Assembly (NCBI GenBank): GCA_964344655.1
Contig: CAYFOF010000001.1
Span: 3,907 to 67,906, forward strand
Reading direction: 5' to 3'
Length of the DNA: 64,000 bases
DNA from: Candidatus Woesearchaeota archaeon
GTDB lineage: Archaea; Nanobdellota; Nanobdellia; SCGC-AAA011-G17; PNOQ01
In this document: positions 1-64,000 of the stretch, piece after piece
How the letters are laid out: every line of letters begins with the position of its first letter
Position numbering within the stretch: the first letter of the stretch is position 1
Notes under the pieces: model-generated
Database searches by the model: none
Told to the model about the DNA's origin: nothing
Seen by the model: the letters and a program-made list of their open reading frames with translations, nothing else
Program-made: the position numbers and the translations under genes

Positions 1-1
1 T

Positions 2-298
2 CTTCGAGTAGCAATTGAATCTGGAACATTATTGAAAAGAATTGAGAGTTATAAACTTCTAAAAGAGTTAAAGATGAAGGAAATAAAAAATCTTCATGCA
101 ATTATGGGAGAAATTGAAAAAGAATTTAAGAGATTCCAATCAGATTTGCCAAAGATAAAAGAATATGCTCCAGTTGAAGAAAAATCTGAACCTGCTGTTG
201 TTGAGGAAAAAGTTGAAGAGAAGAAAACAATTGAGTTGAGTGGTTTGGATGCTGAGTTGGAAGATATAAAACAGAAATTGGCAAACCTAGATATTTAG
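2..298 (+). CDS. partial CDS, C-terminal fragment of a charged coiled-coil-like protein; frame is open to the window edge
   Basis: Reading frame of ORF 32..298 has no stop back to position 2; K/E-rich. Confidence 0.35.
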   Translation, partial: LRVAIESGTLLKRIESYKLLKELKMKEIKNLHAIMGEIEKEFKRFQSDLPKIKEYAPVEEKSEPAVVEEKVEEKKTIELSGLDAELEDIKQKLANLDI

Positions 299-332
299 AT
301 AATTTTTTAAATAATCCCTCTTTTTTATTCTT

Positions 333-2144
333 ATGGAAGCAAAAGATTTGAGGAAGAAATTTATTGAATTCTTTGTTAGTAAAGGTCATAAAAAAATTGG
401 GAATGCACCTTTGATTCCTGAGAATGATCCTACTGTTTTATTTACAACTGCAGGAATGCATCCGTTAGTTCCTTATTTATTGGGGCAAAAACATCCTTCT
501 GGAAAGAAATTAGTTAATGTTCAGAAATGTTTGAGGACTGGAGATATTGAAGAGGTTGGAGATGATGTTCATTTAACTTATTTTGATATGTTGGGGAATT
601 GGTCATTAGGAGATTATTGGAAAAAAGAAGCTATTGAGATGAGTTTTGAGTTTTTGACCTCAAAAAAATATTTGAATTTACCTGTAGATAAACTAGCTGT
701 TACTATATTTGCTGGAGATGAAGATGCTCCACAAGATTCCGATAGTGCAAAAGTTTGGAAAGATCTTGGAATAAAAAAAATTATTCCTTTAGGAAAAGAA
801 GATAATTGGTGGGGTCCCGCGGGGGAAACTGGGCCTTGTGGTCCCGATACGGAAATATTTTATTGGGATTCTGATGATCCTGTTCCAGAAGAATTTGACC
901 CTAATAATTCTACTTTGGCAACTGGTGGAAATGGGTGGGTCGAAATTTGGAACAATGTATTTATGGAATATAAAAAAGTTTTAGCAGTAAAAGATCTTAG
1001 TAAAGTACCTAAAAAAGAGAGATTTGAAAAGAAAAATATCTTCTATAATTACGAAAAATTAGAGCAAAAAAATGTTGATACTGGAATGGGATATGAAAGG
1101 GTTTATTCTATTTTAGAAGGAGTAAAAAATATTTATGAGAGTTCATTGTTTACTCCAATTATTGAAAAGATTTTAGAATTATCAACTTCTGAAGATGAAA
1201 AATCCTTGAGAATTGTAGCAGATCATTTAAGGTCAGCAGTATTTGTTTTGGCTGAGAAAGTTGTTCCTTCGAATTTAGAGCAAGGTTATGTTTTACGTAG
1301 ATTAATTAGATTGGCAATAAGAAGAGGAAAATTATTGGGGATTAAAAATAATTTTACTTCAAAAATTGCAAGAGTTGTTATTGATACTTATAAAAAAGAA
1401 TATCCCCATTTAGATAGGAATAGTTCTTTTATTATTTCTGAAATTGATAAAGAGGAAAAGAAATTTGAGAAAACTTTAGAAAAAGGAATGAGAGTTTTTG
1501 AAAAAATGGATAAGAAAGGGAAAGTTACTGGAAAAGATGCTTTCTTGTTATTCCAATCTTATGGTTTTCCGATTGAAATGACTCAAGAATTGGCCTCAGA
1601 ACATGGAATTGATGTTGATGAAAAAGGATATTATAAGGAATTGGAAAAACATCAAGAATTATCTAGGACTGCAACCAAAGGGAAGTTTGCTTCAGGGTTA
1701 GCAGATAAATCTGAAGAGACTATCAAATTACATACTGCTGCACATTTGTTGCATGCTGCTTTGATTAAGGTTTTAGGATCTTCGTGTGTTCAGAAAGGAT
1801 CTAATATTAATCCAGAAAGGTTGAGATTTGATTTTAGTTTTGATAGAAAATTAGAAGAAAAAGAAGTAAGAGAAGTTGAGGATTTAGTTAACGAACAAAT
1901 TAAGAAAGGTGTAAAAGTTGCTAAGAAAGAGATGAGTGTTGAAGAGGCTAAAAAATCTGGTGCCATGGGAGAATTTGAACATAAGTATGGAGATAAAGTA
2001 TTTGTTTATACTATGGGAAGATTTTCTAAAGAAATTTGTTCTGGCCCTCATGTGGAAAATACTTCTAAATTAGGTACGTTTAAGATTGTAAAACAAAAAT
2101 CTGTGGGTGCTGGCGTTAGAAGGATTAAAGCAGTATTGGAATAA
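333..2144 (+). CDS. alaS: alanyl-tRNA synthetase, compact 603-aa form (catalytic plus editing domains, no C-Ala domain)
   Basis: N-terminal FFxSKGH...DPTVLFTTAGM class II AlaRS signature; editing-domain HTAAHLLH and C-terminal CSGPHV motifs. Confidence 0.8.
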   Translation: MEAKDLRKKFIEFFVSKGHKKIGNAPLIPENDPTVLFTTAGMHPLVPYLLGQKHPSGKKLVNVQKCLRTGDIEEVGDDVHLTYFDMLGNWSLGDYWKKEAIEMSFEFLTSKKYLNLPVDKLAVTIFAGDEDAPQDSDSAKVWKDLGIKKIIPLGKEDNWWGPAGETGPCGPDTEIFYWDSDDPVPEEFDPNNSTLATGGNGWVEIWNNVFMEYKKVLAVKDLSKVPKKERFEKKNIFYNYEKLEQKNVDTGMGYERVYSILEGVKNIYESSLFTPIIEKILELSTSEDEKSLRIVADHLRSAVFVLAEKVVPSNLEQGYVLRRLIRLAIRRGKLLGIKNNFTSKIARVVIDTYKKEYPHLDRNSSFIISEIDKEEKKFEKTLEKGMRVFEKMDKKGKVTGKDAFLLFQSYGFPIEMTQELASEHGIDVDEKGYYKELEKHQELSRTATKGKFASGLADKSEETIKLHTAAHLLHAALIKVLGSSCVQKGSNINPERLRFDFSFDRKLEEKEVREVEDLVNEQIKKGVKVAKKEMSVEEAKKSGAMGEFEHKYGDKVFVYTMGRFSKEICSGPHVENTSKLGTFKIVKQKSVGAGVRRIKAVLE

Positions 2145-2179
2145 TAAACTATTTAAAGCTCAAATTTAAAATTTAGATT

Positions 2180-3562
2180 ATGAAAGTTAAATTTTGTGGT
2201 GCTGCTCAAATTGTAACTGGTTCTTGTTTTCATTTAGAAGTAAAAGGAAAACAATATTTAGTTGATTGTGGAATGTTTCAGGGTAAAAAAGAAGTAACAA
2301 AGCTTAACTATGAGAAATTTGCTTTTGATCCAAGAAAAATAGATTTTGTATTTTTAACTCATGCGCATATTGATCATTCTGGTTTAATCCCCAAATTAGT
2401 TTCTCAGGGATTTAAAGGGAAAATATTAGCTACCTCTGCAACTACAGATTTATGTAAAATTATGTTGGTAGATAGTGCGGGCATTCAAGAGTCTGATATT
2501 AGGAGAGAAAATAATCGTAGAGCGAGAGAGGGATTACCTGCGAGAGAACCATTGTATACTATTGATGATGCGACAAAATCAATAAAACATTTTAGAAATA
2601 TAAAATATGAAAAAAAATATACTGTTGATGATAATGTAAAAGTTCGTTATAGAGATGCAGGGCATATTGTGGGTGCGGCAATTATTGAAGTTTTTGTTAC
2701 AGAAAAAGGGAAAGAGAAAAAATTAGTATTTTCTGGAGATTTGGGACAATGGGATATTCCAATTGTAAAAGATCCTACTTTTATTTCTGAAGCAGATTAT
2801 GTATTTATTGAATCTACTTATGGAGATAGACTTCATACTGATAAAGGAAAGAGTGAAGAATTACTTTTGAAACACATTCATGATACATATAAGCGTGGAG
2901 GAAAATTGATGATTCCTTCTTTTGCTATTGAAAGAACTCAAGAATTATTATTTGCTATGCATAAGTTTGCTAAGCGCAAAAAAATGCCAAAAGAGAAAGT
3001 GTTTTTGGATAGTCCTTTAGCAATTAAGGCTACAAAAATATTTGAGAAACATACAGAAGTGCATGATGAAGAGATAAAGAGAGAAATGCCTAAACCATTT
3101 AGCTTTGAAGGTTTAGAATTTACACAACAAGCAAGAGATTCTATGAAAATAAATCATTATGATTTGCCCGCCATAATTATTGCTGGAAGCGGTATGTGTA
3201 CTGGTGGGAGAATAAGGCATCATTTTAAACATGGATTGTGGGATCCAAAGAATACTGTTTTGTTCGTGGGTTATCAAGCTGAAGGCACTTTAGGAAGACA
3301 TATTTTAGAAGGAGCAAAAAAAGTTAGAATGCTTGGAACTGAAGTTGTTGTTAAAGCTAAAATTGCAGAGATAGATAGTTTTTCTGCTCATGCAGATTAT
3401 CGTGAATTGATTAAATGGTTGTCTGGGTTTAAGAAAAAACCAATAGAAGTGTTTATTGTTCATGGTGAGGAAGATTCTACTTTGGCGTTTAAATCAAAAT
3501 TAGAAAAGAAAGGATATAAATGTTATATTCCTAAATTGAATCAAGTTGTTAAGTTGAATTAG
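2180..3562 (+). CDS. beta-CASP metallo-beta-lactamase fold ribonuclease (archaeal RNase J-like)
   Basis: HAHIDH MBL motif and beta-CASP-like C-terminal half; about 460 aa without KH domains. Confidence 0.6.
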   Translation: MKVKFCGAAQIVTGSCFHLEVKGKQYLVDCGMFQGKKEVTKLNYEKFAFDPRKIDFVFLTHAHIDHSGLIPKLVSQGFKGKILATSATTDLCKIMLVDSAGIQESDIRRENNRRAREGLPAREPLYTIDDATKSIKHFRNIKYEKKYTVDDNVKVRYRDAGHIVGAAIIEVFVTEKGKEKKLVFSGDLGQWDIPIVKDPTFISEADYVFIESTYGDRLHTDKGKSEELLLKHIHDTYKRGGKLMIPSFAIERTQELLFAMHKFAKRKKMPKEKVFLDSPLAIKATKIFEKHTEVHDEEIKREMPKPFSFEGLEFTQQARDSMKINHYDLPAIIIAGSGMCTGGRIRHHFKHGLWDPKNTVLFVGYQAEGTLGRHILEGAKKVRMLGTEVVVKAKIAEIDSFSAHADYRELIKWLSGFKKKPIEVFIVHGEEDSTLAFKSKLEKKGYKCYIPKLNQVVKLN

Positions 3563-6141
3563 TCAAATAAAATAGAAGGTTTTCCCGGCATTGCTTTTTG
3601 ATCGTCTTTCTTTATTTCTATTTTCAAATTAAACTCTTTTTTTAATTTTTCAGTGTTTGTTTTAAGCTCATTTAATTCTTTTTCTTGAGTTAAGACTATT
3701 TCAGGAAGTTTTTTTGGATTTTTTATAAAAGAAGGCACTAATTTAGAAATTTCTTTTGCGTGTTGTTTTATCATTACTTTCTTTATTATTCTTGAAATGT
3801 CGAAATCTTTTTCCATTTCTTTTTTAATTTTTTTAATTAATTCATATTTCCAAGATTCTGAAACCGAAATTGTAACCTTAGTTGGTTTTTTCTTTACGAA
3901 TTTAGAAATATTATGAATATCTTTTATTGTATTTGAAATAAATTCATCTAGAGCATCCAATTCTGGGTTAATTTTCTTTTCATCGTGCTTTGGCCATTTA
4001 GAAAGTGAAATTAAATCTTTATTTATTTTAGACCAAAGCTCTTCTGCTAAATGTGGACAGAATGGAGAAATTAATTTTAATGCGGATTCAAAATCTTTTT
4101 TTGAGATTTCTTCTTCTAGAGAATCAAATAATTTTTTAATTTCTATTATTGCTAAATTATATTTTATTTCTTCTAGGTATTGTGTTACTTTTTTTATTGC
4201 GTTATTTATTTTATGTTGTGTTTTTTTAGAAGATTTTCCAATTTTGAATTTTTTATCATATACTCTTGAAACAAATTTATGATTGCTTTCTAGTCCCCGT
4301 GTGTCCCAGTTGAAATCTTTATCAGGGTTTGCAACAGAAACTAAAAACATTCTTAGAGCATCTGTGCTGTAGTTTTTTATCATATCTAATGGATCTATTA
4401 CGTTTCCATAAGATTTTGACATTTTTCTTCCATCTTCAGCGTGAACCATTCCTTGATTGAATTGTTTTATTGCGGGTTCATTGAAGCTTAATAGTTTTAA
4501 ATCTCTCAAGAACTTAGTATAGAATCTTATGTAGATTAAATGCATACATGCGTGTTCTCTTCCCCCAATGTAGAAATCTACAGGACACCAATATTTTGCT
4601 TTAGTTTTGTCAAATATTGCTTTTGAATTTTTTGGATCTGTGTATCTTAGGAAATACCAAGAAGAATTTACGAAAGTATCCATTGTATCTGTTTCTCGTT
4701 TTGCTTGACCTTTACATTTTGGACATTTTACATTTACAAAGTCTTTATGTTTTTCTAGTGGATTTTCTCCTTCTTTTAATTTTACATCTTCTGGAAGTTT
4801 AACTGGAAGATTTTTTTCAGGAATCTCTCCGCATTTTTCACAGTGTATTATTGGAATTGGGGTTCCCCAGAATCTTTGTCTGGAAATTAACCAGTCTTTT
4901 AATCTGTAATTTATAGTTTTTTTACCTAGTTTTAATTTTGTTAGATGTTTTGTTATTTCTTCTTTTGCTTTTTCTGAATCTAATTTATTGAATTTATCAG
5001 AATTAACTAGAATTCCTTTTTCTATGTAAGCGTGTTTCATATCTTTTTCATTTAGTGTTTTATTTTCTGGGGATATTACAACTTTTATTGGGATTTTGTA
5101 TTTTCTAGCAAATTCAAAATCTCTTTGATCGTGAGCAGGAACTGCCATTACCATTCCAGAGCCGTATGAAGCAAGAACGAAATTTCCAGCATAAATCGGA
5201 AGTTTTTCTTTTGTTAACGGATGAGTTGCATAAGATCCTGTGAAAACTCCTTCTTTTTCTAGTTTATCTATGTCTTCTTCTGAGACTGAAGTTAATTTTT
5301 CTGTGAATTTTTCTATTTCTTCTTCTTGTTTTTCAGTAACTAGGTTCATTAAGTCTGGATGTTGAGCTGAAACCACTAAGAATGTTACTCCATATAATGT
5401 ATCTGGGCGTGTTGTGAAAACTTTCCATTTCTTTTTATTTATTTCAAAATTAATTTCTGTTCCATAAGATTTTCCAATCCAATTTTTTTGAAGTTTTTTA
5501 ATTTCTTCCGGCCAATCTTTTAATTTTTTTATTCCTTCATATAACTCGTCTGCGTATTCTGTTGTTTTAAGGAACCATTGGTTAAGGTTTTTTACTTGTA
5601 CGGTTGTATCTTCATGCCTCCAACATTTTCCATCATGAACTTGTTCATTTGCCAATACAGTATTACATTTTGGGCACCAATTAACTGGAGCTTCTTTTTT
5701 GTAAGCTAAACCTTTTTTGTACATTTGTAAGAAAATCCATTGATCCCATTTGTAATAGTCTGGGTTTGATGTTGAGATTAATCTAGACCAATCATAAGAG
5801 AAACCTAATTTTTTTTGTTGCTTTATGAAATTTTTAATTGCTTCTTCTGTGAATTTTTTTGGGTGTTCTTTTGCTTTTATTGCAGCGTTTTCTGCTGGAA
5901 GCCCAAAAGAATCGTATCCAACTGGATAAAGAACGTTAAAATTATTCATTCTCTTAAATCTTGCAATGATATCTGTTATTGTGAAATTAAATGCGTGTCC
6001 TATGTGTAATCCTGAACCTGAAGGATATGGAAACATCTCTAATGCGTAGAATTTCTTTTTTGTTGATTTTTTTACTTCAAAGGCTTTGGTTTTTTCCCAC
6101 TTATCCTGCCATTTTTGTTCTATTGCTTTGAAGTCTGTCAT
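3559..6141 (-). CDS. leuS: leucyl-tRNA synthetase, bacterial type
   Basis: MFPYPSGSGLHIGH, GYDWSR, VNWCP...TVLANEQV, NWIG and KMSKS motifs, colinear with bacterial LeuRS. Confidence 0.85.
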   Translation of the reverse strand: MTDFKAIEQKWQDKWEKTKAFEVKKSTKKKFYALEMFPYPSGSGLHIGHAFNFTITDIIARFKRMNNFNVLYPVGYDSFGLPAENAAIKAKEHPKKFTEEAIKNFIKQQKKLGFSYDWSRLISTSNPDYYKWDQWIFLQMYKKGLAYKKEAPVNWCPKCNTVLANEQVHDGKCWRHEDTTVQVKNLNQWFLKTTEYADELYEGIKKLKDWPEEIKKLQKNWIGKSYGTEINFEINKKKWKVFTTRPDTLYGVTFLVVSAQHPDLMNLVTEKQEEEIEKFTEKLTSVSEEDIDKLEKEGVFTGSYATHPLTKEKLPIYAGNFVLASYGSGMVMAVPAHDQRDFEFARKYKIPIKVVISPENKTLNEKDMKHAYIEKGILVNSDKFNKLDSEKAKEEITKHLTKLKLGKKTINYRLKDWLISRQRFWGTPIPIIHCEKCGEIPEKNLPVKLPEDVKLKEGENPLEKHKDFVNVKCPKCKGQAKRETDTMDTFVNSSWYFLRYTDPKNSKAIFDKTKAKYWCPVDFYIGGREHACMHLIYIRFYTKFLRDLKLLSFNEPAIKQFNQGMVHAEDGRKMSKSYGNVIDPLDMIKNYSTDALRMFLVSVANPDKDFNWDTRGLESNHKFVSRVYDKKFKIGKSSKKTQHKINNAIKKVTQYLEEIKYNLAIIEIKKLFDSLEEEISKKDFESALKLISPFCPHLAEELWSKINKDLISLSKWPKHDEKKINPELDALDEFISNTIKDIHNISKFVKKKPTKVTISVSESWKYELIKKIKKEMEKDFDISRIIKKVMIKQHAKEISKLVPSFIKNPKKLPEIVLTQEKELNELKTNTEKLKKEFNLKIEIKKDDQKAMPGKPSILFD

Positions 6142-6190
6142 GATCTTATATTTTATAGTATATTTATATAATTTTGCTTTGAGGGGAATA

Positions 6191-6198
6191 TTTATAAA
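6191..6198 (+). promoter_or_regulatory. TATA box (TTTATAAA) about 27 nt upstream of tRNA-Arg
   Basis: Archaeal TATA consensus at the expected distance from the tRNA 5' end. Confidence 0.3.
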
Positions 6199-6225
6199 TG
6201 AAATTAGTGCTCTTAAATTAATTAC

Positions 6226-6300
6226 GGGTGCGTAGCTCAGCTTGGATAGAGCACTAGCCTTCTAAGCTAGGGGTCGAGGGTTCAAATCCCTTCGCGCCCG
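6226..6300 (+). tRNA. tRNA-Arg (anticodon TCT)
   Basis: Manual cloverleaf: acceptor GGGTGCG/CGCGCCC, anticodon stem CTAGC/GCTAG, loop CTTCTAA, T-loop TTCAAAT, discriminator G; CCA not encoded. Confidence 0.8.
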
Positions 6301-6308
6301 CTCATTTT

Positions 6309-6380
6309 GCGTGCGTAGCCAAGCGGCTAAGGCAAGAGGCTGCAACCCTCTGATCCCCGGTTCGAGTCCGGGCGTGCGCT
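6309..6380 (+). tRNA. tRNA-Cys (anticodon GCA)
   Basis: Acceptor GCGTGCG/CGTGCGC, anticodon stem AGAGG/CCTCT, loop CTGCAAC, T-arm CCCGG-TTCGAGT-CCGGG, discriminator U as expected for Cys. Confidence 0.75.
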
Positions 6381-6407
6381 TATTTTATTTTTAGAAAAAT
6401 TAATAAA

Positions 6408-6704
6408 TTGTTTAAAATTCTGATTTTTATGGGAGAAAATAATCAAGAAAGTTTTTTAGAAAATCATAGAAGAATTGAAAATCTTATCGGAAAGGATAAA
6501 AAGGATTTTATTCCAATTTGGGGCATTTGGAATTATCATAGAAGAGCTTGGCCAATTATAAAGAATGAGCCCATTGTAGAGAATGAAAATGATGATCTTT
6601 ATTTTGGATATGATGGTTTGTTTTTTCTAACACATATTGCATATTGCATACCCGCTATTGCCTCATCAGCATATATAATCCTAAAGCATTATGTAAATAA
6701 TTAA
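6408..6704 (+). CDS. hypothetical protein
   Basis: ORF only; no recognisable motif. Confidence 0.3.
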   Translation: MFKILIFMGENNQESFLENHRRIENLIGKDKKDFIPIWGIWNYHRRAWPIIKNEPIVENENDDLYFGYDGLFFLTHIAYCIPAIASSAYIILKHYVNN

Positions 6705-7594
6705 ACTCTAAAGGTTCCACGTTTTTTTAATTTTTTATTATTTTTATTTTTTCTTCTGTAGATAAAAAATCCTACTGCAGCAATTATTACTGCAAATATT
6801 AAATAAGTCCCAGTTCTATCTGGAGCTGTGTTTCCTAAAGAATCTATGAAATACGTTGGATCGTAATAAACTAATTTTTCTATAGTTCTTCTTTCATTTG
6901 TAGAATCAGTATAGTGTAAGATTACTTTTATGTTCCCTTCTGAAGGTGTTGCTTCAAAATCTGCAGTTGTATATTCGTTTGAATCTAAATCACCAACAAT
7001 ATTTCTATTTGCTCCTTTAACAACTATATTTTCTTGTTTTGGGATTTCTACTGTTAATGCTTCAATATCTTGATTTCCAGTATTTAGAATTTCAAAAACT
7101 AAACTCCTATCTTTTATTATGTGGTTATCTACGTAAACTTCAAAGTCGGTTCTTCCGTCTTCTAGTTCGATATCAAATTTTTTGGAAATGTAGCTTCCGA
7201 GTCCAAGATTATCTCTTTCTCTGTATCTTAGTTCTACTTCATATGTTCCTTCTAAAGCATCAGGGTCTATTCTTACTTTGTAAGGAATATTCCAGTTTGA
7301 ATTAAACCCATGTCCAGCGTATGTATTTGCTTCCATTACTTTAATTGAACTTCCACTATCTAAGAAAAATGGATATTCTAAAACTAATTCAACAATAGCA
7401 CCACTATCACAACTTCCTAGCCCTCTAAGTTGGAATAACATTTCTACATACTCTCCTGCTATCGCTGGGTGAGGATCTTGATTTACCAAATCTGCAGCCA
7501 ATTCACAATTATAAAAGTCATTTGCAGAAGTATTGTTTATTAGAAATATAAATAAAACAAATACAAAAATTAATTTTATAAATCGCCCCTCCAT
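6701..7594 (-). CDS. secreted CARDB-like surface protein with C-terminal TM helix and basic tail
   Basis: N-terminal signal peptide; beta-rich repeats with GEYVE...GTYEVEL pattern; C-terminus LIFAVIIAAVGFFIYRRKNK. Confidence 0.5.
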   Translation of the reverse strand: MEGRFIKLIFVFVLFIFLINNTSANDFYNCELAADLVNQDPHPAIAGEYVEMLFQLRGLGSCDSGAIVELVLEYPFFLDSGSSIKVMEANTYAGHGFNSNWNIPYKVRIDPDALEGTYEVELRYRERDNLGLGSYISKKFDIELEDGRTDFEVYVDNHIIKDRSLVFEILNTGNQDIEALTVEIPKQENIVVKGANRNIVGDLDSNEYTTADFEATPSEGNIKVILHYTDSTNERRTIEKLVYYDPTYFIDSLGNTAPDRTGTYLIFAVIIAAVGFFIYRRKNKNNKKLKKRGTFRV

Positions 7595-7632
7595 GAATTA
7601 AATTTTATTTTCTCCATATATAAATGTTTTTA

Positions 7633-8841
7633 CTATTCACTTCTTAACGCATCTACGGGGTTTGTTTTTGCGGCCCTTCTTGCAGGTAATGCTCCAGATA
7701 TTGCGCCAGTAATTCCTGCGAATGCAATTAATCCTACAAATAAATATATTGAAAAGTGAGGTTGTAAGAAACTCCATCCAAGATCTTTTAGTATTAAACC
7801 ACCAATACTAGAAATCCCCCAACCCAGTGCACAACCCAATACTCCAGCAACAACACCTAAAAATGAACTTTCAAATAAGAATATATCAAATATTTCTATG
7901 TTTTTTGCTCCTACGGCTTTTAATATTCCAATCTCTTTATATCTTTCTAGAACTGAAGTTATCATTGTATTTGCTGTGTTTATTGTTGAAACTAAAACAG
8001 AAATTAATGCTATTAGTACTATAAATCCCACAATAACATTTAGAGCACCTGAAAATTGTTCTATTAATTCATCAAATGATTGTACTGTGAAATCTTCTTT
8101 TCCCTCTTCTACATCTCTTGATTTTCTTAGGCTTTTTTCTATGTCATCTACAACTCTTTGTATGTTATCTAGGTCTACTCTTGCAAAAATTTGTATGTAA
8201 GAATTTTCTTCTGGGAATAGTTCTTCGTAGTAATCATTTGTAACATAAATTTGAGAGTCATCTTGAGGGTTTCCAATTTCTTCTAAAAATCCGATTATTC
8301 TTAGATCTTGACCGTTTACTTCTATTTTATCATTTACTTTGAAGGGTTTTGGGAAAATTTTGTTTGGGATTAAATAATTGTATCCAAGAAGTATTTTTCC
8401 ATCATCTCCTGGGCTTAAGATTCTTCCTTCTTTAGCACCAACATTAAATGAATCTAAAACCATATCTTTTTTTGGATCGTAGGAAATTAAGAAAACAAAT
8501 TTTATATCGCTATTTTGTTTTATTTGTACTGCGTTAAAATATAATCCTGTTGCATCATAAACTCCGGGTGTTTTTGATACGGAATCTATGTCTGATTGGT
8601 TTAATACTACACTTGTTGAAAGGTCTGCCACTCCTCCTGCGGTTTTTGCCATGATTAAAACTTTGTCTGCAGATGACGAAGTTGAGAGTTCATCTATGTA
8701 ATCATATAATCCTAAACCAAAACTTATGAAGATAAATATTGTTGCAATTCCAACTAAAATAGAGAAAATTGTTAAAAAACTTCTACCTTTGTTTTTCTTT
8801 AGATTTTTTAGTGAGTATTTCACTCCTTCTCTACTTATCAT
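7633..8841 (-). CDS. ABC transporter permease, FtsX/MacB family
   Basis: N-terminal TM, large extracytoplasmic domain, three C-terminal TM helices typical of the FtsX fold. Confidence 0.7.
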   Translation of the reverse strand: MISREGVKYSLKNLKKNKGRSFLTIFSILVGIATIFIFISFGLGLYDYIDELSTSSSADKVLIMAKTAGGVADLSTSVVLNQSDIDSVSKTPGVYDATGLYFNAVQIKQNSDIKFVFLISYDPKKDMVLDSFNVGAKEGRILSPGDDGKILLGYNYLIPNKIFPKPFKVNDKIEVNGQDLRIIGFLEEIGNPQDDSQIYVTNDYYEELFPEENSYIQIFARVDLDNIQRVVDDIEKSLRKSRDVEEGKEDFTVQSFDELIEQFSGALNVIVGFIVLIALISVLVSTINTANTMITSVLERYKEIGILKAVGAKNIEIFDIFLFESSFLGVVAGVLGCALGWGISSIGGLILKDLGWSFLQPHFSIYLFVGLIAFAGITGAISGALPARRAAKTNPVDALRSE

Positions 8842-10061
8842 CCTCTTAGGGCCTCCACAGGATTTTGACTTGCCGCCTTCATTGCAGGAATTATTCCAGC
8901 TATTCCTCCAATTAAGAAGCTTCCAAATAAAGCTAGGAATATTAATCCGAAGTCTATGCTAAATCCTAAATCTGTTCCTATGAAATTATTAATTCCTTGT
9001 ATTCCAATTAAACCAATTATTATCCCCAGGAATGCTCCGGCTGCTCCTCCAATTAATCCTAGTAAGCTTGATTCTACAAAAAATTGTGCAAATATGTGTT
9101 CGTTTCTTGCACCGACAGATTTTGTTACTCCGATTTCTTTTCTTCTCTCCATTACAGATGTTGTCATTGTATTTATTATTCCGATTAAACCAATGAAAAT
9201 AGAAATTGAGGCAACTATAACTATGAATATTTGAACTCCACTTAGAACGCTATTTACAGTAGCTAGAGAGGATTCAGGTGTACTTACTTCGAAATTTTCT
9301 TCTCCTAATTTTACATCTCTTCTTTGTCTTAAAAGTTTTTCAATGTCTGTTTTTGTTTTGTTTATTTCTTTTTTATTATTTGGTTCTACTATGATTAAAT
9401 CTGCAACTTCTCCAAAATTAAATATATCATCCATGTCATCTTCTAGCATTAGTATAACATTATCCATAATTAAACTGCCTTGTTTTTCCATTATACCAAT
9501 TACTTCGAATTTTTCTCCGCTAACTAAAATAGATTTCCCTACGGTTATTGGTTTTCCTCCCCAATCTTCTTCTTTATCGTAATAATTAAATCCTAGAACT
9601 ACTTTTCCAGTGTCGGATTCTTTTAGCATTCTTCCAAATAAAGGTCCTTGATCAAGTTGAGTGTATATTAGATCAAGATCTTCCTTATTTTGAGCCATAC
9701 TTCCGAGATACCTAAATTGAATATTATCATTAAATTCTATTTGTCCGGACCTTATGTTTCTGACTACTGTATTTTCTACGCTGCTTAATCTTTCAATTGC
9801 TCTTGCATCATCTCTTGTTATTGGATCTACAACACTGCTTCCAGGAGGGCCAAATCCAGAGATTCCTCCAGCTTGGACAGTTATTAATTCGTTAGCATTT
9901 ATTCCAAATTGACTTGCTACTGCGAGTTGTAAACCATTTCCTAAGGATATTAAAGAAACTACGGCAGTTACACCAATTACGATTCCTAACAAAGTTAACC
10001 AAGATCTAATTCCTCTACTTTTTAGATTCTTTAAAGCTAAAACAAAGAAGTCTTTAATCAT
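8838..10061 (-). CDS. ABC transporter permease, FtsX/MacB family (second copy)
   Basis: Same architecture as the neighbouring permease; 4-bp overlaps imply an operon. Confidence 0.7.
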   Translation of the reverse strand: MIKDFFVLALKNLKSRGIRSWLTLLGIVIGVTAVVSLISLGNGLQLAVASQFGINANELITVQAGGISGFGPPGSSVVDPITRDDARAIERLSSVENTVVRNIRSGQIEFNDNIQFRYLGSMAQNKEDLDLIYTQLDQGPLFGRMLKESDTGKVVLGFNYYDKEEDWGGKPITVGKSILVSGEKFEVIGIMEKQGSLIMDNVILMLEDDMDDIFNFGEVADLIIVEPNNKKEINKTKTDIEKLLRQRRDVKLGEENFEVSTPESSLATVNSVLSGVQIFIVIVASISIFIGLIGIINTMTTSVMERRKEIGVTKSVGARNEHIFAQFFVESSLLGLIGGAAGAFLGIIIGLIGIQGINNFIGTDLGFSIDFGLIFLALFGSFLIGGIAGIIPAMKAASQNPVEALRG

Positions 10062-10782
10062 TCTTTTTCTTACCTCTGCCGTTTGGTTTTTTGGTTATTT
10101 TTTCTATTTTCCCGTCTCTTAACCAATAAACAATATCAGGGTAATTTTTTATTAAATCAGTATCATGAGTTACCATAACAATGGTTTTGCCTTTTTTGTG
10201 TAAATCTTCTAGGAAATCCATTACGTTTTCTCCAGTTTTTGTATCTAGATTTCCTGTTGGTTCATCTGCAAGAATAACTTCTGGAGAATTTGATAATGCT
10301 CTTGCAATTGCTACTCTTTGTTGTTGGCCACCAGAAAGTTCGTTTGGGGCATGATGTTTTCTTTCTTTTAAATCTACTAATTGCATTAATTTGTCTGCTC
10401 TAAAATTTCTCTCTCCGGTGTCGTACCCTTGGAATATCATAGGAATCATTACATTTTCCTTTGCAGTTAAATTATTTATTAGATTAAATGATTGGAAGAT
10501 AAATCCTATTTTTTGTCCACGTATTTGAGCTAGATCAGATTCGCTTAAAGTTGAAATATCTTGATTGTCTAAGAGAATTTTCCCTCTTGTTGGTACGTCT
10601 AAGGATCCAATTAAATTCATCATTGTTGATTTTCCGGAGCCAGAAGGTCCGAGAATTGCAACGAAATCTCCCTCTCTTATTTGTAATGAAACTCCATCTA
10701 CTGCCCTAACAATGTTGTGGCCCATGTGATAGTGTTTGTAGACGTTTTTTAATTCAATAATCACTCTTCTTTCTTCTTTCAT
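10054..10782 (-). CDS. ABC transporter ATP-binding protein (MacB/LolD-like)
   Basis: Walker [10 protein letters not shown], signature [15 protein letters not shown], Walker [12 protein letters not shown]. Confidence 0.85.
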
Positions 10783-11843
10783 TGTTTTATGTTTCCTTTT
10801 GTACTAAATTGTATTCCTTTATCTTTCTTTTTTTGAGAAATATAATCGTAAAATTCTTTGTAAGTCATTACTTTTGCTCCATCATTCTTTACATGTTGTA
10901 AAAATAAATCTAAGTCATCTAATTTTGCTTGTGTGTCGAATGTATTTGGGTGCAGTTGTAGGATGAAAAGATTATCTTCTTCATATTCATCTATCCATTC
11001 TTCATAAGGAGTGTGTAAAAAATTAATAGAGTGCCAGCCATAAACGTAAATTGGATCATAACCTCTTGGAGTAATTATTACATCTGAATCGAAATAGGGT
11101 TTTGAAACATGAGTGTTTCCGATTAATTTGAATCCTGCCTTTCTAACATTTTCATATTGTTCCGTGGTCCAATGATTTCCTGGAGGAAAGTAAGATGTAA
11201 ATTGCATATTGAAAATTGTTTCAAGCTCTCTTTTTCCATTGTAAACATTAAACCAGACTTCTTCATATTTGGGGCAATGATATTCATTTCTGCAATGATT
11301 GTATCCGTGCATACCAAGTTCATAACCTTCTTCTAACAGAGATTTTAAATAATCAATCATTTCTTGATCTCCACTTATATGCATATTCTCTTTTGTTGAT
11401 TCATCAAAAATATAAGGAGTTACACCGAGAGTTGCTTTGAATCCGTATTTGCTTATAATATCTGTTACAGGAATGAACTTATCTAAGGTATATCCATACT
11501 TTTCATAGTATTCTACGTCTTCCATGTTCCAATAATCATCTAATTCAATTATCATTATTTTTTCATCTATCTCTATTGAGGTTGATTTGTCTAGGGCATA
11601 TATTGCATATCTTGTTCCAGAATAGATTACAACTAAAATTAATAAAATAATTAATAATGTTTTGAATATTTGTTTATTTTTATTTTTTGTAAATTTGGCC
11701 ACTTTTCTCCAAAACTCTACATCTGCTTTTTTTCTTACTATAAATAACAGAATTACTAATATTATTATTAATGCAAAAATATAACCTAGAACATCATAAT
11801 ACAATTCACTTAATGTTAAATTTCCTGGAAGTAATCCTACCAT
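10779..11843 (-). CDS. membrane-anchored polysaccharide deacetylase-like (CE4/NodB-like) protein
   Basis: N-terminal TM; ELDDYW and LGMHGYNH resemble NodB motifs 1 and 2; first gene of the ABC operon. Confidence 0.35.
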   Translation of the reverse strand: MVGLLPGNLTLSELYYDVLGYIFALIIILVILLFIVRKKADVEFWRKVAKFTKNKNKQIFKTLLIILLILVVIYSGTRYAIYALDKSTSIEIDEKIMIIELDDYWNMEDVEYYEKYGYTLDKFIPVTDIISKYGFKATLGVTPYIFDESTKENMHISGDQEMIDYLKSLLEEGYELGMHGYNHCRNEYHCPKYEEVWFNVYNGKRELETIFNMQFTSYFPPGNHWTTEQYENVRKAGFKLIGNTHVSKPYFDSDVIITPRGYDPIYVYGWHSINFLHTPYEEWIDEYEEDNLFILQLHPNTFDTQAKLDDLDLFLQHVKNDGAKVMTYKEFYDYISQKKKDKGIQFSTKGNIKQ

Positions 11844-11946
11844 AATTTAATTTGAAAATCTTAATTTAAAAAATTAACTAAAAATAATATTCTTTTTTGA
11901 TGAATTGTGTGATTTTAGAAACCTTTTTTAATGATATTCAGTTATT

Positions 11947-12575
11947 TTGTGTATGATTTTTAATGTTATATCCAGAAAAGAAAATCTTCTTGAAAAATTT
12001 TATGAAAAATCTATGCAAGAATTAAAAGAATTTTTTGGGATAAATTGGATATATAACAAGCCCAAGGTTTTTTTGGTTCCTAACAGGAAAACTATCAATA
12101 TGTTAAAAGATGGCGATTCTCCGGCGTGGAGTGTTGGTTGGGTTAATGGAAAGGACGTTTACTTATTGGATAAAAATAGTTTTGAAAAAGAAAGTTCTCA
12201 TGCCTATTCTGATGAAAAATATTTTTTTCTTATGAAACATGAATTAGCTCACGCATATACATGATATTGACTAAAAATGTTAGGCCTCCTGTTTGGTTAT
12301 GGGAGGGACTAGCCGTTTATATTTCTGGCCAAATAAAAAATAAAAAAATTCCCGATAAATTTGGAAAATTTTTAGATTATTATGATAAACATGATGCCAT
12401 CGTTTATAGTGAAGCTTGTTTTGCTGTAAAAAATTTGGTGGAAAAATATGGAAAAGAAAAACTTCTTAATTTAGTTAAGGCAACAAAAGAATATAATTCG
12501 AATTCTGGATTTAAAAAGAAATTCAAAGAAATATATGGTTTTAACTTAAATTATAAAAATATATTAAAAAAATAA
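11947..12575 (+). pseudogene. gluzincin-type zinc metallopeptidase split into two ORFs (11947..12264 and 12261..12575) sharing an ATGA junction
   Basis: HELAH ends ORF1; the conserved Glu ligand (WEGLAVY) lies about 18 residues later in ORF2 in a different frame. Confidence 0.35.
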
Positions 12576-12583
12576 GAAAAAAG

Positions 12584-14272
12584 TTATTTCCTTTTCTTAA
12601 AGAAAAGAGAAAGGAAATAGATTATTATAACGATTAAAGCTATATCGCCAACGATCCAGAATACTGTTTTTGCTGTTTCACTTTCGAAAACATTTCCAAC
12701 AGTCCATCCCGTAGGCAGGAATACTGTTCCGCTAGTTTCTTCGTTAGATTCACCAGCTAAACTATCTGTTGATTCTGTTTCTTCAGTTTCTTCAGATTCT
12801 GAAACTAAACATCCATTAACAGTTATTTTTTCTACGTAATTTTTTTGTTCACCCAAATCATCGTAGTAAAGAGTGAATGTTAATGCATATTCTTTGTTTT
12901 TCATTCCTTCTGGAATAGTAGCTTCTAGATATACAGTGTTATCATCATCTCGATCATCGTATCTTTCTAAATCGAATGTGTCAGAGAATACATCAATTCC
13001 AAGTTCTGAATTGTACATTCTTACTTTTACTGCATCGTCATCTTTATCTCCAACGTTTTGTACATCAACTTCTGCGTTGAAAAGATATCCACATGAAACT
13101 ACAGATGGATTAACCAAAATACTTTCAATTATTACTTTGTGATCTGGTCTTTCAACATCTATTTCTTCTATATCTTCTATACATTGGTGATCATCGTTTC
13201 TGTATTCGTAAGCTTTAACGTGAACTTCGTATGTTCCGTCATCCCAATCATCTTCAACTTCTATTTCAAATGAAAAGGTTTCCACTTCATCTTCATCTAT
13301 ATCAGTTTTTGAGCTTTTTTCACTCTCTAACTTTCTATCATCTCCACGTTCTGTTACCCAAACTTCTACGATTACATCATCGATATCTTCGTTATCAGTA
13401 TTTTCAATTTCAACATCTATTTGGATTATATCTCCTTGAGCAAATTCATCGTCATTTATATCGAATTCTTCAATTCTTAATTGACCTACATCGCAAAGAT
13501 CGGATTCATCCAAAATATCGAAATCTTTTACTTTAACATCACGTTGATTTAATTCATCATCAGTTTTGTAAGCTTTTGTGTATAGATTGTAATTGTGATC
13601 TGGATCTAAATTATCATCTACATCTAATGAAACTGAAAATGTTTCTTCTATTCCATCATCAATTGTTTGATCGTAGGAATCTGCAAAAGCAACAATTTGT
13701 TTTAAGTTTTCATCGTATAACCAAACTTCTACTCTTACATCAGTTAGATCTGCGGATCCATCATTTTCAACATCTAGATCAATTTCTAGGATATTTCCTG
13801 CTCTCATTTGATCTGGAATATCGTCATATGAATCTGTATCAATGATATTTAAGTCACCAACACTTCCCACATATTGATCTACGAATACTGTAGCAAGAAT
13901 TGTTGTTTGTGTTGTGTTTTCAGTTATAGTAATTGTTGATTCATATTCTCCCATTCTTGTAGAAAGAGGAACATTTACTGTTGCAGTTGTATCTGCTGAA
14001 TCATTTGCAGGCACATCTACAGTACTTGGATCAAACGTTACTGTTCCATCAAACAAATATGTGCTTATGAATGCATTAGTGTATGTAAAATCACTTGCAG
14101 AAAGCACGGTACCAGTTACAGCTGTTGCATCTGGATTTGTTAATGTTATTGTGGCATTTCCTGATTCGCCTTGACTTACAGTTCCAAAATCAACTGGATT
14201 TGCACTCAAGTCAGCGTTTGCTAGCGTAGCTGATAGAATCAAAAACATTGCCATAAATATTAATTTTTTCAT
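12584..14272 (-). CDS. acidic secreted surface protein with three CARDB-like repeats and a C-terminal TM plus KKRK tail
   Basis: Signal peptide MKKLIFMAMFLILSATLANA; repeated V-EVW/V-V-Y modules; very D/E-rich; C-terminus IALIVIIIYFLSLFFKKRK. Confidence 0.6.
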   Translation of the reverse strand: MKKLIFMAMFLILSATLANADLSANPVDFGTVSQGESGNATITLTNPDATAVTGTVLSASDFTYTNAFISTYLFDGTVTFDPSTVDVPANDSADTTATVNVPLSTRMGEYESTITITENTTQTTILATVFVDQYVGSVGDLNIIDTDSYDDIPDQMRAGNILEIDLDVENDGSADLTDVRVEVWLYDENLKQIVAFADSYDQTIDDGIEETFSVSLDVDDNLDPDHNYNLYTKAYKTDDELNQRDVKVKDFDILDESDLCDVGQLRIEEFDINDDEFAQGDIIQIDVEIENTDNEDIDDVIVEVWVTERGDDRKLESEKSSKTDIDEDEVETFSFEIEVEDDWDDGTYEVHVKAYEYRNDDHQCIEDIEEIDVERPDHKVIIESILVNPSVVSCGYLFNAEVDVQNVGDKDDDAVKVRMYNSELGIDVFSDTFDLERYDDRDDDNTVYLEATIPEGMKNKEYALTFTLYYDDLGEQKNYVEKITVNGCLVSESEETEETESTDSLAGESNEETSGTVFLPTGWTVGNVFESETAKTVFWIVGDIALIVIIIYFLSLFFKKRK

Positions 14273-14355
14273 CTTTTATCCTCCAAAATTATAATTTTGT
14301 TACACTTCTAGAGTTGTAAATTGATTTATAAATCTTACTAAAGCTTATAAATTAG

Positions 14356-14886
14356 TTGAAATTTAGTGGAATTATGAAATATTACTGGAGTTTAAGTTTT
14401 CGTTTGTTTATTGCAGTTATTTTTACTGTTTTTTATGATGTTTTTTACTCAATTATTTATCCCTTGACAGTTTATCCAGCTTATTTTTTTACTAATTTGT
14501 TTTATGGTGCTTATTTAGTTGGAAATTCTATTTTTGTTTCTGGGAATGTTGTGAATATTATCCCTGCTTGTGTTGCGGGAATTGCTTATTCATTATTATT
14601 GTTTTTAATATTATTTACTAAAGGGATTAGTTTTGGAAAAGGTTTGAAAATGTTTGTTGTTGGAAGTTTGTTAATTTTAGTTATGAATGTTTTACGTATT
14701 GATTTATTGATTTATGTTTTAGTTGAGTTTGGATCTGATTTATTTGATAAAGTGCATTTAGTATTTTGGAATTTTATTTCTGGGTTGTATGTTGCTTTTG
14801 TTTGGATATTTTTAGTTAAGAAGTTTAGAGTTTCTTCTATTCCTATTGTTTCAGATGTTAAGTATTTATATACTTCTATAAAGTAG
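14356..14886 (+). CDS. minimal exosortase/archaeosortase-family membrane protein (candidate transpeptidase)
   Basis: Polytopic membrane protein; PACVAGIAY resembles the catalytic ACSG(I/L)R Cys motif and NVLRI the conserved NxxR motif of EpsH/ArtA enzymes. Confidence 0.4.
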   Translation: MKFSGIMKYYWSLSFRLFIAVIFTVFYDVFYSIIYPLTVYPAYFFTNLFYGAYLVGNSIFVSGNVVNIIPACVAGIAYSLLLFLILFTKGISFGKGLKMFVVGSLLILVMNVLRIDLLIYVLVEFGSDLFDKVHLVFWNFISGLYVAFVWIFLVKKFRVSSIPIVSDVKYLYTSIK

Positions 14887-14932
14887 TTACTTATGGAAAG
14901 CTTTTTAAATAAATTATTTTTCTTTTTGTAAA

Positions 14933-15874
14933 ATGTATAATTCATTATATGATGCTTTGGAAAGGATTTATCCTGAATGGAATGGAAAAAACATTCCAGA
15001 AGATTTCAGGAAAGGAATGTCCAATCTAGAGAATTTACTAAAAAATTTAGAAGAATTACATGAAATGCCCTTGATTATTGAAGAGGGATTAACTCCCTTT
15101 GAAATTTCTAATATTTTAGGATTTGGAAGAAAAGATGCAAAAGAAAAGGGGAATTTAAGATCATATGATACAGTCCATAGGGAAGTGAAAAATGGTATAA
15201 ATTGGATTTTAACTCCTGCCAGAATTATTACATTAGCATTAGAATATAAACAACAAGTAGCAGATCCTGTAGTGGCGCAAGATTTATTATTAGATTCTAT
15301 TGATTTTGCTTTGGGAGTTTATCAAAATCCTGATTTAGTTTTAGAAAGTACTGGGCAATTTAGAGAAAGAATATTAGAGAAAAATTCAATGATGTTGTTT
15401 CACCATCATTCATTTAATACAGATGGTGTTTCTATGCATGCTTATCAACCTAGAAATTCACGTTCAACAGTAGAAACATTATTATCTTTAACTGATGGGA
15501 ATCCAGTCACTTTTATTGCAATAGCAAATGGGGGTGTTCCGGCAGGGATGGACGTTTTTTTAAGGTATAGGGATGAAATTTTATCTCCTGATGGCCTTAC
15601 TTTTTACTCAACAAAACTATCTTGCTATAAAGACGGGAGAGTAGGGAAAAAAAGACCAAAAATAAAACCTTGGGAAATCAGAAATTTACATGAAATCACT
15701 GGTGCGAAACCAATTGTTCTTTTTGATGAAGATGTTAATTCTGGTGAAACATTGGCTAGGGCTAGAGATTTTTTTAGGAAATACTTTCCAGAGAATAAAA
15801 TAATTGTTGAGACAAATATGGGTAGTCCGGACGAGGTAGATTATTTTTCTAAATCTAAAAGATTGTCTATGTAA
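14933..15874 (+). CDS. protein with C-terminal type I phosphoribosyltransferase domain and uncharacterised N-terminal domain
   Basis: PRPP-binding motif IVLFDEDVNSGETL; N-terminal ~150 aa without recognisable motif. Confidence 0.5.
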   Translation: MYNSLYDALERIYPEWNGKNIPEDFRKGMSNLENLLKNLEELHEMPLIIEEGLTPFEISNILGFGRKDAKEKGNLRSYDTVHREVKNGINWILTPARIITLALEYKQQVADPVVAQDLLLDSIDFALGVYQNPDLVLESTGQFRERILEKNSMMLFHHHSFNTDGVSMHAYQPRNSRSTVETLLSLTDGNPVTFIAIANGGVPAGMDVFLRYRDEILSPDGLTFYSTKLSCYKDGRVGKKRPKIKPWEIRNLHEITGAKPIVLFDEDVNSGETLARARDFFRKYFPENKIIVETNMGSPDEVDYFSKSKRLSM

Positions 15875-16322
15875 GGGAATAAATTCCTAAAGAAGCTAGT
15901 GTTACTAATATTCCTGCGATCACTACTCCTAAAGCAATTGTTATGTAAGACTTTTTTCTATTTAATTTGAATAACCAGGCTGCTAAAGATCCAGTGTATG
16001 CTCCAGTTCCGGGAAGAGGAATAGCTACTAGTAAAAGCAAGGCAGGATATTCCCATTTTGTTCCAATTCTGTGTTCGATTTTTCTTCTTGTCCTGTTAAT
16101 TATTTTTGAGAATAAAATTCTGTAAAACTTTTTTGTCATAAATTTTTCATGTAAAAAATCTAGGAATAAAAATATAATTGGAATTATTAAGATATTTGCT
16201 AAAACACATAACATGAATATTACTCCAATTGGTGCTCCAGAAGACATTGCTAATGGAATTCCACCACGTAGTTCAGAAATTGGTAGAGCACTTAGTATTA
16301 TTCCGTAAATTAAATTGTTCAT
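15867..16322 (-). CDS. small multidrug export-like membrane protein (COG2426 family)
   Basis: ISELRGGIPLA motif and 4-TM topology typical of the family. Confidence 0.45.
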   Translation of the reverse strand: MNNLIYGIILSALPISELRGGIPLAMSSGAPIGVIFMLCVLANILIIPIIFLFLDFLHEKFMTKKFYRILFSKIINRTRRKIEHRIGTKWEYPALLLLVAIPLPGTGAYTGSLAAWLFKLNRKKSYITIALGVVIAGILVTLASLGIYSLT

Positions 16323-16361
16323 AAAATTAAATTAAATAATTCATTTAATTAGTTTGTGGTA

Positions 16362-17201
16362 TTATTTATCAGAACCTTGGAAAACTAAAAGATCTTCTGT
16401 TGTTAGTTTTTTCTTTTTCTTTAATTTTTCTTCAACTTCTTTTGTTTTTTCTTCAAGTATTTTTGTGTTTTCTTTTTTAACTTTGAAATCCTGTTCTATT
16501 TTCATGCCTTTAGCGTCTTTTAATTTTTCTTTTAGTTCAGAATTTATTTTTGAGAATTTATTTTTTGAATCTATGAAATTTTCAAATGCTTTTTCTTGTT
16601 TTTTCTTTAAATCATTAATTTGTTTTGTTAGTTTTCTAAATTCTTCATAGTTTGGTTTGTTATCTTTTATTTCTTTTTGTAATTTTTTATGACATTCTTC
16701 TGCTTTATCTTTTGCTTCTTTGATTTTGTCTGAAACTTCTTTTAATTCTTTGAATAATCCTTGGACGTCTCCAGCTTCAGCCATTTGTTTTTTAAGATGT
16801 CTTATTTGAGTCATAATTTTCTTTTCTTTTTCAAAAGATAATGCTTCAGTTTGAATAGAATAATCTAGAGCTTCAATTTGTTTTGAAATTTCTCCAGGAT
16901 TGAATGTGATTTTTTTATCTTTCAATATTTTTTGTTTTTCAGAATTTAATTTTTTGAATTTGGATATTAACTCTTTTACTTTTTTATTGTATTTATCTCT
17001 TTCAGCTTTTAATTTTTGAACTTCTTTATTGTCAGTGTCTTTAGAAAACTTAATTTTTTTAATTTGAGAAATTAATTTAGAAACTTCTTTTTTTAGACTT
17101 TCTTTTTCTGTAAACCACTCCTCTTTTTCTGCATTTAATTTGTTGAGTGTGTTTTTCAGTTCAGTAATTCCCTTTTTCAGTTCTTTTTCCGATGTCATCA
17201 T
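16362..17201 (-). CDS. K/E-rich coiled-coil protein
   Basis: Long heptad-like charged sequence. Confidence 0.4.
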   Translation of the reverse strand: MMTSEKELKKGITELKNTLNKLNAEKEEWFTEKESLKKEVSKLISQIKKIKFSKDTDNKEVQKLKAERDKYNKKVKELISKFKKLNSEKQKILKDKKITFNPGEISKQIEALDYSIQTEALSFEKEKKIMTQIRHLKKQMAEAGDVQGLFKELKEVSDKIKEAKDKAEECHKKLQKEIKDNKPNYEEFRKLTKQINDLKKKQEKAFENFIDSKNKFSKINSELKEKLKDAKGMKIEQDFKVKKENTKILEEKTKEVEEKLKKKKKLTTEDLLVFQGSDK

Positions 17202-17245
17202 TTATTGCGTCTGTTTTAAAAATAAAAAAATAAAGAAAGAAAAGT

Positions 17246-17545
17246 TTATCCGAAAAGAGCTCCTAGTCCTGCTGCCGCTTGACCATCGTCTTCTTTCTTT
17301 TCTTCTTTCTTTTCTTCAGCTTCTGGAGCTGCTTCTTCAGTTGCTGCTGCGGCTGGCGCTGCACTAACTGTAGCTGCTTCTTTAATTGCTTGCTCGATAT
17401 CTACTCCATCAAGTGCCGCAACTAATGCTTTGATTTTTGAATCGTCTGCTGTTGCTCCTGCAGCTGTTAAAACTTTTTTCAAGCTTTCTTCATTGATTTC
17501 ATTACCAGATTTGTGAATGAGTAATGCTGCATATATTAATTCCAT
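17246..17545 (-). CDS. rpl12: ribosomal stalk protein P1 (aL12)
   Basis: Ala-rich hinge, acidic tail ending GLGALFG. Confidence 0.85.
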
Positions 17546-17546
17546 T

Positions 17547-18617
17547 TTATCCTCCTATACTATCCTGTTTCAATTGATCTAAAAGTTGCTCGGCTTGTTT
17601 TACTGATTCTTCTGAGTAACCGCTTTGATCTGTCGTTTCTTTTGATTTTTGATCTTCCTTCGGAGCCTCTTCTGTTTTTGGCTCTTCAGTTTTTTCTTCG
17701 GCTTTAGGTTCTTCTTTTGGAACTTCTTCTTGTTTCGGTTCTTCTGATTTCTCTTCAGCCTTTGGTTCTTCCTTTGGAGTTTCTTCTGCTTTAGGTTCTT
17801 CTTCGGTTTTTTCTTCAGATTTCTCTTCAGCAGGAGTTTCATCTTCTGGAAGTTTTGATTCTATTGAAAGTTTTTCTCTTTCAGCTTTTTGTAACAAGAT
17901 TTCAACAGTTTCTTTTGTTGGATATGCTACGAAAACTGCAAGATTGAGTGCTTCAGAAGCTGCTACTTTGATTCTATCTAGGTATTCAGCTTCGTCAATA
18001 GATAATATTTCGCTATCAAATACGTCTCCGTTTTGATAAATTGCTTTTATGTTTAATCCGATTTCCATCGGTTCGATTCCGAATTTAGCAAGCATATCGG
18101 ATTGTGCTTGAGAAATTTCTTCATCTTTTTTCACAATTGTTGCTTCTTCTTTTATTACAACTTTTCCATCTTCAATTGCGGCCTTAATTCCCGCAGCACC
18201 TAGTTCTCCAATAATTGGACCCGGTGCAAATGGAGTTGGACCCTCAGGTACTTTCAAATCTTTTGGAGCTATTTGTCCAGGTTTAGCTGCAGTAGAGGAT
18301 TTATTTTTATCCAATGTTTTTGCTATTTTGAAAGCATCTTGAGTTGTGAATATTAATGCTGGCATTGAGTTTTCTAGATATTTTTCTAGTTTTTCTATGC
18401 CTTTCTTTTTTTCTTTTACTTTTTCCAAAGCTAATTTTATTAATGATTTCTTAGCTACAATTACATTAAGATTATCTCTTAACTTGTGTTTTATTTTTTG
18501 GAATTGAGCAGAAGGTAAATTTGTTAGGTCTATAATTCCAATTATGTTTTCTGATTCAAGTTTTTTAATTAACTCTGCAACTACTTGCTTTTTCTTGTCA
18601 GAAACGTGGGCTTTCAT
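17547..18617 (-). CDS. rpl10: ribosomal protein uL10 (P0) with long EEPKAEE-repeat C-terminal extension
   Basis: N-terminal uL10 domain, stalk operon context. Confidence 0.85.
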
Positions 18618-19306
18618 TCTTTCTTAGCCTCCTCTTTGGTTTTTGGACCTTTTTCTGTGATTTCTACACTTTTACTCATTGTAAATTTAATTAATAATGA
18701 TTTTATGTTTGCTTTTTCTTGTGGCAATTCATGTGTTACTGTGTTAAAAATTGAATTAATATTATCTGTAAGATCTTCATCAGACATTGATTCATTTCCT
18801 GCTACTGTCTTTATGCTGGGTTGATCTTTTGTTTGTAATCTTGCCGTGCTTTGTAATCTAGCTAGTAATGGCTCTAAATCTGCAGTAGGAGGCACAATAC
18901 ATCCTGCTTTTGGATTTGGCATTTTTCCTATTGGGGCTAGAACTCTACCAAATTTTGCACCGATATCTGCCATTAGGTTTGCTTGTGCAACAAAATAATC
19001 GTATTCTCTAGCTAATTTTTTTAGAGCTTTTTTGTCTTTTACTATTACGTCAAATTCTTCGCTTAGAATTACTTTATCGAAAATTTTTGCTTTTGTTGCT
19101 AATTCTTTTCCAACTAGGGCACAAATTTTTGGTTTTTTTCCAGTTTCTTTAGGAAGTTGTAAATATAAATCTATTTTTTGATCTGGATTTTTCTTTAAAT
19201 CTATTTTTGATAAATTAATAGAAACATCTAATGTTTGTGGGAATTTTCTTTGTTTTGAGATTTCCCTTAATTTTTTTACTGAATCTAATATAGCTTTTTT
19301 GTTCAT
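18614..19306 (-). CDS. rpl1: ribosomal protein uL1
   Basis: uL1 fold signature and L1-L10-L12 gene order. Confidence 0.85.
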   Translation of the reverse strand: MNKKAILDSVKKLREISKQRKFPQTLDVSINLSKIDLKKNPDQKIDLYLQLPKETGKKPKICALVGKELATKAKIFDKVILSEEFDVIVKDKKALKKLAREYDYFVAQANLMADIGAKFGRVLAPIGKMPNPKAGCIVPPTADLEPLLARLQSTARLQTKDQPSIKTVAGNESMSDEDLTDNINSIFNTVTHELPQEKANIKSLLIKFTMSKSVEITEKGPKTKEEAKKE

Positions 19307-19372
19307 TTATTTCCCTCCTACATTACGTAGTCATAATGGGTATTTTGTTTGGTTTTGGTTTGTTTATAAAGC

Positions 19373-19882
19373 TTACTGTTTAGAAAGTTCGTATACATAC
19401 AATGTTTCATAAGGTATTTTTTCTTCTGAAAGTTTTTTAGTTTTAAAGCCTTTTAGTATGATTTTCATGTTTGGGGTTAGAGAAGAGAATAAAAGTAATA
19501 TTTTTCCGTTTTCTTCTAGGTGATTTTTGGCTTGTTTTAGAAATTTTATTATTATTTCATTGCCTTTTTTTCCGCCAGTTGTAGCTAGTTTGGAATCTTC
19601 GGGTTCTCTTTTATCTTCTGGGAGATAAGGAGGATTGAATATTATTAAATCAAATTTTCCTTTTACTTTTTCAAATAAATTAGACCGGAGTGTTTTTATA
19701 TTTTTTAGGTTTAAACATTCTTTATTAATATCTACTGCTAAAACGTCTGCACCTTGTTCTTTTGCAGTTATTGCTTGGATCCCAGATCCTGTTCCCATGT
19801 CTAGAACTTTCATACCTTTTTTTGCATAAATCTTTACTTGTTTTTGGAGTAAGTAAGAATCTTCAGCTGGTTGGTAAATCAT
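19373..19882 (-). CDS. HemK/Mtq2-like N5-glutamine methyltransferase
   Basis: SAM motif LDMGTGSG and catalytic NPPY. Confidence 0.6.
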   Translation of the reverse strand: MIYQPAEDSYLLQKQVKIYAKKGMKVLDMGTGSGIQAITAKEQGADVLAVDINKECLNLKNIKTLRSNLFEKVKGKFDLIIFNPPYLPEDKREPEDSKLATTGGKKGNEIIIKFLKQAKNHLEENGKILLLFSSLTPNMKIILKGFKTKKLSEEKIPYETLYVYELSKQ

Positions 19883-20139
19883 TTTTTCCTAGGTACGTAT
19901 CCCTCTCCGATTGAATTTAGAACAACTTCTCCATTATGTATTTGCTCACTTCTTCTTTTCATTGCATCACGTAAAAAATTATGATCTATAATTTTTAGTT
20001 TTTTTCTAACTTCTTCATCATCCATTTCTAATAAACTTCTTGGTGTATTTTCTCTAATTTCTCGAGATTCTTGCATTGTGTAAAATCTTTTTCCCCTGTA
20101 TCCGTAGTGTTGTTCATATCCTTTCATTTTACCTCCCAT
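19879..20139 (-). CDS. hypothetical protein
   Basis: ORF in an operon with overlaps. Confidence 0.3.
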   Translation of the reverse strand: MGGKMKGYEQHYGYRGKRFYTMQESREIRENTPRSLLEMDDEEVRKKLKIIDHNFLRDAMKRRSEQIHNGEVVLNSIGEGYVPRKK

Positions 20140-20503
20140 CTAAAGAGGGATTAGATTGTATTTCAGAACTTCTTCTCTTTAGAGTTTCCCAAAGGGTATC
20201 AATATCATCTTCTGGTAGAACTAATTTTTCTAATTCCCTTATTTCAATATCTGTTTTTTTTACAATTGTTTCTACGATATGGTATTGCGCCTCAGGTAAA
20301 AGTTCTTTTAAGGGAGAAAGTATTTGTTCTTTTAATTCCCTTATCCTTATTTGTTGAGCATAATATTGTTCAAACCCCCGCTCTATCTCTGTTCTATTTT
20401 TAGGATCATCCATATAGTCTGATCCTTTTGTTTGTCTTATTTCAGAAATATACATCGCACGATGATAGATTCTATCTCCTTCTACTATTTTTAATTTTGT
20501 CAT
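20129..20503 (-). CDS. hypothetical protein
   Basis: ORF in an operon. Confidence 0.3.
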   Translation of the reverse strand: MTKLKIVEGDRIYHRAMYISEIRQTKGSDYMDDPKNRTEIERGFEQYYAQQIRIRELKEQILSPLKELLPEAQYHIVETIVKKTDIEIRELEKLVLPEDDIDTLWETLKRRSSEIQSNPSLDGR

Positions 20504-20535
20504 TTTATCATAGATCCATTCAAATTTATAAAGAT

Positions 20536-21003
20536 TTATTTAATTTCCTTGAAGTAATCTTCTACTCTTTCTAAAATATTTTTGAGATAGAATTCCTTTA
20601 TTTGTTTTTTGAATATTGTGTGAAGTTCTTCGAACTCTGCAATTCTGTATTGGTTTCTAATATTTTCTACTAAATAAATATCTCTTAGCCTTTTTAGTTG
20701 TCTTCTAACATTTGAAGATGCAATTCCTTTTAGTGGAAGTTTTTGTTTTTTTCTTGAAGCAATTACTTTTTCTTTTATTTCTTCAGAATTCATTAAAAGT
20801 TGTTCATTTTTGTTGTCCATTAATACTTGTAAAATATCTACTATTATATCTCTAGAATCTCCGGGTTGTAATAATCCAATTGATAAACAAATTTTTCTTG
20901 TTAAATCTCTTTGAGAATTTGTTGAAGGTTTTTCATACCTTCTTAATGTTATTTCTGATAGTGGTGTATCTTTTGAAATAGTTTTAGCCATGCCAATAAT
21001 CAT
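20536..21003 (-). CDS. hypothetical protein, possible winged-helix regulator; true start probably Met5 (MAKTISK)
   Basis: TATA box is 9 nt upstream of the annotated ATG, so a leaderless start at the second ATG is likely; helix-rich basic protein. Confidence 0.35.
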   Translation of the reverse strand: MIIGMAKTISKDTPLSEITLRRYEKPSTNSQRDLTRKICLSIGLLQPGDSRDIIVDILQVLMDNKNEQLLMNSEEIKEKVIASRKKQKLPLKGIASSNVRRQLKRLRDIYLVENIRNQYRIAEFEELHTIFKKQIKEFYLKNILERVEDYFKEIK

Positions 21004-21012
21004 TAATCAATG

Positions 21013-21052
21013 TTTATAAATTGTCTCTCGGTCTTTGGCAAGCTGGCAAGCT
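21013..21052 (-). promoter_or_regulatory. promoter (TATA TTTATAAA) with upstream 19-bp GC-rich tandem-octamer element AGCTTGCCAGCTTGCCAAA (minus-strand sense)
   Basis: Element lies exactly 13 bp upstream of the TATA; an identical element with identical spacing occurs at 23574..23613 on the opposite strand. Confidence 0.4.
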
Positions 21053-21299
21053 ATCTTTTTCTTTTTAGTATATTTCTTAAGATATTTAAAGAGGCACCAT
21101 CTAATATTTCTTCCAAACCTGTTCCTTCAAAATTTCCTTGTTTTAGAAATGTTCTATCTAAATTTGTTGGATATTTAGAAATAACATCATAATTTCTTGA
21201 AAGTACGCCTTCCTCTACAATTCCTTTTTGTGAAAGAATTTCATGGTATTCCGTTGCTAATCTTTTGTTTGACATCATTTTATAATCTACTCCTATCAC
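21051..21299 (-). CDS. hypothetical protein
   Basis: ORF. Confidence 0.3.
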   Translation of the reverse strand: MIGVDYKMMSNKRLATEYHEILSQKGIVEEGVLSRNYDVISKYPTNLDRTFLKQGNFEGTGLEEILDGASLNILRNILKRKR

Positions 21300-22062
21300 C
21301 TTCTGAATATCTTTCTACTAATCCCCAAAAATCAAATGGATTTTCTTTTATTACTTTTAATGATCCATATGGGCAAAGTAAGTATCCTTCTTTTGGAGGA
21401 ATGTATCCTTCTGTGTTTCCAAACACCACACGTACTGGACGATTTCCAGAGCTTCCTATTTCAGTCACTATTCCTTTAATTCCTGGAGGAGCATAGAAAG
21501 AATACTCATAGCTTTCTTTTGTTTGTTCTACTAACCTTCCAGGACTTGCATTAGATAATATCTCTACTTGATTCGTTACCTTTTTTCTTCCAAATCTTCC
21601 ACTAGGTAAAAGAACAAGATTATTTCCATTATGATTTAGTTCTTTTTCTGTTGGATATTCATCGCATGCTTCCCATCTTACACGAAGAGGAAAATCCAAA
21701 TCTAAATTTACCCTTATAATAACTCCCTTCATTCCTGGTTTTAAAAAATAATCATAACCAGATGAAGGTTCAGAATTTATGAATTCTACAAAATCATATT
21801 GTTTGATATGTCTAGCAACATGCTCTGCTCCAACAATCTCAAAATTACCTTGCACATATACTCTACTTATAAAATCTTGTACTCCTTCTCTAGAAAAATC
21901 TCTCATTTCTTGAGGAACATTGTAATCAAAAAGTTCATCATTTTCTTGCAAATGGCTTAAAACTTTCTCTAATGTTTTCCCCGGAATTCTTTTTGTGGTT
22001 ACTGGGACTATTCTATCTCCCTGTACTATTCCTAATTCTGGTGTTTTCCTCTGATCTTCCAT
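21280..22062 (-). CDS. hypothetical protein with an internal duplicated PGxKG(I/V) module
   Basis: ORF; repeated KPGMKGVIIRV / PPGIKGIVTEI segments. Confidence 0.35.
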   Translation of the reverse strand: MEDQRKTPELGIVQGDRIVPVTTKRIPGKTLEKVLSHLQENDELFDYNVPQEMRDFSREGVQDFISRVYVQGNFEIVGAEHVARHIKQYDFVEFINSEPSSGYDYFLKPGMKGVIIRVNLDLDFPLRVRWEACDEYPTEKELNHNGNNLVLLPSGRFGRKKVTNQVEILSNASPGRLVEQTKESYEYSFYAPPGIKGIVTEIGSSGNRPVRVVFGNTEGYIPPKEGYLLCPYGSLKVIKENPFDFWGLVERYSEGDRSRL

Positions 22063-22094
22063 ATTTTTGTAAAAAATATTCCTTTTATAAAGCT

Positions 22095-23138
22095 TTAGAA
22101 TTCGGTTAATTTCTTAGAATAATTTACAATTGAGGATTTTCCAGGAACTTCAAGAACATCTAACATGTGATTTTTCTTTAATTCATCTATTTTTCTGTGG
22201 AATGTTCTATAAGAAAACTTATCTTCAACCATTGAATGTAATTCTTTTACGGTTTTTCCGGAATTTTGTTTTACTAAATCTAGGATTGTTTGTTCATCAT
22301 CTCCAAATTCTTGGGAGTTTTTTATTTTGAAACCTTCTAATTTAGATAATGCTTTGTTTGCGTGTTCTAGATTTATCTTTCTGGAAGCTTTCATTTCTGC
22401 TGAATTTCCAGCTTCACGAAGTAAGAATAATCCTGAACGGATATCTCCAATTTGTATTGTTTTGCTTATTATTGCTTTTAATGCATCGTGATCCCAAACG
22501 TCTGGAACGAAAGCGTATTTTATTCTTTCTTTCATAATTCCTGTAGTTTCTTCTGCGTTGTATTCGTTAAATTCTAGAAGTTCTGGCATTAATCTTGATT
22601 TTACCCTATCATCTAATTGAGTTAGCCATTCTTTGTTGTTGGCAATTAAGATTAATGATTTTTTTAGTAAATCTTCGCAGAATGAGTATAAAATATCTAC
22701 TTCTCTAACTTTATCTACTTCGTCTAAAAATAAAACTACACTTCTTTTGTTTAGTTCTTTTGCAACTATATCCATTAATTCATCTGTTCTTTTGTTTTGT
22801 GTCCATTTGTATCCAACTTGATTGCAGATTTCTAAAAGTATTTTGTAGCTAGAGTCTTTTTTCCAACAATTTATGTAAATTGCTTTGACATCTCCTGTTT
22901 TTTCTTCTAATTCTCTTTTTACATATAGTGCAGCTAGTGTTTTTCCAATTCCTGGAGCACCTTGAATGAATAGATTTCTTCCAGTTTTGTTATTTAGTAA
23001 GGGTGCAATGCATTCTGCAATGAATTGTTGTTGATTTTCTCGGTATGGAATTTGTTTTGGGACGTAATCATAATCTAATGCAATTTCATCTAAAAATAAA
23101 GATTCGTTTTCGTGAAGAATGTTATCAAATAATCCCAT
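22095..23138 (-). CDS. cdc6: Orc1/Cdc6 replication initiator (AAA+ ATPase plus winged helix)
   Basis: Walker A GAPGIGKT, Walker B LFLDEVD, C-terminal winged-helix region. Confidence 0.85.
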   Translation of the reverse strand: MGLFDNILHENESLFLDEIALDYDYVPKQIPYRENQQQFIAECIAPLLNNKTGRNLFIQGAPGIGKTLAALYVKRELEEKTGDVKAIYINCWKKDSSYKILLEICNQVGYKWTQNKRTDELMDIVAKELNKRSVVLFLDEVDKVREVDILYSFCEDLLKKSLILIANNKEWLTQLDDRVKSRLMPELLEFNEYNAEETTGIMKERIKYAFVPDVWDHDALKAIISKTIQIGDIRSGLFLLREAGNSAEMKASRKINLEHANKALSKLEGFKIKNSQEFGDDEQTILDLVKQNSGKTVKELHSMVEDKFSYRTFHRKIDELKKNHMLDVLEVPGKSSIVNYSKKLTEF

Positions 23139-23173
23139 AAAAATGATAAAAAGAAAGAAAGATATAAAACTTT

Positions 23174-23527
23174 CTAAAGTTCTTTAAGTCCTTCATCTGT
23201 GTTGGTTACAAACCTAAAACCTACTCCGGACTTCATAAGAGCAGCAATTAAAGCCATATGTTCTTTTCCAGTTCCAGAAACAAAGTTAACTGCAACTTCA
23301 TCTTTTACTTTTTCTTTTAGAATTTTAGCTATTTCATCTCTTAGTTCTTCTTCTGAAGCTGAAGAGTTTACAACTATTAATTCTGTGTTTTCTGCTGCTG
23401 TAAATTTTTCTTTTCCGAAATCGTTAGTTAGTAAATAGACTTTATCCCAGCTTTCTGCGTTAATTAGTCCAGTTACTTGTCCCCAAGTTCCTTTTCCTGT
23501 TGATAGGAATGCTATTAAATCTGTCAT
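23174..23527 (-). CDS. hypothetical protein
   Basis: ORF. Confidence 0.35.
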   Translation of the reverse strand: MTDLIAFLSTGKGTWGQVTGLINAESWDKVYLLTNDFGKEKFTAAENTELIVVNSSASEEELRDEIAKILKEKVKDEVAVNFVSGTGKEHMALIAALMKSGVGFRFVTNTDEGLKEL

Positions 23528-23573
23528 TTTATGTTTGCTTTTTATTTGGTGTATTTAAGTTTTGTTGTTTTGA

Positions 23574-23613
23574 AGCTTGCCAGCTTGCCAAACGTGCGGG
23601 TGAGATATATAAA
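23574..23613 (+). promoter_or_regulatory. promoter (TATA TATATAAA) with upstream 19-bp element AGCTTGCCAGCTTGCCAAA, second copy on the plus strand
   Basis: Same 19-mer and same 13-bp spacing to TATA as the site at 21013..21052. Confidence 0.4.
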
Positions 23614-23656
23614 CAATTTTTCTCATAATTAGTATACATCATGGAGGTGATGCTTA

Positions 23657-23758
23657 ATGGTTAAATACTTACATTGGGAAGATTTTGTTGAAGAAGAGTT
23701 GGAGATCAAGTTTTGGAAGTTAATCCATAATAGTGCAGTGTGTCATTTGAAAATCTAA
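23657..23758 (+). CDS. small ORF (33 aa) preceded by a GGAGGTGA Shine-Dalgarno-like sequence
   Basis: SD 6 nt upstream of ATG; about 44 nt downstream of the operator-bearing promoter. Confidence 0.25.
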   Translation: MVKYLHWEDFVEEELEIKFWKLIHNSAVCHLKI

Positions 23759-23759
23759 A

Positions 23760-23867
23760 ATGGAAGAATACAACTATTATGAGAAAGAATGTATAATTCA
23801 GTTGGAAGAGGATGGAGATATAGATCCTTATGATGCTGGGTTTATGCATGGGTTTTTGGAAGCATAA
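23760..23867 (+). CDS. small ORF (35 aa) starting one nt after the preceding small ORF stop
   Basis: TAAAATG junction suggests translational coupling; acidic peptide. Confidence 0.2.
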   Translation: MEEYNYYEKECIIQLEEDGDIDPYDAGFMHGFLEA

Positions 23868-23901
23868 TAAGTTTTAAAAAACCTAAAAATTAACTTTTTT
23901 T

Positions 23902-24486
23902 ATGAATATATTAGCATTTACGGATCCGCACTTTGATGAGAAGATTAGTTCTAAATTGATTTCTAGAGCAAAGAAGGCAGATGTTGTGGTTTGTGCAGGA
24001 GATTTTACTAATTTTGGAAGGAATTTTGATAAGATAATAAAAGATTTTGATAAGTTTGAAAAGCCAACAATAATTGTTCCTGGGAATCATGAAGAAGGAG
24101 AGGATTTTAAGTTAATAACAAATAAGCAAGTTAAGTTTTTACATAAGAAAAGTATTGTTATTGGAGATTATTTATTTTTTGGATATGGATATGGGGGTTT
24201 TTCTGAAAAGTATAAAGACTTAGAGAAGTTAATTCCTAAGTTAAAAGAAAAAGCTAAAGGAAAGAAAGTTATTTTTGTTACACATCCACCAATTTATGGA
24301 ACATCTACAGATTTCGTTGATTGGGCAGGACATGTTGGAAATAAATCTGCTTTGAAATTAATAAAAGAAATAAAACCAATGTTAGTTATTTGTGGACATA
24401 TTGAAGAAAATTTTGGACAAATTGATAATGTTGGTAAAACTATAATAATTAATCCAGGAGATAAAGGAAAAATTCTGGAAGTTTAA
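23902..24486 (+). CDS. calcineurin-like metallophosphoesterase
   Basis: DPHFD, GDFTNFG and GNHE metallophosphatase motifs. Confidence 0.7.
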   Translation: MNILAFTDPHFDEKISSKLISRAKKADVVVCAGDFTNFGRNFDKIIKDFDKFEKPTIIVPGNHEEGEDFKLITNKQVKFLHKKSIVIGDYLFFGYGYGGFSEKYKDLEKLIPKLKEKAKGKKVIFVTHPPIYGTSTDFVDWAGHVGNKSALKLIKEIKPMLVICGHIEENFGQIDNVGKTIIINPGDKGKILEV

Positions 24487-24638
24487 TTTTTATGTCTAGA
24501 AATTGCCATTCCGGTAAATCCAAGGCCCATTCCAATAAATAATCCTGCTGGAACATTTCCGAAAAGCATTCCGAATCCTAAACCAAGGAAAATTCCAGCT
24601 GGAATAAATATTCCTGATCTATCTTCTTTTTTTGCCAT
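24483..24638 (-). CDS. small membrane protein (51 aa) with glycine-zipper TM segments
   Basis: Manual translation MAKKEDRSGIFIPAGIFLGLGFGMLFGNVPAGLFIGMGLGFTGMAISRHKN; shorter than the ORF-track cutoff. Confidence 0.3.
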   Translation of the reverse strand: MAKKEDRSGIFIPAGIFLGLGFGMLFGNVPAGLFIGMGLGFTGMAISRHKN

Positions 24639-24669
24639 AATTAATTTTTATTTTTTTGATATATAAATA

Positions 24670-25401
24670 TTACTGTAGAAATAAACTTTGATAATTCATG
24701 AAAATCATTTTTTCTAATTCTTCTGGCGTTATTTGTTTTAGTTCTGCAATTTTTTTAATTGAATCTTGAATGAATGCAGGTTCATTCGGTTCTTCTCTTG
24801 GTGAAAGATAAGGAGCATCGGTTTCTGTTAATAATTTTTTTAGTGGAATTCTTTTTGCTAGCTTTCTAAATGTTTTATTTTTTGTTACTGAGGTTGGGAT
24901 TGTGAAATAATAATTTAGTTCAATTGCTTTTTCTGTTAATTCTTTGTTTCCAGAAAAACAATGCATTATAACTTTTTTTGGATTGTGAGCTTCTAAAAGT
25001 TTTAATGTTTCTTCTTCTGCTTTTCTTGAATGAACTATTATTGGAATGTCTAATTCTTTTGCTAAATTTATGAATTTTATTAAGACTAATTTTTGTCTTT
25101 CAATGTTTTCTACTCTAAAATTATCTAAACCGACTTCTCCGATTGCGAAAGGTTTGTTTTTTCTTATGAAATCTATTTCTTTATCTATTTCTTTATCAGT
25201 TAAAGAAACTGCTTTATCTGGATACATTCCTAAAGCAGGTTTTACTTTATCATATTTATTTGCTATTTCTAGAACTCTTCTATTGCTTTCAGGTCCTGTT
25301 CCATTTGAAATTATTACTTTTACTTCTTCTTTGTTTATTGCTTTATCTAGATCTTTTTCTTTTTCTAATAAATCTAGATGTGCGTGTACGTCAATTAACA
25401 T
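24670..25401 (-). CDS. tatD: TatD-family metal-dependent hydrolase/DNase
   Basis: N-terminal IDVHAHLD and TIM-barrel amidohydrolase pattern. Confidence 0.8.
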   Translation of the reverse strand: MLIDVHAHLDLLEKEKDLDKAINKEEVKVIISNGTGPESNRRVLEIANKYDKVKPALGMYPDKAVSLTDKEIDKEIDFIRKNKPFAIGEVGLDNFRVENIERQKLVLIKFINLAKELDIPIIVHSRKAEEETLKLLEAHNPKKVIMHCFSGNKELTEKAIELNYYFTIPTSVTKNKTFRKLAKRIPLKKLLTETDAPYLSPREEPNEPAFIQDSIKKIAELKQITPEELEKMIFMNYQSLFLQ

Positions 25402-25440
25402 AGAATTTAGAAGAAAGGTTTGTTTTTAAGATTATTGGAA

Positions 25441-25749
25441 TCACCAGCTTTTTCCGGGTTGGTTTTTGTAATGTTCCAGTCTCTTTTTGTAATGGCGACT
25501 CTCAGGATCAACTTCTATTCCGTATTGTATGCATTCTGCTATTACGTCTAGTTCTGCACGAGTTGGTCTGGGTAATTTTTCATTTCCCTTGATTTGTTTT
25601 ATTTTTTGTATTAGGTTTTGTCTAGAATTTTTGGGAGTTGATCTTGAGGCTAAGGCATGTCTACTTCTTTCTTCTTCTGTAAGGCGAGCAGGACGAATAT
25701 AACTTGCAATAATTGCTATTAGCTCTTTTTTAGAAGAATTTTCTTGCAT
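25441..25749 (-). CDS. hypothetical basic protein
   Basis: ORF; locally higher GC. Confidence 0.3.
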   Translation of the reverse strand: MQENSSKKELIAIIASYIRPARLTEEERSRHALASRSTPKNSRQNLIQKIKQIKGNEKLPRPTRAELDVIAECIQYGIEVDPESRHYKKRLEHYKNQPGKSW

Positions 25750-25780
25750 AGTGTAGTTTTATCTATTAACTATTTAAAGA

Positions 25781-27004
25781 TTATTGGAATGGAGAAATAA
25801 AGTATCCCCACATTGCAGGTATTAAGAAGAATAAAAATAATATTAATAGTATTATACTTACTGCTGCAAATATTGTTTTTGCTACTTTTTCATTTTTTAT
25901 TACTGAACTTAATGCAATGAAGAACATTTGTCCTCCATCTACAATTCCAAGAGGAAGTAAATTAACTAATCCTACCATGAAATTTGTTAAGAACAACCAG
26001 TAAATTAATATTGATAACCAAGCAAATACTTGAACAGGAACTTTCCCAACACTATCTAGTATTGATTGTTTTATCCCAGATTTATTTGCTAGGTTTATCC
26101 CCATGTATCCATAATCTTGTTCACCAGGATGTTCAGTTAGAACTAAATTATAAGTATTATTTTCAGTTTGTAACGTAACTTTTTCAAATGGTTCAGTTTT
26201 ATTGAGTTCGGCAAATAATTCTTCTACTGTAGATATTTGCACACCATTAAAAGAAGTTATAATTTCATTTATTCCAACTCCTGCTTCGAATGCGGGAGAA
26301 TCTTCTGAAACTCCAGCAATCATAATTCCTTGATGTTCCATCATTGCTCCAGAAATCGGGGCAAAAATTAAAGATAAAATTAAGAAAAATATTCCTGCGA
26401 AAATAAAGTTTGAAAATGTTCCGGCAGATAATACAGCTAGCTGAGCTTTTTTTGATTTTTTACTCATTTGTTTTTCATCGGGTTCTACGAAAGCTGCAGG
26501 AATTATTGGAAGTAAAATCCCAAAGAAAGCAAATCCAGAAGATTTAACTTTTATTTTATACATCCTTGCAAAAATTCCGTGTGCAAATTCGTGAACTGTT
26601 GCTAAAACAAAAATTGCAACAATCCAATGAACAAAAGAAAGTTGGGGCATTCCAGGGATTGAAGCTCCGGGTAATAACGGTGCAACTACTGCTTCTTGCT
26701 CTACAAAGAAATATTTGTAAACAGAAAATAAGAACAAACCAGTCATTGCAATCATTCCAGTAAATCCAAGAATTATAGAAGTATAACTTAATCCGTTTCT
26801 CCATTTCTTAAGACGTTCTGCAATAGAGTCCATTTTTTTGAGACCCCATTTAGTTTTGTACATAATTAAGTATAGGAATGGGAATAGTATTTTTTGTAAT
26901 TCTAAATTTTTTCTTTTGAAATATAATAAGAAAGTCATAACTAAAGCAAATAATATTAACATTACGTAATCTGTATTAGCGGCTATAAAAGCAGATATCA
27001 CCAT
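25781..27004 (-). CDS. site-2 protease (M50 family) with PDZ domain
   Basis: HEFAHGIFAR HExxH motif in a TM helix, NLLPLGIVDGG LDG motif. Confidence 0.75.
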   Translation of the reverse strand: MVISAFIAANTDYVMLILFALVMTFLLYFKRKNLELQKILFPFLYLIMYKTKWGLKKMDSIAERLKKWRNGLSYTSIILGFTGMIAMTGLFLFSVYKYFFVEQEAVVAPLLPGASIPGMPQLSFVHWIVAIFVLATVHEFAHGIFARMYKIKVKSSGFAFFGILLPIIPAAFVEPDEKQMSKKSKKAQLAVLSAGTFSNFIFAGIFFLILSLIFAPISGAMMEHQGIMIAGVSEDSPAFEAGVGINEIITSFNGVQISTVEELFAELNKTEPFEKVTLQTENNTYNLVLTEHPGEQDYGYMGINLANKSGIKQSILDSVGKVPVQVFAWLSILIYWLFLTNFMVGLVNLLPLGIVDGGQMFFIALSSVIKNEKVAKTIFAAVSIILLILFLFFLIPAMWGYFISPFQ

Positions 27005-27013
27005 TTTAAATCA

Positions 27014-27181
27014 TTATTTAGCTTTTCTTGGAACTCTGAAAGCCTTTCCACCACATTTTCTACAAAGAATTTTTCCTTGTAAAACTTTTTGAGTTGTGGA
27101 TCTTTGTTTAGACTTGCATTTCTTGCATACGAAGACATTATTGAATAGTCTTGCTTGAGTTTCTTCAAATTTAGATGCCAT
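27014..27181 (-). CDS. rpl40e: ribosomal protein eL40 (55 aa, C4 zinc ribbon)
   Basis: Manual translation MASKFEETQARLFNNVFVCKKCKSKQRSTTQKVLQGKILCRKCGGKAFRVPRKAK matches the archaeal L40e pattern. Confidence 0.6.
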   Translation of the reverse strand: MASKFEETQARLFNNVFVCKKCKSKQRSTTQKVLQGKILCRKCGGKAFRVPRKAK

Positions 27182-27183
27182 TT

Positions 27184-27570
27184 TTATTTAGATCTCATGA
27201 CCTTTTGGCCTAAGATAATCCAATAGTTTACTTGGTCACCTTCTTTTACTTGGTCTTTTAAGTCTTCCGGTATGTCCAAATCAAATGTTTCATAGGATTT
27301 CATATCCATTACATTTGCTTTATTTCCAGCAATAGACAATACTTGAGCAGTTTCCTTTTCAATTATTGGAACTTCTACTTTGTCGTGTCCTGGGAAAACT
27401 TTTATTATTTTGGAACCATCTGTTATTGAAACAGCAGCTATTCTAGCTTTTGGGTGTCCGTGTTTTCCTGTCTTGGAAATTTCTATGGATGTAACCTTGC
27501 AAGCTTTATCATCGAAAATAACAAAGCCACCGACTTTTAAACCACTTGCGTGAACTAATTTTTTATCCAT
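27184..27570 (-). CDS. eif5a: translation initiation factor 5A (aIF-5A)
   Basis: Hypusination loop SKTGKHGHPK. Confidence 0.85.
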   Translation of the reverse strand: MDKKLVHASGLKVGGFVIFDDKACKVTSIEISKTGKHGHPKARIAAVSITDGSKIIKVFPGHDKVEVPIIEKETAQVLSIAGNKANVMDMKSYETFDLDIPEDLKDQVKEGDQVNYWIILGQKVMRSK

Positions 27571-27612
27571 TATAAAAAAAGAAAGAAAGCCAGGTCTTTA
27601 TAAAATTTGTGT

Positions 27613-27987
27613 TTATAATCTGGCCAGCGTTTTCATTACATCATCAATTTCCTTTTGTTGTTTTTTGGATCTTGACTTTTTTTTCTTTTCCATTAAAGTA
27701 TCCGCCAATATTTTTTCCATGTATTTTAGTTTAATATTTGTTTCAGATAATTCTTTAGAAACATTTCCTAGTGCACACCAAAGTTGTGCTTCTCTTGGAT
27801 TCTTTGAAAGAAGTAAAGCTTCTCGGTTTGCTGATGCTTGAGAAATTCTTCCTTCTACATGGTCTTTTATTACCGGATCTATTTCATTTCGCCAGTTCAT
27901 CTTACTATGGGGGAGTGGGAATAAACTTAAAAGGTTTTTTATTGTACAGTTAAATTTAAATATAGAGTCTAAACTCAAGTTAAACAT
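27613..27987 (-). CDS. hypothetical protein (start possibly at internal Met)
   Basis: ORF. Confidence 0.3.
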   Translation of the reverse strand: MFNLSLDSIFKFNCTIKNLLSLFPLPHSKMNWRNEIDPVIKDHVEGRISQASANREALLLSKNPREAQLWCALGNVSKELSETNIKLKYMEKILADTLMEKKKKSRSKKQQKEIDDVMKTLARL

Positions 27988-28657
27988 GGAAAAATTAAAG
28001 AAAGGCGATTTTGTAGAACTAGAATATACTGGTAGAATTAAATTGATGGATAAAGTTTTTGATACTTCTGATGAAGAAGTTGCTAAATCTAATAATATTT
28101 ATAATGAAAAAATGAAATATGGACCAATCACTATTTGTATTGGTGAAAAAAATGTTCTTCAAGGATTAGATGATGAATTAGCTGGGAAAGAAATTGGTAA
28201 AGATTATGAAATTGATGTTTCTCCAGAAAAAGGATTTGGTAAAAAAGATCCAAAAAGAATGAAAATAGTTTCTATGTCTTTATTTAGAAAACAAAAAATG
28301 AATCCTTACCCGGGATTGCAAATTAATGCTGATGGAATGATTGGAACTGTAAGAAGTGTTAATGGAGGAAGAGTAAATTTAGACTTTAATCATCCTTTGG
28401 CAGGCAGAGATTTGGTTTATACTTTTAAAATCATAAAAAAAGTTGAAGATTTGAAAGAAAAAGTTGATAGCGTTATGAAATTTGGGTTAGAGATGTTTGG
28501 CCCAGACATGTTTAAGAAAGAATTGACTGGAAATAATTTAAAAATTAGTTCTAAAATGAAGCTTCCAGAACAAATTCAAAAAACATTTGAAGAGAAATTT
28601 AAGAAATTAGTTCCTGAGCTTGAAAAAGTTGAATTTATAGAGGAAAAACCCAAATAA
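27986..28657 (+). CDS. FKBP-type peptidyl-prolyl cis-trans isomerase (long archaeal type with IF domain)
   Basis: FKBP domain pattern GDFVELEYTGR...; length and insert typical of SlyD/FKBP. Confidence 0.7.
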   Translation: MEKLKKGDFVELEYTGRIKLMDKVFDTSDEEVAKSNNIYNEKMKYGPITICIGEKNVLQGLDDELAGKEIGKDYEIDVSPEKGFGKKDPKRMKIVSMSLFRKQKMNPYPGLQINADGMIGTVRSVNGGRVNLDFNHPLAGRDLVYTFKIIKKVEDLKEKVDSVMKFGLEMFGPDMFKKELTGNNLKISSKMKLPEQIQKTFEEKFKKLVPELEKVEFIEEKPK

Positions 28658-28739
28658 CCACTTTAGGATAATTAACTTTATAAATTAAATTGGATTCCCC
28701 CTTTTTATGCTAAGTTATACAAATAGAGGGGGATTTTAA

Positions 28740-29867
28740 ATGGATAGTATAATTCAAAATGTTCAAGAAAGGAACCCGGTTGTTTCTGATAGATTAGAGA
28801 GAAGAGCTCCGGAAAGATTAAGTTCTGTCGACGAAGAATTGGAAGCAATTTTATCCAAACAGAAAGCAAAGATAAAAGTTATTGGTGCTGGCGGTGGAGG
28901 AAATAATACAATAAATAGAATTTCTGAAGTTGGTATTAGTGGTGCTGAAACTGTTGCTATAAATACAGACGCTCAAGATTTATTATATACAAATGCAACT
29001 CACAAGGTTTTGATTGGGAAAGAATTAACTCAAGGACTTGGTGCAGGAAGCATTCCTCAAGTGGGTGAAGAATCTGCTAGAGAGAGTGAGCATGATATTA
29101 GAGAAATTTTAAAGGGTGCTGATATGGCATTCATAACATGTGGTATGGGGGGAGGAACTGGTACTGGTGCTGCTCCTGTTATTGCAGATATTGCTAAGAA
29201 ATTAGGAATATTAACTGTAGGTATTATTACTTTACCATTTGAGATGGAAGGACATAGAAGATATGAGAATGCTGTTCTTGGTCTTGAAAAGATGGAAAGT
29301 ATTGTTGATACTTTAATTGTTATACCAAACGATAAATTATTGGAATTAGCTCCTGATTTGCCACTTCACACTGCATTTAAAGTTGCTGATGAAATTTTGA
29401 CAAATGCTGTAAAAGGTATTGCAGAATTAGTAACTAAAGCAGGATTGGTAAACTTGGATTTTGCTGATATAAAAACAGTCATGGGGAAAGGAGGAGTAGC
29501 TATGATTGGTGTTGGTGAATCTGATAGTGAAAATAGGGCTGGAGAAGCTGTAGAAAAAGCTATCCATAATCCATTATTAGATGTAGATATTACTGGTGCT
29601 AATGGTGCATTGATCAATGTTTGTGGTGGAGCAGATATGACACTAGAAGAAGCAAAGAAAGTTGTTGAATCTGTATCTGAAAAGCTTGATGAAGATGCAA
29701 GAATTATTTGGGGAGCCCAAATAATGGAAGATTTGGAAAAAACTCTTAGAGTAATGTTAATTGTTACAGGAGTTAATAGTCCACAAATCTTCGGACCAAG
29801 AAAAGTTAATAGAGAAGTTGAGAAGAAAGAAATTGAATCTGAACTTGGAATTGACTTTGTAGATTAA
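28740..29867 (+). CDS. ftsZ: cell division GTPase FtsZ
   Basis: GAGGGGNN and tubulin signature GGGTGTG. Confidence 0.9.
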   Translation: MDSIIQNVQERNPVVSDRLERRAPERLSSVDEELEAILSKQKAKIKVIGAGGGGNNTINRISEVGISGAETVAINTDAQDLLYTNATHKVLIGKELTQGLGAGSIPQVGEESARESEHDIREILKGADMAFITCGMGGGTGTGAAPVIADIAKKLGILTVGIITLPFEMEGHRRYENAVLGLEKMESIVDTLIVIPNDKLLELAPDLPLHTAFKVADEILTNAVKGIAELVTKAGLVNLDFADIKTVMGKGGVAMIGVGESDSENRAGEAVEKAIHNPLLDVDITGANGALINVCGGADMTLEEAKKVVESVSEKLDEDARIIWGAQIMEDLEKTLRVMLIVTGVNSPQIFGPRKVNREVEKKEIESELGIDFVD

Positions 29868-29895
29868 TAATCTACTTTTTCTTTTTATTTTAGAA

Positions 29896-30168
29896 TTATG
29901 GATCAAATCTGATTAAGTATTTTCTATCTTCCAAGTTTATAATTGTATATTCTTTAGTGATACGGAATAGCTTCCCCTTTGGTTCTTCGCCCCTCTTGCA
30001 AATATCTTCAATAGTCCCGTTAGATGGTTTAAGATCAATCCCACCTAGGCCCAGACTAACAACTATTGATCCAGTACACTTAAAAGAATAAGATTCTGAA
30101 AGGCCTTTCATGGCTCCCTCTAATTCATTAAGCTCTTCACTGCTTCTTGCATGATAAATTATATCCAT
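29896..30168 (-). CDS. hypothetical protein
   Basis: ORF. Confidence 0.3.
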   Translation of the reverse strand: MDIIYHARSSEELNELEGAMKGLSESYSFKCTGSIVVSLGLGGIDLKPSNGTIEDICKRGEEPKGKLFRITKEYTIINLEDRKYLIRFDP

Positions 30169-30255
30169 GTTGTAAATTTGGAATAAAAAAATACTTATAA
30201 AACTTTCTGTGTGAGACTGCCCCGGAGTTTAAGACTAGAACTAATTTTTTATTTT

Positions 30256-30270
30256 AGAAAGGTTTATAAA
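30256..30270 (+). promoter_or_regulatory. BRE/TATA-like AGAAAGGTTTATAAA upstream of secE
   Basis: Matches the recurrent GAAAGG-TTTTTAAAA consensus seen in this window. Confidence 0.3.
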
Positions 30271-30319
30271 TTAAATATTTTCCTCAACATATGTTATTCT
30301 AAGGAATTAAGGACCTAAG

Positions 30320-30517
30320 ATGGAACAAGAAAATCAAAAAAGAAGCGTATTTTCAAAGTTGAAGAGCTTTGCTACTCAGAGTAAGAGAGTTTTCAAAGTT
30401 ACTAAGAAACCTACGAAAGAAGAATTGAAAGTAACAGTGAAAGTTACTGGGATTGGTATCCTTTTGATAGGAGCAATTGGGTTCCTTATACATATTGGAT
30501 GGCAATTATTAGGTTAA
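30320..30517 (+). CDS. secE: protein translocase subunit SecE/Sec61-gamma
   Basis: 65 aa, basic N-terminus plus a single TM helix; precedes spt5-L11. Confidence 0.7.
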   Translation: MEQENQKRSVFSKLKSFATQSKRVFKVTKKPTKEELKVTVKVTGIGILLIGAIGFLIHIGWQLLG

Positions 30518-30518
30518 A

Positions 30519-31001
30519 ATGGAAACGGAAGTAAAAAACGAAACAGAAATATTGACGTTAAGAACGACTGCAAATAGAGAAGATCAAGTATTGGATTTTA
30601 TTTCTGCAAATGTTGAAAAGAAAGGATTACATGTTTATAGCATATTTAGGCCTCACGGATTAAGAGGGTATGTGTTTATTGAAGCCAGAACTAGAGCAGA
30701 TGCTGAAGAAGCTTGTTCTGGTGTTCCTTATGCAAGAGGAATTTTACCTGGAAAATTAGATTATACTGAAATTGAACATATGATAGAGCAAGCAAAAGCA
30801 ACAGTAGATATTAGAAAGAATGATATTGTTGAAGTTATTGCTGGACCATTCAAGAGAGAAAAGGCTAAAGTGGTTAGAATTGATGAAGCAAAAGGAGAAG
30901 TTGTAGTTGAACTTCTTGAAGCTGCAGTTCCAATTCCAATTACGGTAAGTTTAGACTCTGTTAAAGTGATAAGAAGAGAAGGAGACGAAGAAGATGAGTA
31001 A
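30519..31001 (+). CDS. spt5: transcription elongation factor Spt5/NusG
   Basis: NGN domain and KOW motif; conserved secE-nusG-L11 order. Confidence 0.8.
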   Translation: METEVKNETEILTLRTTANREDQVLDFISANVEKKGLHVYSIFRPHGLRGYVFIEARTRADAEEACSGVPYARGILPGKLDYTEIEHMIEQAKATVDIRKNDIVEVIAGPFKREKAKVVRIDEAKGEVVVELLEAAVPIPITVSLDSVKVIRREGDEEDE

Positions 31002-31653
31002 AGAAAAAGTAGATGTAATGGTTGAGGGTGGAAAAGCTTCAGCTGGTCCTGCAATGGGACAAGCATTTGGCCCACTAGGCGTAAATATTCAAGAAATTTT
31101 AGAAAAAATCAATGAAAAGACTGCAGACTTTAAGGGAATGAAAGTTCCTGTTACTGTTATTGTAGATACCGAAGATAAGTCTTTTGATTTAGAAATTGGA
31201 ACTCCTCCTGTTTCTGAATTGATAAAGAAAGAAATTAATCTTCAAAAAGGATCTGGATTACAAAAGATTAAGAAATCTGCAAATATGGCAATGGAACAAA
31301 TTGTAAAGATTGCTAGAATGAAGACAGATTCAATGTTATCTAAGGATTTGAAAGCTTCTGTAAAGACAGTTATTGGCAGTTGTGGTCCAATGGGAATTAT
31401 AATCGAAAGTAAACCTTTAGATGAAATTACTAAAGAAGTAGATGAAGGAAAATATGATGAATTAATTAGTTCTGGAAATACTGAAGTTAGTGATGAAAAA
31501 CTCAAACAACTAAATGCTGATTTGAAAGAAATAAATGCTTCATTAGAGAAGAAGTATAGTAAAGAATTAGCTAAGATTGAGGAAGATAAGGAAGCTGCGG
31601 TTGCACCTGCTGAAGGTGAAGAAGCTCCTAAAGAAGAAGAGAAGAAAGAATAA
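30994..31653 (+). CDS. rpl11: ribosomal protein uL11 with K/E-rich C-terminal extension
   Basis: GGKASAGPAMGQAFGPLG motif. Confidence 0.85.
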   Translation: MSKEKVDVMVEGGKASAGPAMGQAFGPLGVNIQEILEKINEKTADFKGMKVPVTVIVDTEDKSFDLEIGTPPVSELIKKEINLQKGSGLQKIKKSANMAMEQIVKIARMKTDSMLSKDLKASVKTVIGSCGPMGIIIESKPLDEITKEVDEGKYDELISSGNTEVSDEKLKQLNADLKEINASLEKKYSKELAKIEEDKEAAVAPAEGEEAPKEEEKKE

Positions 31654-31716
31654 TCTTCTTAATTTTTTTATTTTTAGTAACATTTATTAATGTATTAAAA
31701 CCGATGAATCTATTCA

Positions 31717-31789
31717 GGGGTAATGGTGTAACTTGGTAGCACTCGACGTTTGGGGCGTCGGAATCGGGGTTCAAATCCTCGTTACCCCA
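31717..31789 (+). tRNA. tRNA-Pro (anticodon TGG)
   Basis: Acceptor GGGGTAA/TTACCCC, anticodon stem CGACG/CGTCG, loop TTTGGGG, T-loop TTCAAAT, discriminator A. Confidence 0.8.
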
Positions 31790-31801
31790 TATTTCAAATT
31801 A

Positions 31802-31819
31802 GAAAGGTTTTTAAAAGGA
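31802..31819 (+). promoter_or_regulatory. BRE/TATA GAAAGGTTTTTAAAAGGA upstream of rpl37ae
   Basis: Consensus promoter about 32 nt upstream of the ATG. Confidence 0.3.
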
Positions 31820-31850
31820 AATTTAACTCAAAAAATAGAGTTTTAGAAAG

Positions 31851-32063
31851 ATGGTAAAGAAAACTAAGGGAAGCGGAAGATTTGGAGCGAGATACGGTGC
31901 CCCGTTGAAGCAAAAAAGACTTATGATCGAAGAGAAGCAGAAGAAGCTATACAAATGCCCACTATGCCTAAAAGATAAAGTAAAAAGAGTTAGTTCTGGA
32001 ATATGGTATTGTAGCAAATGTGATGTAAAGTTCGCTGGAAAAGCATATTCATTAGGAGAATAA
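31851..32063 (+). CDS. rpl37ae: ribosomal protein eL43 (L37ae)
   Basis: GRFGARYGA and C4 zinc ribbon CPLC...CSKC. Confidence 0.85.
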   Translation: MVKKTKGSGRFGARYGAPLKQKRLMIEEKQKKLYKCPLCLKDKVKRVSSGIWYCSKCDVKFAGKAYSLGE

Positions 32064-32064
32064 A

Positions 32065-32202
32065 ATGGTTGAATACAAATGTTTTAATTGTGGAAAGAAA
32101 ATAGATAGTACAACCTTAAGAAAAAGAGTTAGATGCATTTATTGTGGATCTAAGATATTATTTAAACCAAGATCTGTTGGTACTAAAGTAAAGGCAGTAT
32201 AA
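32065..32202 (+). CDS. rpoP: DNA-directed RNA polymerase subunit P (Rpo12/RpoP), 45 aa
   Basis: Manual translation MVEYKCFNCGKKIDSTTLRKRVRCIYCGSKILFKPRSVGTKVKAV with CxxC...CxxC zinc ribbon; conserved L37ae-rpoP-pfdB context. Confidence 0.6.
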   Translation: MVEYKCFNCGKKIDSTTLRKRVRCIYCGSKILFKPRSVGTKVKAV

Positions 32203-32203
32203 A

Positions 32204-32539
32204 ATGGAAAATATCGATAAAGAGACAAAGAAAAAGATCTCTAAACTACAAATGCTTGAGCAAAGATTGCAAGGTCTTGCTATGCAAAAACAAACATTCC
32301 AAACACAAAGCATGGAATCTGATAATGCTTTAAGAGAAATTGATAATTCTGAAGATACTTACAAAGTTGTAGGTAATGTTATGATCTCAGTAGAAAAATC
32401 TGAATTAAAGAAAGAATTGACGTCTAAAAAAGAAATGGCAGATATGAAAGTAACTAATTTAGAAAAAGAAGAAAAGAAATTGAGAGAAGAAGCTACAGAA
32501 TTACAAAAAGAAGTTATGGGTTCCATGAAAAATGAGTGA
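32204..32539 (+). CDS. pfdB: prefoldin beta subunit
   Basis: Coiled coil-hairpin-coiled coil of about 110 aa; conserved position after rpoP. Confidence 0.55.
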   Translation: MENIDKETKKKISKLQMLEQRLQGLAMQKQTFQTQSMESDNALREIDNSEDTYKVVGNVMISVEKSELKKELTSKKEMADMKVTNLEKEEKKLREEATELQKEVMGSMKNE

Positions 32540-32786
32540 AGACATGGTTTTAGAAGTGTTGGATATGCTTGCAGATTTGCAAGAAGATGATTGCATTCCT
32601 CGAAATGTTAAGAATAGAATAGAGAGTGCGATGGCTGCTCTTCAATGCGAGGAAAGGCCGGTTTCTATGAAAGTTGATGCTTCTTTACAAGAATTAGAAG
32701 AAGTTTCTGAGGACTCAAATGTGCCTGCATTTACTAAGACTCAAATTTATTCTATAGTGTCAAAATTAGAGTGTATTAAACAATAG
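32532..32786 (+). CDS. small conserved archaeal protein (UPF0147-like)
   Basis: Size and context after prefoldin beta. Confidence 0.3.
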   Translation: MSEDMVLEVLDMLADLQEDDCIPRNVKNRIESAMAALQCEERPVSMKVDASLQELEEVSEDSNVPAFTKTQIYSIVSKLECIKQ

Positions 32787-32788
32787 AA

Positions 32789-33229
32789 ATGTTTATAAAT
32801 TTGTTAATATTTCCCTTCTTTAAGATGAAAAGATTCCTTTCAAAGATAAAAGATAGTGTGGGACAAAAAGAGTTTTCTTATGATGAAGATATGCCTGAAG
32901 AGTTTCAAGAAGACTATGTTGAACTAACTACAGACAAGGACATGCCTAAGGCAAGAATTGTTGTTAGACCGTTTATTATTCAAGATTTTTCAGATATAAA
33001 GCCTGCTCTTGACGCTTTAAGAGAAGGATATACTATTGCTTTGGTTAATATTGGACCATTAAAAGATAGAGATATGGTTGAATTAAAGAGAGCTGTGAAC
33101 AAGTTAAAGAAAACATGTGATGCTATCGATGGTGACATTGCTGGTTTCGGCGGAGATTGGGTTGTTGTAACTCCAAGTTTTGCTAGTGTTCATAGAACTA
33201 ATGCAATGGAATCTTTTGGAGACGAATAA
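32789..33229 (+). CDS. sepF: SepF-like FtsZ-binding cell division protein (likely start at Met13, 32825)
   Basis: ARIVVRPF...IALVNIGPL...GDWVVVTP matches the SepF/DUF552 core. Confidence 0.55.
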   Translation: MFINLLIFPFFKMKRFLSKIKDSVGQKEFSYDEDMPEEFQEDYVELTTDKDMPKARIVVRPFIIQDFSDIKPALDALREGYTIALVNIGPLKDRDMVELKRAVNKLKKTCDAIDGDIAGFGGDWVVVTPSFASVHRTNAMESFGDE

Positions 33230-33261
33230 TTTTATAAATAACTTATTCTTTTTTTATTACA

Positions 33262-33780
33262 ATGGATGAATTAACAAAACAACCATGTCCTGTATGTGGA
33301 AAAAAAGGATTAACATTAAGAGATAGAGAGATAGATATTCCTTATTTTGGTAAAACTTTTGTTTTTGCTATGCAATGTTCTGAATGTGGTTTTTCTAAAT
33401 CAGATGTAGAGTTTGAAGAGAAGAAAGATCCTGTAAAAATAACGTTTGAAGTTAGTTCTGAAGATGATTTATTTGTTAGAGTTATAAAATCTGGTTCTGC
33501 CAGTGTAAAAATTCCTGGATTGAGAATGAGTATGGATCCTGGAGAGAATTCAGAAGGTTTTGTTACGAATGTTGAAGGTTTAATTGGGAAATTTGAGAAA
33601 ATATTAGAAGCTCAAAGAGATGAAGCGGATGATAAAACTGTTCGTAAGAAAGCAAAAAATTTATTGAAGAAGATTTGGAAAGTAAAATTGGGGGAAGTTC
33701 CTTTGAAAATTGTGATTGAAGATAAAACAGGGAATTCTGCTATTGTTTCTGAGAAAGCTGAAGTTAAAAAATTGAAATAG
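33262..33780 (+). CDS. ZPR1-type zinc finger protein
   Basis: CPVCG...CSECGF zinc finger followed by the ZPR1 beta-domain. Confidence 0.55.
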   Translation: MDELTKQPCPVCGKKGLTLRDREIDIPYFGKTFVFAMQCSECGFSKSDVEFEEKKDPVKITFEVSSEDDLFVRVIKSGSASVKIPGLRMSMDPGENSEGFVTNVEGLIGKFEKILEAQRDEADDKTVRKKAKNLLKKIWKVKLGEVPLKIVIEDKTGNSAIVSEKAEVKKLK

Positions 33781-33793
33781 AAAGGTTTTTTAA
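33780..33793 (+). promoter_or_regulatory. BRE/TATA GAAAGGTTTTTTAA upstream of the dph2-like gene
   Basis: Consensus promoter about 22 nt upstream of the ATG (leaderless). Confidence 0.3.
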
Positions 33794-33814
33794 CAGTGTT
33801 TTTGTTGTAGTTTT

Positions 33815-34495
33815 ATGGAAAACAAGAAAATTAATGGATTGAAAACAATATTTATTCCTGCGAAAGCGAAAAATATTGATGTAATCCCGGTTTTGAAGAA
33901 ATTAAAACTAGATGTAAAAAGAATTGGATTAATTTCTGCTATACAATATGTTGATTATTTAGAAGATGCAAAGAAGTTTCTTGAAGAGGAAGGATTTGAA
34001 GTTATTGTTGCTGGCCAAATGGTTGGTTGTAACTCTTCTAACGCTATAAAAATTAAGGAAAAGGTTGATGCTTATGTTTTTATTGGGAGTGGAGAATTTC
34101 ATCCATTAGAATTAGTTAACTATTCTGGAATTGATGATATATATTTAGCTAATCCTGTTTCTAATAATGTAACTAAATTTGATAAAAAAGAATTAGAAAA
34201 ATTAGAGAAGAAAAAAGAAGGAAAAATAAAGAAATATTTAATGGCTGATAAGATTGGAATTTTGGTTTCTGTAAAACCAGGTCAAAATGCATTGAAAGCG
34301 GCTTTAAAATTTGCTGAAAATTGTGGAAAAGAGGCTTATGTTTTTATGGCAGATGAGATTGATATTAATAGATTAGAAGATTTTAATGATATTAAATTGT
34401 GGGTAAATACTTCTTGCCCTAGATTAGAAGGAAATAATATTGTTTCATTGAAAGATATAATTGGGAGTAAATTAGTAGATTATCATACTTATTGA
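33815..34495 (+). CDS. dph2: Dph2-like diphthamide synthesis radical-SAM enzyme lacking domain 1
   Basis: GQMVGCN, FIGSGEFHPL, GILVSVKPGQ and TSCPRL align with domains 2 and 3 of archaeal Dph2; nothing equivalent to the N-terminal domain. Confidence 0.55.
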   Translation: MENKKINGLKTIFIPAKAKNIDVIPVLKKLKLDVKRIGLISAIQYVDYLEDAKKFLEEEGFEVIVAGQMVGCNSSNAIKIKEKVDAYVFIGSGEFHPLELVNYSGIDDIYLANPVSNNVTKFDKKELEKLEKKKEGKIKKYLMADKIGILVSVKPGQNALKAALKFAENCGKEAYVFMADEIDINRLEDFNDIKLWVNTSCPRLEGNNIVSLKDIIGSKLVDYHTY

Positions 34496-34869
34496 AAATG
34501 ACTTATGAACCTGAATATAAGGAAGGAGAAATTTTAGTTGGATACAGAGATATGGTTGAACCTAGAGAAAATTTCCCAGAACATTTTGTTCCAATATTTT
34601 TTAGGGGAGTAGAATATGTTGGACCTTGGAAATATGGAGAAGATGTTCACATCTATAGAGTTCCTGAAGGCCAAGAAGATTATGCTTGTTCTGAGTTGGA
34701 AAAACAAGACGAGTTTGTTGATTGGACAGGGAAAAGAGATTTAAAACAAGAAAAATTTTGGGATTTAGCTAAGGAAATGGGAGATGTTTTAGAGGATTTA
34801 GATCCAAGAGATCCTGATGTAAACGAAAAACTTGAATCTTTAATAAAAGATGCAGAAAATCTTATTTAA
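34492..34869 (+). CDS. hypothetical protein
   Basis: ORF overlapping dph2 by 4 nt. Confidence 0.35.
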   Translation: MKMTYEPEYKEGEILVGYRDMVEPRENFPEHFVPIFFRGVEYVGPWKYGEDVHIYRVPEGQEDYACSELEKQDEFVDWTGKRDLKQEKFWDLAKEMGDVLEDLDPRDPDVNEKLESLIKDAENLI

Positions 34870-34907
34870 TCAAAAATTATAAAAAGTGGAGCAGTTCCTA
34901 ATTAATT

Positions 34908-36359
34908 ATGAAAGTAGAAGATAAAGTTTTAGATTTAGCAAAACGTAGAGGATTTGTGTGGGGGCCTAGTCCTAGTATCTATGAAGGTGGATTAAAGGGA
35001 TTTTATGATTGGGGCCCCTTAGGAAAACTGCTAAAAAATAAAGTTGAAAGTATTCTAAGAAAGGGTTTTTCGGGATTTAGCTTTTGGGAAGTTGAATGTC
35101 CTACTGTAATGCCTAAAAAAGTTTGGGAAGCTTCTGGCCATTTGGAAGGTTTTGTTGATTATGTTACTAAATGTTTAAAATGTGGGTCTGCACATAGAGT
35201 AGATCATTTAATGGAAGATATTGAAGATTTTAATCAAGAAAAACTTGGAGAATTATTAAGAGAGAGAAAAATTAAATGCCCTTCTTGTAATAAAGGAGGA
35301 TTTGGATCTGTGGAGCCAGTTAATTTAATGATGAAGACAATTGTTGGTTTAGATCAAGAAGTCTTTTTAAGACCTGAAACTGCAACAACTACTTATTTAT
35401 TGTTCCCAGAATTATATAGATTTTTTAGAACAAAAATGCCTTTTGGGGTTTTTCAAACGGGAAAAGCATATAGAAATGAGATTTCTCCAAGACAAGGAGT
35501 TTTTAGGACAAGAGAGTTTACACAAATAGAAGCTCAATTATTTTTGTTGAAAGAACAATTTAATAATTATGAAAAATTTGATGATTATGCAGATGAAGAA
35601 ATGCCTTTGATGAAATATGGTTCTAAAAAAGTTGAACATATTAGATTGGGAGATAGTGTTAAGAAAAAATTCATGAAAAAAGAAGCTTATGCGTTTATGA
35701 ACTATGTTGCATATAAATTGATTAAAGATATGGGATTTGATTCAAATAAAATAAGAATTAGACAACATAATCCTGCAGAGTTGGCTTTTTATGCAGATGA
35801 TGCTTGGGATATTGAGATAAATACCGAGAGGCATGGATGGATGGAATTATGTGGAATCCACGATAGACAAGATTATGATTTGAAGAGACATTCTGAGTTT
35901 TCTAAAACTAAAATGGAAGTTCAAGGTGAAACTCCAACCATTTTAGAAATTGCTTTTGGTTTGGAAAGAACTGCTTATGCTTTATTGGAAAATTCTTTGG
36001 TTGATGATAAAAATAGAGATTGGTTAAATTTTAAACAAGGTATTGCACCAATTGATATTGCTGTATTTCCATTGATGAAGAAAGAAGGAATGGATGATTT
36101 AGCAAAAGAATTGTTTGCAGATTTAGATAAAGAATTTGTTTGTGTTTATGATGATTCAGGATCTATTGGTAGAAGATATAGAAGGATGGATGAAGTTGGA
36201 ACTTCTTTTTGTATTACTGTTGATCATGATTCTTTGAAGGAAGATGATGTTACAATCAGAGAAATTTCTTCAATGAAACAAACAAGAATAAAAATTTCAG
36301 AAGTTACGAAAATTGTTAAAGATTTAATTTCTGGAAGAATATCTTTTGAAGATCTATAA
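34908..36359 (+). CDS. glyS: glycyl-tRNA synthetase (archaeal/eukaryal alpha2 type)
   Basis: Class II motifs and the N-terminal GFVWGPSPSIYEGGLKGFYDWGPLG signature. Confidence 0.85.
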   Translation: MKVEDKVLDLAKRRGFVWGPSPSIYEGGLKGFYDWGPLGKLLKNKVESILRKGFSGFSFWEVECPTVMPKKVWEASGHLEGFVDYVTKCLKCGSAHRVDHLMEDIEDFNQEKLGELLRERKIKCPSCNKGGFGSVEPVNLMMKTIVGLDQEVFLRPETATTTYLLFPELYRFFRTKMPFGVFQTGKAYRNEISPRQGVFRTREFTQIEAQLFLLKEQFNNYEKFDDYADEEMPLMKYGSKKVEHIRLGDSVKKKFMKKEAYAFMNYVAYKLIKDMGFDSNKIRIRQHNPAELAFYADDAWDIEINTERHGWMELCGIHDRQDYDLKRHSEFSKTKMEVQGETPTILEIAFGLERTAYALLENSLVDDKNRDWLNFKQGIAPIDIAVFPLMKKEGMDDLAKELFADLDKEFVCVYDDSGSIGRRYRRMDEVGTSFCITVDHDSLKEDDVTIREISSMKQTRIKISEVTKIVKDLISGRISFEDL

Positions 36360-36397
36360 CCAAAACATTTATATATTACATATGATATACATATCAT

Positions 36398-36688
36398 ATG
36401 ATAGATTTAACATATGTAAATTTTTTTAGGACATTAGACAATGATACTAGATTGGGAATTGTTTTGTGTCTGAAAAATGGATCTAAAAATGTTAGTCAAT
36501 TATCTAAAGAATTAAAGATGGAACAGAGCAGGATAAGTCATAATTTGCAATGTTTAGAAAAAAATGGTTTTGTTACGGTAAAACAAGATGGAAAACAAAG
36601 GATATATTCTTTGAATAGAGATACTATTGAGCCAATTCTTGTTGCTGTAAAAAAACATATGTCAAAATATAAAATAAATTCATGCTAA
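36398..36688 (+). CDS. ArsR/SmtB-family HTH transcriptional regulator
   Basis: Winged HTH with the typical FRTLDNDTRLGIVLCL...SQLSKEL pattern. Confidence 0.6.
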   Translation: MIDLTYVNFFRTLDNDTRLGIVLCLKNGSKNVSQLSKELKMEQSRISHNLQCLEKNGFVTVKQDGKQRIYSLNRDTIEPILVAVKKHMSKYKINSC

Positions 36689-36697
36689 GGAGGAAAA

Positions 36698-37633
36698 ATG
36701 AAAGAATATGATACAATAATTATTGGTGGAGGAGCTGCTGGATTAACTGCTGCTCTATATACTGGAAGAAAAAAATTGAAAACTTTGATTGTTTCAATAG
36801 ATTTGGGAGGGCAAACACTATTAACAGATAATATCGAAAATTACCCTGGAGTGGATAGTTCTCCTGGTCCAGATCTAATGGCAAAATTTCAATCTCAAGC
36901 AACAAAATTTGGTGCAGAAGTTATTATGGGGGAAGCCAATGAGATAAAAAAATCTGGAAAGAATTTTGAAGTTTCTTTGTCTAATGGAGAAAAATATTCT
37001 AGTAAAACAGTTATTGTGTCTTCTGGAAAAACCGCTAGAAAAATTGGAGTTCCTGGAGAAGATAAATTTATGGGAAGGGGAGTTTCTACTTGTGCAACAT
37101 GTGATGCTGCTTTTTTCAAAGATAAAGAAGTAGTCGTGGTAGGAGGAGGAAATTCTGCTTTTGAAGCTGCTGAATTGTTGACTAAGTTTGCAAAAAAAAT
37201 TACTTTAGTACATAGAACAGATAAATTTAGGGCTGATGAAATTACTATAGATAAAGTAAAAAAACTAAAACAAGTTGAAATAATTCCATTTTCTCAATTA
37301 ACAGAAATAAAGGGAGATAAGATTGTTGAGGGAGTTACTATAGAAAATTCAGAATCAAAAGAAACAAGAGAGATAAAAGCAGATGGAGTTTTTATAGAAA
37401 TTGGATATGAATTAAAAACAGATTGGTTAAAAGATTTGGTAAAAAGAAATGATAAAAATGAAATTGTTATAGACGACAGATGTAACACTTCTCAAAAAGG
37501 AATTTTTGCTGCCGGAGATGTTTCTACAGTTCCATATAAGCAAACGGTAATTTCTGCAGGAGAAGGAGCAAAGGCAGGCTTAGAGGCCTATAAATACATA
37601 AATGGGGCTGAGGCTGTCATTGATTGGAAATAA
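36698..37633 (+). CDS. trxB: thioredoxin reductase
   Basis: FAD motif [10 protein letters not shown], redox CATCD, NAD(P) motif GGGNSA. Confidence 0.85.
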
Positions 37634-37999
37634 TTGGAGGAAAATAAAATGGTTGAAAATTTAACTGCAGAAACTTTTAAGGAAAAAGTTTTTGATTATG
37701 AAAAGGAAAAAGAATGGAAGTATAAGGGAGATATGCCTTGTATAATAGATTTTTATGCTGATTGGTGTGGGCCGTGTAAAATGGTTGCTCCGATTTTAGA
37801 TGAGTTATCTGAAGAGTATAAAGATAAAATAAAGATCTATAAAATTAATACAGAGACTGAAAAAGAATTAGCGGCTGTATTCCAAATAATGAGTATTCCT
37901 ACTATATTATTTGTTAAGCCAGGAAAAGAACCCCAAGGTGTTCGAGGAGCTTTACCAAAAGCACAATTTGAAGAAAAAATTAAGGAATGGTTATTATAA
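37634..37999 (+). CDS. trxA: thioredoxin
   Basis: WCGPC active site. Confidence 0.8.
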   Translation: MEENKMVENLTAETFKEKVFDYEKEKEWKYKGDMPCIIDFYADWCGPCKMVAPILDELSEEYKDKIKIYKINTETEKELAAVFQIMSIPTILFVKPGKEPQGVRGALPKAQFEEKIKEWLL

Positions 38000-38182
38000 C
38001 CTTCTTTTTTTATTTGGAAAAACTTAAAAGATATGGAGATTAATTAGAAATATGGCGAATGTGGATTCAGGAAGGAAATCGAAACGTGATAAAAAAGCCA
38101 AATCTAGATATAATATTTATAAAAAAGGTGGCGGCAAACGAACATTAAAATTAAAAAATAAAAAATAAAAACTTAGAAATAT

Positions 38183-38539
38183 TTATCTTCTTTTCTTTTT
38201 AGTTGCTTTTTTCTTAATTGCTTTCTTTTTTACAGGTTTTTTCTTTACAGCCTTTTTCTTAACTACTTTTTTCTTAGCAGGTTTTTTCTTAACAGCTTTT
38301 CTTGCTTTAGCTAAACTTCTTTTTGCTTTAGTAACTTTCTTTTTATCAGCAACTACTTTCTTTTTAGCCTTAGAAACCTTCTTTTTATCAGTAGCCATTT
38401 TTTTCTTAGCCATCTTTAATTTTGTTTTGGCCTTGTTTACTCTTTTTTTAGCAACTGTAACTTTTTTCTTTACTGCTTTTTTCTTAACAACTTTCTTCTT
38501 TGCTGTTTTTTTCTTAGCAGGTTTTTTTCTTGCGACCAT
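38183..38539 (-). CDS. lysine/alanine-rich histone H1-like basic protein with internal KKK(A/V)VKKK repeats
   Basis: 118 aa with more than 50 percent K/R/A; periodic repeats visible in the DNA. Confidence 0.45.
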   Translation of the reverse strand: MVARKKPAKKKTAKKKVVKKKAVKKKVTVAKKRVNKAKTKLKMAKKKMATDKKKVSKAKKKVVADKKKVTKAKRSLAKARKAVKKKPAKKKVVKKKAVKKKPVKKKAIKKKATKKKRR

Positions 38540-38654
38540 TAATGGACACCTCCTTTTTTGAAATTAAATCAAAACTTAATTAATTTTTATTTAAAAGATT
38601 TATAAACCTTTTCTTTTTGAAAAAACTTTTAAACTCTCGACGAAGATTATAATT

Positions 38655-39065
38655 ATGAAGTTCAAATATTTACCGCACACAGCAGATGCAAAATTTGTTG
38701 CTTATGGGAAGGATATCGACGAGGTTTTTGCAAATTCAGCGTTAGCTATGTTCAATATTTTGGGGGATACTAGTAAAGTAAAAGTTACAAAAAAAATTGA
38801 AATTAAATTAAAAGGTAAAAGTTTTGAAAATTTGTTGTATGATTTTCTAGAAGAGTTATTATTCTTATTGGAAACAGAAAATTTATTTTTATCTTCGGTA
38901 AAAAATCTAAAAATTGATAAAGAATTTAATCTAAGTTGTGTTGCCGAGGGAGATGAGATTAGTAATTATGAATTAAAGAGCGATATAAAAGCTGTAACTT
39001 ACAGCGATATGAAAATTAGTAAGACTAATAAAGGGCATGAAGCGACTGTTGTTGTGGATATTTAG
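38655..39065 (+). CDS. archease (RtcB activator)
   Basis: N-terminal FKYLPHTADAKF archease signature. Confidence 0.75.
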   Translation: MKFKYLPHTADAKFVAYGKDIDEVFANSALAMFNILGDTSKVKVTKKIEIKLKGKSFENLLYDFLEELLFLLETENLFLSSVKNLKIDKEFNLSCVAEGDEISNYELKSDIKAVTYSDMKISKTNKGHEATVVVDI

Positions 39066-39068
39066 AAA

Positions 39069-40484
39069 ATGAAAAAGATTTCGAAAGATGTTTATGAAGT
39101 TGAAAAAGAAGATTGTATGAATGTTCCAGTTAGAATCTTTGCTTCTGAAAAAATTTTGGAAAAGATAAAGAAAGATGATTCTATAAAACAAGCAAAGAAT
39201 GTAGCATGTATGCCTGGCATTCAAAAAAGAAGTATTATGCTTTCAGATTCACACCAAGGATATGGTTTTCCAGTAGGAGGGGTTGCTGCGTTTGATACTG
39301 AACATGGATGTATTTCTCCCGGAGGGGTTGGATTTGATATCAATTGTGGAGTTAGATTATTAACTTCTAGTTTAAGTAAAAAAGAAGTTGAACCAAAGAT
39401 AAAAGAATTAATTAACGAATTATTTGATAATATTCCTTGTGGAGTTGGTAAGGAATCAAGAATAAGATTGGATGATAAAGAATTTGATGAAGTTTTAAAT
39501 ACTGGTTTGAAATGGGCTTTAGATAAAAAATATGCAGATAAAAAAGATTTGGATAAGTGTGAAGAAAATGGACACATGAAAACTGCAGACGCTTCTAAAG
39601 TTAGTCCTCGTGCTCGGAAAAGAGGAAGAAGACAATTGGGAACTTTAGGAGCGGGAAATCATTTTTTAGAAGTTCAGTATGTTGATGAAATTTATGATGA
39701 AGAGGTTGCAAAGAAATTTGGAATTACTTCAAAAGATCAAATTGTTGTTATGGTTCACTCTGGTTCAAGAGGATTGGGGCATCAAGTTTGTAGTGATTAT
39801 TTGAGAAAGATTGAAGATAAATTTCCAGATATTTTTAGTAAATTACCAGACAAAGATTTAGCATACGCTCCAACAGATTCTCATTTAGCAAAAGATTATT
39901 TGGGGGCTATGAGTGCTGCTGCAAATTATGGGTGGTGTAATAGACAAATAATTTCTTATGAAACTAGAAAGGCATTTAAGAAAATCTTTGGAGAAAATTT
40001 AGATTTAGTTTATGATGTAGCACATAACATTGCGAAAGTTGAGAAATATGAAATTGATGGAAAAATGAAAGATGTTTATGTTCATAGAAAGGGCGCTACT
40101 CGTGCATTTGGTCCTGGGCATAAAGAAGTTCCTAAAATTTACAGAGATGTCGGACAACCAATTTTGCTTCCTGGTTCAATGGGAACTGCATCTTATGTTT
40201 TAATTGGAACTAATAAAGCAATGAATGAAACTTTTTCTTCTACTCCTCATGGTGCTGGTCGTTTGATGTCTAGGCATGAAGCTATGAAAAAGTTTGAAGG
40301 GGAAAGTGTTAGAAAGAGTTTAGAAAGGCAGAAAATCTATATCAAAGCTGCTTCTGTTAGAGGTATTAGTGAAGAAGCTCCAGATGTTTACAAAGATGTT
40401 GATGAGGTTGTGAAGGTTTCTGATGAAGTTGGGATTGGTAAGAAGGTAGCTAGATTGCGTCCTCTTGGTGTTATCAAAGGTTGA
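39069..40484 (+). CDS. rtcB: RNA-splicing ligase RtcB
   Basis: Metal-binding His/Cys motifs (GFDINCG, NHF, SGSRGLGHQ) and full length. Confidence 0.9.
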   Translation: MKKISKDVYEVEKEDCMNVPVRIFASEKILEKIKKDDSIKQAKNVACMPGIQKRSIMLSDSHQGYGFPVGGVAAFDTEHGCISPGGVGFDINCGVRLLTSSLSKKEVEPKIKELINELFDNIPCGVGKESRIRLDDKEFDEVLNTGLKWALDKKYADKKDLDKCEENGHMKTADASKVSPRARKRGRRQLGTLGAGNHFLEVQYVDEIYDEEVAKKFGITSKDQIVVMVHSGSRGLGHQVCSDYLRKIEDKFPDIFSKLPDKDLAYAPTDSHLAKDYLGAMSAAANYGWCNRQIISYETRKAFKKIFGENLDLVYDVAHNIAKVEKYEIDGKMKDVYVHRKGATRAFGPGHKEVPKIYRDVGQPILLPGSMGTASYVLIGTNKAMNETFSSTPHGAGRLMSRHEAMKKFEGESVRKSLERQKIYIKAASVRGISEEAPDVYKDVDEVVKVSDEVGIGKKVARLRPLGVIKG

Positions 40485-40555
40485 GGGCCTGTAGTGTAAT
40501 GGTATCACGGGGGGCTGGCAGTCCCTAGACCCGAGTTCGATTCTCGGCAGGTCCA
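40485..40555 (+). tRNA. tRNA-Ala (anticodon GGC)
   Basis: Acceptor GGGCCTG/CAGGTCC with the G3-U70 Ala identity pair, anticodon loop CTGGCAG, T-arm CCGAG-TTCGATT-CTCGG, discriminator A. Confidence 0.8.
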
Positions 40556-40557
40556 TA

Positions 40558-40567
40558 ATTTTTATAT
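40558..40567 (+). promoter_or_regulatory. TATA box TTTTTATATA 23 nt upstream of ORF 40590
   Basis: Spacing fits a leaderless archaeal promoter. Confidence 0.3.
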
Positions 40568-40589
40568 ATTTGGATTAACTACTTTTATT

Positions 40590-40997
40590 ATGGTTGTTAA
40601 TTTTTTATCTAGAGAGTTGGCTTTTGATGCTTTAGATACTATGATGTATTTGAAAGGAGTTGGAGGATCTGAAGAAGTGTATTATAGGTTTGTTTCTGCT
40701 TTAGAAGAAGGATTGGGAAGAATAGAAAAAGAGGATATGCCTCCAATTTCTGAAAAAGTTATTTATGATGCAATGGATATTGCTTATCCTTTTATCGCCG
40801 GATATAGTGATTTTATGAGATTTGCAATGGCGAAGGATATTCCCAATAGGTTGAGAGATCATTTAAAGTATAATGAATTTGAAGATGAAGAAATAAATAA
40901 CCTGGCTAGTTTTTGTAAGGCTTTTCACGATATTGCTCTAAATAGAAGGTCTGAGAATATTCCAAGAGTTGAAGAGATGTTGGGGAAATTAGAATAA
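40590..40997 (+). CDS. hypothetical protein
   Basis: ORF. Confidence 0.4.
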   Translation: MVVNFLSRELAFDALDTMMYLKGVGGSEEVYYRFVSALEEGLGRIEKEDMPPISEKVIYDAMDIAYPFIAGYSDFMRFAMAKDIPNRLRDHLKYNEFEDEEINNLASFCKAFHDIALNRRSENIPRVEEMLGKLE

Positions 40998-41000
40998 AGG

Positions 41001-41014
41001 AAAGCTTTTTAAAA
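41001..41014 (+). promoter_or_regulatory. BRE/TATA AAAGCTTTTTAAAA 24 nt upstream of the tRNA-Met (CAT) gene
   Basis: Consensus promoter at canonical distance from the tRNA 5' end. Confidence 0.35.
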
Positions 41015-41037
41015 TAAAATTTGATTCTTTTTGTTAT

Positions 41038-41111
41038 GGCGCTATAGCATAGTTGGTTAATGCGTCCGTTTCATGTGCGGAAGATCCCCGGTTCAAATCC
41101 GGGTAGCGCCA
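41038..41111 (+). tRNA. tRNA-Met (anticodon CAT); elongator Met or Ile2 type (G1-C72)
   Basis: Acceptor GGCGCTA/TAGCGCC, D-stem GCAT/ATGC, anticodon stem TCCGT/GCGGA, loop TTCATGT, T-arm CCCGG-TTCAAAT-CCGGG. Confidence 0.8.
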
Positions 41112-42821
41112 TTAATTATCTTCTAAATGTTTTATATTTCTTTTTTTAGATTCTATGAAATATTTTCTATTTTTAGTTGATTTTTTCAACATAGAAGCAA
41201 CTTTCTCTCCACTAATGATATGTGGAAGAATTACATAATCTGCTCCTGCGCCATATAACATTTCTGCTTGATGGACATGGTTTGCAGTTACGATTACATT
41301 TACTTTTTCATTCTTACTTTTTATGTATTTGATTAAGAATAGATTATCTCTTGTATTTGGAACTGTAGCAATTACTGTTTTTAGGGACTTTACCTTTATT
41401 TTTTCTAGAACTTCTTTGTTAGACATATTTCCATATACGCAAGGAACTTTATTCTTTAGCAATTTCTTTATTACATCTGGATTATTATCTAAGACTAGAA
41501 CTTTTTTTCTTAGCCCTTTTAGAGTATTGTAAAAGATTGAACCCATTCTGTGTTTTCCGATTAATAATACATCTATTTTCTTTCCCCTTGGAGTGTATTC
41601 TAGAACTTTCTTTTTCTTTACTGGAAGAAGATTTTCTATGAACTTTAGTGCGGGTGAAAAGAATACATAAATTGGATACTGGAATTCTAATAAATAAGAA
41701 GTTAAAATCATAGTTATTATTGTTAATAATATTATTGTTGAGAATACTTCTTGAGATATTGCTCCGACAACAAAGGGCATTACAATTAGTATTAATGAGA
41801 ATTCACTTGTTTGTCCTAGGCTTAATCCAGAAAAGAATGATGTTCTTCTTTCATATCCAAATAATGAAACTAGTAAATAAATTATAATTGGTTTTACTAT
41901 AACTATTGCTAAAACTAACCACAGTATTCTTGACATAAATTCTGAACTTATTGAAGTTAATTGCATTCCTAGAGATACAAAGAATAGTGTTGCAAAGAAA
42001 CTCTTCAATGGATTAACTTTTCCAACAATATCAAAGTGATATGGTAAACTGGCTAATGCAACTCCTGCTACAAATGCTCCAATGGCCACTGAAAAGGATA
42101 AATAATGAGCTAAAATCGAAAATACAAACAATACTGTTAATGATGTTAAAAATAATAATTCTTTTGATCTTGCGGCAAAAGTGAATAATTTAGAGAAAAC
42201 AAATTTACTCATTAAATACGCTACTACAAATAATACTGCTCCCCTAAACAATGCTAGAAGTATTAAAGAAGGTGAGAAGTTTTCTGCAGTTGTTAAAAGG
42301 GATAGAACAATTATAATTAATAGATCTTGAACTAATAATATTCCTAGAACAATTCTTCCATGTAATGTATCTAGTTGTTCTGAATCTGAAAGTAATTTAA
42401 TTACAATCATAGTACTGCTGAATGCTAAAACAATACCAAGAATAATTGCTTCAAAGTTTGAAAATCCTAATTTTAAACTTAAGAAGAATCCAATGAAATA
42501 CATTGAAACTATTTGTACTAGTCCTCCAAGAGAGGCAGCCAAACCAATGTCTTTTAATTTTTTAATATTTATTTCTAAACCTACTGCGAATAATAAAAAT
42601 GCTATTCCGAATTCAGATAGAGCTTTTATGGCTTCTGGATCTTTTATTAGTCCTAAACCTAACGGACCAAGAATTAAACCAGCTAAAATATATGCGGGAG
42701 TAAGAGGTTGTTTGAAAAATCTTACAATGAATGCAAGTATTGTTGCAAATATTAGAATTAATCCAATTTCTAAAACTACATTACCATGTGCTAAATTAGT
42801 TAATGTTTCTATTAAACCCAT
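41112..42821 (-). CDS. Kef-type monovalent cation:proton antiporter (CPA2) with C-terminal RCK/TrkA-N domain
   Basis: About 12 TM helices followed by a Rossmann-like GxGxxG region; stop codon abuts the tRNA 3' end. Confidence 0.7.
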   Translation of the reverse strand: MGLIETLTNLAHGNVVLEIGLILIFATILAFIVRFFKQPLTPAYILAGLILGPLGLGLIKDPEAIKALSEFGIAFLLFAVGLEINIKKLKDIGLAASLGGLVQIVSMYFIGFFLSLKLGFSNFEAIILGIVLAFSSTMIVIKLLSDSEQLDTLHGRIVLGILLVQDLLIIIVLSLLTTAENFSPSLILLALFRGAVLFVVAYLMSKFVFSKLFTFAARSKELLFLTSLTVLFVFSILAHYLSFSVAIGAFVAGVALASLPYHFDIVGKVNPLKSFFATLFFVSLGMQLTSISSEFMSRILWLVLAIVIVKPIIIYLLVSLFGYERRTSFFSGLSLGQTSEFSLILIVMPFVVGAISQEVFSTIILLTIITMILTSYLLEFQYPIYVFFSPALKFIENLLPVKKKKVLEYTPRGKKIDVLLIGKHRMGSIFYNTLKGLRKKVLVLDNNPDVIKKLLKNKVPCVYGNMSNKEVLEKIKVKSLKTVIATVPNTRDNLFLIKYIKSKNEKVNVIVTANHVHQAEMLYGAGADYVILPHIISGEKVASMLKKSTKNRKYFIESKKRNIKHLEDN

Positions 42822-42876
42822 TATATCCCTCTTTACTAAAAATTAGGATTATCCTTTTTTAAAGGTTTTTATAGAA

Positions 42877-43194
42877 TTATTTCTTTTTGATTGTTATTTC
42901 CATAGTTGAAACTCGAACTTGTTTTCCTTCTTTGTTTTCGAATTCTTCACTGTCTATCTTTATGTCAGAAATTTCAACAGTATCTTCTAAAAATCTTTTA
43001 GTAGCTACTTCAGCAATATCTACTCCTCTAGAAATAAATTTTCCTCTTGATTTTATAACAACTTCTTTTGCATTTTGAGTTGTGAACTGCATTACGACTC
43101 CCGTAACATAGTTCATGAATGGCTTTCCGCCAACAAACACTACACTGTCGTCACTTTTCTTCACTTTTTTATCATTTGAGTTGTCTTCAGTCAT
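42877..43194 (-). CDS. albA: Alba DNA/RNA-binding chromatin protein
   Basis: VVFVGGKPFMNYVTGVV...VIKSRGKFISRGVDIAE...RVSTMEITIKKK matches Alba. Confidence 0.8.
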   Translation of the reverse strand: MTEDNSNDKKVKKSDDSVVFVGGKPFMNYVTGVVMQFTTQNAKEVVIKSRGKFISRGVDIAEVATKRFLEDTVEISDIKIDSEEFENKEGKQVRVSTMEITIKKK

Positions 43195-43229
43195 TTTAAG
43201 ATCCTAATTATCCATATTATTACTAATAT

Positions 43230-43421
43230 TTATAATTGTTGTTTTTTTGCTAATCTAGTTAGATATCCAGCTATGATGTTTCTGAATTTTTTGGATTCTG
43301 TTTCAACGTTTTCATCAACGATTACTTTATTTTCTTCAAAATTCTTCTTGAATTTAGTAGGATCTTCCTTAAACAACTTATGAGCTGTTCTCTTGATTAA
43401 TTGTGTTTTTATTCTTCCCAT
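43230..43421 (-). CDS. rps17e: ribosomal protein eS17
   Basis: MGRIKTQLIKRTA...KKFRNIIAGYLTRL pattern. Confidence 0.8.
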   Translation of the reverse strand: MGRIKTQLIKRTAHKLFKEDPTKFKKNFEENKVIVDENVETESKKFRNIIAGYLTRLAKKQQL

Positions 43422-43450
43422 TTTACTTCATGATGAGGAATTTATTTGGT

Positions 43451-44695
43451 TTATAAAGGTTTTGAATCTGATTTTTTCTTTTTTGGTTTTTTGAATTTAA
43501 ACATTGAAATTGTGTAATTCAGGGGATTTTTGAACTTTCTTGTTATGTTTTCTTCTGGTAGTATTCCAATGTCTGCGTAGTATGCCTTATTGCTGTAATT
43601 TGGAGGAGGAACTTTCTTTGAATTTATTTTGTGCCAATTTAATTGAGAAATGATGTATCCTTCTTTTAATGGTTCTTCTAAATTATCATTCCAATCTTTT
43701 ACTCTCTTTTCTATTTCATCTGGATTCCATCCTATGCATTTTAAGAAATTTATTAAAATAAATAAAAATCTCTTTTTTCCATCTTGAAGACCCTGTAATC
43801 CTTTCTTTATACATGGTGAAAAATATTCTTCAGGAATTGCCTCTGTTATTTCTTCATAGTCTGTTTTTCTTTTTTCAGTTAATTCTTCGGTGGATTCTTT
43901 TTTTATTGATTTTTTTGAATACCAATCAAGAGCTTGTGTTATTAAAGAAGTTGCTTCGCCTTCTATGAAATTAGAATTATCCAAGAATCTTATATTTGTT
44001 TTAACATTTTCTGGTTTTGCTCTTTCTTTATCAAATGTTAAGACTTCTTCTTGATTTATTGGTAGGCTTGCTAGTCCTGATTTTTCATGTAAAGAATATG
44101 GTGCACGGAACATGTGTCTGTTAGAGATTAAAACAGTATCAATTTCTATTTTATCTTTTATTTGTTCCCCGTATTTTTCTATTAATGCAGGAGTTATCAT
44201 TTCTGTTAGATATTCTGCTATAATTTTTGGGCCTTCTGGGAATAGATTGATTATTTCTATTTCGTTAACTTTCGAAGGAAATGTTTTGAAGGGAATTGCT
44301 ATGTGGAATCCTTTATTCCCAGAAAATTTAACTGACATATTTTTTATGTCATGAAATTTCATGGCTTCAATTAAATAATAAGTTATTTTCTTTGAATCTT
44401 CTAGATCTGGAGAATCTATGTCCAAAATAAAATCCCATCCTTTTCTTAAATTATCTAGATCTCTCTTTTTCATTCCGGGTTTTAGTTCTAAAGGATTAGA
44501 CCAATGTTCTTCAGAAATATGGAAAGAGGTAGCTCCACGTTTTACTAGCTCTATTATGTCGTTTTCGAATTGTATTATATCTGGACGTTTTCCGAATTTT
44601 CCTAGTCCATGCATTACAGAAACCTCTCTTTTTTGAGAATTAAATGCTATTTCTCTCTTTATTTCATTCTTTGAATAGTAAGAAATTGGATCCAT
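43451..44695 (-). CDS. priS: DNA primase small (catalytic) subunit PriS
   Basis: Motif I FILDIDSPD, motif II FSGNKGFHI, motif III FRAPYSLHEKSG. Confidence 0.65.
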   Translation of the reverse strand: MDPISYYSKNEIKREIAFNSQKREVSVMHGLGKFGKRPDIIQFENDIIELVKRGATSFHISEEHWSNPLELKPGMKKRDLDNLRKGWDFILDIDSPDLEDSKKITYYLIEAMKFHDIKNMSVKFSGNKGFHIAIPFKTFPSKVNEIEIINLFPEGPKIIAEYLTEMITPALIEKYGEQIKDKIEIDTVLISNRHMFRAPYSLHEKSGLASLPINQEEVLTFDKERAKPENVKTNIRFLDNSNFIEGEATSLITQALDWYSKKSIKKESTEELTEKRKTDYEEITEAIPEEYFSPCIKKGLQGLQDGKKRFLFILINFLKCIGWNPDEIEKRVKDWNDNLEEPLKEGYIISQLNWHKINSKKVPPPNYSNKAYYADIGILPEENITRKFKNPLNYTISMFKFKKPKKKKSDSKPL

Positions 44696-44729
44696 AAAAA
44701 TAAGGTAGTTTACTTGTATTTAAAAAAGA

Positions 44730-45107
44730 TTATATTTCATCAAAATGTTTAGAGAAATCATCTAACTCTTTTTGCATTTGTTTGCTTAGTTTTTCTAGTT
44801 CTTTTGTTTGGTTTTCTATAACTTCCATAGCAGAATTAGTGTCTTTTCTGACTATTACACCAGAACCTACGCCCATTAAAACTTTTGAAGCATCTTTTAA
44901 TTCAGATTCAATAAATATTCCAGAACCTAGCGGGGTTTGAATTTTTTTGTTTTTTACTTCTTTTAGTTCTTTTAAGTTATCTTTTAATGTGTGTAAATCA
45001 GAAATTTGTTGGCCTACTGCAGCTATTTGTTGTTCCATTTGTTGAACTTGTTGTAGCATTAGTTGTTGTGCCATCAATTTTTGTTGATCTTGTTGATTAT
45101 TGGTCAT
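44730..45107 (-). CDS. pfdA: prefoldin alpha-like subunit
   Basis: Q-rich coiled coil flanking a central beta-hairpin region; about 125 aa. Confidence 0.45.
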   Translation of the reverse strand: MTNNQQDQQKLMAQQLMLQQVQQMEQQIAAVGQQISDLHTLKDNLKELKEVKNKKIQTPLGSGIFIESELKDASKVLMGVGSGVIVRKDTNSAMEVIENQTKELEKLSKQMQKELDDFSKHFDEI

Positions 45108-45412
45108 TTTTTAGAAACAGTTTTTTTCTTTGTTTTCTTTGGAGCTTCTTTTTTTGCAGATCTTTTTACTTTTTTCTTTTCTACAACTTTTATTCCAGCA
45201 GCAGACATTATTTTGTGTACTTCTGAAGTTGATGCTCCTTTTTTGATTTTAAGAACTTCGTTTTTGGGTTCTAAGTGGGAAATATTACATTTTCTTCTTC
45301 TAACATTTCCATCGATTAAAACAGTATTATTATCTACTTTATCAACTACTATTGCAGTATTTCCGGCATCTCTGCCTGCAATTTTTATAACAATTCTTCC
45401 TACTTCAAACAT
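45104..45412 (-). CDS. rpl14e: ribosomal protein eL14
   Basis: KOW-like GRIVIKIAGRDAGN..VIVD pattern. Confidence 0.75.
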   Translation of the reverse strand: MFEVGRIVIKIAGRDAGNTAIVVDKVDNNTVLIDGNVRRRKCNISHLEPKNEVLKIKKGASTSEVHKIMSAAGIKVVEKKKVKRSAKKEAPKKTKKKTVSKK

Positions 45413-45413
45413 T

Positions 45414-45677
45414 TTACATTACCTGTGATTTTATTTTCTTTCTCATACAAGAAGAACATAAGTTTCCGCCATATGGTCTTTGTGGTCTTTTTTTAGTTAA
45501 AGGCAAATTCTTGAATTTTGATTGTATCAAATTAGGAATTCCTTGTAAAGCTTTACCACAGTCTTGACAAACCTTTTTTGATGGTTTTCTTTTCCTGTAT
45601 TGTACTTTTGTTCCGCTTCCAGGTGTTTTTACAAACACTCTTCTTAGACTTCTTGATTTATGTTTTCCTGCTGGCAT
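45414..45677 (-). CDS. rpl34e: ribosomal protein eL34
   Basis: RVFVKTPGSG...C4 zinc motif CQDCG...CSSC. Confidence 0.8.
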   Translation of the reverse strand: MPAGKHKSRSLRRVFVKTPGSGTKVQYRKRKPSKKVCQDCGKALQGIPNLIQSKFKNLPLTKKRPQRPYGGNLCSSCMRKKIKSQVM

Positions 45678-45678
45678 T

Positions 45679-46122
45679 TTAATGTACCTTCAATATTTTT
45701 CTTAATATTATACTCATCACCATAGAGAGTATAATGTATACCCACAACCATCCATCTATAAACCCTAAGAAATTAAGGTCTCCGATGTCTGCGTATGCTG
45801 ATCTTAACCATCCGAAGACGATTATTAGTGGTAAAAAGGTAATAAGCATGGGTTTAAAAGAGTTTTTCATTTGAATCATAGACTTTTCTATTGATTTTTT
45901 GTTTAACTCCATCATCTTTTCGGGATCGTCTTTGAATTGCTTCATTTCTTCCCGAATGTCTTTCATCTCTTGCTTGATTTCCTTCATTAATTTTTGATCG
46001 GTAACTAACATGTAAATTATAGTCACAAACAATGTTAGAACGAAAGCCACCACTGTTAATCCAAACAAGGGGGAAATATCTATTGCCCATCCAAATATTG
46101 CATTAAATAGTGAGTCTAACAT
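45679..46122 (-). CDS. DUF106-family membrane protein (archaeal YidC/Oxa1-like insertase)
   Basis: TM1, a charged coiled coil, then TM2-TM3 topology; position next to secY. Confidence 0.5.
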   Translation of the reverse strand: MLDSLFNAIFGWAIDISPLFGLTVVAFVLTLFVTIIYMLVTDQKLMKEIKQEMKDIREEMKQFKDDPEKMMELNKKSIEKSMIQMKNSFKPMLITFLPLIIVFGWLRSAYADIGDLNFLGFIDGWLWVYIILSMVMSIILRKILKVH

Positions 46123-46159
46123 TTTAGTTTTAAAGATTTGCAGCCCTTTTTAAAGGTTA

Positions 46160-47584
46160 TCATTGCATCATTTTTCTTAATGCTGGATTCATGTCCATCA
46201 TGTGTTGCTGCGCTACTTCCTCATATAATTTGTATATAATCATAACTGTAAGTAATATTCCAGTTCCTCTAGATAATGCTCCAGATAGGTCTGCAATTGC
46301 TGCTAGGATACCCACTGTAGCTCCACCCATTATTGTTAATGGTGTTATGTATCTTTTTAGTACTCTTTCAAGTACTCTTGGATCTCTTCTGAAACCAGGC
46401 ATTTGTAATCCTGAATTTAATATTTGTTTAGCTTGTGATTTTGCGTCCATTCCTGCAGTTTGTACCCAGAAGATAGAGAATATAACTGCTCCACCAATCA
46501 TGAATAGCATGTAAACTAAACTTTGTAGTAAAACATCAACTGTGAAGTATTTATTTATTACAGCATCTACTAAATTTGGTGCGTGAGTCCAATAAACCAA
46601 TCCTGAAATGGGAGTTTGACCTGAAAATTGTCCTAATAGATTATAAGATATCCAATGTCCAAAGCCAGATTCTCCTACTTTGTTTTGTAAAAGTCTAGCC
46701 CATAATTGGAAGTTTGCTAATAAAGCTGCTACCAAAATAACTGGGATGTTAGATGTGTAAATGAATTTTAATGGCCATCTTATTCCGTGACCTCTTATTC
46801 TTCCAAATGAAAGAGGAATATCAACTTTCATTGCTTGAGCGTAAACCGCCATTATGAATACTAAAATCGTGAATAGTATTGCAAAGAAAGGTAGTGCTGC
46901 CCCGGAAATATCGGCATTAATTAAGGATTTAAAGAATACCCAAATTTGTCCAACTGGAGCTAAACCGGATCCAAATGCAAATTGCCCTGTCGTTGTTAAA
47001 GGAGATAAAGCCCTAATGAATATCTGCTGCGAAACTCCCGCCGCAATAAATATTGAGATACCTGAACCGAATCCCCACTTATCTACAACTTCGGCCATGA
47101 ACATAATTAGCATTCCACCAAAGAATAACTGTAAGATAAGTAAAAATTGCATTAGTGAATATGTTGCTGGAACTAAATTAGCTGCCGGAGCTAAACCCCC
47201 CATTAATACATAAATTATTGCTTCAAATACTATGAAGAATATTCCTAAAATCTTTTGTAACCCTTGGAAAAATTGTTTTCCTTCTGGAGTTGATTGATCT
47301 ATTTGTAATATTCCAGAACCGGATAATAACTGTAATACAATAGATGCTGTTACGATCGGTCCGATACCTAAAGACATTATTGAACCAAAACTTGCACCCA
47401 ATATAATAGATAATTGTTCAAATTGAGATAACGCATTTTGGCCAAGACCAAATAAAGGTATCATAGAAAGTATGAAAAATGAAATTAAAATTATTCCTGT
47501 CCACTTAAGTTTTTCTTTGAAAGATAGTTTTTGTTTTGTTGGCCCTGCAACTTCTGGCAGCATTGCCATAATTTTTCTCAACAT
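46160..47584 (-). CDS. secY: preprotein translocase subunit SecY
   Basis: 10-TM SecY pattern and conserved position after uL15. Confidence 0.9.
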   Translation of the reverse strand: MLRKIMAMLPEVAGPTKQKLSFKEKLKWTGIILISFFILSMIPLFGLGQNALSQFEQLSIILGASFGSIMSLGIGPIVTASIVLQLLSGSGILQIDQSTPEGKQFFQGLQKILGIFFIVFEAIIYVLMGGLAPAANLVPATYSLMQFLLILQLFFGGMLIMFMAEVVDKWGFGSGISIFIAAGVSQQIFIRALSPLTTTGQFAFGSGLAPVGQIWVFFKSLINADISGAALPFFAILFTILVFIMAVYAQAMKVDIPLSFGRIRGHGIRWPLKFIYTSNIPVILVAALLANFQLWARLLQNKVGESGFGHWISYNLLGQFSGQTPISGLVYWTHAPNLVDAVINKYFTVDVLLQSLVYMLFMIGGAVIFSIFWVQTAGMDAKSQAKQILNSGLQMPGFRRDPRVLERVLKRYITPLTIMGGATVGILAAIADLSGALSRGTGILLTVMIIYKLYEEVAQQHMMDMNPALRKMMQ

Positions 47585-47994
47585 GTTGCTGCTTCTCCAC
47601 CAACTTTTTCAATCTTTTCTTTAGCTAAATTTGAGTAAGATTTTGCAATTATTTTAATTTTTTGGGTTAGGTTTCCTTTTCCTAAAACTTTATCATATTT
47701 GCATGCATCAAATTCTTTAGCGTTTGTTTTTAGAACTATATCATTTATTTGAGAAAGATTGATTATTTTTGGTGTTTTTGTTTTTGATTGAGGTCTTGAG
47801 AATCCAAAACTCCCATAATATCTTTTATCTCCAGATTTAATTATAGTGGGTTTTTTTTGATCTGCTCTTTTTCCAGTTCCTGCCATTCCTCTTCCACCAC
47901 GATTACCCGCACCACGGTTCTTTTTCATAGAACCATATCCATGTGTGGTCTTTGCCTTCATTCGTGTGTTCTTTTTTCTTTTATTTACTGGCAT
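47578..47994 (-). CDS. rpl15: ribosomal protein uL15
   Basis: Gly/Arg-rich N-terminus GAGNRGGRGMAGTGKR. Confidence 0.8.
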   Translation of the reverse strand: MPVNKRKKNTRMKAKTTHGYGSMKKNRGAGNRGGRGMAGTGKRADQKKPTIIKSGDKRYYGSFGFSRPQSKTKTPKIINLSQINDIVLKTNAKEFDACKYDKVLGKGNLTQKIKIIAKSYSNLAKEKIEKVGGEAATC

Positions 47995-47995
47995 T

Positions 47996-48466
47996 TTAGA
48001 TCATCCTTTGTATTAATTCGTTTATTTTGTCCTTTCTGTAACCTAGTGCACCACCAACTGAAAAGTGTTTCTTTGTTCCTTTTCTTTCGAACCCTTTTCT
48101 TGGAGGCATTAATTTGAAGAAAGGTTTTAGACCTTCTACTTCTCTTATTTGTTTAGTATCTGCAAACAATTCATCTGCAAATTTGTTTAAATCTAATTTT
48201 ATTTTTTCTTGTAAATATTCTGTAGTTACAGGTTTATTTCCTGCAATTCTTCCTCTATTTTCTAGAAGTTTTAATGTTGTTTCTTTATCAATTTCTCCCC
48301 AAGTAACATTATCTTTTATTACTTTTAACATTCCTTCAATTTGGGGAGTGTTTGAAACTAATACACAATTGTATTTTTTATGAAGATTTAATAGCTTGAA
48401 AGTTGTTTTTACCTTTCTACTTAATCCTTGTTCTCCAGCAATCCTGATTATAGCTATTTTAGTCAT
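47996..48466 (-). CDS. rpl30: ribosomal protein uL30
   Basis: IAIIRIAGEQGLSRKVKTTFKLLNLHKKYNCVLV. Confidence 0.8.
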   Translation of the reverse strand: MTKIAIIRIAGEQGLSRKVKTTFKLLNLHKKYNCVLVSNTPQIEGMLKVIKDNVTWGEIDKETTLKLLENRGRIAGNKPVTTEYLQEKIKLDLNKFADELFADTKQIREVEGLKPFFKLMPPRKGFERKGTKKHFSVGGALGYRKDKINELIQRMI

Positions 48467-49179
48467 TTTGTTTTAACCTTTGAAAGTTGTTTTAGTGCAG
48501 CCATACATGCTTTTACTAAATTTAATTGTGTGTTTGTCTTTCCGTAAGTTTTTGAATATACATCTTTTATTCCAGCTAGGGATAATATCTTTCTTAATTC
48601 TTTGTGGATACAAAGATTTGTTCCTTTTGGAGCAGGAAGTAATTCTACAATTACACTACTGCATTTTCCTGAAACTTTGAATGGAATAGAGTGAATTTCA
48701 CCACAAGCACAGTCCCAAGAACCGCAACCATACTTAACTTTTATCAAGTTTAGTTTAGCTTGTCTTATTGCTTTTTCTCTTGCAGGCACAGTTTCTTTTG
48801 CTTTTCCATAACCAATTCCAACATATCCTTTTCTGTTTCCTACAACAGCAACTGTTGCGAATTTTGGTTTATTTCCTTCTTTTGTTTTCTTTTGAGTTTG
48901 TTTCCAGATGCTTCTTTTTCCACCACCAAATTTACCTTTGGATTGACCAATTGTGATTAACTCATATTCTAGATCTGGGATTAAAGCATCTACAATTTCT
49001 GATTCTAATATTTTTCCACCTTTTTCTAAAATAACATCTATATCTTTTATTTCTCCGGATTTTACTTGTTTTCCAAATTCGGTTTTTGGAATCCAATTTG
49101 ATAAAGCTGCTTCAGTTTTTGTCTTTTGAATTTCAGCTTTCTTCTCTTCCGACATTCCTGTGTTTTTTGTTGGTGCCAT
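48463..49179 (-). CDS. rps5: ribosomal protein uS5
   Basis: dsRBD-like plus S5 C-terminal domain, FATVAVVGNRKGYVGIGYGKA. Confidence 0.85.
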   Translation of the reverse strand: MAPTKNTGMSEEKKAEIQKTKTEAALSNWIPKTEFGKQVKSGEIKDIDVILEKGGKILESEIVDALIPDLEYELITIGQSKGKFGGGKRSIWKQTQKKTKEGNKPKFATVAVVGNRKGYVGIGYGKAKETVPAREKAIRQAKLNLIKVKYGCGSWDCACGEIHSIPFKVSGKCSSVIVELLPAPKGTNLCIHKELRKILSLAGIKDVYSKTYGKTNTQLNLVKACMAALKQLSKVKTK

Positions 49180-49758
49180 TTATTCTCCGTTTATTTTTGC
49201 TTTTACTTTTGCAAATTGTTCAGCCATTAATTCAGGCTTTTGATTGTTTTTTAAATATTTTGAAAATTGTTTTTTATATTTTTCTTCATCTGCTGCTAAT
49301 GTTTTTGCAAATTCTGCGATTTTTTGTCCGGAAAGCGTTTCTTCTGAAGGGAATATTGCTTCATCGTGTTTAACTTCTATTCCTGAATCAACTATTCCTT
49401 TTATTGCTGCAGGAAGTCTTGTTCCTTTTGTTATTGAGTTTAATCCTAGATCAATTATTCCTTCTTTTATTTTGTCTTTTATTTTATTTCCAAATAAAAG
49501 TCCAGTTAAGTATGAAGCAGGGATGTTTCCTGTTGAGTAAGACCAACCATATTTTTTCAAATCTGTTGATTTAACAGTTGTGATTATTTTATCTCCATCT
49601 GCATGATATTCTACAGCTTGAATTGTTAGATTATTTGTTGAAGATCTAATTACAAATCTTGTTTTTTCAGATTTAAGATGGCTTAATCTTTTACTATAAT
49701 CTGTTTTACCTTCTCTCTTCCTTCTGAAACTTACTGTATATGTTTTACTTTTTGACAT
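49180..49758 (-). CDS. rpl18: ribosomal protein uL18
   Basis: RRKREGKTDYSKRL N-terminal signature. Confidence 0.85.
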   Translation of the reverse strand: MSKSKTYTVSFRRKREGKTDYSKRLSHLKSEKTRFVIRSSTNNLTIQAVEYHADGDKIITTVKSTDLKKYGWSYSTGNIPASYLTGLLFGNKIKDKIKEGIIDLGLNSITKGTRLPAAIKGIVDSGIEVKHDEAIFPSEETLSGQKIAEFAKTLAADEEKYKKQFSKYLKNNQKPELMAEQFAKVKAKINGE

Positions 49759-50203
49759 CTTCGAATAACCTGTTTTCTGTTAAGTATATTTTTATGTGGT
49801 TTTTACTTCTGAAAAATCCGCCTTTTACTTTACTATAAATTGTTCTATAAACTTTTGTAGAGATTAGTTTTTTATCTCTTAGCTCTTTTATGAAATCTCT
49901 TTGTTTTCTTACGTGATTCATCCAGTTTTCTTTTTTAGAAAGTCTGGCAGTTTTTACTCCTTTTCTTGAACCAGAACCAGTTCTTCTTCCTTTTCTTTTT
50001 TGAACTAATGTTTTTCTAGCTCTTGATCGTGATACTCCCCTCTTTGGGTCTGCAGATATCGCATTATCGATTATTAATGCCTTTATATCTGTCCTAGTGA
50101 TTGCTTCTTTTATATCAGATAATCTGTCTGTGCTGAATTTGATTTTCTTTGAGCCTTTCTTAAGCACATCTGCTGCAATCCTTTTTTGATTTTTTAGTTT
50201 CAT
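49745..50203 (-). CDS. rpl19e: ribosomal protein eL19
   Basis: MKLKNQKRIAADVLKKGSKKIKF. Confidence 0.85.
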   Translation of the reverse strand: MKLKNQKRIAADVLKKGSKKIKFSTDRLSDIKEAITRTDIKALIIDNAISADPKRGVSRSRARKTLVQKRKGRRTGSGSRKGVKTARLSKKENWMNHVRKQRDFIKELRDKKLISTKVYRTIYSKVKGGFFRSKNHIKIYLTENRLFEDVKK

Positions 50204-50844
50204 TGTTTACTTCCAGGAACACTGCTATGTTGGTGTCCTTCTTTTTGAGAGGTTGTGTTTTTTTGTTTTGTTTCTTTTACTGGTTTTTCCTCTTTAGGTT
50301 TTGATTTTAATACATCTTCTTTTACTTCATCTTGTTTTTCTTTGCTTTCTTCTTCTTTCTTTTTCTCTTCTGCTTTTTTCAAAGATGAAGCTTTAGATTT
50401 CTTTTTATCTTCTAATTTCTTTGTTTTTTGTTTTTTGTTTAATTCTAATTTTGACTTAACGTCAGCTATAAATTTATCAATATCTTTAACATTAACAACT
50501 TGTAATTTTTTTGCTTTACATTCTTCTAATATTTTTACTTTGTTTTTTGTACCAACAGTAGATGAAATTTCTACAATTTGGTTTTCTTTTACATTATTTA
50601 GATCATTTAAGTTTGAAACATTTACTAATTCTAGTCCTGAAGTATGAAGACCTCTAACTTCAACAGGAGATCTGAAACCTTGTGATGGATTTTTTTGATG
50701 TCCAGCAAATTTTAATCTTCTTTTATTATGAAGACCTCTTGGTTTTCTCCAATTGTTTTTGTATTTCTTTCTATTAGAATCTGTTCTAAGGAAAGTTGGC
50801 TTTTTAGCCTTCAATTTTTTTCTAATTTCTAGTAAAGCTTTCAT
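50200..50844 (-). CDS. rpl32e: ribosomal protein eL32 with long K/E-rich C-terminal extension
   Basis: FLRTDSNRKKYKNNWRKPRGLHNKRR core. Confidence 0.8.
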   Translation of the reverse strand: MKALLEIRKKLKAKKPTFLRTDSNRKKYKNNWRKPRGLHNKRRLKFAGHQKNPSQGFRSPVEVRGLHTSGLELVNVSNLNDLNNVKENQIVEISSTVGTKNKVKILEECKAKKLQVVNVKDIDKFIADVKSKLELNKKQKTKKLEDKKKSKASSLKKAEEKKKEEESKEKQDEVKEDVLKSKPKEEKPVKETKQKNTTSQKEGHQHSSVPGSKQ

Positions 50845-51386
50845 ATTTTTTTACCTGCTTTTGATGTTATGAATATTCCATCTTGAAATCTTCTTCTATC
50901 TCTGTTTGTTATTCTTGTTAATGCTTCTATAGATGCTGCAACTTGTCCTGCTTTTTCTTTATCTACGGATTTAACTTTGATATCATTTCCTTTGATTTCA
51001 ATATCTACGCCTTCTGGCATTTTTCTTTTTCTAGGAACTGATTCTCCTAGGAAATTTTTTACAACAACTTCGCCATTATCTAATGAAACTGTCATAGGGA
51101 AGTGACCTGAACATATTTTTAATTCATATTCATATTCCTCTGTAACTCCTTTCATCATGTTTACTAAATGCGCTTCAGTTGTTTTCATGATCATTTTTTC
51201 TTTTTTTGCTGCGTTTTTTACGGAGAATGTAACTCCATCTTCTTTTATTTCAACTTTTATTCCTGGTGTAAATATCTTTCTAGACAATTCTCCTTTAGGG
51301 CCTTTTACTTTGATTGTATTTTTATCTAAAGTAACTTCCACTCCTTCGGGAATACTAATTTTATCTGTGATATCTACTTTTGCCAT
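50841..51386 (-). CDS. rpl6: ribosomal protein uL6
   Basis: Two-repeat uL6 pattern; operon order. Confidence 0.85.
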   Translation of the reverse strand: MAKVDITDKISIPEGVEVTLDKNTIKVKGPKGELSRKIFTPGIKVEIKEDGVTFSVKNAAKKEKMIMKTTEAHLVNMMKGVTEEYEYELKICSGHFPMTVSLDNGEVVVKNFLGESVPRKRKMPEGVDIEIKGNDIKVKSVDKEKAGQVAASIEALTRITNRDRRRFQDGIFITSKAGKKI

Positions 51387-51387
51387 T

Positions 51388-51780
51388 TTAATAACAGTAA
51401 GCGATTAATTTTCCTCCAAGTTTTTGTTCTATTGCTTTGTCTTGTGTCATTAATCCTTTTGTTGTTGAAACAATCATTATTCCGAAATCTTTAGCAGGAA
51501 GATATCTTCTTTCATATTTTTCATATCCTTCCATATTTACTGGGAATCTTGGTTTTATTGCTCCGCAATTATTTATTGCTCCTTTTAGTTCGACAATAAT
51601 TGTGTTGCCTTTTGGACTTTCTTTGAATTCAATTTTACTAACATAGCCATGAGATTTCATAATTTCTAAAACTTCTTTTATCATTTTAGACGCATCTCTA
51701 ACTATGCATGTGCTTTTTCCTACCTTTTCACAATTTAACATGTGAGATAAGGCATTTGCTAGTGTATCGTTCATTGACAT
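51388..51780 (-). CDS. rps8: ribosomal protein uS8
   Basis: MNDTLANALSHMLNCEKVGK. Confidence 0.85.
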   Translation of the reverse strand: MSMNDTLANALSHMLNCEKVGKSTCIVRDASKMIKEVLEIMKSHGYVSKIEFKESPKGNTIIVELKGAINNCGAIKPRFPVNMEGYEKYERRYLPAKDFGIMIVSTTKGLMTQDKAIEQKLGGKLIAYCY

Positions 51781-51789
51781 TTTTTATCC

Positions 51790-52032
51790 TCAACTGTATT
51801 TTTGAAAGCCTAGTTTCTTTGCTGTTTCTCTGAAACATTGTCTGCATAATCCTAGACCGTATTTTTGAATATGAGCTCCATTTCTTCCGCATCTTTTACA
51901 TTTTTTTAAAGCAATTCCACATGATCTTTCTTTAGGCTTGTTGTGTTTTATGTATTTCTTCAACTTTACAGGTTTAGCCTTAAGTTGTGTATATGCTTTT
52001 TTATGATCAGATGTTGTCATTTTATTCTTCAT
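51790..52032 (-). CDS. rps14: ribosomal protein uS14 (zinc-binding type)
   Basis: CxxC...CRQC and C-terminal signature. Confidence 0.75.
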
Positions 52033-52537
52033 CTCCTATTTTAACATTAAATTTTGTTTTCATGAATTCTTGTGCTTCTTCTGTTGTAATTCTGTGTTTT
52101 GTTGGTATTTTTTTAGTGTTAAATTTTCTTTTTTTGATTCTGAAACCTGCTCTTTCTAATGTAACAGCAACTTCTAATCCAACAATTCCAATTTCTACTA
52201 TATATTCCATTCCTGGAATGTCAATATATTCTGGAATTCCGAATGCAAAGTTTCCTTCTTTATCGAATGATTTTGGTTTTAGAGTATTATCAACAGCAGT
52301 AAGTAATTTTTTTAGTAATTCTTCTGCTTCTTTTCCTCTTATTGTAACTTTAGTTCCAATTGCTAGGCCAGGTCTTACTTGCCAAGTTGGAATTCTTTTA
52401 TTTGAAACTCTTTGAACAGGTTTTTTTCCAGTTATTTTATTTAGAAGCATTGTATATTTCTCTAATTTATCTCCTGCTTCTCCTGCTCCCATGTTAAGGG
52501 TAAGCTTCTCTATCTTAATTTCTCTCATCTTATTCAT
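52022..52537 (-). CDS. rpl5: ribosomal protein uL5
   Basis: uL5 core pattern; operon order. Confidence 0.85.
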
Positions 52538-53228
52538 TTTGTAAAGTTACCAAAGGTTTAGTTTTACCGACTACAAAAACATAATTTCTTAATGTTTCGA
52601 AGTCTTCTTTTCCTTGAGTGAATATGATTTTTGCTGGTTGTAATCCTTTCTTTTGGATTATTTCTTTTACAAGTCCAGTTTTTCCAACTTGTTTTCCTGC
52701 TAAAATGTAACACATAACGCCTTTCTCTAATTTTATGTGGTCTTTTACTTTATTATCTGAGAAAATAACTGTGTCTCCAGTGCTGTATTTTTCTTCTGAA
52801 AGTAAGTTTGAACCTTCTGAGAAATTTATTTGTGTTTTTTTACCTTTTAATGAAGTTTTATTTTCAACTCTTTTTAGTAATAATTTTGCTTCATCGTTTT
52901 TTATTTTGATAGGAATTAATTTTCCTTTAGTATTGATTATTATTCTGTAATTGTCTTTACCTATTGTGATTACATCTAGTATTCCAACAGGGAATTTTTG
53001 TTTTTTGATAACTTTTCCATTAACGGAAACTTTTCCTTCATTAATTACGTATTTAGTTTCTTTTGTTGTTTTTACGTAGTTTAATATTTCTTTCAAGATT
53101 AAGCCAGCTGGCATAGATGTTTCAAATGAATGTGAACCAGGGTTAGATCTAAGTACCCATACGTTGGTTTTTCTATTAATTGGCCATGATTTTGGCGCTG
53201 CTAGTCTTTTTATGTGTGCTTTTGCCAT
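52530..53228 (-). CDS. rps4e: ribosomal protein eS4
   Basis: MAKAHIKRLAAPKSWPI N-terminus, KOW region. Confidence 0.85.
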   Translation of the reverse strand: MAKAHIKRLAAPKSWPINRKTNVWVLRSNPGSHSFETSMPAGLILKEILNYVKTTKETKYVINEGKVSVNGKVIKKQKFPVGILDVITIGKDNYRIIINTKGKLIPIKIKNDEAKLLLKRVENKTSLKGKKTQINFSEGSNLLSEEKYSTGDTVIFSDNKVKDHIKLEKGVMCYILAGKQVGKTGLVKEIIQKKGLQPAKIIFTQGKEDFETLRNYVFVVGKTKPLVTLQNE

Positions 53229-53229
53229 T

Positions 53230-53610
53230 TTATTTTCTCTCTAAACTCGCTTTTCTTTTTTTATCTTCTAATTTTAATTCTGTGATCATTAAATTTGACG
53301 GAGATATTGGATAACCAACTTTTGATCCATCTTTCTTTATGTTTTCTGCACCTTGAACAAGGATTTTTATATTTCTCATGTCAACTTTTTCAATTAATCC
53401 AGTTTTACCTTTGAATTGTCCTCTCATGATCTTTACTTTGTCTCCTTTTATCACAGGGAAGTTTCTTTTTCCGTGTTTTTCTCTAAGTTCTTTAGAGAAG
53501 TTTACTGAAATGAACTTCTTTTTTATGTGAAGAGGAGCGTTGTGCCTATACTTTCTTTGCTTTCTAGGTTGTTTGCTCCTTATCCATGATATTGAAAATA
53601 TTGATTTCAT
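53230..53610 (-). CDS. rpl24: ribosomal protein uL24
   Basis: KOW motif VIKGDKVKIMRGQFKGKTG. Confidence 0.8.
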   Translation of the reverse strand: MKSIFSISWIRSKQPRKQRKYRHNAPLHIKKKFISVNFSKELREKHGKRNFPVIKGDKVKIMRGQFKGKTGLIEKVDMRNIKILVQGAENIKKDGSKVGYPISPSNLMITELKLEDKKRKASLERK

Positions 53611-53612
53611 TT

Positions 53613-54014
53613 TTATACTATAATTTTAGCCACTTTTCCTACGGCTGTCCATCTTTCTGCGGCTTCTTTTGCAATTGGTCCTTTGAAGATTGTTCCTTTT
53701 GGATTTCCTTTTTCATCTTTACAAATAACAACTGCATTATCTTCGAATTTTATTCTTGTGCCGTCTGGTCTTTTGTATTCTTTTCTTTGTCTTACTAAAA
53801 TAGCAGGAACTAATTGTTTTCTCATCTCTTGATTACCTTGAACAATAGATACTTTAAGCAAATCACCAACTCCAGCAGTAGGGAATCTTCCTTTTCTTGT
53901 TTTAGATCCTTTTACAGAAACTAAGAATGCTTTTTTAGCTCCCGAATTATCACAAACATCTATTCTAGATCCTCTTACAAGAGTTTTTGTAACATTTGCA
54001 CTTATTGCTTTCAT
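53613..54014 (-). CDS. rpl14: ribosomal protein uL14
   Basis: Highly conserved uL14 sequence (DNSGAK, AGVGD). Confidence 0.9.
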   Translation of the reverse strand: MKAISANVTKTLVRGSRIDVCDNSGAKKAFLVSVKGSKTRKGRFPTAGVGDLLKVSIVQGNQEMRKQLVPAILVRQRKEYKRPDGTRIKFEDNAVVICKDEKGNPKGTIFKGPIAKEAAERWTAVGKVAKIIV

Positions 54015-54016
54015 TT

Positions 54017-54346
54017 TTATTCCTGTTTTTCAATTATTACGAATTTTTTTGTTTTACTTATTGGTTTAGTTTCAACAATCTTTACCATGTCTCCTTTTTG
54101 TGCATCTATGCAAGGAGGATTGTGAACACTTACTTTTGATTTCTTTTTCTCTGTTCTTTCATATTTTGGAATTTTTATTATTCTATCCCATTCTACAACT
54201 GCAGAATTGTGAGTATCTTTAGAAATAAGAGTTCCGGAGAAAGTTCTGCCTCTAAGTTTAATTGATCCATGGTATGGACAATTCTTATCAGTGCACTTTT
54301 CTTTTGGTGCTTTTACTTCAATTCCAATGTTTTTTTGTTTTTTCAT
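54017..54346 (-). CDS. rps17: ribosomal protein uS17
   Basis: OB-fold uS17 pattern GTLISKDTHNSAVVEWD...KVHNPP. Confidence 0.85.
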   Translation of the reverse strand: MKKQKNIGIEVKAPKEKCTDKNCPYHGSIKLRGRTFSGTLISKDTHNSAVVEWDRIIKIPKYERTEKKKSKVSVHNPPCIDAQKGDMVKIVETKPISKTKKFVIIEKQE

Positions 54347-54603
54347 TTTTTTATTCTGTCTTCTGGTCTTTTTTGTAACGTTTTTCCGTCGATGATTTCG
54401 CCATCGATCTCTAACGTTACATGCGATTTAAGCAACTTTTTTTTGTTGCTTAGCGTGATCGTGTTTTTCGTTTCTTCAACAACATCTCCGGTCACTCCGA
54501 CAAGGGTTTTGTTTTGCGATTCGACAACTTTTATTTTTTTTCCAATGATTTCTTTTTTCCAAGTTTTTACCATTTTATTCAATGGTGTCTCGGTTGAAAC
54601 CAA
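54343..54603 (-). CDS. rnp1: RNase P protein component Rpp29 (Rnp1)
   Basis: KIKVVESQNKTLVGVTGDVVEETKNT...RPEDRIKK; position between S17 and SUI1/L29. Confidence 0.6.
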   Translation of the reverse strand: MVSTETPLNKMVKTWKKEIIGKKIKVVESQNKTLVGVTGDVVEETKNTITLSNKKKLLKSHVTLEIDGEIIDGKTLQKRPEDRIKK

Positions 54604-54880
54604 GCTTCACAAGTTCTTCTTTTACTTTCGCAACGTTGTGGTCGCCTTGAAGTTCAATGTTTGAACCTTTAACCGTTCCACCGCAAGCGAACTTGCTTTT
54701 AAGCTTTTTGGACACGTCTTTGATGTCGATTTTTGCCTTGTCTATACCTTCGATGACTGTTATTATTTTTCCGTATCTTTTCTTTTCTTTTTTAACACGG
54801 ATTGCCTGATCTTCTTTTGCTATTGTTTCGCAAACGCAAAGGTCCTCTGGAAGCCCACATGTGGAGCATATTTCAGTCAT
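54575..54880 (-). CDS. sui1: translation initiation factor SUI1 (aIF1)
   Basis: N-terminal CxxC...CxC plus SUI1 fold pattern. Confidence 0.8.
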   Translation of the reverse strand: MTEICSTCGLPEDLCVCETIAKEDQAIRVKKEKKRYGKIITVIEGIDKAKIDIKDVSKKLKSKFACGGTVKGSNIELQGDHNVAKVKEELVKLGFNRDTIE

Positions 54881-55089
54881 ACTTTATTCTCACCCTCCTT
54901 CTGTTTTTGAACTGTTAATATTCTTGCTATGGTTCTTTTGATTTCTTTTATTTTTCCAGGATTTTCTGGAGCAGTACCCATAGCAACTTGAGCATTAAGT
55001 GAAATTAATTCATTTCTTAATTCAGTTAATCGAGTTGCAATTGTTTTATCGTCCATGCTTCTCAATTCCTTTATTTTTATTATTGCCAT
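54877..55089 (-). CDS. rpl29: ribosomal protein uL29
   Basis: 70-aa helical protein ELRSMDDKTIATRLTELRNEL. Confidence 0.75.
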   Translation of the reverse strand: MAIIKIKELRSMDDKTIATRLTELRNELISLNAQVAMGTAPENPGKIKEIKRTIARILTVQKQKEGENKV

Positions 55090-55090
55090 T

Positions 55091-55996
55091 TTATTCTTTC
55101 TTTGCAGCTTTCTTCTTTGCTAATTCAGCTGCAGTTGGAACTTTCTCTTCTTTTTTTTGTGCTTGTTTAGCTAGTTCTTCGCCAGATTCTTCTTTTACTT
55201 CTTCAGCCACTTTTTCTGCAACTTCTTCTTTCATACCTTCTTCTTGAAGTTCTTCTTTTACTTCCTCTTTAATTTCTTCTTTGATCTCTTCTTTTGTTGC
55301 TTTTTTCTTTTTTGCAGGCGCTTTTTCTTTGATTTCTTTCTTTACTTTTTCTTCTTTTTCGCCTTCAAGAACTTCTTCTTTTTTTGTAGAAGGTGTTTCA
55401 TTTTTGATTTTGATTGTATCTGGAAGTGGCACGTCTGGTGTTAAGATACTTACTTTAACTCCGATTGAACCAGATTTAAGATGTGCAACTGCAAATCCTT
55501 TACTGATTAAGTTTTCTGCAACATCTCCAGATTTTTTTAAGTGTCCAGCAGAGAATCTCCATGTTTTAGATCTTTGACTTGGAACTCCTCTTCCTGAAAT
55601 AACAATTTCTCCACCGATTGCTCCAGCTTCAATAATTGTATCTAACATTTTATATCCTAAAAATTTGAATCTTTGCGGACCAAATCTTTCAAAAGTATGA
55701 ACTATGTGTTTTGCCACAGAGTGTGGGTTTAAGTTTGGATTATCTATTTCGCTTACTTCTACTTGCGGATTTTCAAATCCGAATTTTATTTTTAATACAT
55801 CAGTAAGTTCTTTTATGTTTGCACCCTTTCTTCCGACGATAAATCCTGGTTTTGATGTAAAGATTGTAACTTTTTCACCTAATGGAGTTTTTTGAATTGT
55901 TGTGTGACTATATCCTGGTCTATCCAAAACTTCTGCTATGTACTCAAGAATTTCAAATTCTTTAAGTTTCTTTTTTATAATCTCTCTTTCAATCAT
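55091..55996 (-). CDS. rps3: ribosomal protein uS3 with K/E-rich C-terminal extension
   Basis: KH domain plus uS3 C-terminal domain. Confidence 0.85.
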   Translation of the reverse strand: MIEREIIKKKLKEFEILEYIAEVLDRPGYSHTTIQKTPLGEKVTIFTSKPGFIVGRKGANIKELTDVLKIKFGFENPQVEVSEIDNPNLNPHSVAKHIVHTFERFGPQRFKFLGYKMLDTIIEAGAIGGEIVISGRGVPSQRSKTWRFSAGHLKKSGDVAENLISKGFAVAHLKSGSIGVKVSILTPDVPLPDTIKIKNETPSTKKEEVLEGEKEEKVKKEIKEKAPAKKKKATKEEIKEEIKEEVKEELQEEGMKEEVAEKVAEEVKEESGEELAKQAQKKEEKVPTAAELAKKKAAKKE

Positions 55997-56493
55997 TCTT
56001 CTTTCTCCATTACCTTAATTGACAAATGAGTGTTTTTCATTTTTCTTCTTCTCATTCTACCTTGGTGCCATTGTTGAGGACCTATGTCTGCTTTTATTTC
56101 TGTTATGATTAAATTTTTTGAATCTAAACCTTTATCTTCTGCATTTGCTTCTACAGTATTTATTAGAGAAAGGAAATTTTGTATTGCTTTTTCTGGGTAC
56201 CTTCCAGATGCAATATTTCCAGATTTGTGTCCAGTGTCTCTATTGTATCTTTTGAAAGGAACTGCTTTTTTATGTTCTAAAACTTCATTCAACAACATTT
56301 TTGCTTTTGTTGTTTCTTTGTTTCTTATGAAATTACAAACTTCGACTGATTGTTTTGTTGAAATTGGAAGATTAAGAGACTTTGCAGTAGCAAAATGTTC
56401 TTTTTTATCTACTGGTTTAGCTTCAACTTTTTTAGTTTCTACTTTTTCAGCAGGTTTCTTTTCTTCCGTTGTTGTTTTTTTAGTTTCAGTCAT
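55993..56493 (-). CDS. rpl22: ribosomal protein uL22 with K/E-rich N-terminal extension
   Basis: uL22 core following the extension. Confidence 0.8.
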   Translation of the reverse strand: MTETKKTTTEEKKPAEKVETKKVEAKPVDKKEHFATAKSLNLPISTKQSVEVCNFIRNKETTKAKMLLNEVLEHKKAVPFKRYNRDTGHKSGNIASGRYPEKAIQNFLSLINTVEANAEDKGLDSKNLIITEIKADIGPQQWHQGRMRRRKMKNTHLSIKVMEKEE

Positions 56494-56495
56494 TT

Positions 56496-56894
56496 TTATT
56501 TCACAGATGCGTATGCACTAGATCTTGTAGCTCCGATACCAGGTGCACTGTGTTTCAATCTTACTCTTGTTTCAGCAAATTCACCAAGTCTGTGTCCAAT
56601 CATTTCAGGCATAACTTCTATTTGGTCAAATTTGTTTCCTCTATGGATTTGGATTTTTAATCCTACCATGGTTGGAAGTATGATCATGTTTCTGCAATGT
56701 GTTTTTATTGCTTTTTTGTAAGTTCCATTATTTGCTGCTTCTACTTTTTTCATTAATGTTTTTTGAGCATCAGTGAATCCTCTAGTTATTGTTCTTCTTT
56801 CTCTTGTAGGAAGTAATTTTGCTACTTCTTGAATAGGCATTGCCTTAAGTTCTTCTAGTGTTTTTCCCCGATATGTGAATTCTTTCTTAGCCAT
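56496..56894 (-). CDS. rps19: ribosomal protein uS19
   Basis: uS19 pattern GKTLEEL...HCRNMIILPTMVGLKIQIHRG. Confidence 0.85.
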   Translation of the reverse strand: MAKKEFTYRGKTLEELKAMPIQEVAKLLPTRERRTITRGFTDAQKTLMKKVEAANNGTYKKAIKTHCRNMIILPTMVGLKIQIHRGNKFDQIEVMPEMIGHRLGEFAETRVRLKHSAPGIGATRSSAYASVK

Positions 56895-56896
56895 TT

Positions 56897-57619
56897 TTAT
56901 TTCTTACCTGTTTTTTTAGATGCAATGGAACCAACTTTTCTTCCAGGTGGTGCATTTCTTGATACAGTTCTTGGTTTACCGATGTGTCTTCCTCTACCAG
57001 ATCCGAATGGGTGGTCTACTGCGTTCATCGCTACACCAGATGTCTTTGGGAATAATTTGTTCTTTCCCTTCATAATCTTTACTTTTTTACCTGCTTTTAA
57101 GATTGGTTTATCTTTTCTTCCGCCGCCAGCAACTATACCAATTGTTGCACGGCAATTTGAATCTATTATTTTTGTTTTTTTAGTTTTAAATTGAATAGTA
57201 ACTTTTTTGTCTGATTTTGCAATAACTCTTGCGAAGCTTCCTGCAGTTTTAACGAATTTTCCACCATCACCAACTTGATTTTCTACGTTGTGTATTTGTG
57301 TTCCAATTGGAATTGCACTTAAAGGTACTGTGTTTCCTAGATCTACTCCTGCTTTTTTTCCGGAATAAACTATTTTATTTGTGTTTAATCCTAAAGGAGC
57401 AAGAGCTAAAATTCTTTCTCCGCCTTCGAATTCTACTTCGATTAAAGGAGCTGAATGTCCTGGGCAATTAATTATATCTAATACTCTGCCTGCAATAACT
57501 CCTTCTTTTTCGAAATTATCGTAAGCTCTGTTTGAAACTGCACCAACGAATTTATGACTAGGAGACCTATATGTTTGTGTTCCTCTTCCCCGTCTTTGTG
57601 CAATAATTCTCTTACCCAT
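56897..57619 (-). CDS. rpl2: ribosomal protein uL2
   Basis: Conserved uL2 C-terminal GGGRKDKP...HPFGSGRG. Confidence 0.9.
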   Translation of the reverse strand: MGKRIIAQRRGRGTQTYRSPSHKFVGAVSNRAYDNFEKEGVIAGRVLDIINCPGHSAPLIEVEFEGGERILALAPLGLNTNKIVYSGKKAGVDLGNTVPLSAIPIGTQIHNVENQVGDGGKFVKTAGSFARVIAKSDKKVTIQFKTKKTKIIDSNCRATIGIVAGGGRKDKPILKAGKKVKIMKGKNKLFPKTSGVAMNAVDHPFGSGRGRHIGKPRTVSRNAPPGRKVGSIASKKTGKK

Positions 57620-57620
57620 T

Positions 57621-57881
57621 TTACATTAATCCTAATTTTGTAGCAACATCGATTGCTGGTGTTTCTGGAGATAATAAGATGTAAGCTTTTTTCCTATTAT
57701 CTGGTGTGTTTAATGTGGAAACTTTCAAAACTTTAACAGAGAATAATTCTTCTACTGCTTTTTTTATGTCATTTTTTGTAGCTTTTCTATCTACAATAAG
57801 CACTAGCTTATTCTCTACTTCCATCATTCTAACAGCTTTTTCAGTTGCTAGCGGATGTTTTATTGTTTTGTACGCTTCCAT
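57621..57881 (-). CDS. rpl23: ribosomal protein uL23
   Basis: [23 protein letters not shown]. Confidence 0.8.
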
Positions 57882-58692
57882 TTTTTGAATAAAATAAATT
57901 TTCTTTTTCTAATCTTTGTATTGAATTTAAAGACCAGATAACTAATCTTCCAGGTACTGCTCCCGGTGCTAGAACTTCTGCATTTAATGAAGAAACTTCT
58001 GCTACTTCAAATCCTGGCATATTTCTTCCGGCTTTGTATGCTTTGGAGTTATTATTAGCAACAACAACTAAAGGTCCTTTTACTTTTCTGTATTTTCTTC
58101 CTCTCATTGTACCTTTTCCAGCTCTGATTTTTTTATTATCTGCTCTTTCTAATTCGGATGTTAAATTTAATTTTTCTAATAATGCTTTGATTTCTTTTGT
58201 TTTATTTATATCTTCTAATTTCTCGACGATTAAAGGTAAATTTTCAGTTGATTTTATTCCTTTATTTTCTAAATATTCTTTTTCAATTGTTGCTGCAATT
58301 GCAGAACGAATTGCTTTTTGTCTTTCTTTTTTGTTTAATGATTTTGCGAATATTTTTTCTCCCTTTGGAGGATGAGCTCTTCTTCCACCCATCGTACCAG
58401 AAACGATTGCTCCAGTGTAAATGAATTGTGTTCCTCTTCTTAACATAACTTTTCTAGGAATTCTAGACATACTTCTACCGTAACCACCACGGTATGCTTT
58501 TCTTCTTCTTGAAAGTTTTGCAGAATATTCTAAGCCTGCTCGGGGATCTGTTCCGTATTGTTGTCTTTTTCTTGATTGAATAACTAATACAGCCTGTTTT
58601 ATCAAATCAGGTCTTACTTCTTCAGAGAACTGTTTAGGTAATTCTACTTCTTTTCCTTTTGTTCCTGTTATTGTGTATGTAGTAGCTTTCAT
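57841..58692 (-). CDS. rpl4: ribosomal protein uL4 (annotated start may be too far upstream; overlaps uL23 by 41 nt)
   Basis: uL4 pattern; operon order L3-L4-L23-L2. Confidence 0.8.
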
Positions 58693-59633
58693 TGTTTAGA
58701 CTCTGTACTTATTGTTTTTATGTCGAGAGGTTTTTCTGATTTTTTATCTCGAATTGTGTTTGAAAATATTATTAATCTTTTTGCAGGTCCAGCAACTGAG
58801 CCTTTTATTAGAATGTATTTGTTTTTTACAAGGCCGTATTGTTTGATTCCGCCTTTTTGGTTTACTTCTTCTGGGTTTTCTCCAACTTTTAATATTAATT
58901 TATTATATTCTGTTCTTTTATGGAATCCATGTTGACCGTGTTGAGGCACTTTCCAAGAAACTTTTCTAGGAGTGAATGCTCCCAAGTTACCAGCAGATCT
59001 TCTTTTCTTCTCAGATTTATGAGATTTTAATGAAATTCCGAATCTTTTTACTGGACCAGTAAATCCATGGCCTTTTGTTACAGCGTGAATGTCTGTGTAT
59101 TCTCCTGCTGTAAATGTATCTTCTATGTTAATTTCTTTTTCTAATAATGATTTTGCGTATTCTAGATCTCCACCAATTGGTATTTCAAATATTTCTGGTT
59201 TTTTCTTTCCAATACCAGTTAAATTTGGTTGAGTGTAAACAACTAATTTTAAGAAGTCATATTCTTTTGGAATTTCTTCTTTTGTTTTTTTAGGAATAGA
59301 TATTTTTTTTGATAATTCTTTGTTAAGGTTTTTTGAGAAAATTTGTGTGATTGCTTTTGAACCATAAGCTGTGTTTTTATAGAATCGTAAAGAAAGAGGT
59401 TTTAGTGGTGGGCACTCGATAATCGTCACGGGAGTTGTTGTGATAATCTCAGTGCCTTTCTTCCCTGGTTTAGAATCTTGAATGTGAGTCATTCCAACTT
59501 TATAACCAGCGAAAGCTAATGGTTTATTATTAGTATTATTTATCCAGGATTTAATATTGGCATAAATTCTTTGAGCCCTCACTCTAGGCCAAAACTGCAA
59601 ACTTCCTGATCGTGGTTGGTGTCTCTTCGCCAT
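58689..59633 (-). CDS. rpl3: ribosomal protein uL3
   Basis: uL3 pattern, first gene of the large ribosomal operon. Confidence 0.85.
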   Translation of the reverse strand: MAKRHQPRSGSLQFWPRVRAQRIYANIKSWINNTNNKPLAFAGYKVGMTHIQDSKPGKKGTEIITTTPVTIIECPPLKPLSLRFYKNTAYGSKAITQIFSKNLNKELSKKISIPKKTKEEIPKEYDFLKLVVYTQPNLTGIGKKKPEIFEIPIGGDLEYAKSLLEKEINIEDTFTAGEYTDIHAVTKGHGFTGPVKRFGISLKSHKSEKKRRSAGNLGAFTPRKVSWKVPQHGQHGFHKRTEYNKLILKVGENPEEVNQKGGIKQYGLVKNKYILIKGSVAGPAKRLIIFSNTIRDKKSEKPLDIKTISTESKQ

Positions 59634-59660
59634 GTTTCTTTTTGGGAACTTGTCGTGTTT

Positions 59661-59668
59661 ATAAATCT
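59661..59668 (-). promoter_or_regulatory. TATA box (TTTATAAA) 27 nt upstream of the uL3 start; likely promoter of the large ribosomal operon (leaderless)
   Basis: Archaeal TATA at canonical distance. Confidence 0.35.
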
Positions 59669-59729
59669 TTCTAGAATCAGCGGTCTGATAATCGCGTACA
59701 GTAGGGGATTATAACGGGAGAATTGTTAG

Positions 59730-59737
59730 TTTATAAA
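59730..59737 (+). promoter_or_regulatory. TATA box (TTTATAAA) 23 nt upstream of the GC-rich structured segment starting at 59761
   Basis: Canonical spacing to the putative 5' end GGAAGACC. Confidence 0.3.
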
Positions 59738-59760
59738 TGTTTTTGTTAAGGAAAAATGTA

Positions 59761-59834
59761 GGAAGACCTAGTGTCCTTTCATCATTCAATAGGTGAAACC
59801 ACACCAAAAGTAGAAAGGTTTCCGCGGGCCTTCC
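59761..59834 (+). ncRNA. candidate small structured RNA (~74 nt, GC-rich island with nested stems)
   Basis: Terminal stem GGAAGACC/GGCCTTCC, internal stem CCTTTC/GAAAGG, hairpin GGTG-AAACCA-CACC; no ORF; TATA box upstream. Confidence 0.3.
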
Positions 59835-59865
59835 AGTAAAATCATAAAAACTTAGACTTTAAAAA

Positions 59866-60090
59866 TTATTCGTGTTTTCCAGCTAGCCAGTTAAAGAATT
59901 CTATTCCTACTAAAATTAAGACTAACCAAATAAATGAATTAAGTAATAATCTTAGAAATAATAATGCACTTAATAATAAGAGTAAGAATATCCAGCTTTT
60001 TTTGAAGATATTTGGCCAAGTAAACTTGTTTTTCTTAGATATTTCAGATAACATCCAATCTAAGTAGTTTTTTATTGCAAATTTAGACAT
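59866..60090 (-). CDS. small membrane protein
   Basis: 74-aa ORF with two hydrophobic helices. Confidence 0.35.
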   Translation of the reverse strand: MSKFAIKNYLDWMLSEISKKNKFTWPNIFKKSWIFLLLLLSALLFLRLLLNSFIWLVLILVGIEFFNWLAGKHE

Positions 60091-60206
60091 ATTATTACTT
60101 TAGAAAGTGAAGAATATAAGTTTTACTGTGAAAAATTGCCATAAATATATACTGAATTGTATATATCGAAAGCTTTATATACTCTATACTACTGTTAGGT
60201 AGTACA

Positions 60207-61646
60207 ATGAAACAAACAAAATTCACTAAAATTATAGCATTATTTGCAATTTTCTTAATCTTATTAAATTCAGTTTCTGCGTTAAAGATAGAAACAAGTC
60301 AACCAAATGACGCAAAACAAGGAAATAATGTTTATTTTGACGTAGGAATTGCATTATCAAGAGAAGAGATGATACAATTGACAAATGAAGATATTTTTAT
60401 TAGACATACTAAATTAACTATTACAGGTCCAAATGGATTTGATAAAACATGTTTAATAAAAGAAGGACACTTAATAGATTGTGATTTAGATCTTGAAGTA
60501 AAAGAAATTAGATCACCAACTACTGGTTCTCAAGAGAGTAATGATATTATTTATCAATTTTCTTGGAATACTCCAAATGGCATTGCAACAGGAACATATA
60601 ATGTAAACTTAGAATTATATTTAGCAGAAGCAATTGATGCTCAATATTCTTACTGTGATATGTTAGTTGGAAGATACCAAGCATTAGTAAATTTCGATTC
60701 TACTACACTATTTGATTCAGATTTAGATTTGAATGAAGATGGTTTAATTAATTTAGAAGATTTAGTTGTTTTCCAAGACAATCCATTGTATAGACAAGAT
60801 GGAGAATTATTTGGAAGATTTGAAGGATATTTTATGTTGATTAAAGAATACAATTCATATAATCCATTATTGGATTTAAATGGTGATGGAATAATTAACT
60901 TATCTGACATAGTATTGCTAGCTCAAGAATTAGAAAATAAGAAACTAGATTTGAATGGCGATGGTGTTGAAGATCTTTCAGATATTATATTACTTTCACA
61001 ACATTTCAAAGAAGGTAACTTAGAGTTAGATTGGAATGAGGATGGTATTGTAGACCTTAGTGATGTTGTATTGGTTGTTCAGTACGTTGAAAGTGGAAAT
61101 TTAGAATTTGATTTGAATCAAGATGGAGTTTTTGATTTAAGTGATGTTATAATTATTTCACAAAGTTTGAATCCTAATTTTACAACTGAATATGAAAAGT
61201 CATTAGATTTAACTGGAGATGAGATTTTAAATCTTTCAGATCTTGCTGTATTGGCTCAAAATATTCAAGGTTCATTTGAACCAGAAGATTTGAATGGTGA
61301 TGGCGTAATTGATTTAACAGAAACTATCATTGCTGCAGGAAATGCTAAGAATGAAGAATGGTGTGCAATGCAGTTAGAAAAGATAGATGGTCGTGTTGAA
61401 TTATTTAACGCAGATGAAAAATCTTTTGAAATAACTAAAAGATCTACAGGCGGAAATTCTGGTGGAAACAGCAGAAATTATGAAGATGAATTTGTAGATT
61501 ATGATTCAGGTGAAGAGTATGAAGGAACTTATACCCCAGAAAATGAATCAGGTTATAAAATGAATAGCATATGGATGTTAATCTTCTATGTACTTGCAAT
61601 AATTGTTGCAATATTCATTATAGTTAAAGTTGTAAAAAAACTTTAA
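60207..61646 (+). CDS. secreted protein with seven tandem dockerin-like (EF-hand Ca-binding) repeats and a C-terminal TM plus basic tail
   Basis: Signal peptide; repeats DLNEDGLINLEDL, DLNGDGIINLSDIVLLAQ, DLNGDGVEDLSDIILLSQ, DWNEDGIVDLSDVVLVVQ, DLNQDGVFDLSDVIIISQ, DLTGDEILNLSDLAVLAQ, DLNGDGVIDLTETIIAA; C-terminus MLIFYVLAIIVAIFIIVKVVKKL. Confidence 0.6.
   Translation: MKQTKFTKIIALFAIFLILLNSVSALKIETSQPNDAKQGNNVYFDVGIALSREEMIQLTNEDIFIRHTKLTITGPNGFDKTCLIKEGHLIDCDLDLEVKEIRSPTTGSQESNDIIYQFSWNTPNGIATGTYNVNLELYLAEAIDAQYSYCDMLVGRYQALVNFDSTTLFDSDLDLNEDGLINLEDLVVFQDNPLYRQDGELFGRFEGYFMLIKEYNSYNPLLDLNGDGIINLSDIVLLAQELENKKLDLNGDGVEDLSDIILLSQHFKEGNLELDWNEDGIVDLSDVVLVVQYVESGNLEFDLNQDGVFDLSDVIIISQSLNPNFTTEYEKSLDLTGDEILNLSDLAVLAQNIQGSFEPEDLNGDGVIDLTETIIAAGNAKNEEWCAMQLEKIDGRVELFNADEKSFEITKRSTGGNSGGNSRNYEDEFVDYDSGEEYEGTYTPENESGYKMNSIWMLIFYVLAIIVAIFIIVKVVKKL
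60717..61337 (+). repeat. coding tandem repeat array of about 81 nt units (seven dockerin-like modules)
   Basis: Repeated gat-ttr-aat-gRn-gat-ggn DNA units visible from about 60720 to 61330. Confidence 0.5.
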
Positions 61647-61657
61647 TTTTTTTCTTT

Positions 61658-61966
61658 TTAACATATTACTTGCATAGGGAAGGATTCTGTAAAGTCACAA
61701 TCGAATGAGCTACATCTTTGACAAGGATCTCCGTAAAAACATATTGGTTCTGATTCATCTTCAAATTTGTAACAATTAGATTCTTCAGGACAATTATTTG
61801 TATAATCGCAAGTTAATATTTCTGGACATTGTTTAAACTCACAATTATTGTTGTGGTCTCTTGCAACGTAACTTCCATCGGGACACATTTTAGCGTCTTC
61901 AGTGCAAGCAATTGGGACAGTACAAGAAGAAATTAAAATTGTTAATAGAATTAGTAATAATTTCAT
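61658..61966 (-). CDS. small secreted Cys-rich protein (16 Cys in 102 aa), possible lipoprotein
   Basis: Signal peptide ending LISSC; dense CxxC/CP spacing. Confidence 0.45.
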   Translation of the reverse strand: MKLLLILLTILISSCTVPIACTEDAKMCPDGSYVARDHNNNCEFKQCPEILTCDYTNNCPEESNCYKFEDESEPICFYGDPCQRCSSFDCDFTESFPMQVIC

Positions 61967-62487
61967 TTTTCTATTTTTTTATAACCAATCCACATTATTA
62001 TGATTAACTCTATTAATATTACCAAAGCTCTCCATAATTTACTTAGATCTGGAAATGCACGTATTGTTGCATAGAATAAAACAATTAATCCTGCAAACAT
62101 TAATCCGGCACCCATATAATCAGTTTTGAAATATAATCCTAAAATAACTAACAGTAATCCAATTGGAGCTAAAATGAAAAATAAGTTTCTATTGTATTTT
62201 TCTTCTGCCTCATTATGCTCTTTACTACAATAATCACATTCTTTAAATTCTGCACAGCCTTCGTTATCTAATCCTAATTTTGGATTTCCTCCATCTTCTA
62301 GACAAGCTTCATATCCTGGACCGTAATTAAAATCACATCCTTCTGCAGACTTTGGAGGGAAAGAAATTTCTCTTCCACAGTAATCTTCGTAGTTTGGGGA
62401 AGAATAAAGTGCGTCAACAAATAGACCTACAAATAAAGGAAGTAGTATTGTTATCCCTAAAATCATTGCTAATTTCTTTGGATCCAT
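61963..62487 (-). CDS. membrane protein with Cys-rich extracytoplasmic loop
   Basis: N-terminal TM, 7-Cys ectodomain, three C-terminal TM helices; 4-nt overlap with the downstream Cys-rich gene. Confidence 0.45.
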   Translation of the reverse strand: MDPKKLAMILGITILLPLFVGLFVDALYSSPNYEDYCGREISFPPKSAEGCDFNYGPGYEACLEDGGNPKLGLDNEGCAEFKECDYCSKEHNEAEEKYNRNLFFILAPIGLLLVILGLYFKTDYMGAGLMFAGLIVLFYATIRAFPDLSKLWRALVILIELIIIMWIGYKKIEK

Positions 62488-62527
62488 AATTGAATATTAT
62501 TCTGTTTATTTATAAAATTTGGGGTGT

Positions 62528-62542
62528 GGCCCCAAAGGGGCC
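62528..62542. terminator. perfect GC palindrome GGCCCCAAAGGGGCC (6-bp stem hairpin) between two minus-strand genes
   Basis: Inverted repeat seen directly; lies 3' of gene 62623..62922. Confidence 0.25.
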
Positions 62543-62622
62543 TAAAAATATTATACAGAGGTATTAATTTATTGCATATATTTGTTTATAAATAAAGTGA
62601 AAAAAAGATATAGAAGTTAGTT

Positions 62623-62922
62623 CTATAAATTTAATTGTATTGTGTAGCTTTCTGGTAAGAACTTTGCTACAAATTCCTCTGCGTTTGCTTTTGCTTGTTC
62701 TAATAATTCAGAGGTAATATCTGTTATTGTTTCTGTAACCAAGTAAGTGATATCTCCCACTGGTCTAGTCTCTTCTCTAACCTTTTCCCTTTCTATTGGG
62801 TGAATTCCTACGTATGCTTTTTTAAATTTTAATGTGTATTCTAATGTCATAAATTTAGGAATAGATATTTGATTTATAATTCTTATGTTATTTCTTTCTA
62901 AATGATTTTGAAATGGATTCAT
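62623..62922 (-). CDS. hypothetical protein
   Basis: ORF overlapping the upstream ATPase gene by 35 nt. Confidence 0.3.
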   Translation of the reverse strand: MNPFQNHLERNNIRIINQISIPKFMTLEYTLKFKKAYVGIHPIEREKVREETRPVGDITYLVTETITDITSELLEQAKANAEEFVAKFLPESYTIQLNL

Positions 62923-63601
62923 TCCAGAATTCTGGCAGTCCAGATTTTATTAGTCCTTCAAATTCATCAGAAATTACGTAGAAATGCTCTTTTTTGTTTT
63001 CAATTGTAGAAAAAGAATCTCCAACTTTGTTAAACATATCCTGTAGTGCTTTTCTTTCGAATCTTGTTTGTAATAAAGAAGGTTCTTTGAATAGTAAAAT
63101 ATCACAAAGTCTTAGTACATTTAAATCTAGCATTGCAGAGTTTTGAGTTATGAATATTAATGAAAGGTTTTTGTGTCGGGCTATTGCTAATAATTCAGCT
63201 AAATCTTTGTTTGATTGTTTCATAGAAGATCTTGAAGAGAATGAAATTCCGGCTTCATCTATTAAGACTAAAGAATTGTTTGGGATTTCAGAAATATCAT
63301 CTACGTTTTGTACCCAGTAAGGTATTTTTGAATTATTAAATCCTATGACAAAAATATTTTTATTTAGTATTGCAGCAGTTTCAACTAGTTTCATTCCTAG
63401 TGCGGTTTTTCCTGCACCTCTTCTTCCGATTATTAGCATTATTAGAGAATGATTTTTGAATTGTGTAATGAAATCTTCAAAATTTCCATTTTTTATTTGA
63501 CTTACTTCAAAATTAGATAAGGCAGAATTAAATCTATCTTTTTCGGTTATTCTTTGTTTTTCCTCTTTTTGTTTTTTATATTTTTTAAATATATTCAACA
63601 T
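62888..63601 (-). CDS. P-loop NTPase (RecA/KaiC-like or Zot-like single-domain ATPase)
   Basis: Walker A IIGRRGAGKT, Walker B LVLIDEAG. Confidence 0.5.
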   Translation of the reverse strand: MLNIFKKYKKQKEEKQRITEKDRFNSALSNFEVSQIKNGNFEDFITQFKNHSLIMLIIGRRGAGKTALGMKLVETAAILNKNIFVIGFNNSKIPYWVQNVDDISEIPNNSLVLIDEAGISFSSRSSMKQSNKDLAELLAIARHKNLSLIFITQNSAMLDLNVLRLCDILLFKEPSLLQTRFERKALQDMFNKVGDSFSTIENKKEHFYVISDEFEGLIKSGLPEFWNESISKSFRKK

Positions 63602-63643
63602 TAGAGTAATTATAAAAAAGAAATATAAAAGTATTTTGTAGTT

Positions 63644-63967
63644 CTATAACTCTATTTTCTTCGCATAGTCTCCAAGTACTGGTATGAATTTCTTTTCACC
63701 AGATAGAGCGTATGTCCAGTTGTATATCCAGGCAACAAATACTAATACTCTCAGACCTAAAGCAATTATCCATCCAAGTACTGGAATCCATCCAACAATT
63801 GCTAGTACTGCTGAAACAATAACTGCGAATATGAATACAACTAAAGTTTGTTTTGCATAGTGCATTACATATTTATCTTTCTTCCACGCTAAAAGTGCAA
63901 TTATAAATCCAATTATACTGAAGAAAGCAGTTATGAAAGCATTTGTTTTTGATTGTTTCTTAACCAT
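63644..63967 (-). CDS. small membrane protein (DUF4870-like, 2-3 TM)
   Basis: Hydrophobic helices, W-rich pattern. Confidence 0.4.
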   Translation of the reverse strand: MVKKQSKTNAFITAFFSIIGFIIALLAWKKDKYVMHYAKQTLVVFIFAVIVSAVLAIVGWIPVLGWIIALGLRVLVFVAWIYNWTYALSGEKKFIPVLGDYAKKIEL

Positions 63968-64000
63968 GATTAGAATTTATTTTGTTTTTATTTAAATCTT

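Follow-up and report, generated by a model that had tools for sequence, protein, structure and literature searches.

Gene organization of the locus

The window, a 64,000-nucleotide stretch of a contig from a Candidatus Woesearchaeota archaeon, carries a run of five minus-strand genes and two promoter-like elements:

DAC, 10779..11843, minus strand, 354 aa: predicted membrane-tethered CE4/DUF2334 deacetylase
ATP, 10054..10782, minus strand, 242 aa: ABC ATPase of MacB/LolD/FtsE (SalX) type
PERM1, 8838..10061, minus strand, 407 aa: MacB-type permease
PERM2, 7633..8841, minus strand, 402 aa: second MacB-type permease, paralogue of PERM1
SURF, 6701..7594, minus strand, 297 aa: anchored two-domain Ig-like protein
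P1, 11863..11880, minus strand: promoter-like element tAGTTAATTTTTTAAATT, ~20 nt before the DAC start codon
P2, 7617..7631, minus strand: BRE/TATA-like element AAAAACATTTATATA, which stops 22 nt short of the SURF ATG

The list of open reading frames confirms the five ORFs of the preliminary description, as well as the overlaps of 4, 8 and 4 nt between them and the 38-nt gap (7595-7632) that precedes SURF. These are real genes and not chance ORFs, as judged by Pfam domain matches and hundreds of homologues. However, at least ten other co-directional gene pairs in the window overlap by 4-8 nt; overlaps of this size are usual in a genome as compact as this, and overlap alone is therefore a weak sign of functional coupling. 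The five genes are indeed contiguous and co-oriented, but a strict five-gene operon as first proposed does not hold, since SURF has its own conserved promoter and the region thus comprises two transcription units.

The ABC transporter genes

ATP (Pfam ABC_tran, 2.9e-36) carries the Walker A motif GPSGSGKS at residue 45, the LSGGQ signature at 149, the Walker B motif ILADEP and the H-loop VTHD at 204, and is 60-85% identical across 60 syntenic loci. Its best NCBIfam matches are to the MacB NBD, LolD and FtsE at 227-237 bits, all under the equivalog cut-offs. PERM1 (MacB_PCD 2.3e-23, FtsX 2.3e-20), with distinct orthologues in 67 loci, has four TM helices and an extracytoplasmic domain of ~215 residues between TM1 and TM2. 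PERM2 (FtsX 2.5e-19, MacB_PCD 4.6e-15) is 33% identical to PERM1 and is its presumed heterodimer partner. The best solved relative of PERM1 is MacB (5lil, 2.2e-35), LolC reaching only 3e-7, and those of PERM2 are YtrF (9o9x, 2.7e-22) and MacB (5nik, 4.4e-22); the nearest solved relatives of the permeases are MacB, Spr0695 and YtrF, not LolC/E or FtsX. By their sequences, ATP, PERM1 and PERM2 clearly make up a MacB-type (type VII, mechanotransmission-class) ABC system, and the original assignment of one ATPase plus two FtsX permeases to this class is borne out by both the Pfam and the structure-relative matches.

The surface protein SURF and its promoter

SURF starts with a signal peptide, followed by two Ig-like beta-sandwich domains (~31-145 and ~151-244) and a C-terminal TM helix that leads into a basic tail; it belongs, as a short representative, to the COG1361 "S-layer family" lineage. 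The match to the CARDB profile by which SURF had been named falls below the Pfam cut-off (18.8 vs 22.7 bits), and only 7 of 34 SURF family members reach E<0.01 with this profile. The fold is that of a generic Ig sandwich, and SURF resembles none of the known type VII partners. Conservation is much higher in the membrane-proximal domain (66%) than in the distal one (46%).

P2, in the gap between PERM2 and SURF, is predicted to be SURF's own BRE/TATA promoter. An cAAAAAnnTTTATATA element is kept at this site in L001-L014, the flanking intergenic bases being variable, and the SURF mRNA is probably leaderless or has a short leader.

Conservation of a four-gene module

Among 80 species-level loci fetched with a SURF profile, PERM2 is found in the retrieved flank of SURF in 73, and the full ATP, PERM1 and PERM2 set lies beside SURF in 60. 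The permease that adjoins SURF is always PERM2 (73 loci). The idea of an anchored surface protein tied to the transporter is thus supported. SURF is co-directional with the ABC genes in 24 loci and convergent with them in 49, so that the linkage has survived inversion. No further gene family recurs in more than 23 of the 80 loci. In 11 of 67 loci GNAT acetyltransferase genes separate PERM1 from PERM2, and a PACE-CTERM S-layer gene together with a pacearchaeosortase gene adjoins the module only in the closest relatives (L002-L013). Only Woese-/Pace-/Nanoarchaeota MAGs seem to have the variant with the duplicated permease. The synteny anticipated for relatives therefore holds for four of the genes and not for DAC; the conserved unit is ATP, PERM1, PERM2 and SURF, a module of Woese-/Pacearchaeota-type DPANN archaea.

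The deacetylase DAC

DAC matches Pfam DUF2334 at 58.9 bits (6.9e-16) and Polysacc_deac_1 at 26 bits (cut-off 23.1), and residues D102, D103, H179, H183 and H298 together with the sequence YFPPGN are invariant in 28 homologues. The top Foldseek PDB matches of its AF2 model (pLDDT 83, pTM 0.82) are CE4 deacetylases (3qbu, 3rxz, 7ax7, PdaC and BC1960). TM segments at 11-44 and 55-84 are separated by a K/R-rich loop, and the predicted location of the catalytic domain is extracellular. With a modelled CE4/NodB fold and intact catalytic motifs, DAC is by predicted fold a genuine extracellular CE4-type enzyme, as the preliminary description had supposed. It shares with deacetylases of the CE4/NodB DUF2334 subgroup, e.g. 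H. pylori HP0310/PgdA and B. subtilis PdaC, the Asp-Asp, HxxxH and LxH motifs as well as the fold (Foldseek E 5e-8 to 1e-6, TM 0.63-0.68 on target), although sequence identity is only 12-16%. Unlike these enzymes it has a two-helix N-terminal membrane tether, YFPPGN in place of RxPY, and an invariant Cys pair, C184 and C190.

As a conserved component of the locus DAC fails, being missing from all 80 related species loci. It adjoins the ABC genes only in contigs whose DAC is at least 78% identical to the window copy, and homologues at 40-68% identity never adjoin a MacB-type ABC system. In 8 other contexts DAC homologues are followed by a gene for a membrane-anchored GH3 glycosidase, a usual pairing that points to processing of GlcNAc-type glycans.

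L001-L014 share the conserved element AGTTA(A/G)nTTTATATA at 21-23 nt before the ATP start, and P1 is the counterpart of this element as found before ATP in relatives that lack DAC. In L087 the same P1-type element stands upstream of DAC, just after an oligo-T tract behind the PACE-CTERM gene, and in the window and L088 DAC overlaps the ATPase start codon (ATGA, 4 nt). DAC is thus a recent add-on, inserted between the module promoter and the ATPase gene in a narrow lineage only. Its position downstream of the module promoter would lead to co-transcription with the module, yet it is not a core part of it.

Relation to a pan-archaeal operon

Distant COG1361 relatives of SURF lie, in five of five cases, between an ABC ATPase gene and a gene for a single MacB-type permease with 4-nt overlaps; these come from Methanoperedens, Methanosarcinales, a Woesearchaeote and two further long contigs, one with an archaellin gene. 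A conserved pair of wHTH and 6-TM genes is divergent to this operon in three of the five, and is not present in the DPANN variant of the window. This operon, with its SalXY-type ABC genes and "S-layer family" protein, received a brief mention in Makarova et al. 2015 (PMC5898192); no experimental study of an archaeal member of the type VII transporter class was found in the literature searched.

The two modules have homologous ATPases (~54% identity), permeases (~29%) and Ig-like partners (28%, profile E 2.8e-41), the partners having in common a signal peptide, Ig domains, the motif IxGxLDxxxYTxAxF, a C-terminal TM helix and a basic tail. They differ in that the window variant has two permease genes rather than one, SURF has two Ig domains in 297 aa rather than three in 420-480 aa, and the DPANN partner gene stands at the cluster end or on the opposite strand with its own promoter, whereas the pan-archaeal one is inside the operon. 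The single permease is equally distant (~29%) from PERM1 and from PERM2, which argues that their duplication was independent of that in LolCDE. The four-gene module is thus a lineage variant of an uncharacterised pan-archaeal ATPase-COG1361-permease module, in which the permease has been duplicated and the partner shortened and given its own promoter.

Comparison with bacterial systems

The module resembles the monoderm MacAB-type systems, S. pneumoniae Spr0693-0695 and B. subtilis YknXYZ and YtrEF, in its separate LolD/MacB-type ATPase and four-helix FtsX-fold permease with a MacB core domain (best solved-structure matches MacB 2e-35, Spr0695 1.6e-25, YtrF 2.7e-22), in spanning a single membrane, and in encoding a membrane-anchored extracytoplasmic accessory protein alongside. 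However, SURF is a C-terminally anchored tandem Ig-like protein, unlike the N-terminally anchored HlyD/MFP adaptor; the permeases would form a heterodimer of 33%-identical paralogues rather than a homodimer; and the archaeal host has an S-layer but no peptidoglycan. One ATPase with two paralogous permease genes, implying a heterodimer with a dedicated extracytoplasmic partner, is also the plan of Gram-negative LolCDE, but here there is neither a LolA/LolB-like protein nor an outer membrane, and the lolCE model TIGR02212 gives 48-55 bits where its cut-off is 362. The DAC-ABC arrangement superficially resembles E. coli YbbAP-TesA, a type VII ABC system paired with an adjacently encoded extracytoplasmic hydrolytic enzyme (PMC12646458); YbbP, however, is a fused double permease, TesA is an SGNH esterase whereas DAC is a CE4 metallo-deacetylase, and DAC is linked to the ABC genes in a single narrow lineage only.

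Proposed function

Every characterised type VII ABC system has an extracytoplasmic partner (PMC12646458, PMC5985334), and the best reading of the four-gene module, which we favour on balance, is a mechanotransmission ABC machine with SURF as that partner. In such a machine, for which we infer complex formation, stoichiometry, direction of transport and substrate, the ATPase, probably in two copies, would join a PERM1/PERM2 heterodimer in which each permease has a large ectodomain, and SURF would attach to the permeases through its TM helix and conserved membrane-proximal domain. Cytoplasmic ATP binding and hydrolysis would be converted to movements of the permease ectodomains that push or extract an amphipathic substrate (peptide, lipid-like or hydrophobic) from the outer leaflet or the sub-S-layer space, with SURF acting as an adaptor comparable to MacA/YknX, LolA, EnvC or TesA in bacterial systems.

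An FtsEX-like regulator is an unlikely but coherent alternative; i.e. no substrate is moved, and ectodomain motions switch SURF, or an enzyme recruited by SURF (possibly DAC), on and off in S-layer or envelope remodelling or in cell division. Type VII includes the mechanotransducers FtsEX-EnvC and FtsEX-PcsB/CwlO/RipC as well as the ABC-hydrolase YbbAP-TesA (PMC12646458, PMC7668044), loci with SalXY-type ABC genes and "S-layer proteins" were tied by Makarova et al. to membrane remodelling (PMC5898192), and both the S-layer and sortase genes next to the module in close relatives and the placing of an ectoenzyme under the module promoter would fit such a role. However, the S-layer/sortase neighbourhood is limited to L002-L013, and DAC is absent from all the related loci. 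The permeases, moreover, score far above FtsX against MacB, Spr0695 and YtrF and have a full MacB_PCD rather than a small FtsX ectodomain, and no coiled coil or hydrolase-binding feature was found in SURF.

The earlier five-gene model, in which a surface polymer or adhesin is first modified by DAC and then exported or displayed by the ABC system with the CARDB protein, is improbable and largely refuted by synteny. Contiguity, co-orientation and short overlaps, the position of DAC behind the module promoter and across the ATPase start both here and in L088, and the predicted extracytoplasmic location of both the DAC catalytic domain and SURF speak for it. But DAC is missing from every one of the 80 related loci while the other four genes stay linked, its homologues of 40-68% identity never adjoin MacB-type ABC genes and are paired with GH3 in 8 contexts, and SURF, which has its own promoter, faces the ABC genes convergently in most lineages. 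The locus has no genes for glycosyltransferases or polymerases, nor was any evidence found in support of surface-polymer or adhesin processing and export, and polysaccharide export is not known for type VII ABC transporters, which also counts against the model.

About as improbable is a Lol-like extractor, in which the permease pair would pull lipids or lipid-anchored proteins from the membrane and pass them to SURF, as trafficking in lipid-auxotrophic, host-attached DPANN cells. Two paralogous permeases with one ATPase, the extraction of hydrophobic molecules from the outer leaflet by YbbAP and LolCDE (PMC12646458, PMC8333309) and the apparent limitation of the duplicated permease to Woese-/Pace-/Nanoarchaeota MAGs favour it, but the LolC/E models reach only 48-55 bits (cut-offs 362-540), SURF shows neither a LolA-like fold nor an evident lipobox, and free-living methanogen-related archaea, which synthesize their lipids themselves, also have the related three-gene module. 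That SURF is a plain S-layer or surface structural protein beside the ABC genes through inherited gene order is very improbable even though its longer relatives are named "COG1361 S-layer family protein" by the sources, its Ig-like sandwich is common in surface proteins and a separate bona fide PACE-CTERM S-layer gene stands near the module in the window, since adjacency is kept in 73 of 80 loci despite inversion and insertions, all five distant relatives have the gene between ATPase and permease with codons overlapping, COG1361 genes are reported in the S-layer-less Thermoplasma and Ferroplasma (PMC10354927), and SURF is without the PACE-CTERM sorting signal that the S-layer protein of this lineage carries.

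For the mechanotransmission machine with SURF as partner, the wHTH and 6-TM gene pair divergent to the pan-archaeal operon and the GNAT insertions are hints of an inducible or detoxification role, and the placement of DAC under the module promoter could, by analogy to YbbAP-TesA, reflect a real functional recruitment in a narrow lineage. By analogy to MacB, YknXYZ and YtrF, together with these weak contextual hints, the most likely role of the module would be efflux or extraction of amphipathic compounds.

The gene cluster and its ABC transporter

Five minus-strand open reading frames in a region of ~31% G+C lie where the preliminary description placed them. The first four overlap in turn by 4, 8 and 4 nt, and 38 nt separate the fourth from the last.

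Genes (ORF calls) and promoter-like elements of the cluster
10779..11843, minus strand, DAC, CE4/DUF2334 deacetylase
10054..10782, minus strand, ATP, ABC ATPase
8838..10061, minus strand, PERM1, MacB-type permease
7633..8841, minus strand, PERM2, MacB-type permease
6701..7594, minus strand, SURF, C-terminally anchored two-domain Ig-like protein
11863-11880, P1, promoter-like element upstream of DAC
7617-7631, P2, promoter-like element cAAAAAnnTTTATATA directly after the PERM2 stop codon

The cluster itself is thus confirmed, and its interpretation as a five-gene envelope operon is supported in part. Since overlaps of 4-8 nt are frequent across the whole window, they are weak evidence of functional coupling.

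Judged by its sequence, ATP is a canonical MacB/LolD/FtsE-type ABC ATPase: it matches ABC_tran at 125.5 bits (Pfam), its nearest NCBIfam similarities are the MacB NBD, LolD and FtsE, and the Walker A, signature, Walker B-Glu and H-loop motifs are intact. PERM1 and PERM2, which are 33% identical to each other, score 73.3 and 70.0 bits with FtsX (PF02687; cut-off 25.5), and 84 bits over residues 20-242 and 56.9 bits over residues 21-235, respectively, with MacB_PCD (PF12704; cut-off 27). Hydropathy gives each permease TM1 plus three C-terminal TM segments, with an ectodomain of ~215 residues between TM1 and TM2. The combination of a four-TM FtsX domain, a large TM1-TM2 ectodomain and a cognate NBD with intact motifs is that of a type VII ABC system. 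The nearest solved structures are MacB (2e-35), Spr0695 and YtrF, those of LolC/E/F and FtsX being far weaker matches, and the Lol and FtsX models stay far under their cut-offs; the assignment to a MacB-type transporter of the mechanotransmission class is therefore borne out.

The likeness to LolCDE that had also been drawn holds for the architecture of two paralogous permeases and fails on family scores: lolCE (TIGR02212) gives 48.7 and 55.2 bits for the permeases against a cut-off of 362, and the LolC/LolE exception models give 21-35 bits against cut-offs of 439-540. SURF moreover has an Ig sandwich fold, unlike a LolA-type chaperone. The complex may be a Lol-like extractor, with its architecture in favor of this and its scores against. 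It may instead have a FtsEX-like regulatory role; however, the permeases reach 34-44 bits with FtsX models whose cut-offs are 225-255, the FtsE model scores ATP at 227 against 264.85, and the permeases carry a full MacB_PCD rather than a small ECD. One difference from MacAB(-TolC) is the HlyD/MFP adaptor (MacA), as no MFP/HlyD-family match is found among the proteins in or beside the cluster.

A conserved core of four genes

A SURF profile yielded 80 species-representative loci, all from DPANN, with which the window proteins were compared by tblastn; all homologues of the cluster proteins come from Woese-, Pace- and Nanoarchaeota MAGs. Together with the neighboring PACE-CTERM and pacearchaeosortase genes, this assigns the window to a DPANN archaeon of the Woese-/Pacearchaeota type. 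PERM2 is present in 73 of the 80 SURF loci and the full set of ATP, PERM1 and PERM2 in 60, and six of the seven loci that lack a permease end less than 800 bp from SURF on one side. Two layouts are found, a co-directional one like that of the window (ATP>PERM1>PERM2>SURF; 24 loci) and one in which SURF converges on PERM2-PERM1-ATP (49 loci), and the adjacency of SURF and the permeases has therefore outlived an inversion as well as numerous small insertions. No fifth conserved gene emerged when all ORFs of the 80 loci were clustered, the recurrent neighbors consisting only of the ATP, PERM and SURF families; other families reach at most 23 loci, and the commonest of these resemble translation or information-processing genes on inspection of their sequences. 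Conserved synteny, anticipated for the whole cluster, thus extends to ATP, PERM1, PERM2 and SURF and not to DAC, of which the 80 loci contain no copy.

The intervals and genes of the core are themselves subject to insertion. A gene for a ~150-residue GNAT acetyltransferase is wedged between PERM1 and PERM2 in the same orientation in 11 of 67 loci (e.g. L027 4590-5045, L046 8294-8737 and L057 8279-8722); other insertions in this gap are mixed and include 23S-IVP/bAvd-like genes and methyltransferases. The ATP orthologue is in some cases broken at the Walker A (P-loop) by a ~1.4-1.5 kb intein with a LAGLIDADG homing endonuclease (L022 7271-9484, L033 13577-15799 and L067 13328-15565; Intein_splicing 5.9e-29, LAGLIDADG_3 2.3e-18).

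The deacetylase has a genuine CE4 fold and lies outside the conserved unit

The identification of DAC as a CE4-like deacetylase, which the absence of a CE4 fold was to have overturned, is upheld by fold, HMMs and motifs alike. DAC scores 58.9 bits with DUF2334 (cut-off 26) and 26 bits with Polysacc_deac_1 (cut-off 23.1), and its AlphaFold (AF2) model (pLDDT 83, pTM 0.82) has as its top Foldseek PDB matches the CE4 enzymes 3qbu, 3rxz, 7ax7, 6h8n, 4l1g and 8t0j (target TM 0.56-0.68), among them HP0310, M. smegmatis 3rxz, Xyl-CE4, PdaC, BC1960 and ArnD. Invariant in 28 homologues are D102-D103 (IELDDYW), H179/H183 (MHGYNHC), H298 (QLHPN) and YFPPGN, residues that fit the CE4 metal/catalytic motifs Asp-Asp, His-x3-His and Leu-x-His when assigned by pattern rather than by structural superposition. 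The N-terminus has two TM helices with a K/R-rich loop between them, from which the catalytic domain is predicted to be extracellular.

The closest relatives (L002, L004, L005, L008-L010, L012 and L013) share the gene order of the window except that DAC is missing: sortase, PACE-CTERM gene, ATP, PERM1, PERM2, SURF, with LeuRS further downstream where the flank reaches. DAC lies directly 5' of ATP in only three places, namely a JGI contig carrying a SURF of 87% identity to the window copy, L082 (DAC 82% identical) and L088 (79%). In L087 a DAC of 78% identity directly follows the PACE-CTERM gene, the contig stopping just past it. More distant DAC homologues, of 40-68% identity, never adjoin a MacB-type ABC, and in eight distinct contexts are immediately followed by a GH3 gene whose product is also N-terminally membrane-anchored. 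This succession of a DAC orthologue and a membrane-anchored GH3 (PF00933) glycosidase, often overlapping, forms a recurrent ectoenzyme pair in other DPANN lineages (L083 8001-10093, L086 6001-8092, L089, L091, L099, L112 and L114) that probably acts on GlcNAc-type glycans; the window holds no GH3 gene, and the recurrent neighbor hints at GlcNAc-type substrates for DAC.

A trace of the insertion is apparently left in the promoter region. In L001-L014 the PACE-CTERM gene ends in an oligo-T tract, beyond which an AGTTA(A/G)nTTTATATA element is kept 21-23 nt 5' of the ATP start codon. Its counterpart precedes DAC in the window, as P1, and likewise in L087, so that DAC appears to have been inserted between the promoter and ATP. 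DAC is presumably co-transcribed with the ABC genes from P1, and the DAC stop codon overlaps the ATP start codon (ATGA). The element cAAAAAnnTTTATATA at P2 is likewise conserved in L001-L014 and ends 22-30 nt 5' of the SURF ATG in these loci and the window; SURF is thus likely transcribed from a separate BRE/TATA promoter, in keeping with the independent orientation of the gene in other lineages. On the basis of conservation and position, from which promoter function is deduced, the cluster is best described as two putative units, P1>DAC-ATP-PERM1-PERM2 and P2>SURF.

DAC is therefore outside the conserved unit, and because of its synteny the model of a five-gene module for surface-polymer or adhesin processing and export is largely refuted. 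DAC may have been recruited functionally in this single lineage, in the manner of YbbAP-TesA. The case is also a caution that in compact genomes contiguity and overlapping codons can make a recent insert look like an integral operon member.

The sortase neighborhood

Genes flanking the cluster
6226-6380, plus strand, tRNA-Arg(TCT) and tRNA-Cys(GCA)
6408-6704, plus strand, 98-residue ORF with no family match, its 3' end convergently overlapping the SURF stop codon
11947..12264 and 12261..12575, plus strand, Peptidase_MA-like (HExxH) gene split by a 1-nt frameshift right after HELAH
12584-14272, minus strand, PACE-CTERM putative S-layer protein (NF033506, 152 bits), just upstream of the cluster
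14356-14886, plus strand, pacearchaeosortase (NF033505, 133 bits), adjoining the PACE-CTERM gene
14933-15874, plus strand, weak phosphoribosyltransferase-like ORF flanking the sortase
15867-16322, minus strand, small multidrug-export-family protein (PF06695) flanking the sortase
16362-17201, minus strand, DUF7121 protein flanking the sortase

The PF06695 and DUF7121 genes are syntenic with the contig of the closest relative. The Peptidase_MA-like gene is missing at the same position in the closest relatives, indicating that DAC and the PACE-CTERM gene are separated by another insert. L073 has an intact copy (1838-2449); the split one in the window may be a pseudogene or reflect a fault in the assembly. 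The SURF-LeuRS interval of the 87%-identical relative holds four genes instead (APH, methyltransferase, choline kinase, APH).

Ten PACE-CTERM orthologues define a C-terminal sorting signal of (F/Y)LPTG, ~15-20 residues, FW(I/V)(L/I)GD, a TM helix and a short K/R tail (K/R x4), the LPTG being similar to the bacterial sortase motif. None of this signal is found in SURF, whose tail is longer at ~17 residues. SURF was considered as a pacearchaeosortase substrate and rejected; it is probably not one because the (F/Y)LPTG...FWILGD signal is missing.

SURF and the pan-archaeal COG1361 module

In SURF a signal peptide is followed by two beta-sandwich domains, and the chain closes with a TM helix and a basic tail at the C-terminus; mean pairwise identity is 66% for the membrane-proximal domain versus 46% for the distal one. 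Its earlier naming as a CARDB protein (PF07705) is not sustained, the match of 18.8 bits falling below the gathering score of 22.7 and only 7 of 34 members reaching E<0.01. Two further candidates were set aside: arCOG02884 ('Ig-like membrane protein of a putative secretion system'), which was weighed as the same family but is COG4743/pfam07760 with 2-4 TM helices, and the VARTIG Ig-domain module of Thermococcales (PMC8416519), which has no ABC link.

Searched with the SURF profile, a library of 1.84 billion proteins gives 1,713 cluster representatives (E<=1e-3), the more distant of which are 420-480 residues long, have three Ig-like domains and are named "COG1361 S-layer family protein" at their source. 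The SURF profile matches one of these, P0315, at E 2.8e-41, and BLASTP of SURF against COG1361 relatives (1e-17 for P0315, and 2e-14) covers both domains, the TM helix and the tail. By these alignments SURF is homologous to the COG1361 'S-layer family' proteins tied to SalXY/MacB-type ABC genes. In all five cases looked up (Methanoperedens, a Methanosarcinales MAG, a Woesearchaeote, and contigs of 1.8 Mb, with an archaellin gene, and 1.05 Mb) the longer COG1361 relative is flanked by an ABC ATPase gene on one side and by one MacB_PCD+FtsX permease gene, the only permease, on the other, with overlaps that are mostly of 4 nt. The ATPase of this three-gene operon is ~54% identical to ATP, and its permease ~29% identical to PERM1 and likewise to PERM2. 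Because of this order in five of five operons and the similarity of ATPase and permease, the window module reads as the DPANN version of a three-gene module that is pan-archaeal, from which it differs in that the permease is duplicated and the shortened partner gene relocated. COG1361 genes are also reported from Thermoplasma and Ferroplasma, which lack an S-layer (PMC10354927), and this speaks against the "S-layer" label.

Three of the five COG1361 operons have a divergent gene pair, encoding an HTH_45/Sso10a-like winged helix protein (wHTH; 58-64% identical among the three loci) and a ~225-residue protein that has about six TM helices and matches no family (L122 3141-4078, L123 1094-2052, L124 4240-5187). 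The two may act as a dedicated sensor/regulator pair. A search of the window and the DPANN loci turned up such a pair in L023 alone.

A proposed partnership and its significance

Characterized type VII ABC systems all act via an extracytoplasmic partner, MacA, LolA, EnvC or TesA (PMC12646458, PMC5985334). The bacterial systems are each defined by this partner, PcsB being a further example beside EnvC. By analogy, and from genomic linkage (73/80 loci, and 5/5 distant operons), SURF is proposed to be the extracytoplasmic partner of the ABC complex. An ATP2-PERM1-PERM2 assembly would pass ATP-driven movements to the permease ectodomains, on which the conserved membrane-proximal domain of SURF would dock, and the outcome would be expulsion or extraction of a substrate from the outer leaflet or from the space beneath the S-layer; complex formation, stoichiometry, direction and substrate are here what we infer. 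SURF may alternatively be a plain surface protein that is hitchhiking, a reading to be weighed against the same linkage. The wHTH/6-TM pair beside the pan-archaeal operon and the GNAT gene between PERM1 and PERM2 (11/67 loci) give weak hints of an inducible or detoxification role.

That the COG1361 Ig-like proteins are the long-missing type VII partners, and form with the transporters a joint archaea-wide envelope device whose job has no bacterial counterpart, seems to us rather unlikely. Candidate jobs would be servicing the space between membrane and S-layer and, for the duplicated-permease DPANN version, extraction or exchange of lipids or surface molecules at host-cell contact; if so, specificity would reside in the distal Ig domain of SURF, the variable one.

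The literature searched (COG1361+ABC, MacB/FtsX in DPANN, MJ0795-0797, pacearchaeosortase) yielded no study of this module, nor any experimental work on an archaeal type VII ABC system. The cluster is a type VII ABC system with a predicted Ig-like partner of an uncharacterized kind, in a DPANN-specific architecture, and the database label 'S-layer family protein' is corrected accordingly. A MacB-type transporter is unsurprising here; the proposed partner is of a different fold, its gene is in tight linkage throughout archaeal lineages and has been kept even by DPANN with their very small genomes, and such an archaea-wide partner family offers a testable handle on this transporter class and an entry point to mechanotransmission at an archaeal envelope that has neither peptidoglycan nor outer membrane.

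Follow-up and report, generated by a model that had tools for sequence, protein, structure and literature searches.

Does the small polytopic membrane protein encoded in this 64,000-nucleotide stretch of a DPANN archaeal genome (the window) act as a sortase for the acidic surface protein encoded back-to-back with it, and what would the sorting signal be? DPANN archaea are tiny, mostly uncultured and often attached to host cells, and to our knowledge almost nothing is known about how their cell surface is constructed. We know of experimental support for archaeosortase-type anchoring only for ArtA in Haloferax. Based on profile matches, residue conservation and gene neighborhood, we hold with good confidence that the 170-aa protein is a pacearchaeosortase and that its dedicated substrate is the divergent 562-aa acidic surface protein. 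Both open reading frames of an earlier sequence-only reading, which had proposed this pairing, are present in the window. The two genes are as follows.

14374..14886, plus strand: pacearchaeosortase gene, 170 aa (NF033505, TIGR04178, identical database protein P0001)
12584..14272, minus strand: gene of the likely cognate substrate, a 562-aa secreted acidic PACE-CTERM-PROT ("putative S-layer protein") protein (NF033506)

The sortase gene almost certainly starts at the ATG at 14374 and not at the TTG at 14356 of the ORF-finder listing, because the 170-aa product is identical to P0001 and all homologs begin MKYY.... The product had been read as 176 aa from 14356; its true length is therefore 170 aa. 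With the start at 14374, the intergenic spacer is 101 bp, which replaces the shared promoter region of 83 bp reported before. Among the NCBIfam profiles, NF033505 ("pacearchaeosortase") matched the sortase with 132.7 bits (E 1.3e-38, cutoff 80), and the alignment was full-length, with residues 12-175 of the 176-aa ORF against profile positions 3-166 of 167. The exosortase/archaeosortase signature TIGR04178, which represents the conserved core and had been proposed as a check, matched with 36.6 bits (E 4.2e-09, cutoff 23), with residues 66-153 of that ORF against profile positions 1-92 of 97. The exosortase/archaeosortase-family call was thus borne out by both models. PF09721 (Exosortase_EpsH), the other profile proposed as a check, did not match the window sortase, and the Pfam scan returned no family at E <= 10. 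Since more than 20 sortase homologs bear precomputed PF09721 matches, this miss reflects the sensitivity of the model and does not exclude membership. Judged by its sequence, pacearchaeosortase belongs to the exosortase/archaeosortase family, whose members are polytopic cysteine transpeptidases, and is a minimal form among them. The protein had been described as about half the usual length. A length of ~170 aa is normal for minimal archaeosortase subfamilies: the profiles of pacearchaeosortase, ArtD, ArtE and XrtR have 150-167 positions, and all 79 sortase homologs are about 155-195 aa long. The AF2 model of the sortase reached a pLDDT of 92.6 and a pTM of 0.83. No relative with a solved structure was found in the PDB by Foldseek of this model (E <= 0.001) or by a sequence profile search.

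The putative active site was located on this protein, with helix boundaries taken from the AF2 model and residues numbered on the 170-aa product.

14569..14571, plus strand: codon of Cys66, predicted catalytic nucleophile, in the motif PACVAG at the outer end of helix 64-80 (37/37 homologs)
14686..14697, plus strand: codons of Asn105-Val-Leu-Arg108, the NxxR motif, in helix 87-119 (Asn105 and Arg108 37/37)
14755..14757, plus strand: codon of His128, at the outer end of helix 121-150 (37/37 homologs)

Cys66, Asn105, Arg108 and His128 were invariant in these homologs, the most distant of which share 33% identity with the window sortase. The segments PACVAGIAY and NVLRI, which had been singled out as catalytic-type motifs, are therefore real in this sense. 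Enzymes of the superfamily are characterized, in the TIGR04178/InterPro description, by three consecutive TM helices whose extracytoplasmic ends carry a conserved Cys, the Arg of NxxR and a conserved His, and the window sortase has all three residues at the outer helix ends. The charge distribution is consistent with this placement. The mean K+R counts of the N-terminus, loop 81-92 and the C-terminus were 4.6, 3.7 and 8.1, respectively, against 0.7 for residues 45-63 and 0.5 for loop 118-127, which is acidic, K/R-poor and directly N-terminal of His128. This distribution predicts that loops 81-92 and 149-end lie inside and that 45-63 and 118-127 lie outside. Because its flanking loop 81-92 is K/R-rich and hence cytoplasmic, Cys66 is placed at the outer leaflet, as a topology check proposed earlier had anticipated, and by the positive-inside rule Asn105-x-x-Arg108 and His128 share the extracytoplasmic side with it.

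The gene neighborhood ties this enzyme to the acidic protein. Of the 20 DPANN loci whose upstream flank spanned at least 2.5 kb, 19 carried a PACE-CTERM family member upstream of and divergent from the sortase, one per locus. Together with the curated models on both sides (NF033505 and NF033506), this conserved pairing supports the divergent acidic protein as the cognate partner. An NF033506 protein also lies shortly upstream of the distant pacearchaeosortases P0053 and P0051, with scores of 555 and 409 bits, respectively. The spacer between the two window genes was compared across eight loci.

14273..14373, no strand: divergent control region, 101 bp (8-locus alignment)
14280-14284: predicted GGAGG Shine-Dalgarno of the substrate gene (CCTCC on the plus strand)
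14297-14321: conserved block TTGTTACACTTCTAGAGTTGTAAAT
14325-14332: palindromic TATA-like box TTTATAAA
14344-14352: second TATA-like box CTTATAAAT, ~26 nt centre-to-ATG from the sortase start

These elements were invariant or nearly so in the eight aligned loci, where the sortases are only about 50-78% identical, and they may act as promoters. The distance of ~26 nt from the centre of the CTTATAAAT box to the ATG suggests a leaderless sortase mRNA. In the wider neighborhood, a PAP2 lipid phosphatase gene adjoins the sortase in four distant loci; no PAP2 gene of that kind was present in the window or in the flanks of loci L001-L014. No acceptor-linked candidate was seen among the window genes scanned, which are a minority of the window ORFs.

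The 562-aa protein matched NF033506 ("PACE-CTERM-PROT, putative S-layer protein") with 152.5 bits (cutoff 110) in two stretches, the best of which aligned residues 271-475 with profile positions 237-457 of 627. Its orthologs are P0081-P0096. The features ahead of its sorting signal are these.

14213..14272, minus strand: Sec-type signal peptide MKKLIFMAMFLILSATLANA, residues 1-20, with predicted cleavage after ANA (sequence reading)
12818..13867, minus strand: three CARDB-like beta-sandwich repeats, R1 136-265, R2 266-380 and R3 381-485 (z-scores, AF2 strands)

The N-terminal hydrophobic segment forms helix 2-17 in the AF2 model, and signal peptidase would cut after ANA. The protein had been called highly acidic, which agrees with its pI of 4.05 and its D+E content of 23.7%, rising to 39% in repeat 2. 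The three repeats were also upheld, with z-scores against shuffles of 13.5 for R1/R2, 3.7 for R1/R3 and 4.7 for R2/R3, though the Pfam CARDB match itself stayed below threshold (16.8 vs 22.7 bits). NPCBM_assoc passed its threshold (27.7 vs 24.4 bits), and DUF4832 and WxLIP gave weak Pfam matches. An unrelated Ig-like domain precedes the repeats, so the AF2 model comprises four beta-sandwich domains in total, after which come a disordered linker and a helix at the C-terminus. When this model was searched with Foldseek, the matches were generic Ig/MG-like strings (e.g. HYDIN, alpha-2-macroglobulin, complement), with no specific S-layer relative among them.

The C-terminus of this protein holds the elements of a candidate tripartite signal.

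12704..12721, minus strand: FLPTGW, residues 518-523, upstream signal element in the disordered linker (ortholog conservation)
12599..12667, minus strand: C-terminal TM helix, residues 536-558, opening with FWIVGD (residues 538-543; 12644-12661) (conservation, model)
12587..12598, minus strand: KKRK basic cluster, residues 559-562, third part of the signal (sequence reading)

FLPTGW lies 12 residues ahead of the TM region and 14 ahead of FWIVGD, within a part of the model with low pLDDT (residues 490-531); the C-terminal helix of the model spans 532-561. In 16 orthologs, Pro520 and Thr521 are invariant, and across the wider family the element is semi-conserved as [FY]-x-P-T-[GS]. Phe538 and Trp539 are invariant in the orthologs, which have [KR]3-4 at the position of KKRK. 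Of the C-terminal layout described earlier, the TM helix and KKRK tail were confirmed; the linker, which had been called Gly/Thr-rich, proved to be acidic and composed of Ser/Thr/Glu. A profile built from the tail only was run in an exhaustive HMMER search of 1.84 billion representative proteins and matched 95 proteins, nearly all at the extreme C-terminus. FWI[IL]GD was present in most of these, and 68 of the 71 matches of at least 400 aa had the same-family ectodomain. A 13-sequence tail alignment gave 202 candidates in a word-indexed database search, none of them significant; this search was uninformative, because the exhaustive one found 95 matches. The tail motif is thus specific to one protein family, and the arrangement looks like a one-enzyme, one-substrate system. 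The tail of the 562-aa protein contains neither a PGF nor a PEP motif, in agreement with the earlier claim. The further claim of a new type of sorting signal holds in that respect only, as the family that carries the tail is already curated as PACE-CTERM-PROT. Some family members have a long conserved cytoplasmic extension after the TM helix, e.g. ...GGKRKKDKKMADFEAE..., which would be unusual if the tail were merely cut off and lost.

Two other window proteins had been put forward as sharing this layout, the 297-aa (6701..7594) and 479-aa (60207..61646) proteins, and the sortase might serve several substrates including these through a loose combination of signal peptide, C-terminal TM helix and basic tail. 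In favour of this, a hydrophobic segment at the N-terminus, a TM helix towards the C-terminus and basic residues do occur in both, ArtA and XrtA each act on many substrates, and the genome was sampled only as 64 kb. However, no sequence criterion revealed a shared signal. Against the tail profile, the 479-aa protein gave E = 0.67 (5.3 bits) and the 297-aa protein no match, compared with 103-118 bits for the sortase-adjacent proteins used to build the profile, and neither protein matched NF033506. The 297-aa protein does not end in FIYRRKNK as had been read; its sequence runs on, ...NNKKLKKRGTFRV. Its orthologs always belong to a MacB-like cluster of ABC-transporter genes and retain a cytoplasmic tail of 20 conserved residues with KF[ED]I at its end. 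The 479-aa protein is built of dockerin/EF-hand repeats. With tail matches in 1.84 billion proteins confined to one family, we consider a several-substrate enzyme of this kind very unlikely. Both proteins were rejected as co-substrates.

A mechanism for the pair can be modelled on Haloferax ArtA/PGF-CTERM. The substrate would be exported by Sec, with its C-terminal helix holding it transiently in the membrane and KKRK remaining cytoplasmic. The sortase would recognise the FWIxGD start of the substrate helix, and probably also FLPTGW 14 residues upstream. The Cys66/Arg108/His128 site at the outer leaflet would then cut off the helix and basic tail via an acyl-enzyme intermediate and pass the new C-terminus to a membrane lipid or other envelope acceptor, so that the ectodomain with its four beta-sandwich domains would be anchored at the cell surface. 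That the substrate is cleaved, where it is cut and what kind of acceptor receives it are inferred from this analogy. As far as we know, DPANN archaea may be without PssA/PssD-type lipid enzymes, the lipid-anchoring partners of ArtA, and none was seen near the window locus.

Alternatively, the C-terminal helix of the substrate could be a permanent type-I anchor, with the sortase acting on another target or shedding the protein by hydrolysis without lipid transfer. The long conserved cytoplasmic tails of some family members would fit a retained anchor, and a possible minor TM-anchored fraction of the H. volcanii S-layer glycoprotein has been left unclear (PMC6098224). Such a passive anchor poorly explains the family-specific intramembrane FWIxGD with its conserved Asp/Asn inside the helix, and it makes both the strict one-to-one sortase pairing and the invariant catalytic residues of the sortase hard to account for; we regard it as unlikely. 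A reading of the small protein as a degenerate or non-catalytic archaeosortase remnant, perhaps one that serves the surface protein as scaffold or chaperone, draws on its shortness, the failure of PF09721 to match and the lack of a clear counterpart of ArtA Arg253. This is extremely improbable given that Cys, NxxR and His are invariant in 37 diverse homologs, that the full TIGR04178 conserved core is present in a fold predicted with high confidence, and that ArtD, ArtE and XrtR are similar in size. Processing of the acidic protein by an active pacearchaeosortase remains our preferred reading. Counting against it are the missing obvious invariant counterpart of Arg253, the third critical residue of ArtA, where an invariant His is in place, the failure of PF09721 to match, the long cytoplasmic extensions of some family members, the possible lack of PssA/PssD-type enzymes in DPANN archaea, and the window tail, which by itself misses the C-terminal section of NF033506.

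NCBI's curated models already recognise this gene pair and annotate it automatically; it is not a new kind of system. The window pair passes both curated cutoffs of pacearchaeosortase/PACE-CTERM-PROT (NF033505/NF033506) and shares its lineage (DPANN; Woesearchaeota/Nanoarchaeota MAGs) and one-to-one neighborhood, and the NCBI names are already on the close relatives P0051, P0053, P0081 and P0101. In the literature searched, we found no paper on pacearchaeosortase, PACE-CTERM or a Pacearchaeota/Woesearchaeota sortase system. The window adds a single divergent member and allows its signal to be described more clearly. Unlike the core pairs, this divergent branch has its genes back-to-back and not co-directional, and its substrate scores far lower on NF033506 (152 vs 409-555 bits). 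The tail reads FLPTGW...FWIVGD...KKRK, whereas core members read ...N-x-x-[LI]-W-[IV]-I-[GA]-x-x-N-V...R-I-S-R-R. On their own, the last 75 residues gave no NF033506 match at E <= 1. With the basic cluster as anchor, the tail does line up with core members: the Trp stands 19-20 residues ahead of the first basic residue, W+3 is a small residue, and an Asp/Asn occurs in the first turns of the helix.

The subfamilies ArtD (TIGR04175), ArtE (TIGR04124) and XrtR (NF012138) belong to the same size class (150-160 positions) and have the same conserved core. The sortase aligned with them weakly over the full length, at 21.4, 28.4 and 15.1 bits against cutoffs of 125, 95 and 150, respectively, and represents a subfamily of its own, whose cognate signal differs from theirs. 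The length of ArtA is roughly double that of the window sortase. In H. volcanii, ArtA cleaves a signal in which a motif is followed by a TM helix and basic residues, requires Cys173 and Arg214 (PMC9263693; PMC7157517) and has several substrates, with nine PGF proteins (PMC6098224). The two enzymes are alike in being polytopic with a conserved Cys and Arg, spaced by 41 residues in ArtA (Cys173/Arg214) and 42 here (Cys66/Arg108) (PMC9263693), and in acting, or here probably acting, on a major envelope-type protein with a tripartite signal (PMC9263693; PMC7157517). ArtA differs in its PGF motif, several substrates and Arg253, against the invariant His128 here. The pair falls outside ArtA/PGF-CTERM: the tail has no PGF, the sortase has no ArtA-level match, and the ArtA model was absent from its NCBIfam matches at E <= 10.

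Sortase A of Gram-positive bacteria offers an analogy as a Cys transpeptidase acting on a motif, TM helix and basic tail, and FLPTGW contains an LPTG-like string. There is no homology, and FLPTGW lacks the X of LPXTG, lies 12 residues before the TM helix and is only semi-conserved, so the resemblance may be coincidental. The pair would make a compact model for recognition and cleavage, in which an enzyme of 170 aa serves one substrate and the tail motif is sharply delimited. A bolder proposal, which we rate as fairly unlikely, is that this is the most reduced C-terminal sorting machine known, a ~170-aa enzyme serving one envelope protein in a genome-reduced DPANN archaeon. Its signal would be bipartite, with FWIxGD, whose Asp may pair with Arg108, and a scissile upstream [FY]-L-P-T-G convergent with LPXTG, and the acceptor could be a lipid, possibly host-derived, as the PAP2 neighbors hint.

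The acidic surface protein and the small membrane protein encoded divergently from it were identified as a putative substrate and its archaeosortase-type enzyme. Both open reading frames described in the sequence-only reading were found in the window. The smaller had been started at TTG 14356; we prefer ATG 14374, which gives a 170-aa protein identical to the database protein P0001, and all homologs begin MKYY. With this start, the intergenic spacer is 101 bp, not the 83 bp reported for the shared promoter region.

14374..14886, + strand: sortase gene, 170 aa
12584..14272, - strand: substrate gene, 562 aa; signal peptide MKKLIFMAMFLILSATLANA

In NCBIfam, the sortase matched NF033505 (pacearchaeosortase) over its full length (132.7 bits, cutoff 80) and carried the TIGR04178 exosortase/archaeosortase core signature (36.6 bits, cutoff 23). 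The sortase call made from raw sequence was therefore correct, and it held in the TIGR04178 profile search proposed as its check. The ArtE, ArtD and XrtR models gave weak, sub-threshold alignments, and a Pfam scan matched no family. Database searching returned 79 homologs, some already named pacearchaeosortase by NCBI and nearly all ~155–195 aa long; the size regarded earlier as unusually short is typical for minimal archaeosortase subfamilies. Across 37 aligned homologs, the most divergent of them 33% identical to the window protein, Cys66, Asn105, Arg108 and His128 were invariant, including the Cys and Arg expected to be conserved. Arg10, Thr32 and Trp132 were likewise invariant. One MAG contig carries tandem overlapping paralogs, L018:215-772(+) and L018:762-1298(+).

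The AlphaFold2 model of the sortase was confident (pLDDT 92.6, pTM 0.83), with helices at 2-19, 21-44, 64-80, 87-119, 121-150 and 159-168 and a three-strand meander at 47-61. No solved structure of any relative was found. The charge pattern over the alignment obeys the positive-inside rule.

N-terminus: mean K+R 4.6, predicted cytoplasmic
Residues 45-63: mean K+R 0.7, predicted outside
Loop 81-92: mean K+R 3.7, predicted cytoplasmic
Loop 118-127: mean K+R 0.5, predicted outside
C-terminus (149-end): mean K+R 8.1, predicted cytoplasmic

These counts place Cys66, as the sequence-only reading had anticipated, together with Arg108 and His128 toward the predicted extracytoplasmic ends of three successive helices, matching the family definition.

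The substrate scored 152.5 bits (cutoff 110) against NF033506, "PACE-CTERM-PROT, putative S-layer protein". Its orthologs P0081-P0096 are equal in size and share 28–88% identity (alignment A5), and one already bears the NCBI name putative S-layer protein. The three CARDB-like repeats, high acidity (pI 4.05; D+E 23.7%), C-terminal helix and KKRK tail noted previously were all present, in the order signal peptide, one Ig-like domain, three repeats, acidic Ser/Thr/Glu linker, helix and tail. The repeats are mutually related (R1 vs R2, z = 13.5; R1 vs R3, z = 3.7; R2 vs R3, z = 4.7). In an AlphaFold2 model (pLDDT 81.5), four beta-sandwich domains were followed by disorder over 490-531 and a helix spanning 532-561; fold comparison returned generic Ig/MG-like domain chains only. 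Three genes downstream of distant pacearchaeosortases, L024:8319-10700(-) and L027:8170-10554(-) encode a 794-aa protein with a weak or faint PF05124 (S_layer_C) match, no C-terminal TM helix and no NCBIfam match. This may be the real S-layer protein, which would question the NF033506 label.

Gene pairing was assessed in 23 loci with sortase relatives, all in DPANN MAGs that carry a Woesearchaeota, Nanoarchaeota or Nanoarchaeia label. Of the loci, 20 had an upstream flank of 2.5 kb or more; in 19 of these a substrate-family member lay upstream of the sortase on the opposite strand, and no locus held more than one. Together with the NF033506 match, this bears out the proposal that the acidic protein is the sortase partner. 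The two genes directly adjoin in the nine closest loci (spacer 102–124 bp). The distant, NCBI-named pacearchaeosortases P0053 and P0051 lie just downstream of, and co-directional with, NF033506 proteins (555 and 409 bits, respectively). In one sortase subclade (L011:4356-5927(-), also L012 and L014), the direct divergent neighbor is a membrane sensor of 523 aa that combines HAMP, DUF835 and winged-helix domains; the surface protein of L011 and L012 is found beyond it, a further 4–5 kb upstream, and in L012 it has a deviating tail, ...SLMMAILILLLLIIGVILLIKQI.

The spacer is strongly conserved among loci whose sortases are only ~50–78% identical. Conservation extends to a GGAGG that precedes the start codon of the substrate gene, to a 25-nt block, to the palindromic box TTTATAAA and, ~26 nt from the ATG of the sortase gene, to another TATA-like box. 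This arrangement suggests that each gene has its own promoter, the two lying back to back, and that the sortase mRNA is leaderless. The 25-nt block, TTGTTACACTTCTAGAGTTGTAAAT (14297..14321), lies between a TATA-like box and the substrate-gene Shine-Dalgarno, contains the inverted repeat TTACA-N10-TGTAA and is kept across loci with proteins only ~50–60% identical. A regulator may bind this block, or it may be an element of the 5' UTR.

The substrate tail reads ...GTV-FLPTGW-TVGNVFESETAK-TV-FWIVGD-IALIVIIIYFLSLFF-KKRK, and Pro520, Thr521, Phe538, Trp539, Leu546 and Phe553 are invariant in 16 orthologs. The core is FWI[IL]GD at the helix start; the upstream element [FY]-x-P-T-[GS] is only semi-conserved. 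When all ATG-start ORFs of 60 aa or longer from the window and the 23 loci were searched, the tail profile matched only the sortase-associated protein of each locus. An exhaustive HMMER search of the 55-position profile against 1.84 billion representative proteins gave 95 matches at E ≤ 0.001 (20 at E ≤ 1e-10), almost all at the extreme C-terminus. Judged from these sequences, the signal is specific to one protein family, since 68 of the 71 matches of at least 400 aa have an ectodomain homologous to the substrate family. The tail of core NF033506 members is related yet distinct, reading ...N-x-x-[LI]-W-[IV]-I-[GA]-x-x-N-V...R-I-S-R-R, and the window tail alone did not match the C-terminal part of that model. 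Anchored on the basic cluster, both kinds of tail have a Trp that precedes the first basic residue by 19–20 positions, a small residue at Trp+3 and, within the first turns of the helix, a polar Asp/Asn. In a subset of tail-bearing family members (P0152, P0154, P0158, P0160, P0180, P0182, P0187, P0193), the TM helix is followed by a conserved cytoplasmic stretch of 25–35 residues (...GGKRKK.KKMADFEAE...), which would not be expected if the C-terminal peptide were simply cut off and discarded.

The signal had been proposed as a new type; its family is already named (NF033506). The system is already curated, with two NCBIfam models and PGAP names based on them on relatives, and our literature search found no paper describing it. 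The window adds a divergent, back-to-back variant of the pair and a sharper description of the tail motif.

Two further proteins proposed as substrates (297 aa, 6701..7594; 479 aa, 60207..61646) were not supported; neither shares the tail signal or matches NF033506. The 297-aa protein, which gave no tail-profile match, runs 13 residues beyond the FIYRRKNK described as its end. Its orthologs are always encoded last in a MacB-like ABC-transporter cluster and retain a conserved cytoplasmic tail of 20 residues with the ending KF[ED]I, consistent with an ordinary type-I membrane protein. The 479-aa protein (+ strand; tail profile E = 0.67) is a secreted protein that has multiple dockerin type I/EF-hand-like calcium-binding repeats (PF00404, 54.3 bits) and is anchored by a TM segment at its C-terminus. 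The presence of dockerin repeats in a member of the DPANN suggests surface assemblies of the cohesin-dockerin type.

For this pair, the sequences show family membership, invariant catalytic residues predicted to face outward, a conserved one-to-one association of the two genes and a tripartite tail specific to the family. By analogy with ArtA and PGF-CTERM proteins (PMC6098224, PMC9263693, PMC7157517), the substrate would first be exported by Sec, and the sortase would recognize the start of its C-terminal helix, cleave off helix and basic tail via a Cys66 acyl intermediate and transfer the protein to an acceptor, a lipid or another molecule. Mutagenesis showed Cys173, Arg214 and Arg253 of Haloferax ArtA to be critical (PMC9263693). 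The Cys-to-Arg spacing is 42 residues in the sortase versus 41 in ArtA (Cys173/Arg214; PMC9263693). ArtA Arg253 has no clear counterpart in the sortase. Four of the more distant loci have a gene for a small membrane phosphatase of the PAP2 family (PF01569, 52–65 bits) placed between those for the surface protein with the tail and for the pacearchaeosortase.

L015:5401-5925, - strand: directly upstream of sortase
L016:2021-2581, - strand: directly upstream of sortase
L020:4524-4880, - strand: one further gene between
L021:5439-5948, - strand: directly upstream of sortase

No such gene was found in the window or the L001-L014 flanks. The phosphatase may represent a lipid link, comparable to artA-pssA synteny in Methanosarcina.

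Two ORFs, 11947..12264 and 12261..12575 (+), overlap by ATGA and look like one split Peptidase_MA_2 gene; the former ends ...HELAHAYT (HExxH motif), and the latter aligns to PF13485 in the C-terminal part of that model (33.8 bits). They are convergent to the substrate gene and are missing from L001, the closest relative. The split could be a frameshift, pseudogene or sequencing error. Between the sortase gene and the conserved Sm_multidrug_ex gene downstream of it, the window has an inserted gene (14933..15874, +) that L001-L010 lack at this position; its 313-aa product has a phosphoribosyltransferase domain scoring below threshold (PF00156, 21.2 vs 26.3 bits). A conserved co-directional cluster (6701..10782, -) encodes an ABC ATPase, two FtsX-type (MacB-like) permeases and the CARDB-like 297-aa protein. 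It also occurs in L002, L003, L007, L008, L010 and L023, directly downstream of the substrate gene; a DUF2334/polysaccharide-deacetylase gene (10779..11843) lies between the two in the window and L001. A functional link of this putative transporter to the surface protein is possible.

Follow-up and report, generated by a model that had tools for sequence, protein, structure and literature searches.

Among the described elements closest to the one reported here are the sites of archaeal upstream activators, namely Ptr2 in Methanocaldococcus, TFB-RF1 in Pyrococcus and the GvpE UAS of haloarchaea, which are short sequences upstream of the BRE and TATA box, whose position matters and which serve few promoters. 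Characterised archaeal repressor sites usually overlap the BRE, the TATA box or the start site, whereas sites upstream of the BRE, such as those of Ptr2 and TFB-RF1, usually activate. In bacteria, one cis-motif joins recA with nucleases and helicases in both the SOS box/LexA system and the mycobacterial PafBC-dependent RecA-NDp promoters, the PafBC motif acting positively and at a fixed distance. The ORB and mini-ORB elements of archaea are inverted repeats beside orc1/cdc6, the ORB core being a dyad. Finally, in Sulfolobales a DNA-damage-response element, 5'-ANTTTC-3', is bound by the Orc1/Cdc6 paralog Orc1-2, which activates; this hexamer lies within a 20-bp consensus, published as AATAGTTTCRGWDTACTCWS (PMC6061795).

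The element described here (the box) shares with the archaeal upstream activator sites its position ahead of the BRE and TATA box. It differs from them in being a 16-bp head-to-tail repeat of 8-bp period rather than a palindrome, in a spacing that is invariant in all cases seen and in being found only in uncultivated DPANN archaea. Like the Sulfolobales element, it is a promoter-proximal motif of a putatively co-regulated gene set, and an orc1/cdc6 gene adjoins two of its copies in the window, that is, the whole 64-kb stretch of DNA that was analysed. However, the two are unrelated in sequence, with the tandem octamer GCTTGCCAGCTTGCCA failing to fit the ANTTTC-containing Orc1-2 consensus, and the Sulfolobus regulon (ups, ced, tfb3) is not centred on radA and nucleases. 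The LexA and PafBC motifs belong to a different domain of life and differ from the box in core promoter (-10/-35 as against TATA/BRE) and in sequence. The inverted copies beside orc1/cdc6 in the window recall ORB and mini-ORB, but the arrangement, distribution and TATA register of the box do not fit them. We consider it likely, with a probability of about 0.75, that the box is a putative transcription-factor binding site or upstream promoter element of a Woesearchaeota-type (DPANN) lineage and that it defines a recombination- and nuclease-rich regulon.

Two inverted copies of a tandem octamer flank an orc1/cdc6 gene

The exact 19-mer AGCTTGCCAGCTTGCCAAA occurs twice in the 64-kb window, at 21034-21052 on the minus strand and at 23574-23592 on the plus strand, as an earlier sequence-only reading of this DNA had reported; a third copy is absent from the 64 kb, even allowing 3 mismatches. 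That reading held a chance origin to be very unlikely, and shuffling bears this out, with 0.01 matches expected and two or more copies in 0 of 100 shuffles. The conserved unit is the 16-mer, which is (GCTTGCCA)x2, head-to-tail, with a TTGCCA core; the 19-mer adds three bases that are only weakly conserved at other sites. Computed from base composition at 31 % GC, the chance frequency of the 16-mer is ~1e-11 per position, and within the window the octamer is restricted to four positions, all inside the two boxes. In each arm the TATA box follows the 19-mer after 13 nt and the 16-bp core after 15 nt. Purine-rich 13-nt spacers (10/13 and 9/13 purines), the TATA boxes and the outward direction of both promoters, away from the four enclosed ORFs, are likewise as first described. 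The copies lie 2521 nt apart, and beyond the box the TATA box alone is alike between the arms. The features of the locus are as follows.

19373-19882, minus strand: MTS/NPPY methyltransferase gene, which together with a 124-aa ORF and an 86-aa ORF makes up the left operon downstream of the 151-aa gene
20536..20991, minus strand: gene for a 151-aa conserved winged-helix-like protein
21013..21020, minus strand: left TATA box TTTATAAA, promoter of the 151-aa/124-aa/86-aa/methyltransferase operon
21021..21035, minus strand: left 15-nt spacer AAGACCGAGAGACAA, read against the column profile of 23 distinct sites
21036..21051, minus strand: left 16-bp box, two octamers (19-mer, 21034-21052)
21051..23527, minus strand: enclosed genes (82-aa ORF, 260-aa ORF, orc1/cdc6 at 22095-23138, 117-aa gene), context outside the element
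23552..23559, minus strand: TATA-like sequence CTTAAATA, possibly the divergent TATA box of the 117-aa-cdc6 operon, placed back-to-back with the right copy
23575..23590, plus strand: right 16-bp box (19-mer, 23574-23592)
23591..23605, plus strand: right 15-nt spacer AACGTGCGGGTGAGA
23606..23613, plus strand: right TATA box TATATAAA, promoter of the micro-ORF/phosphoesterase operon
23643..24486, plus strand: right transcription unit, predicted to be driven by the right copy
23643-23650, plus strand: Shine-Dalgarno sequence GGAGGTGA preceding the micro-ORF
23657-23758, plus strand: conserved 33-aa micro-ORF
23760-23867, plus strand: conserved 35-aa ORF
23902-24486, plus strand: gene for a 194-aa calcineurin-like (YfcE-type) metallophosphoesterase

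The 82-aa ORF ends in a TAG codon that overlaps the 5' edge of the left box, and the spacer of this box opens with a weakly conserved extension of the AAC/AC type and closes with a purine-rich, BRE-like end. The sequence-only reading had placed an ATG 9-27 nt after each TATA box, and the starts needed correction on both sides. The gene that it took to encode 155 aa almost certainly starts at the Met at 20991, its more than 5000 homologs measuring 151 aa; this ATG lies 21 nt after the TATA box, and the mRNA would therefore be leaderless. On the right, the ATG at 23641 falls within the leader and the micro-ORF starts at 23657. The ATG at 23527 follows the possible divergent TATA-like box by 24 nt. 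Within the window, no LAGLIDADG, radA, 81-aa, Mrr or helicase homolog was found, and no TTGYCA half-site lies 15 nt from any other TATA box.

The box keeps a fixed register to the TATA box

A complete metagenome scan with the exact 16-mer was combined with loci fetched through their proteins, and contigs below 36 % GC were counted. Among the 44 low-GC occurrences (36 distinct), a TATA box of the form T[AT]T[AT]TA[AT]A stands at exactly +15 in 29, the off-promoter fraction being an estimate from a scan whose filter (8 A/T within 0-30 nt, offset 15 not favoured) would miss copies lacking an A/T run within 30 nt. All 29 TATA-linked occurrences, representing 23 distinct promoters, are at +15, where a background of 0.0016 per position would predict ~0.06, and none of the 44 has its TATA box only at another offset. 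At the loci obtained blind to the motif (the window, L121, L124 and L128), 6/6 exact copies are in register. The box also has one orientation relative to the TATA box: divergent TATA boxes on its reverse side lie at a variable 11-22 nt from the distal edge, and hence that side has no fixed register. At nine leaderless genes the ATG follows the TATA box by 21-23 nt (offset 44-46 from the box), while leadered genes carry the same Shine-Dalgarno sequence as the micro-ORF. In the column profile of the 23 sites, conservation does not stop at the box but continues on its 3' side (~AACAC) in the direction of the BRE. Variation within the box is under-sampled because the exact 16-mer was the search key; the few known variants all come from protein-fetched loci or second sites.

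In the lineage, copies occur at a density of ~1-2 per 10-60 kb. Many copies at random positions, which the sequence-only reading had named as evidence for a generic dispersed repeat, were not encountered: extra copies exist, and none in the lineage is randomly placed relative to a TATA box. The box thus does not behave as a MITE- or REP-like dispersed repeat, with many copies unrelated to gene starts. Matches in contigs above ~36 % GC are bacterial (GCTTGCCA)n microsatellites or chance matches in coding sequence, and are unrelated to the promoter element. When a genome collection was scanned with the bare 16-mer, the matches listed included GC-rich bacterial chance matches, with L068 being the sole informative one.

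Conservation at orthologous promoters and the status of the cdc6 segment

The comparison with related genomes that had been proposed finds the box at orthologous promoters on both sides. At the micro-ORF promoter, 7 lineages with phosphoesterases 66-90 % identical to that of the window share an unchanged box, 15-nt spacing and TATA box, while the sequences of spacer and flanks vary; in L121, L124, L157, L185, L218 and L233 the box is followed by the micro-ORF and phosphoesterase as a conserved pair. The left box is present at the orthologous 151-aa promoter in L121, L128 and L233, in the last as a 1-mismatch variant; at this promoter it is confined to the window's own clade and missing in relatives at 72-76 % identity. 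The more distant relative L249 has TCTTGTCAGCTTGTCA+15+TATATAAA, in which both octamers have undergone the same C-to-T change, from TTGCCA to TTGTCA. In L160 and L233 the TATA-proximal unit is intact where the distal unit degenerates. The sequence of the box, its register and orientation, and its conservation at orthologous sites are direct observations, as are the identities of the box-linked genes given below.

The same relatives bear on whether the pair delimits the cdc6 segment. Perfect 19-bp inverted repeats bracket a block of variable gene content: the 260-aa, 82-aa, 175-aa zinc-finger and 174-aa genes vary between relatives, the 260-aa ORF being specific to this window, and the block of the 117-aa gene and cdc6 is inverted between clades. 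Such an arrangement could be that of terminal or boundary repeats of an inserted cdc6 element, as the sequence-only reading had offered as an alternative, or of recombination sites mainly inverting the segment. We find this hardly credible, since all relatives examined have the 117-aa gene and cdc6 in the same syntenic position (phosphoesterase ... 151-aa gene, methyltransferase, L1/L10/P1), whether they carry two box copies, one or only a diverged one. Moreover, no integrase or transposase was found between the two copies, an empty site was seen in no relative examined, and the segment does not come and go as a whole unit with mobility genes. The inversion between L124 and L121 leaves the 174/175-aa gene where it is, so that the breakpoints do not fall at the copies, and the box occurs singly at many other, unrelated loci.

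It is quite improbable, too, that the inverted copies are Orc1/Cdc6 binding sites (ORB) marking an origin around cdc6. They do flank orc1/cdc6, the cumulative GC skew reaches a local minimum and the genes change orientation near 22-23 kb, and Orc1 paralogs are also capable of acting at promoters (PMC6061795). However, 2.5 kb and four genes separate the copies, no intergenic space around the cdc6 operon exceeds 129 nt, and we could find neither an AT-rich unwinding region flanked by repeat clusters nor any other repeat cluster. Further, relatives have one copy (L124) or a diverged copy alone (L130, L249) near cdc6, and the box is not restricted to origin regions: the same box stands at radA, LAGLIDADG and Mrr promoters, and no cdc6 was seen in the surrounding DNA examined there. 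The strict TATA register also points to transcription, and the box is a direct repeat, in contrast to the dyad of the ORB core.

Box-linked genes are rich in recombination and nuclease functions

In the window and related low-GC Woesearchaeota-type contigs, the genes downstream of the box comprise an 81-86-aa gene with the radA operon, six LAGLIDADG genes, an Mrr-type nuclease, the phosphoesterase operon and the 151-aa gene, with domain matches to LAGLIDADG_3, Mrr_cat and DEAD/Helicase_C. A helicase gene is probably also box-linked; this link (L144/L151) and that of L169 are loose because over 85 nt separate the TATA box from the ATG, to which a second TATA-like sequence lies closer. The proposal of the sequence-only reading that the pair co-regulates the two units flanking the cdc6 segment stands insofar as these share a TATA-fixed promoter element, and is to be amended in that the element is not private to them, being shared with promoters of radA, LAGLIDADG and Mrr-type genes. 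Taken together, the genes are suggestive of a programme tied to recombination, DNA damage or replication, a suggestion based on about a dozen promoter classes; the regulon size is an estimate from the 64-kb window and metagenome contigs.

The prominence of LAGLIDADG genes raises the prospect of a promoter cassette spread by these mobile homing-endonuclease genes, with no dedicated regulator, which by chance came to lie beside the two units of the window. Six of the box-linked genes are of this type, a half motif accompanies a seventh ORF that is weakly LAGLIDADG-like, and several of these genes border on tRNA genes, a typical landing site. We nevertheless judge such a spread improbable. The six proteins are only 24-32 % identical and the spacers unrelated, yet the 16-mer and its spacing are exact, which requires purifying selection on the box, as opposed to recent copying. 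The box is also kept across lineages at orthologous promoters of core genes (the phosphoesterase and radA operons), and no copy was present in 2.9 million viral contigs. As a separate observation on tRNA genes, an intron-containing tRNA in L068 was detected by Rfam and overlooked by ARAGORN.

A model for the box and candidate binding proteins

The box lies beside promoters at a constrained distance and in one orientation, is conserved at orthologous sites and recurs at several unlinked promoters, all three of which are features of a promoter element. That a protein binds it, in which direction this acts and in response to what signal, we infer from the arrangement of the sequence. The box is 15 bp upstream of the TATA box and ~9 bp upstream of the BRE, which would place it at roughly -61 to -46 from the predicted transcription start. 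Each octamer would be contacted by one subunit or domain of a sequence-specific DNA-binding protein, and the bound protein would contact the TBP/TFB-promoter complex from this fixed position and control its assembly. One such putative protein would switch all box-bearing promoters together, which in the window would be those of the micro-ORF/35-aa/phosphoesterase operon on the right and the 151-aa/methyltransferase operon on the left. A point against this model is that, at a period of 8 bp, the two units face different sides of the helix, an uncommon arrangement among tandem-binding activators.

Stimulation appears likelier than repression because the site lies entirely ahead of the BRE and TATA box, overlapping neither. 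The same element acting with the opposite sign, as the operator of a LexA- or DdrO-like repressor released on a signal, is unlikely, although there are points in its favour: the recA-containing DNA-damage regulons known from bacteria are under repressor control, and the conservation 3' of the box towards the BRE means that a bound oligomer could reach the latter. However, the box itself ends 15 bp before the TATA box and overlaps none of BRE, TATA box and start site. Orc1-2, moreover, activates from its promoter motif (PMC6061795).

The candidates for a box-binding protein are speculative and include Orc1/Cdc6, the 151-aa protein and the 81-aa protein. The 151-aa protein is probably a winged-helix protein, as judged from a weak fit in fold searches (E about 0.05-0.2); sequence searches of PDB and NCBIfam were empty. 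The sequence-only reading had favoured it (as a 155-aa protein) as the regulator, and we found nothing to tie it specifically to the box: its family, with more than 5000 members, is distributed much more widely than the motif, and the relatives at 72-76 % identity lack the box at the promoter of its gene. The 175-aa zinc-finger gene beside the box in L121 was dropped as a candidate because it is absent from the window and an unrelated gene takes its place in L124. The 81-aa protein has no match in Pfam, PDB or NCBIfam; its confident structure model gives weak fold matches (Pur-alpha, Sub1/PC4, COMM), and it may, speculatively, be a small, lineage-restricted Pur-alpha/PC4-like protein encoded just upstream of radA. 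A more specific and rather doubtful scenario would cast the box as the response element of a Woesearchaeota regulon for recombination and DNA damage (or for S phase). The neighbouring Orc1/Cdc6 might read it, combining the roles of initiator and transcription regulator in the way Orc1-2 does in Sulfolobales, or the Pur-alpha/PC4-like protein might do so and thereby autoregulate the operon that it shares with radA. Several unrelated LAGLIDADG homing-endonuclease genes would then be wired to the box and expressed precisely at times when the RadA repair machinery on which they depend is induced.

Implications for DPANN archaea

DPANN archaea are largely uncultivated, with tiny genomes and few recognisable regulators, and to our knowledge almost nothing is known of their gene regulation; our literature search found neither the 16-mer nor a paper on such DPANN promoter motifs. 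The box is not a new kind of biology and is an unusually clean new example of the known kind of upstream promoter element. Its invariant TATA position makes it a concrete handle, both as bait for the regulator and for a simple in vitro transcription design. It predicts a co-regulated set comprising radA, nucleases and the two units flanking a replication-initiator gene, and suggests that selfish LAGLIDADG endonuclease genes share the recombination control of their host.

A paired promoter box at the orc1/cdc6 locus

The 19-mer AGCTTGCCAGCTTGCCAAA occurs exactly twice in the window (GC ~31 %), with no third copy in its 64 kb when 3 mismatches are allowed; 0.01 matches are expected by chance, and two copies arose in 0/100 dinucleotide-preserving shuffles. 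The octamer GCTTGCCA is confined to four positions, all within these copies. The identical pair, its fixed spacing to TATA and the outward-facing promoters proposed in the sequence-only reading are thus confirmed, and comparison of the arms detected no likeness beyond repeat and TATA box.

Features of the locus
21034-21052, minus: left 19-mer; its 16-bp core, hereafter the box, at 21036-21051
21013-21020, minus: left TATA box TTTATAAA, 13 nt after the 19-mer
20536-20991, minus: 151-aa gene, methyltransferase gene downstream
between the copies: 82-aa ORF, 260-aa ORF, orc1/cdc6 (22095-23138), 117-aa gene; both promoters face away from these four
23574-23592, plus: right 19-mer; box at 23575-23590
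23606-23613, plus: right TATA box TATATAAA, 13 nt after the 19-mer
23657-23867: 33-aa micro-ORF and 35-aa ORF, ahead of a phosphoesterase gene (to 24486)

The gene at the left promoter, earlier read as 155 aa, stands, but its start does not: since its family of >5000 proteins is 151 aa long, the start is placed at Met 20991, 21 nt past the TATA box, predicting a leaderless mRNA. On the right, the ATG previously noted after the TATA box exists but lies within the leader, and the micro-ORF begins at 23657 behind the Shine-Dalgarno sequence GGAGGTGA. Relatives conserve the amino-acid sequences of the 33-aa and 35-aa ORFs (W-[ED]-[ED]-F-[VI]-E-E...F-W motif), so both are probably real small proteins.

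Three further features of the window were observed. The N-termini of a 124-aa ORF (20469-20506) and the 260-aa ORF (22010-22047) are 79 % alike over 38 nt of DNA (KIVEGDRI versus GIVQGDRI), pointing to a partial duplication or to a domain common to both. Degenerate 57-nt repeats in the gene for ribosomal P0 (L10), at 17547-18617, encode a C-terminal extension that is long, repetitive and rich in Lys/Glu/Pro. A CATATG-rich imperfect palindrome of 44 nt, with 28-nt arms that are 86 % complementary, lies at 36376-36419.

Conservation at orthologous promoters

The comparison with related genomes (contigs and metagenome stretches bearing L numbers) showed the box to be conserved at orthologous promoters. 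Seven lineages whose phosphoesterases are 66-90 % identical to that of the window share an unchanged 16-mer, 15-nt spacing and TATATAAA at the micro-ORF promoter, although the sequences of the spacer and of the flanks on either side vary. At ~42 % phosphoesterase identity only variants are left, namely TCTTGTCAGCTTGTCA+15+TATATAAA in L249, where both units share the same C-to-T change, and TTGTCATTGTCA+15+TATATAAA in L130. In L160 and L233, where the box has degenerated, the TATA-proximal octamer is kept. L121, whose 151-aa protein is 89 % identical, has GCTTGCCAGCTTGCCA, 15 nt and TATA at both promoters with diverged spacers, and the box also precedes the 151-aa gene in L128 and, with one mismatch (GCTTGACA), in L233. 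Because relatives at 72-76 % identity retain the TATA box of the 151-aa promoter without the box, the left copy is derived in the window's own clade. Of the two promoters, that of the micro-ORF is the older member.

A lineage-wide element in register with TATA

Among the matches listed, scanning the genome collection for the 16-mer alone gave mostly chance matches in GC-rich bacteria, together with the archaeal MAG contig L068, where the box, 15 nt and TTTATAAA precede a leaderless LAGLIDADG gene. A complete metagenome scan, requiring eight A/T within 0-30 nt after the 16-mer, a filter that enriches AT-rich genomes and favours no offset, returned 117 stretches, which were pooled with the window, L068, L121, L124 and L128. 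Contigs below 36 % GC in this pool hold 44 occurrences (36 distinct), 29 of them with a TATA box precisely 15 nt on; these are 23 distinct promoters versus ~0.06 expected from a TATA-pattern background of 0.0016 per position. Offsets 13 and 17 yield only secondary matches inside the same sites. L243 is likewise in register with a weaker TATA-type box (CTTTTTAA), as are 6/6 exact copies in loci picked by protein, i.e., blind to the motif. The register holds for one orientation only, with divergent-side TATA boxes at 11, 11, 13, 15 or 22 nt (window included). Weak conservation (about AACAC) follows the box 3', and then a purine-rich BRE-like stretch. No copy was found in the viral contigs searched.

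In contigs of higher GC, the 16-mer matches have nothing to do with the archaeal box: they fall in bacterial (GCTTGCCA)n microsatellites or in coding DNA. In five bacterial-looking contigs (L138, L145, L206, L215, L220; GC 0.39-0.46), 'TTGTTATAAT' is immediately followed by a tandem array of 2-8 GCTTGCCA units, with one and the same conserved sequence downstream; the number of units differs among contigs, which resembles a promoter microsatellite of variable length.

The sequence-only reading's local operator thus holds as a fixed-spacing promoter element but not as one private to two units: the same box recurs elsewhere in the lineage, pointing to a lineage-wide promoter element.

Genes behind the box

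Promoter classes carrying the box
(i) micro-ORF/35-aa/phosphoesterase operon; many lineages
(ii) 151-aa gene; window's clade
(iii) 81-86-aa gene, radA immediately after; L143, L167, L212, L228, L242
(iv) six LAGLIDADG_3 genes; L068, L147, L188, L222, L234, L243; in addition, a weakly LAGLIDADG-like ORF behind a half box; L160
(v) Mrr_cat nuclease gene; L160
(vi) looser, ATG >85 nt from TATA: DEAD/Helicase_C gene (L144/L151); ORF (L169)

In nine leaderless genes the ATG lies 44-46 nt past the box, i.e., 21-23 nt past TATA. The window itself contains none of the radA/81-aa, LAGLIDADG, Mrr or helicase members. A reading in which homing-endonuclease genes merely carry a promoter cassette around fails, as conservation is limited to the box itself and orthologous core-gene promoters retain it; the six LAGLIDADG_3 proteins are mutually just 24-32 % identical. 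tRNA genes adjoin several box-linked LAGLIDADG/Mrr genes (L068 924-1028, L243 4417-4507, L222 7446-7518, L147 6589-6661, L160 1590-1679); in L068 and L243, tRNA, box, TATA and LAGLIDADG gene follow in that order on one strand, and the L068 tRNA, overlooked by ARAGORN, contains an intron.

The family of the 81-aa protein comprises only 81 clusters, all from Woesearchaeota/Nanoarchaeia (81-94 aa), with no Pfam family, and in more distant relatives (L254-L259) the gene's end overlaps the radA start. Its model (pLDDT 90; four strands and one helix, beta4-alpha) gives weak best matches to Pur-alpha, Sub1/PC4 and COMM domains, a set that includes single-stranded nucleic-acid binders. These matches are consistent with a RadA partner, and the protein may be an accessory single-strand binder of RadA.

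Neither an island boundary nor a canonical origin

The named homologs of the window's proteins come from Candidatus Woesearchaeota/Nanoarchaeia MAGs, and relatives' loci, retrieved via the 151-aa protein, share the order metallophosphoesterase, micro-ORFs, [117-aa gene, cdc6], 151-aa gene, methyltransferase, L1/L10/P1. The 117-cdc6 pair is found in every relative retaining this neighbourhood, with varying orientation and surrounding extra genes. In the window, L121 and L233 it shares the direction of the 151-aa gene; in L124, L129, L130 and L249 the two are divergent. The alternative that the repeats bound an inserted cdc6-bearing element is ruled out because the pair is syntenic and neither integrase nor transposase lies between them.

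Extra genes at the locus
260-aa: window only
82-aa: window and L233
175-aa zinc-finger: L121
174-aa, unrelated: L124
HTH_5 and TrkA_N: L249

Insertions are concentrated between 117-cdc6 and the micro-ORF promoter, a hot spot that holds unrelated genes in different lineages (260-aa, zinc-finger, 174-aa, HTH_5 and TrkA_N). The 117-cdc6 block (21051-23527) is flipped relative to its neighbours between clades (versus L121, L124, L130, L233 and L249), an inversion that the two inverted boxes possibly helped.

Inverted copies beside cdc6, near a GC-skew minimum at 22-23 kb, could also mark a replication origin (ORB). This reading fails on the TATA register, on a distribution of the box that does not suit an origin, on copies 2.5 kb apart with intergenic spaces of <=129 nt, and on the lack of a repeat cluster at the cdc6 locus. 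The cumulative skew drops from ~7 kb to this local minimum, which coincides with a gene-orientation switch, and climbs to ~41 kb; the pattern is compatible with a nearby origin and may be mere coding-strand bias. With 347 aa, Orc1/Cdc6 is a short and divergent initiator: its scores against all matched NCBIfam ORC1 models stay under the curated cut-offs, and a Pfam Cdc6 C-terminal winged-helix domain was not detected.

A predicted upstream activator site

The head-to-tail repeat stays identical while other promoter bases and the downstream proteins have diverged almost completely; its distance and orientation to TATA are fixed, both units changed in concert in one lineage, and the set of promoters is small. 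We infer that a sequence-specific protein would bind the box, which lies at about -61 to -46, with each unit taking one subunit or domain, and that the protein would touch the TBP/TFB complex from there. Archaeal regulators whose sites lie upstream of BRE/TATA generally tend to activate. As the box sits upstream of these elements without overlap, activation appears more likely than repression, with a repressor operator as a live variant. A winged helix is probable in the 151-aa protein, whose model (pLDDT 81) finds weak Foldseek matches among Fur, MarR, PadR and Sso10a; the protein was rejected as the specific regulator of the box, its family being far wider in distribution than the box.

To our knowledge, gene regulation in this lineage is essentially unexplored. 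The 16-mer has no occurrence in the searchable literature, and we regard it as an unusually clean promoter box of an already known type, working like known archaeal upstream activator sites. Its gene set resembles the bacterial SOS and PafBC regulons and the DNA-damage regulon of the Sulfolobales ANTTTC/Orc1-2 system, in which Orc1-2 activates from a promoter motif (PMC6061795); the box has no sequence in common with any of these systems. Together, across about a dozen promoter classes, radA, the nucleases, the helicase and the units beside the initiator gene suggest a recombination, DNA-damage or replication-linked programme.
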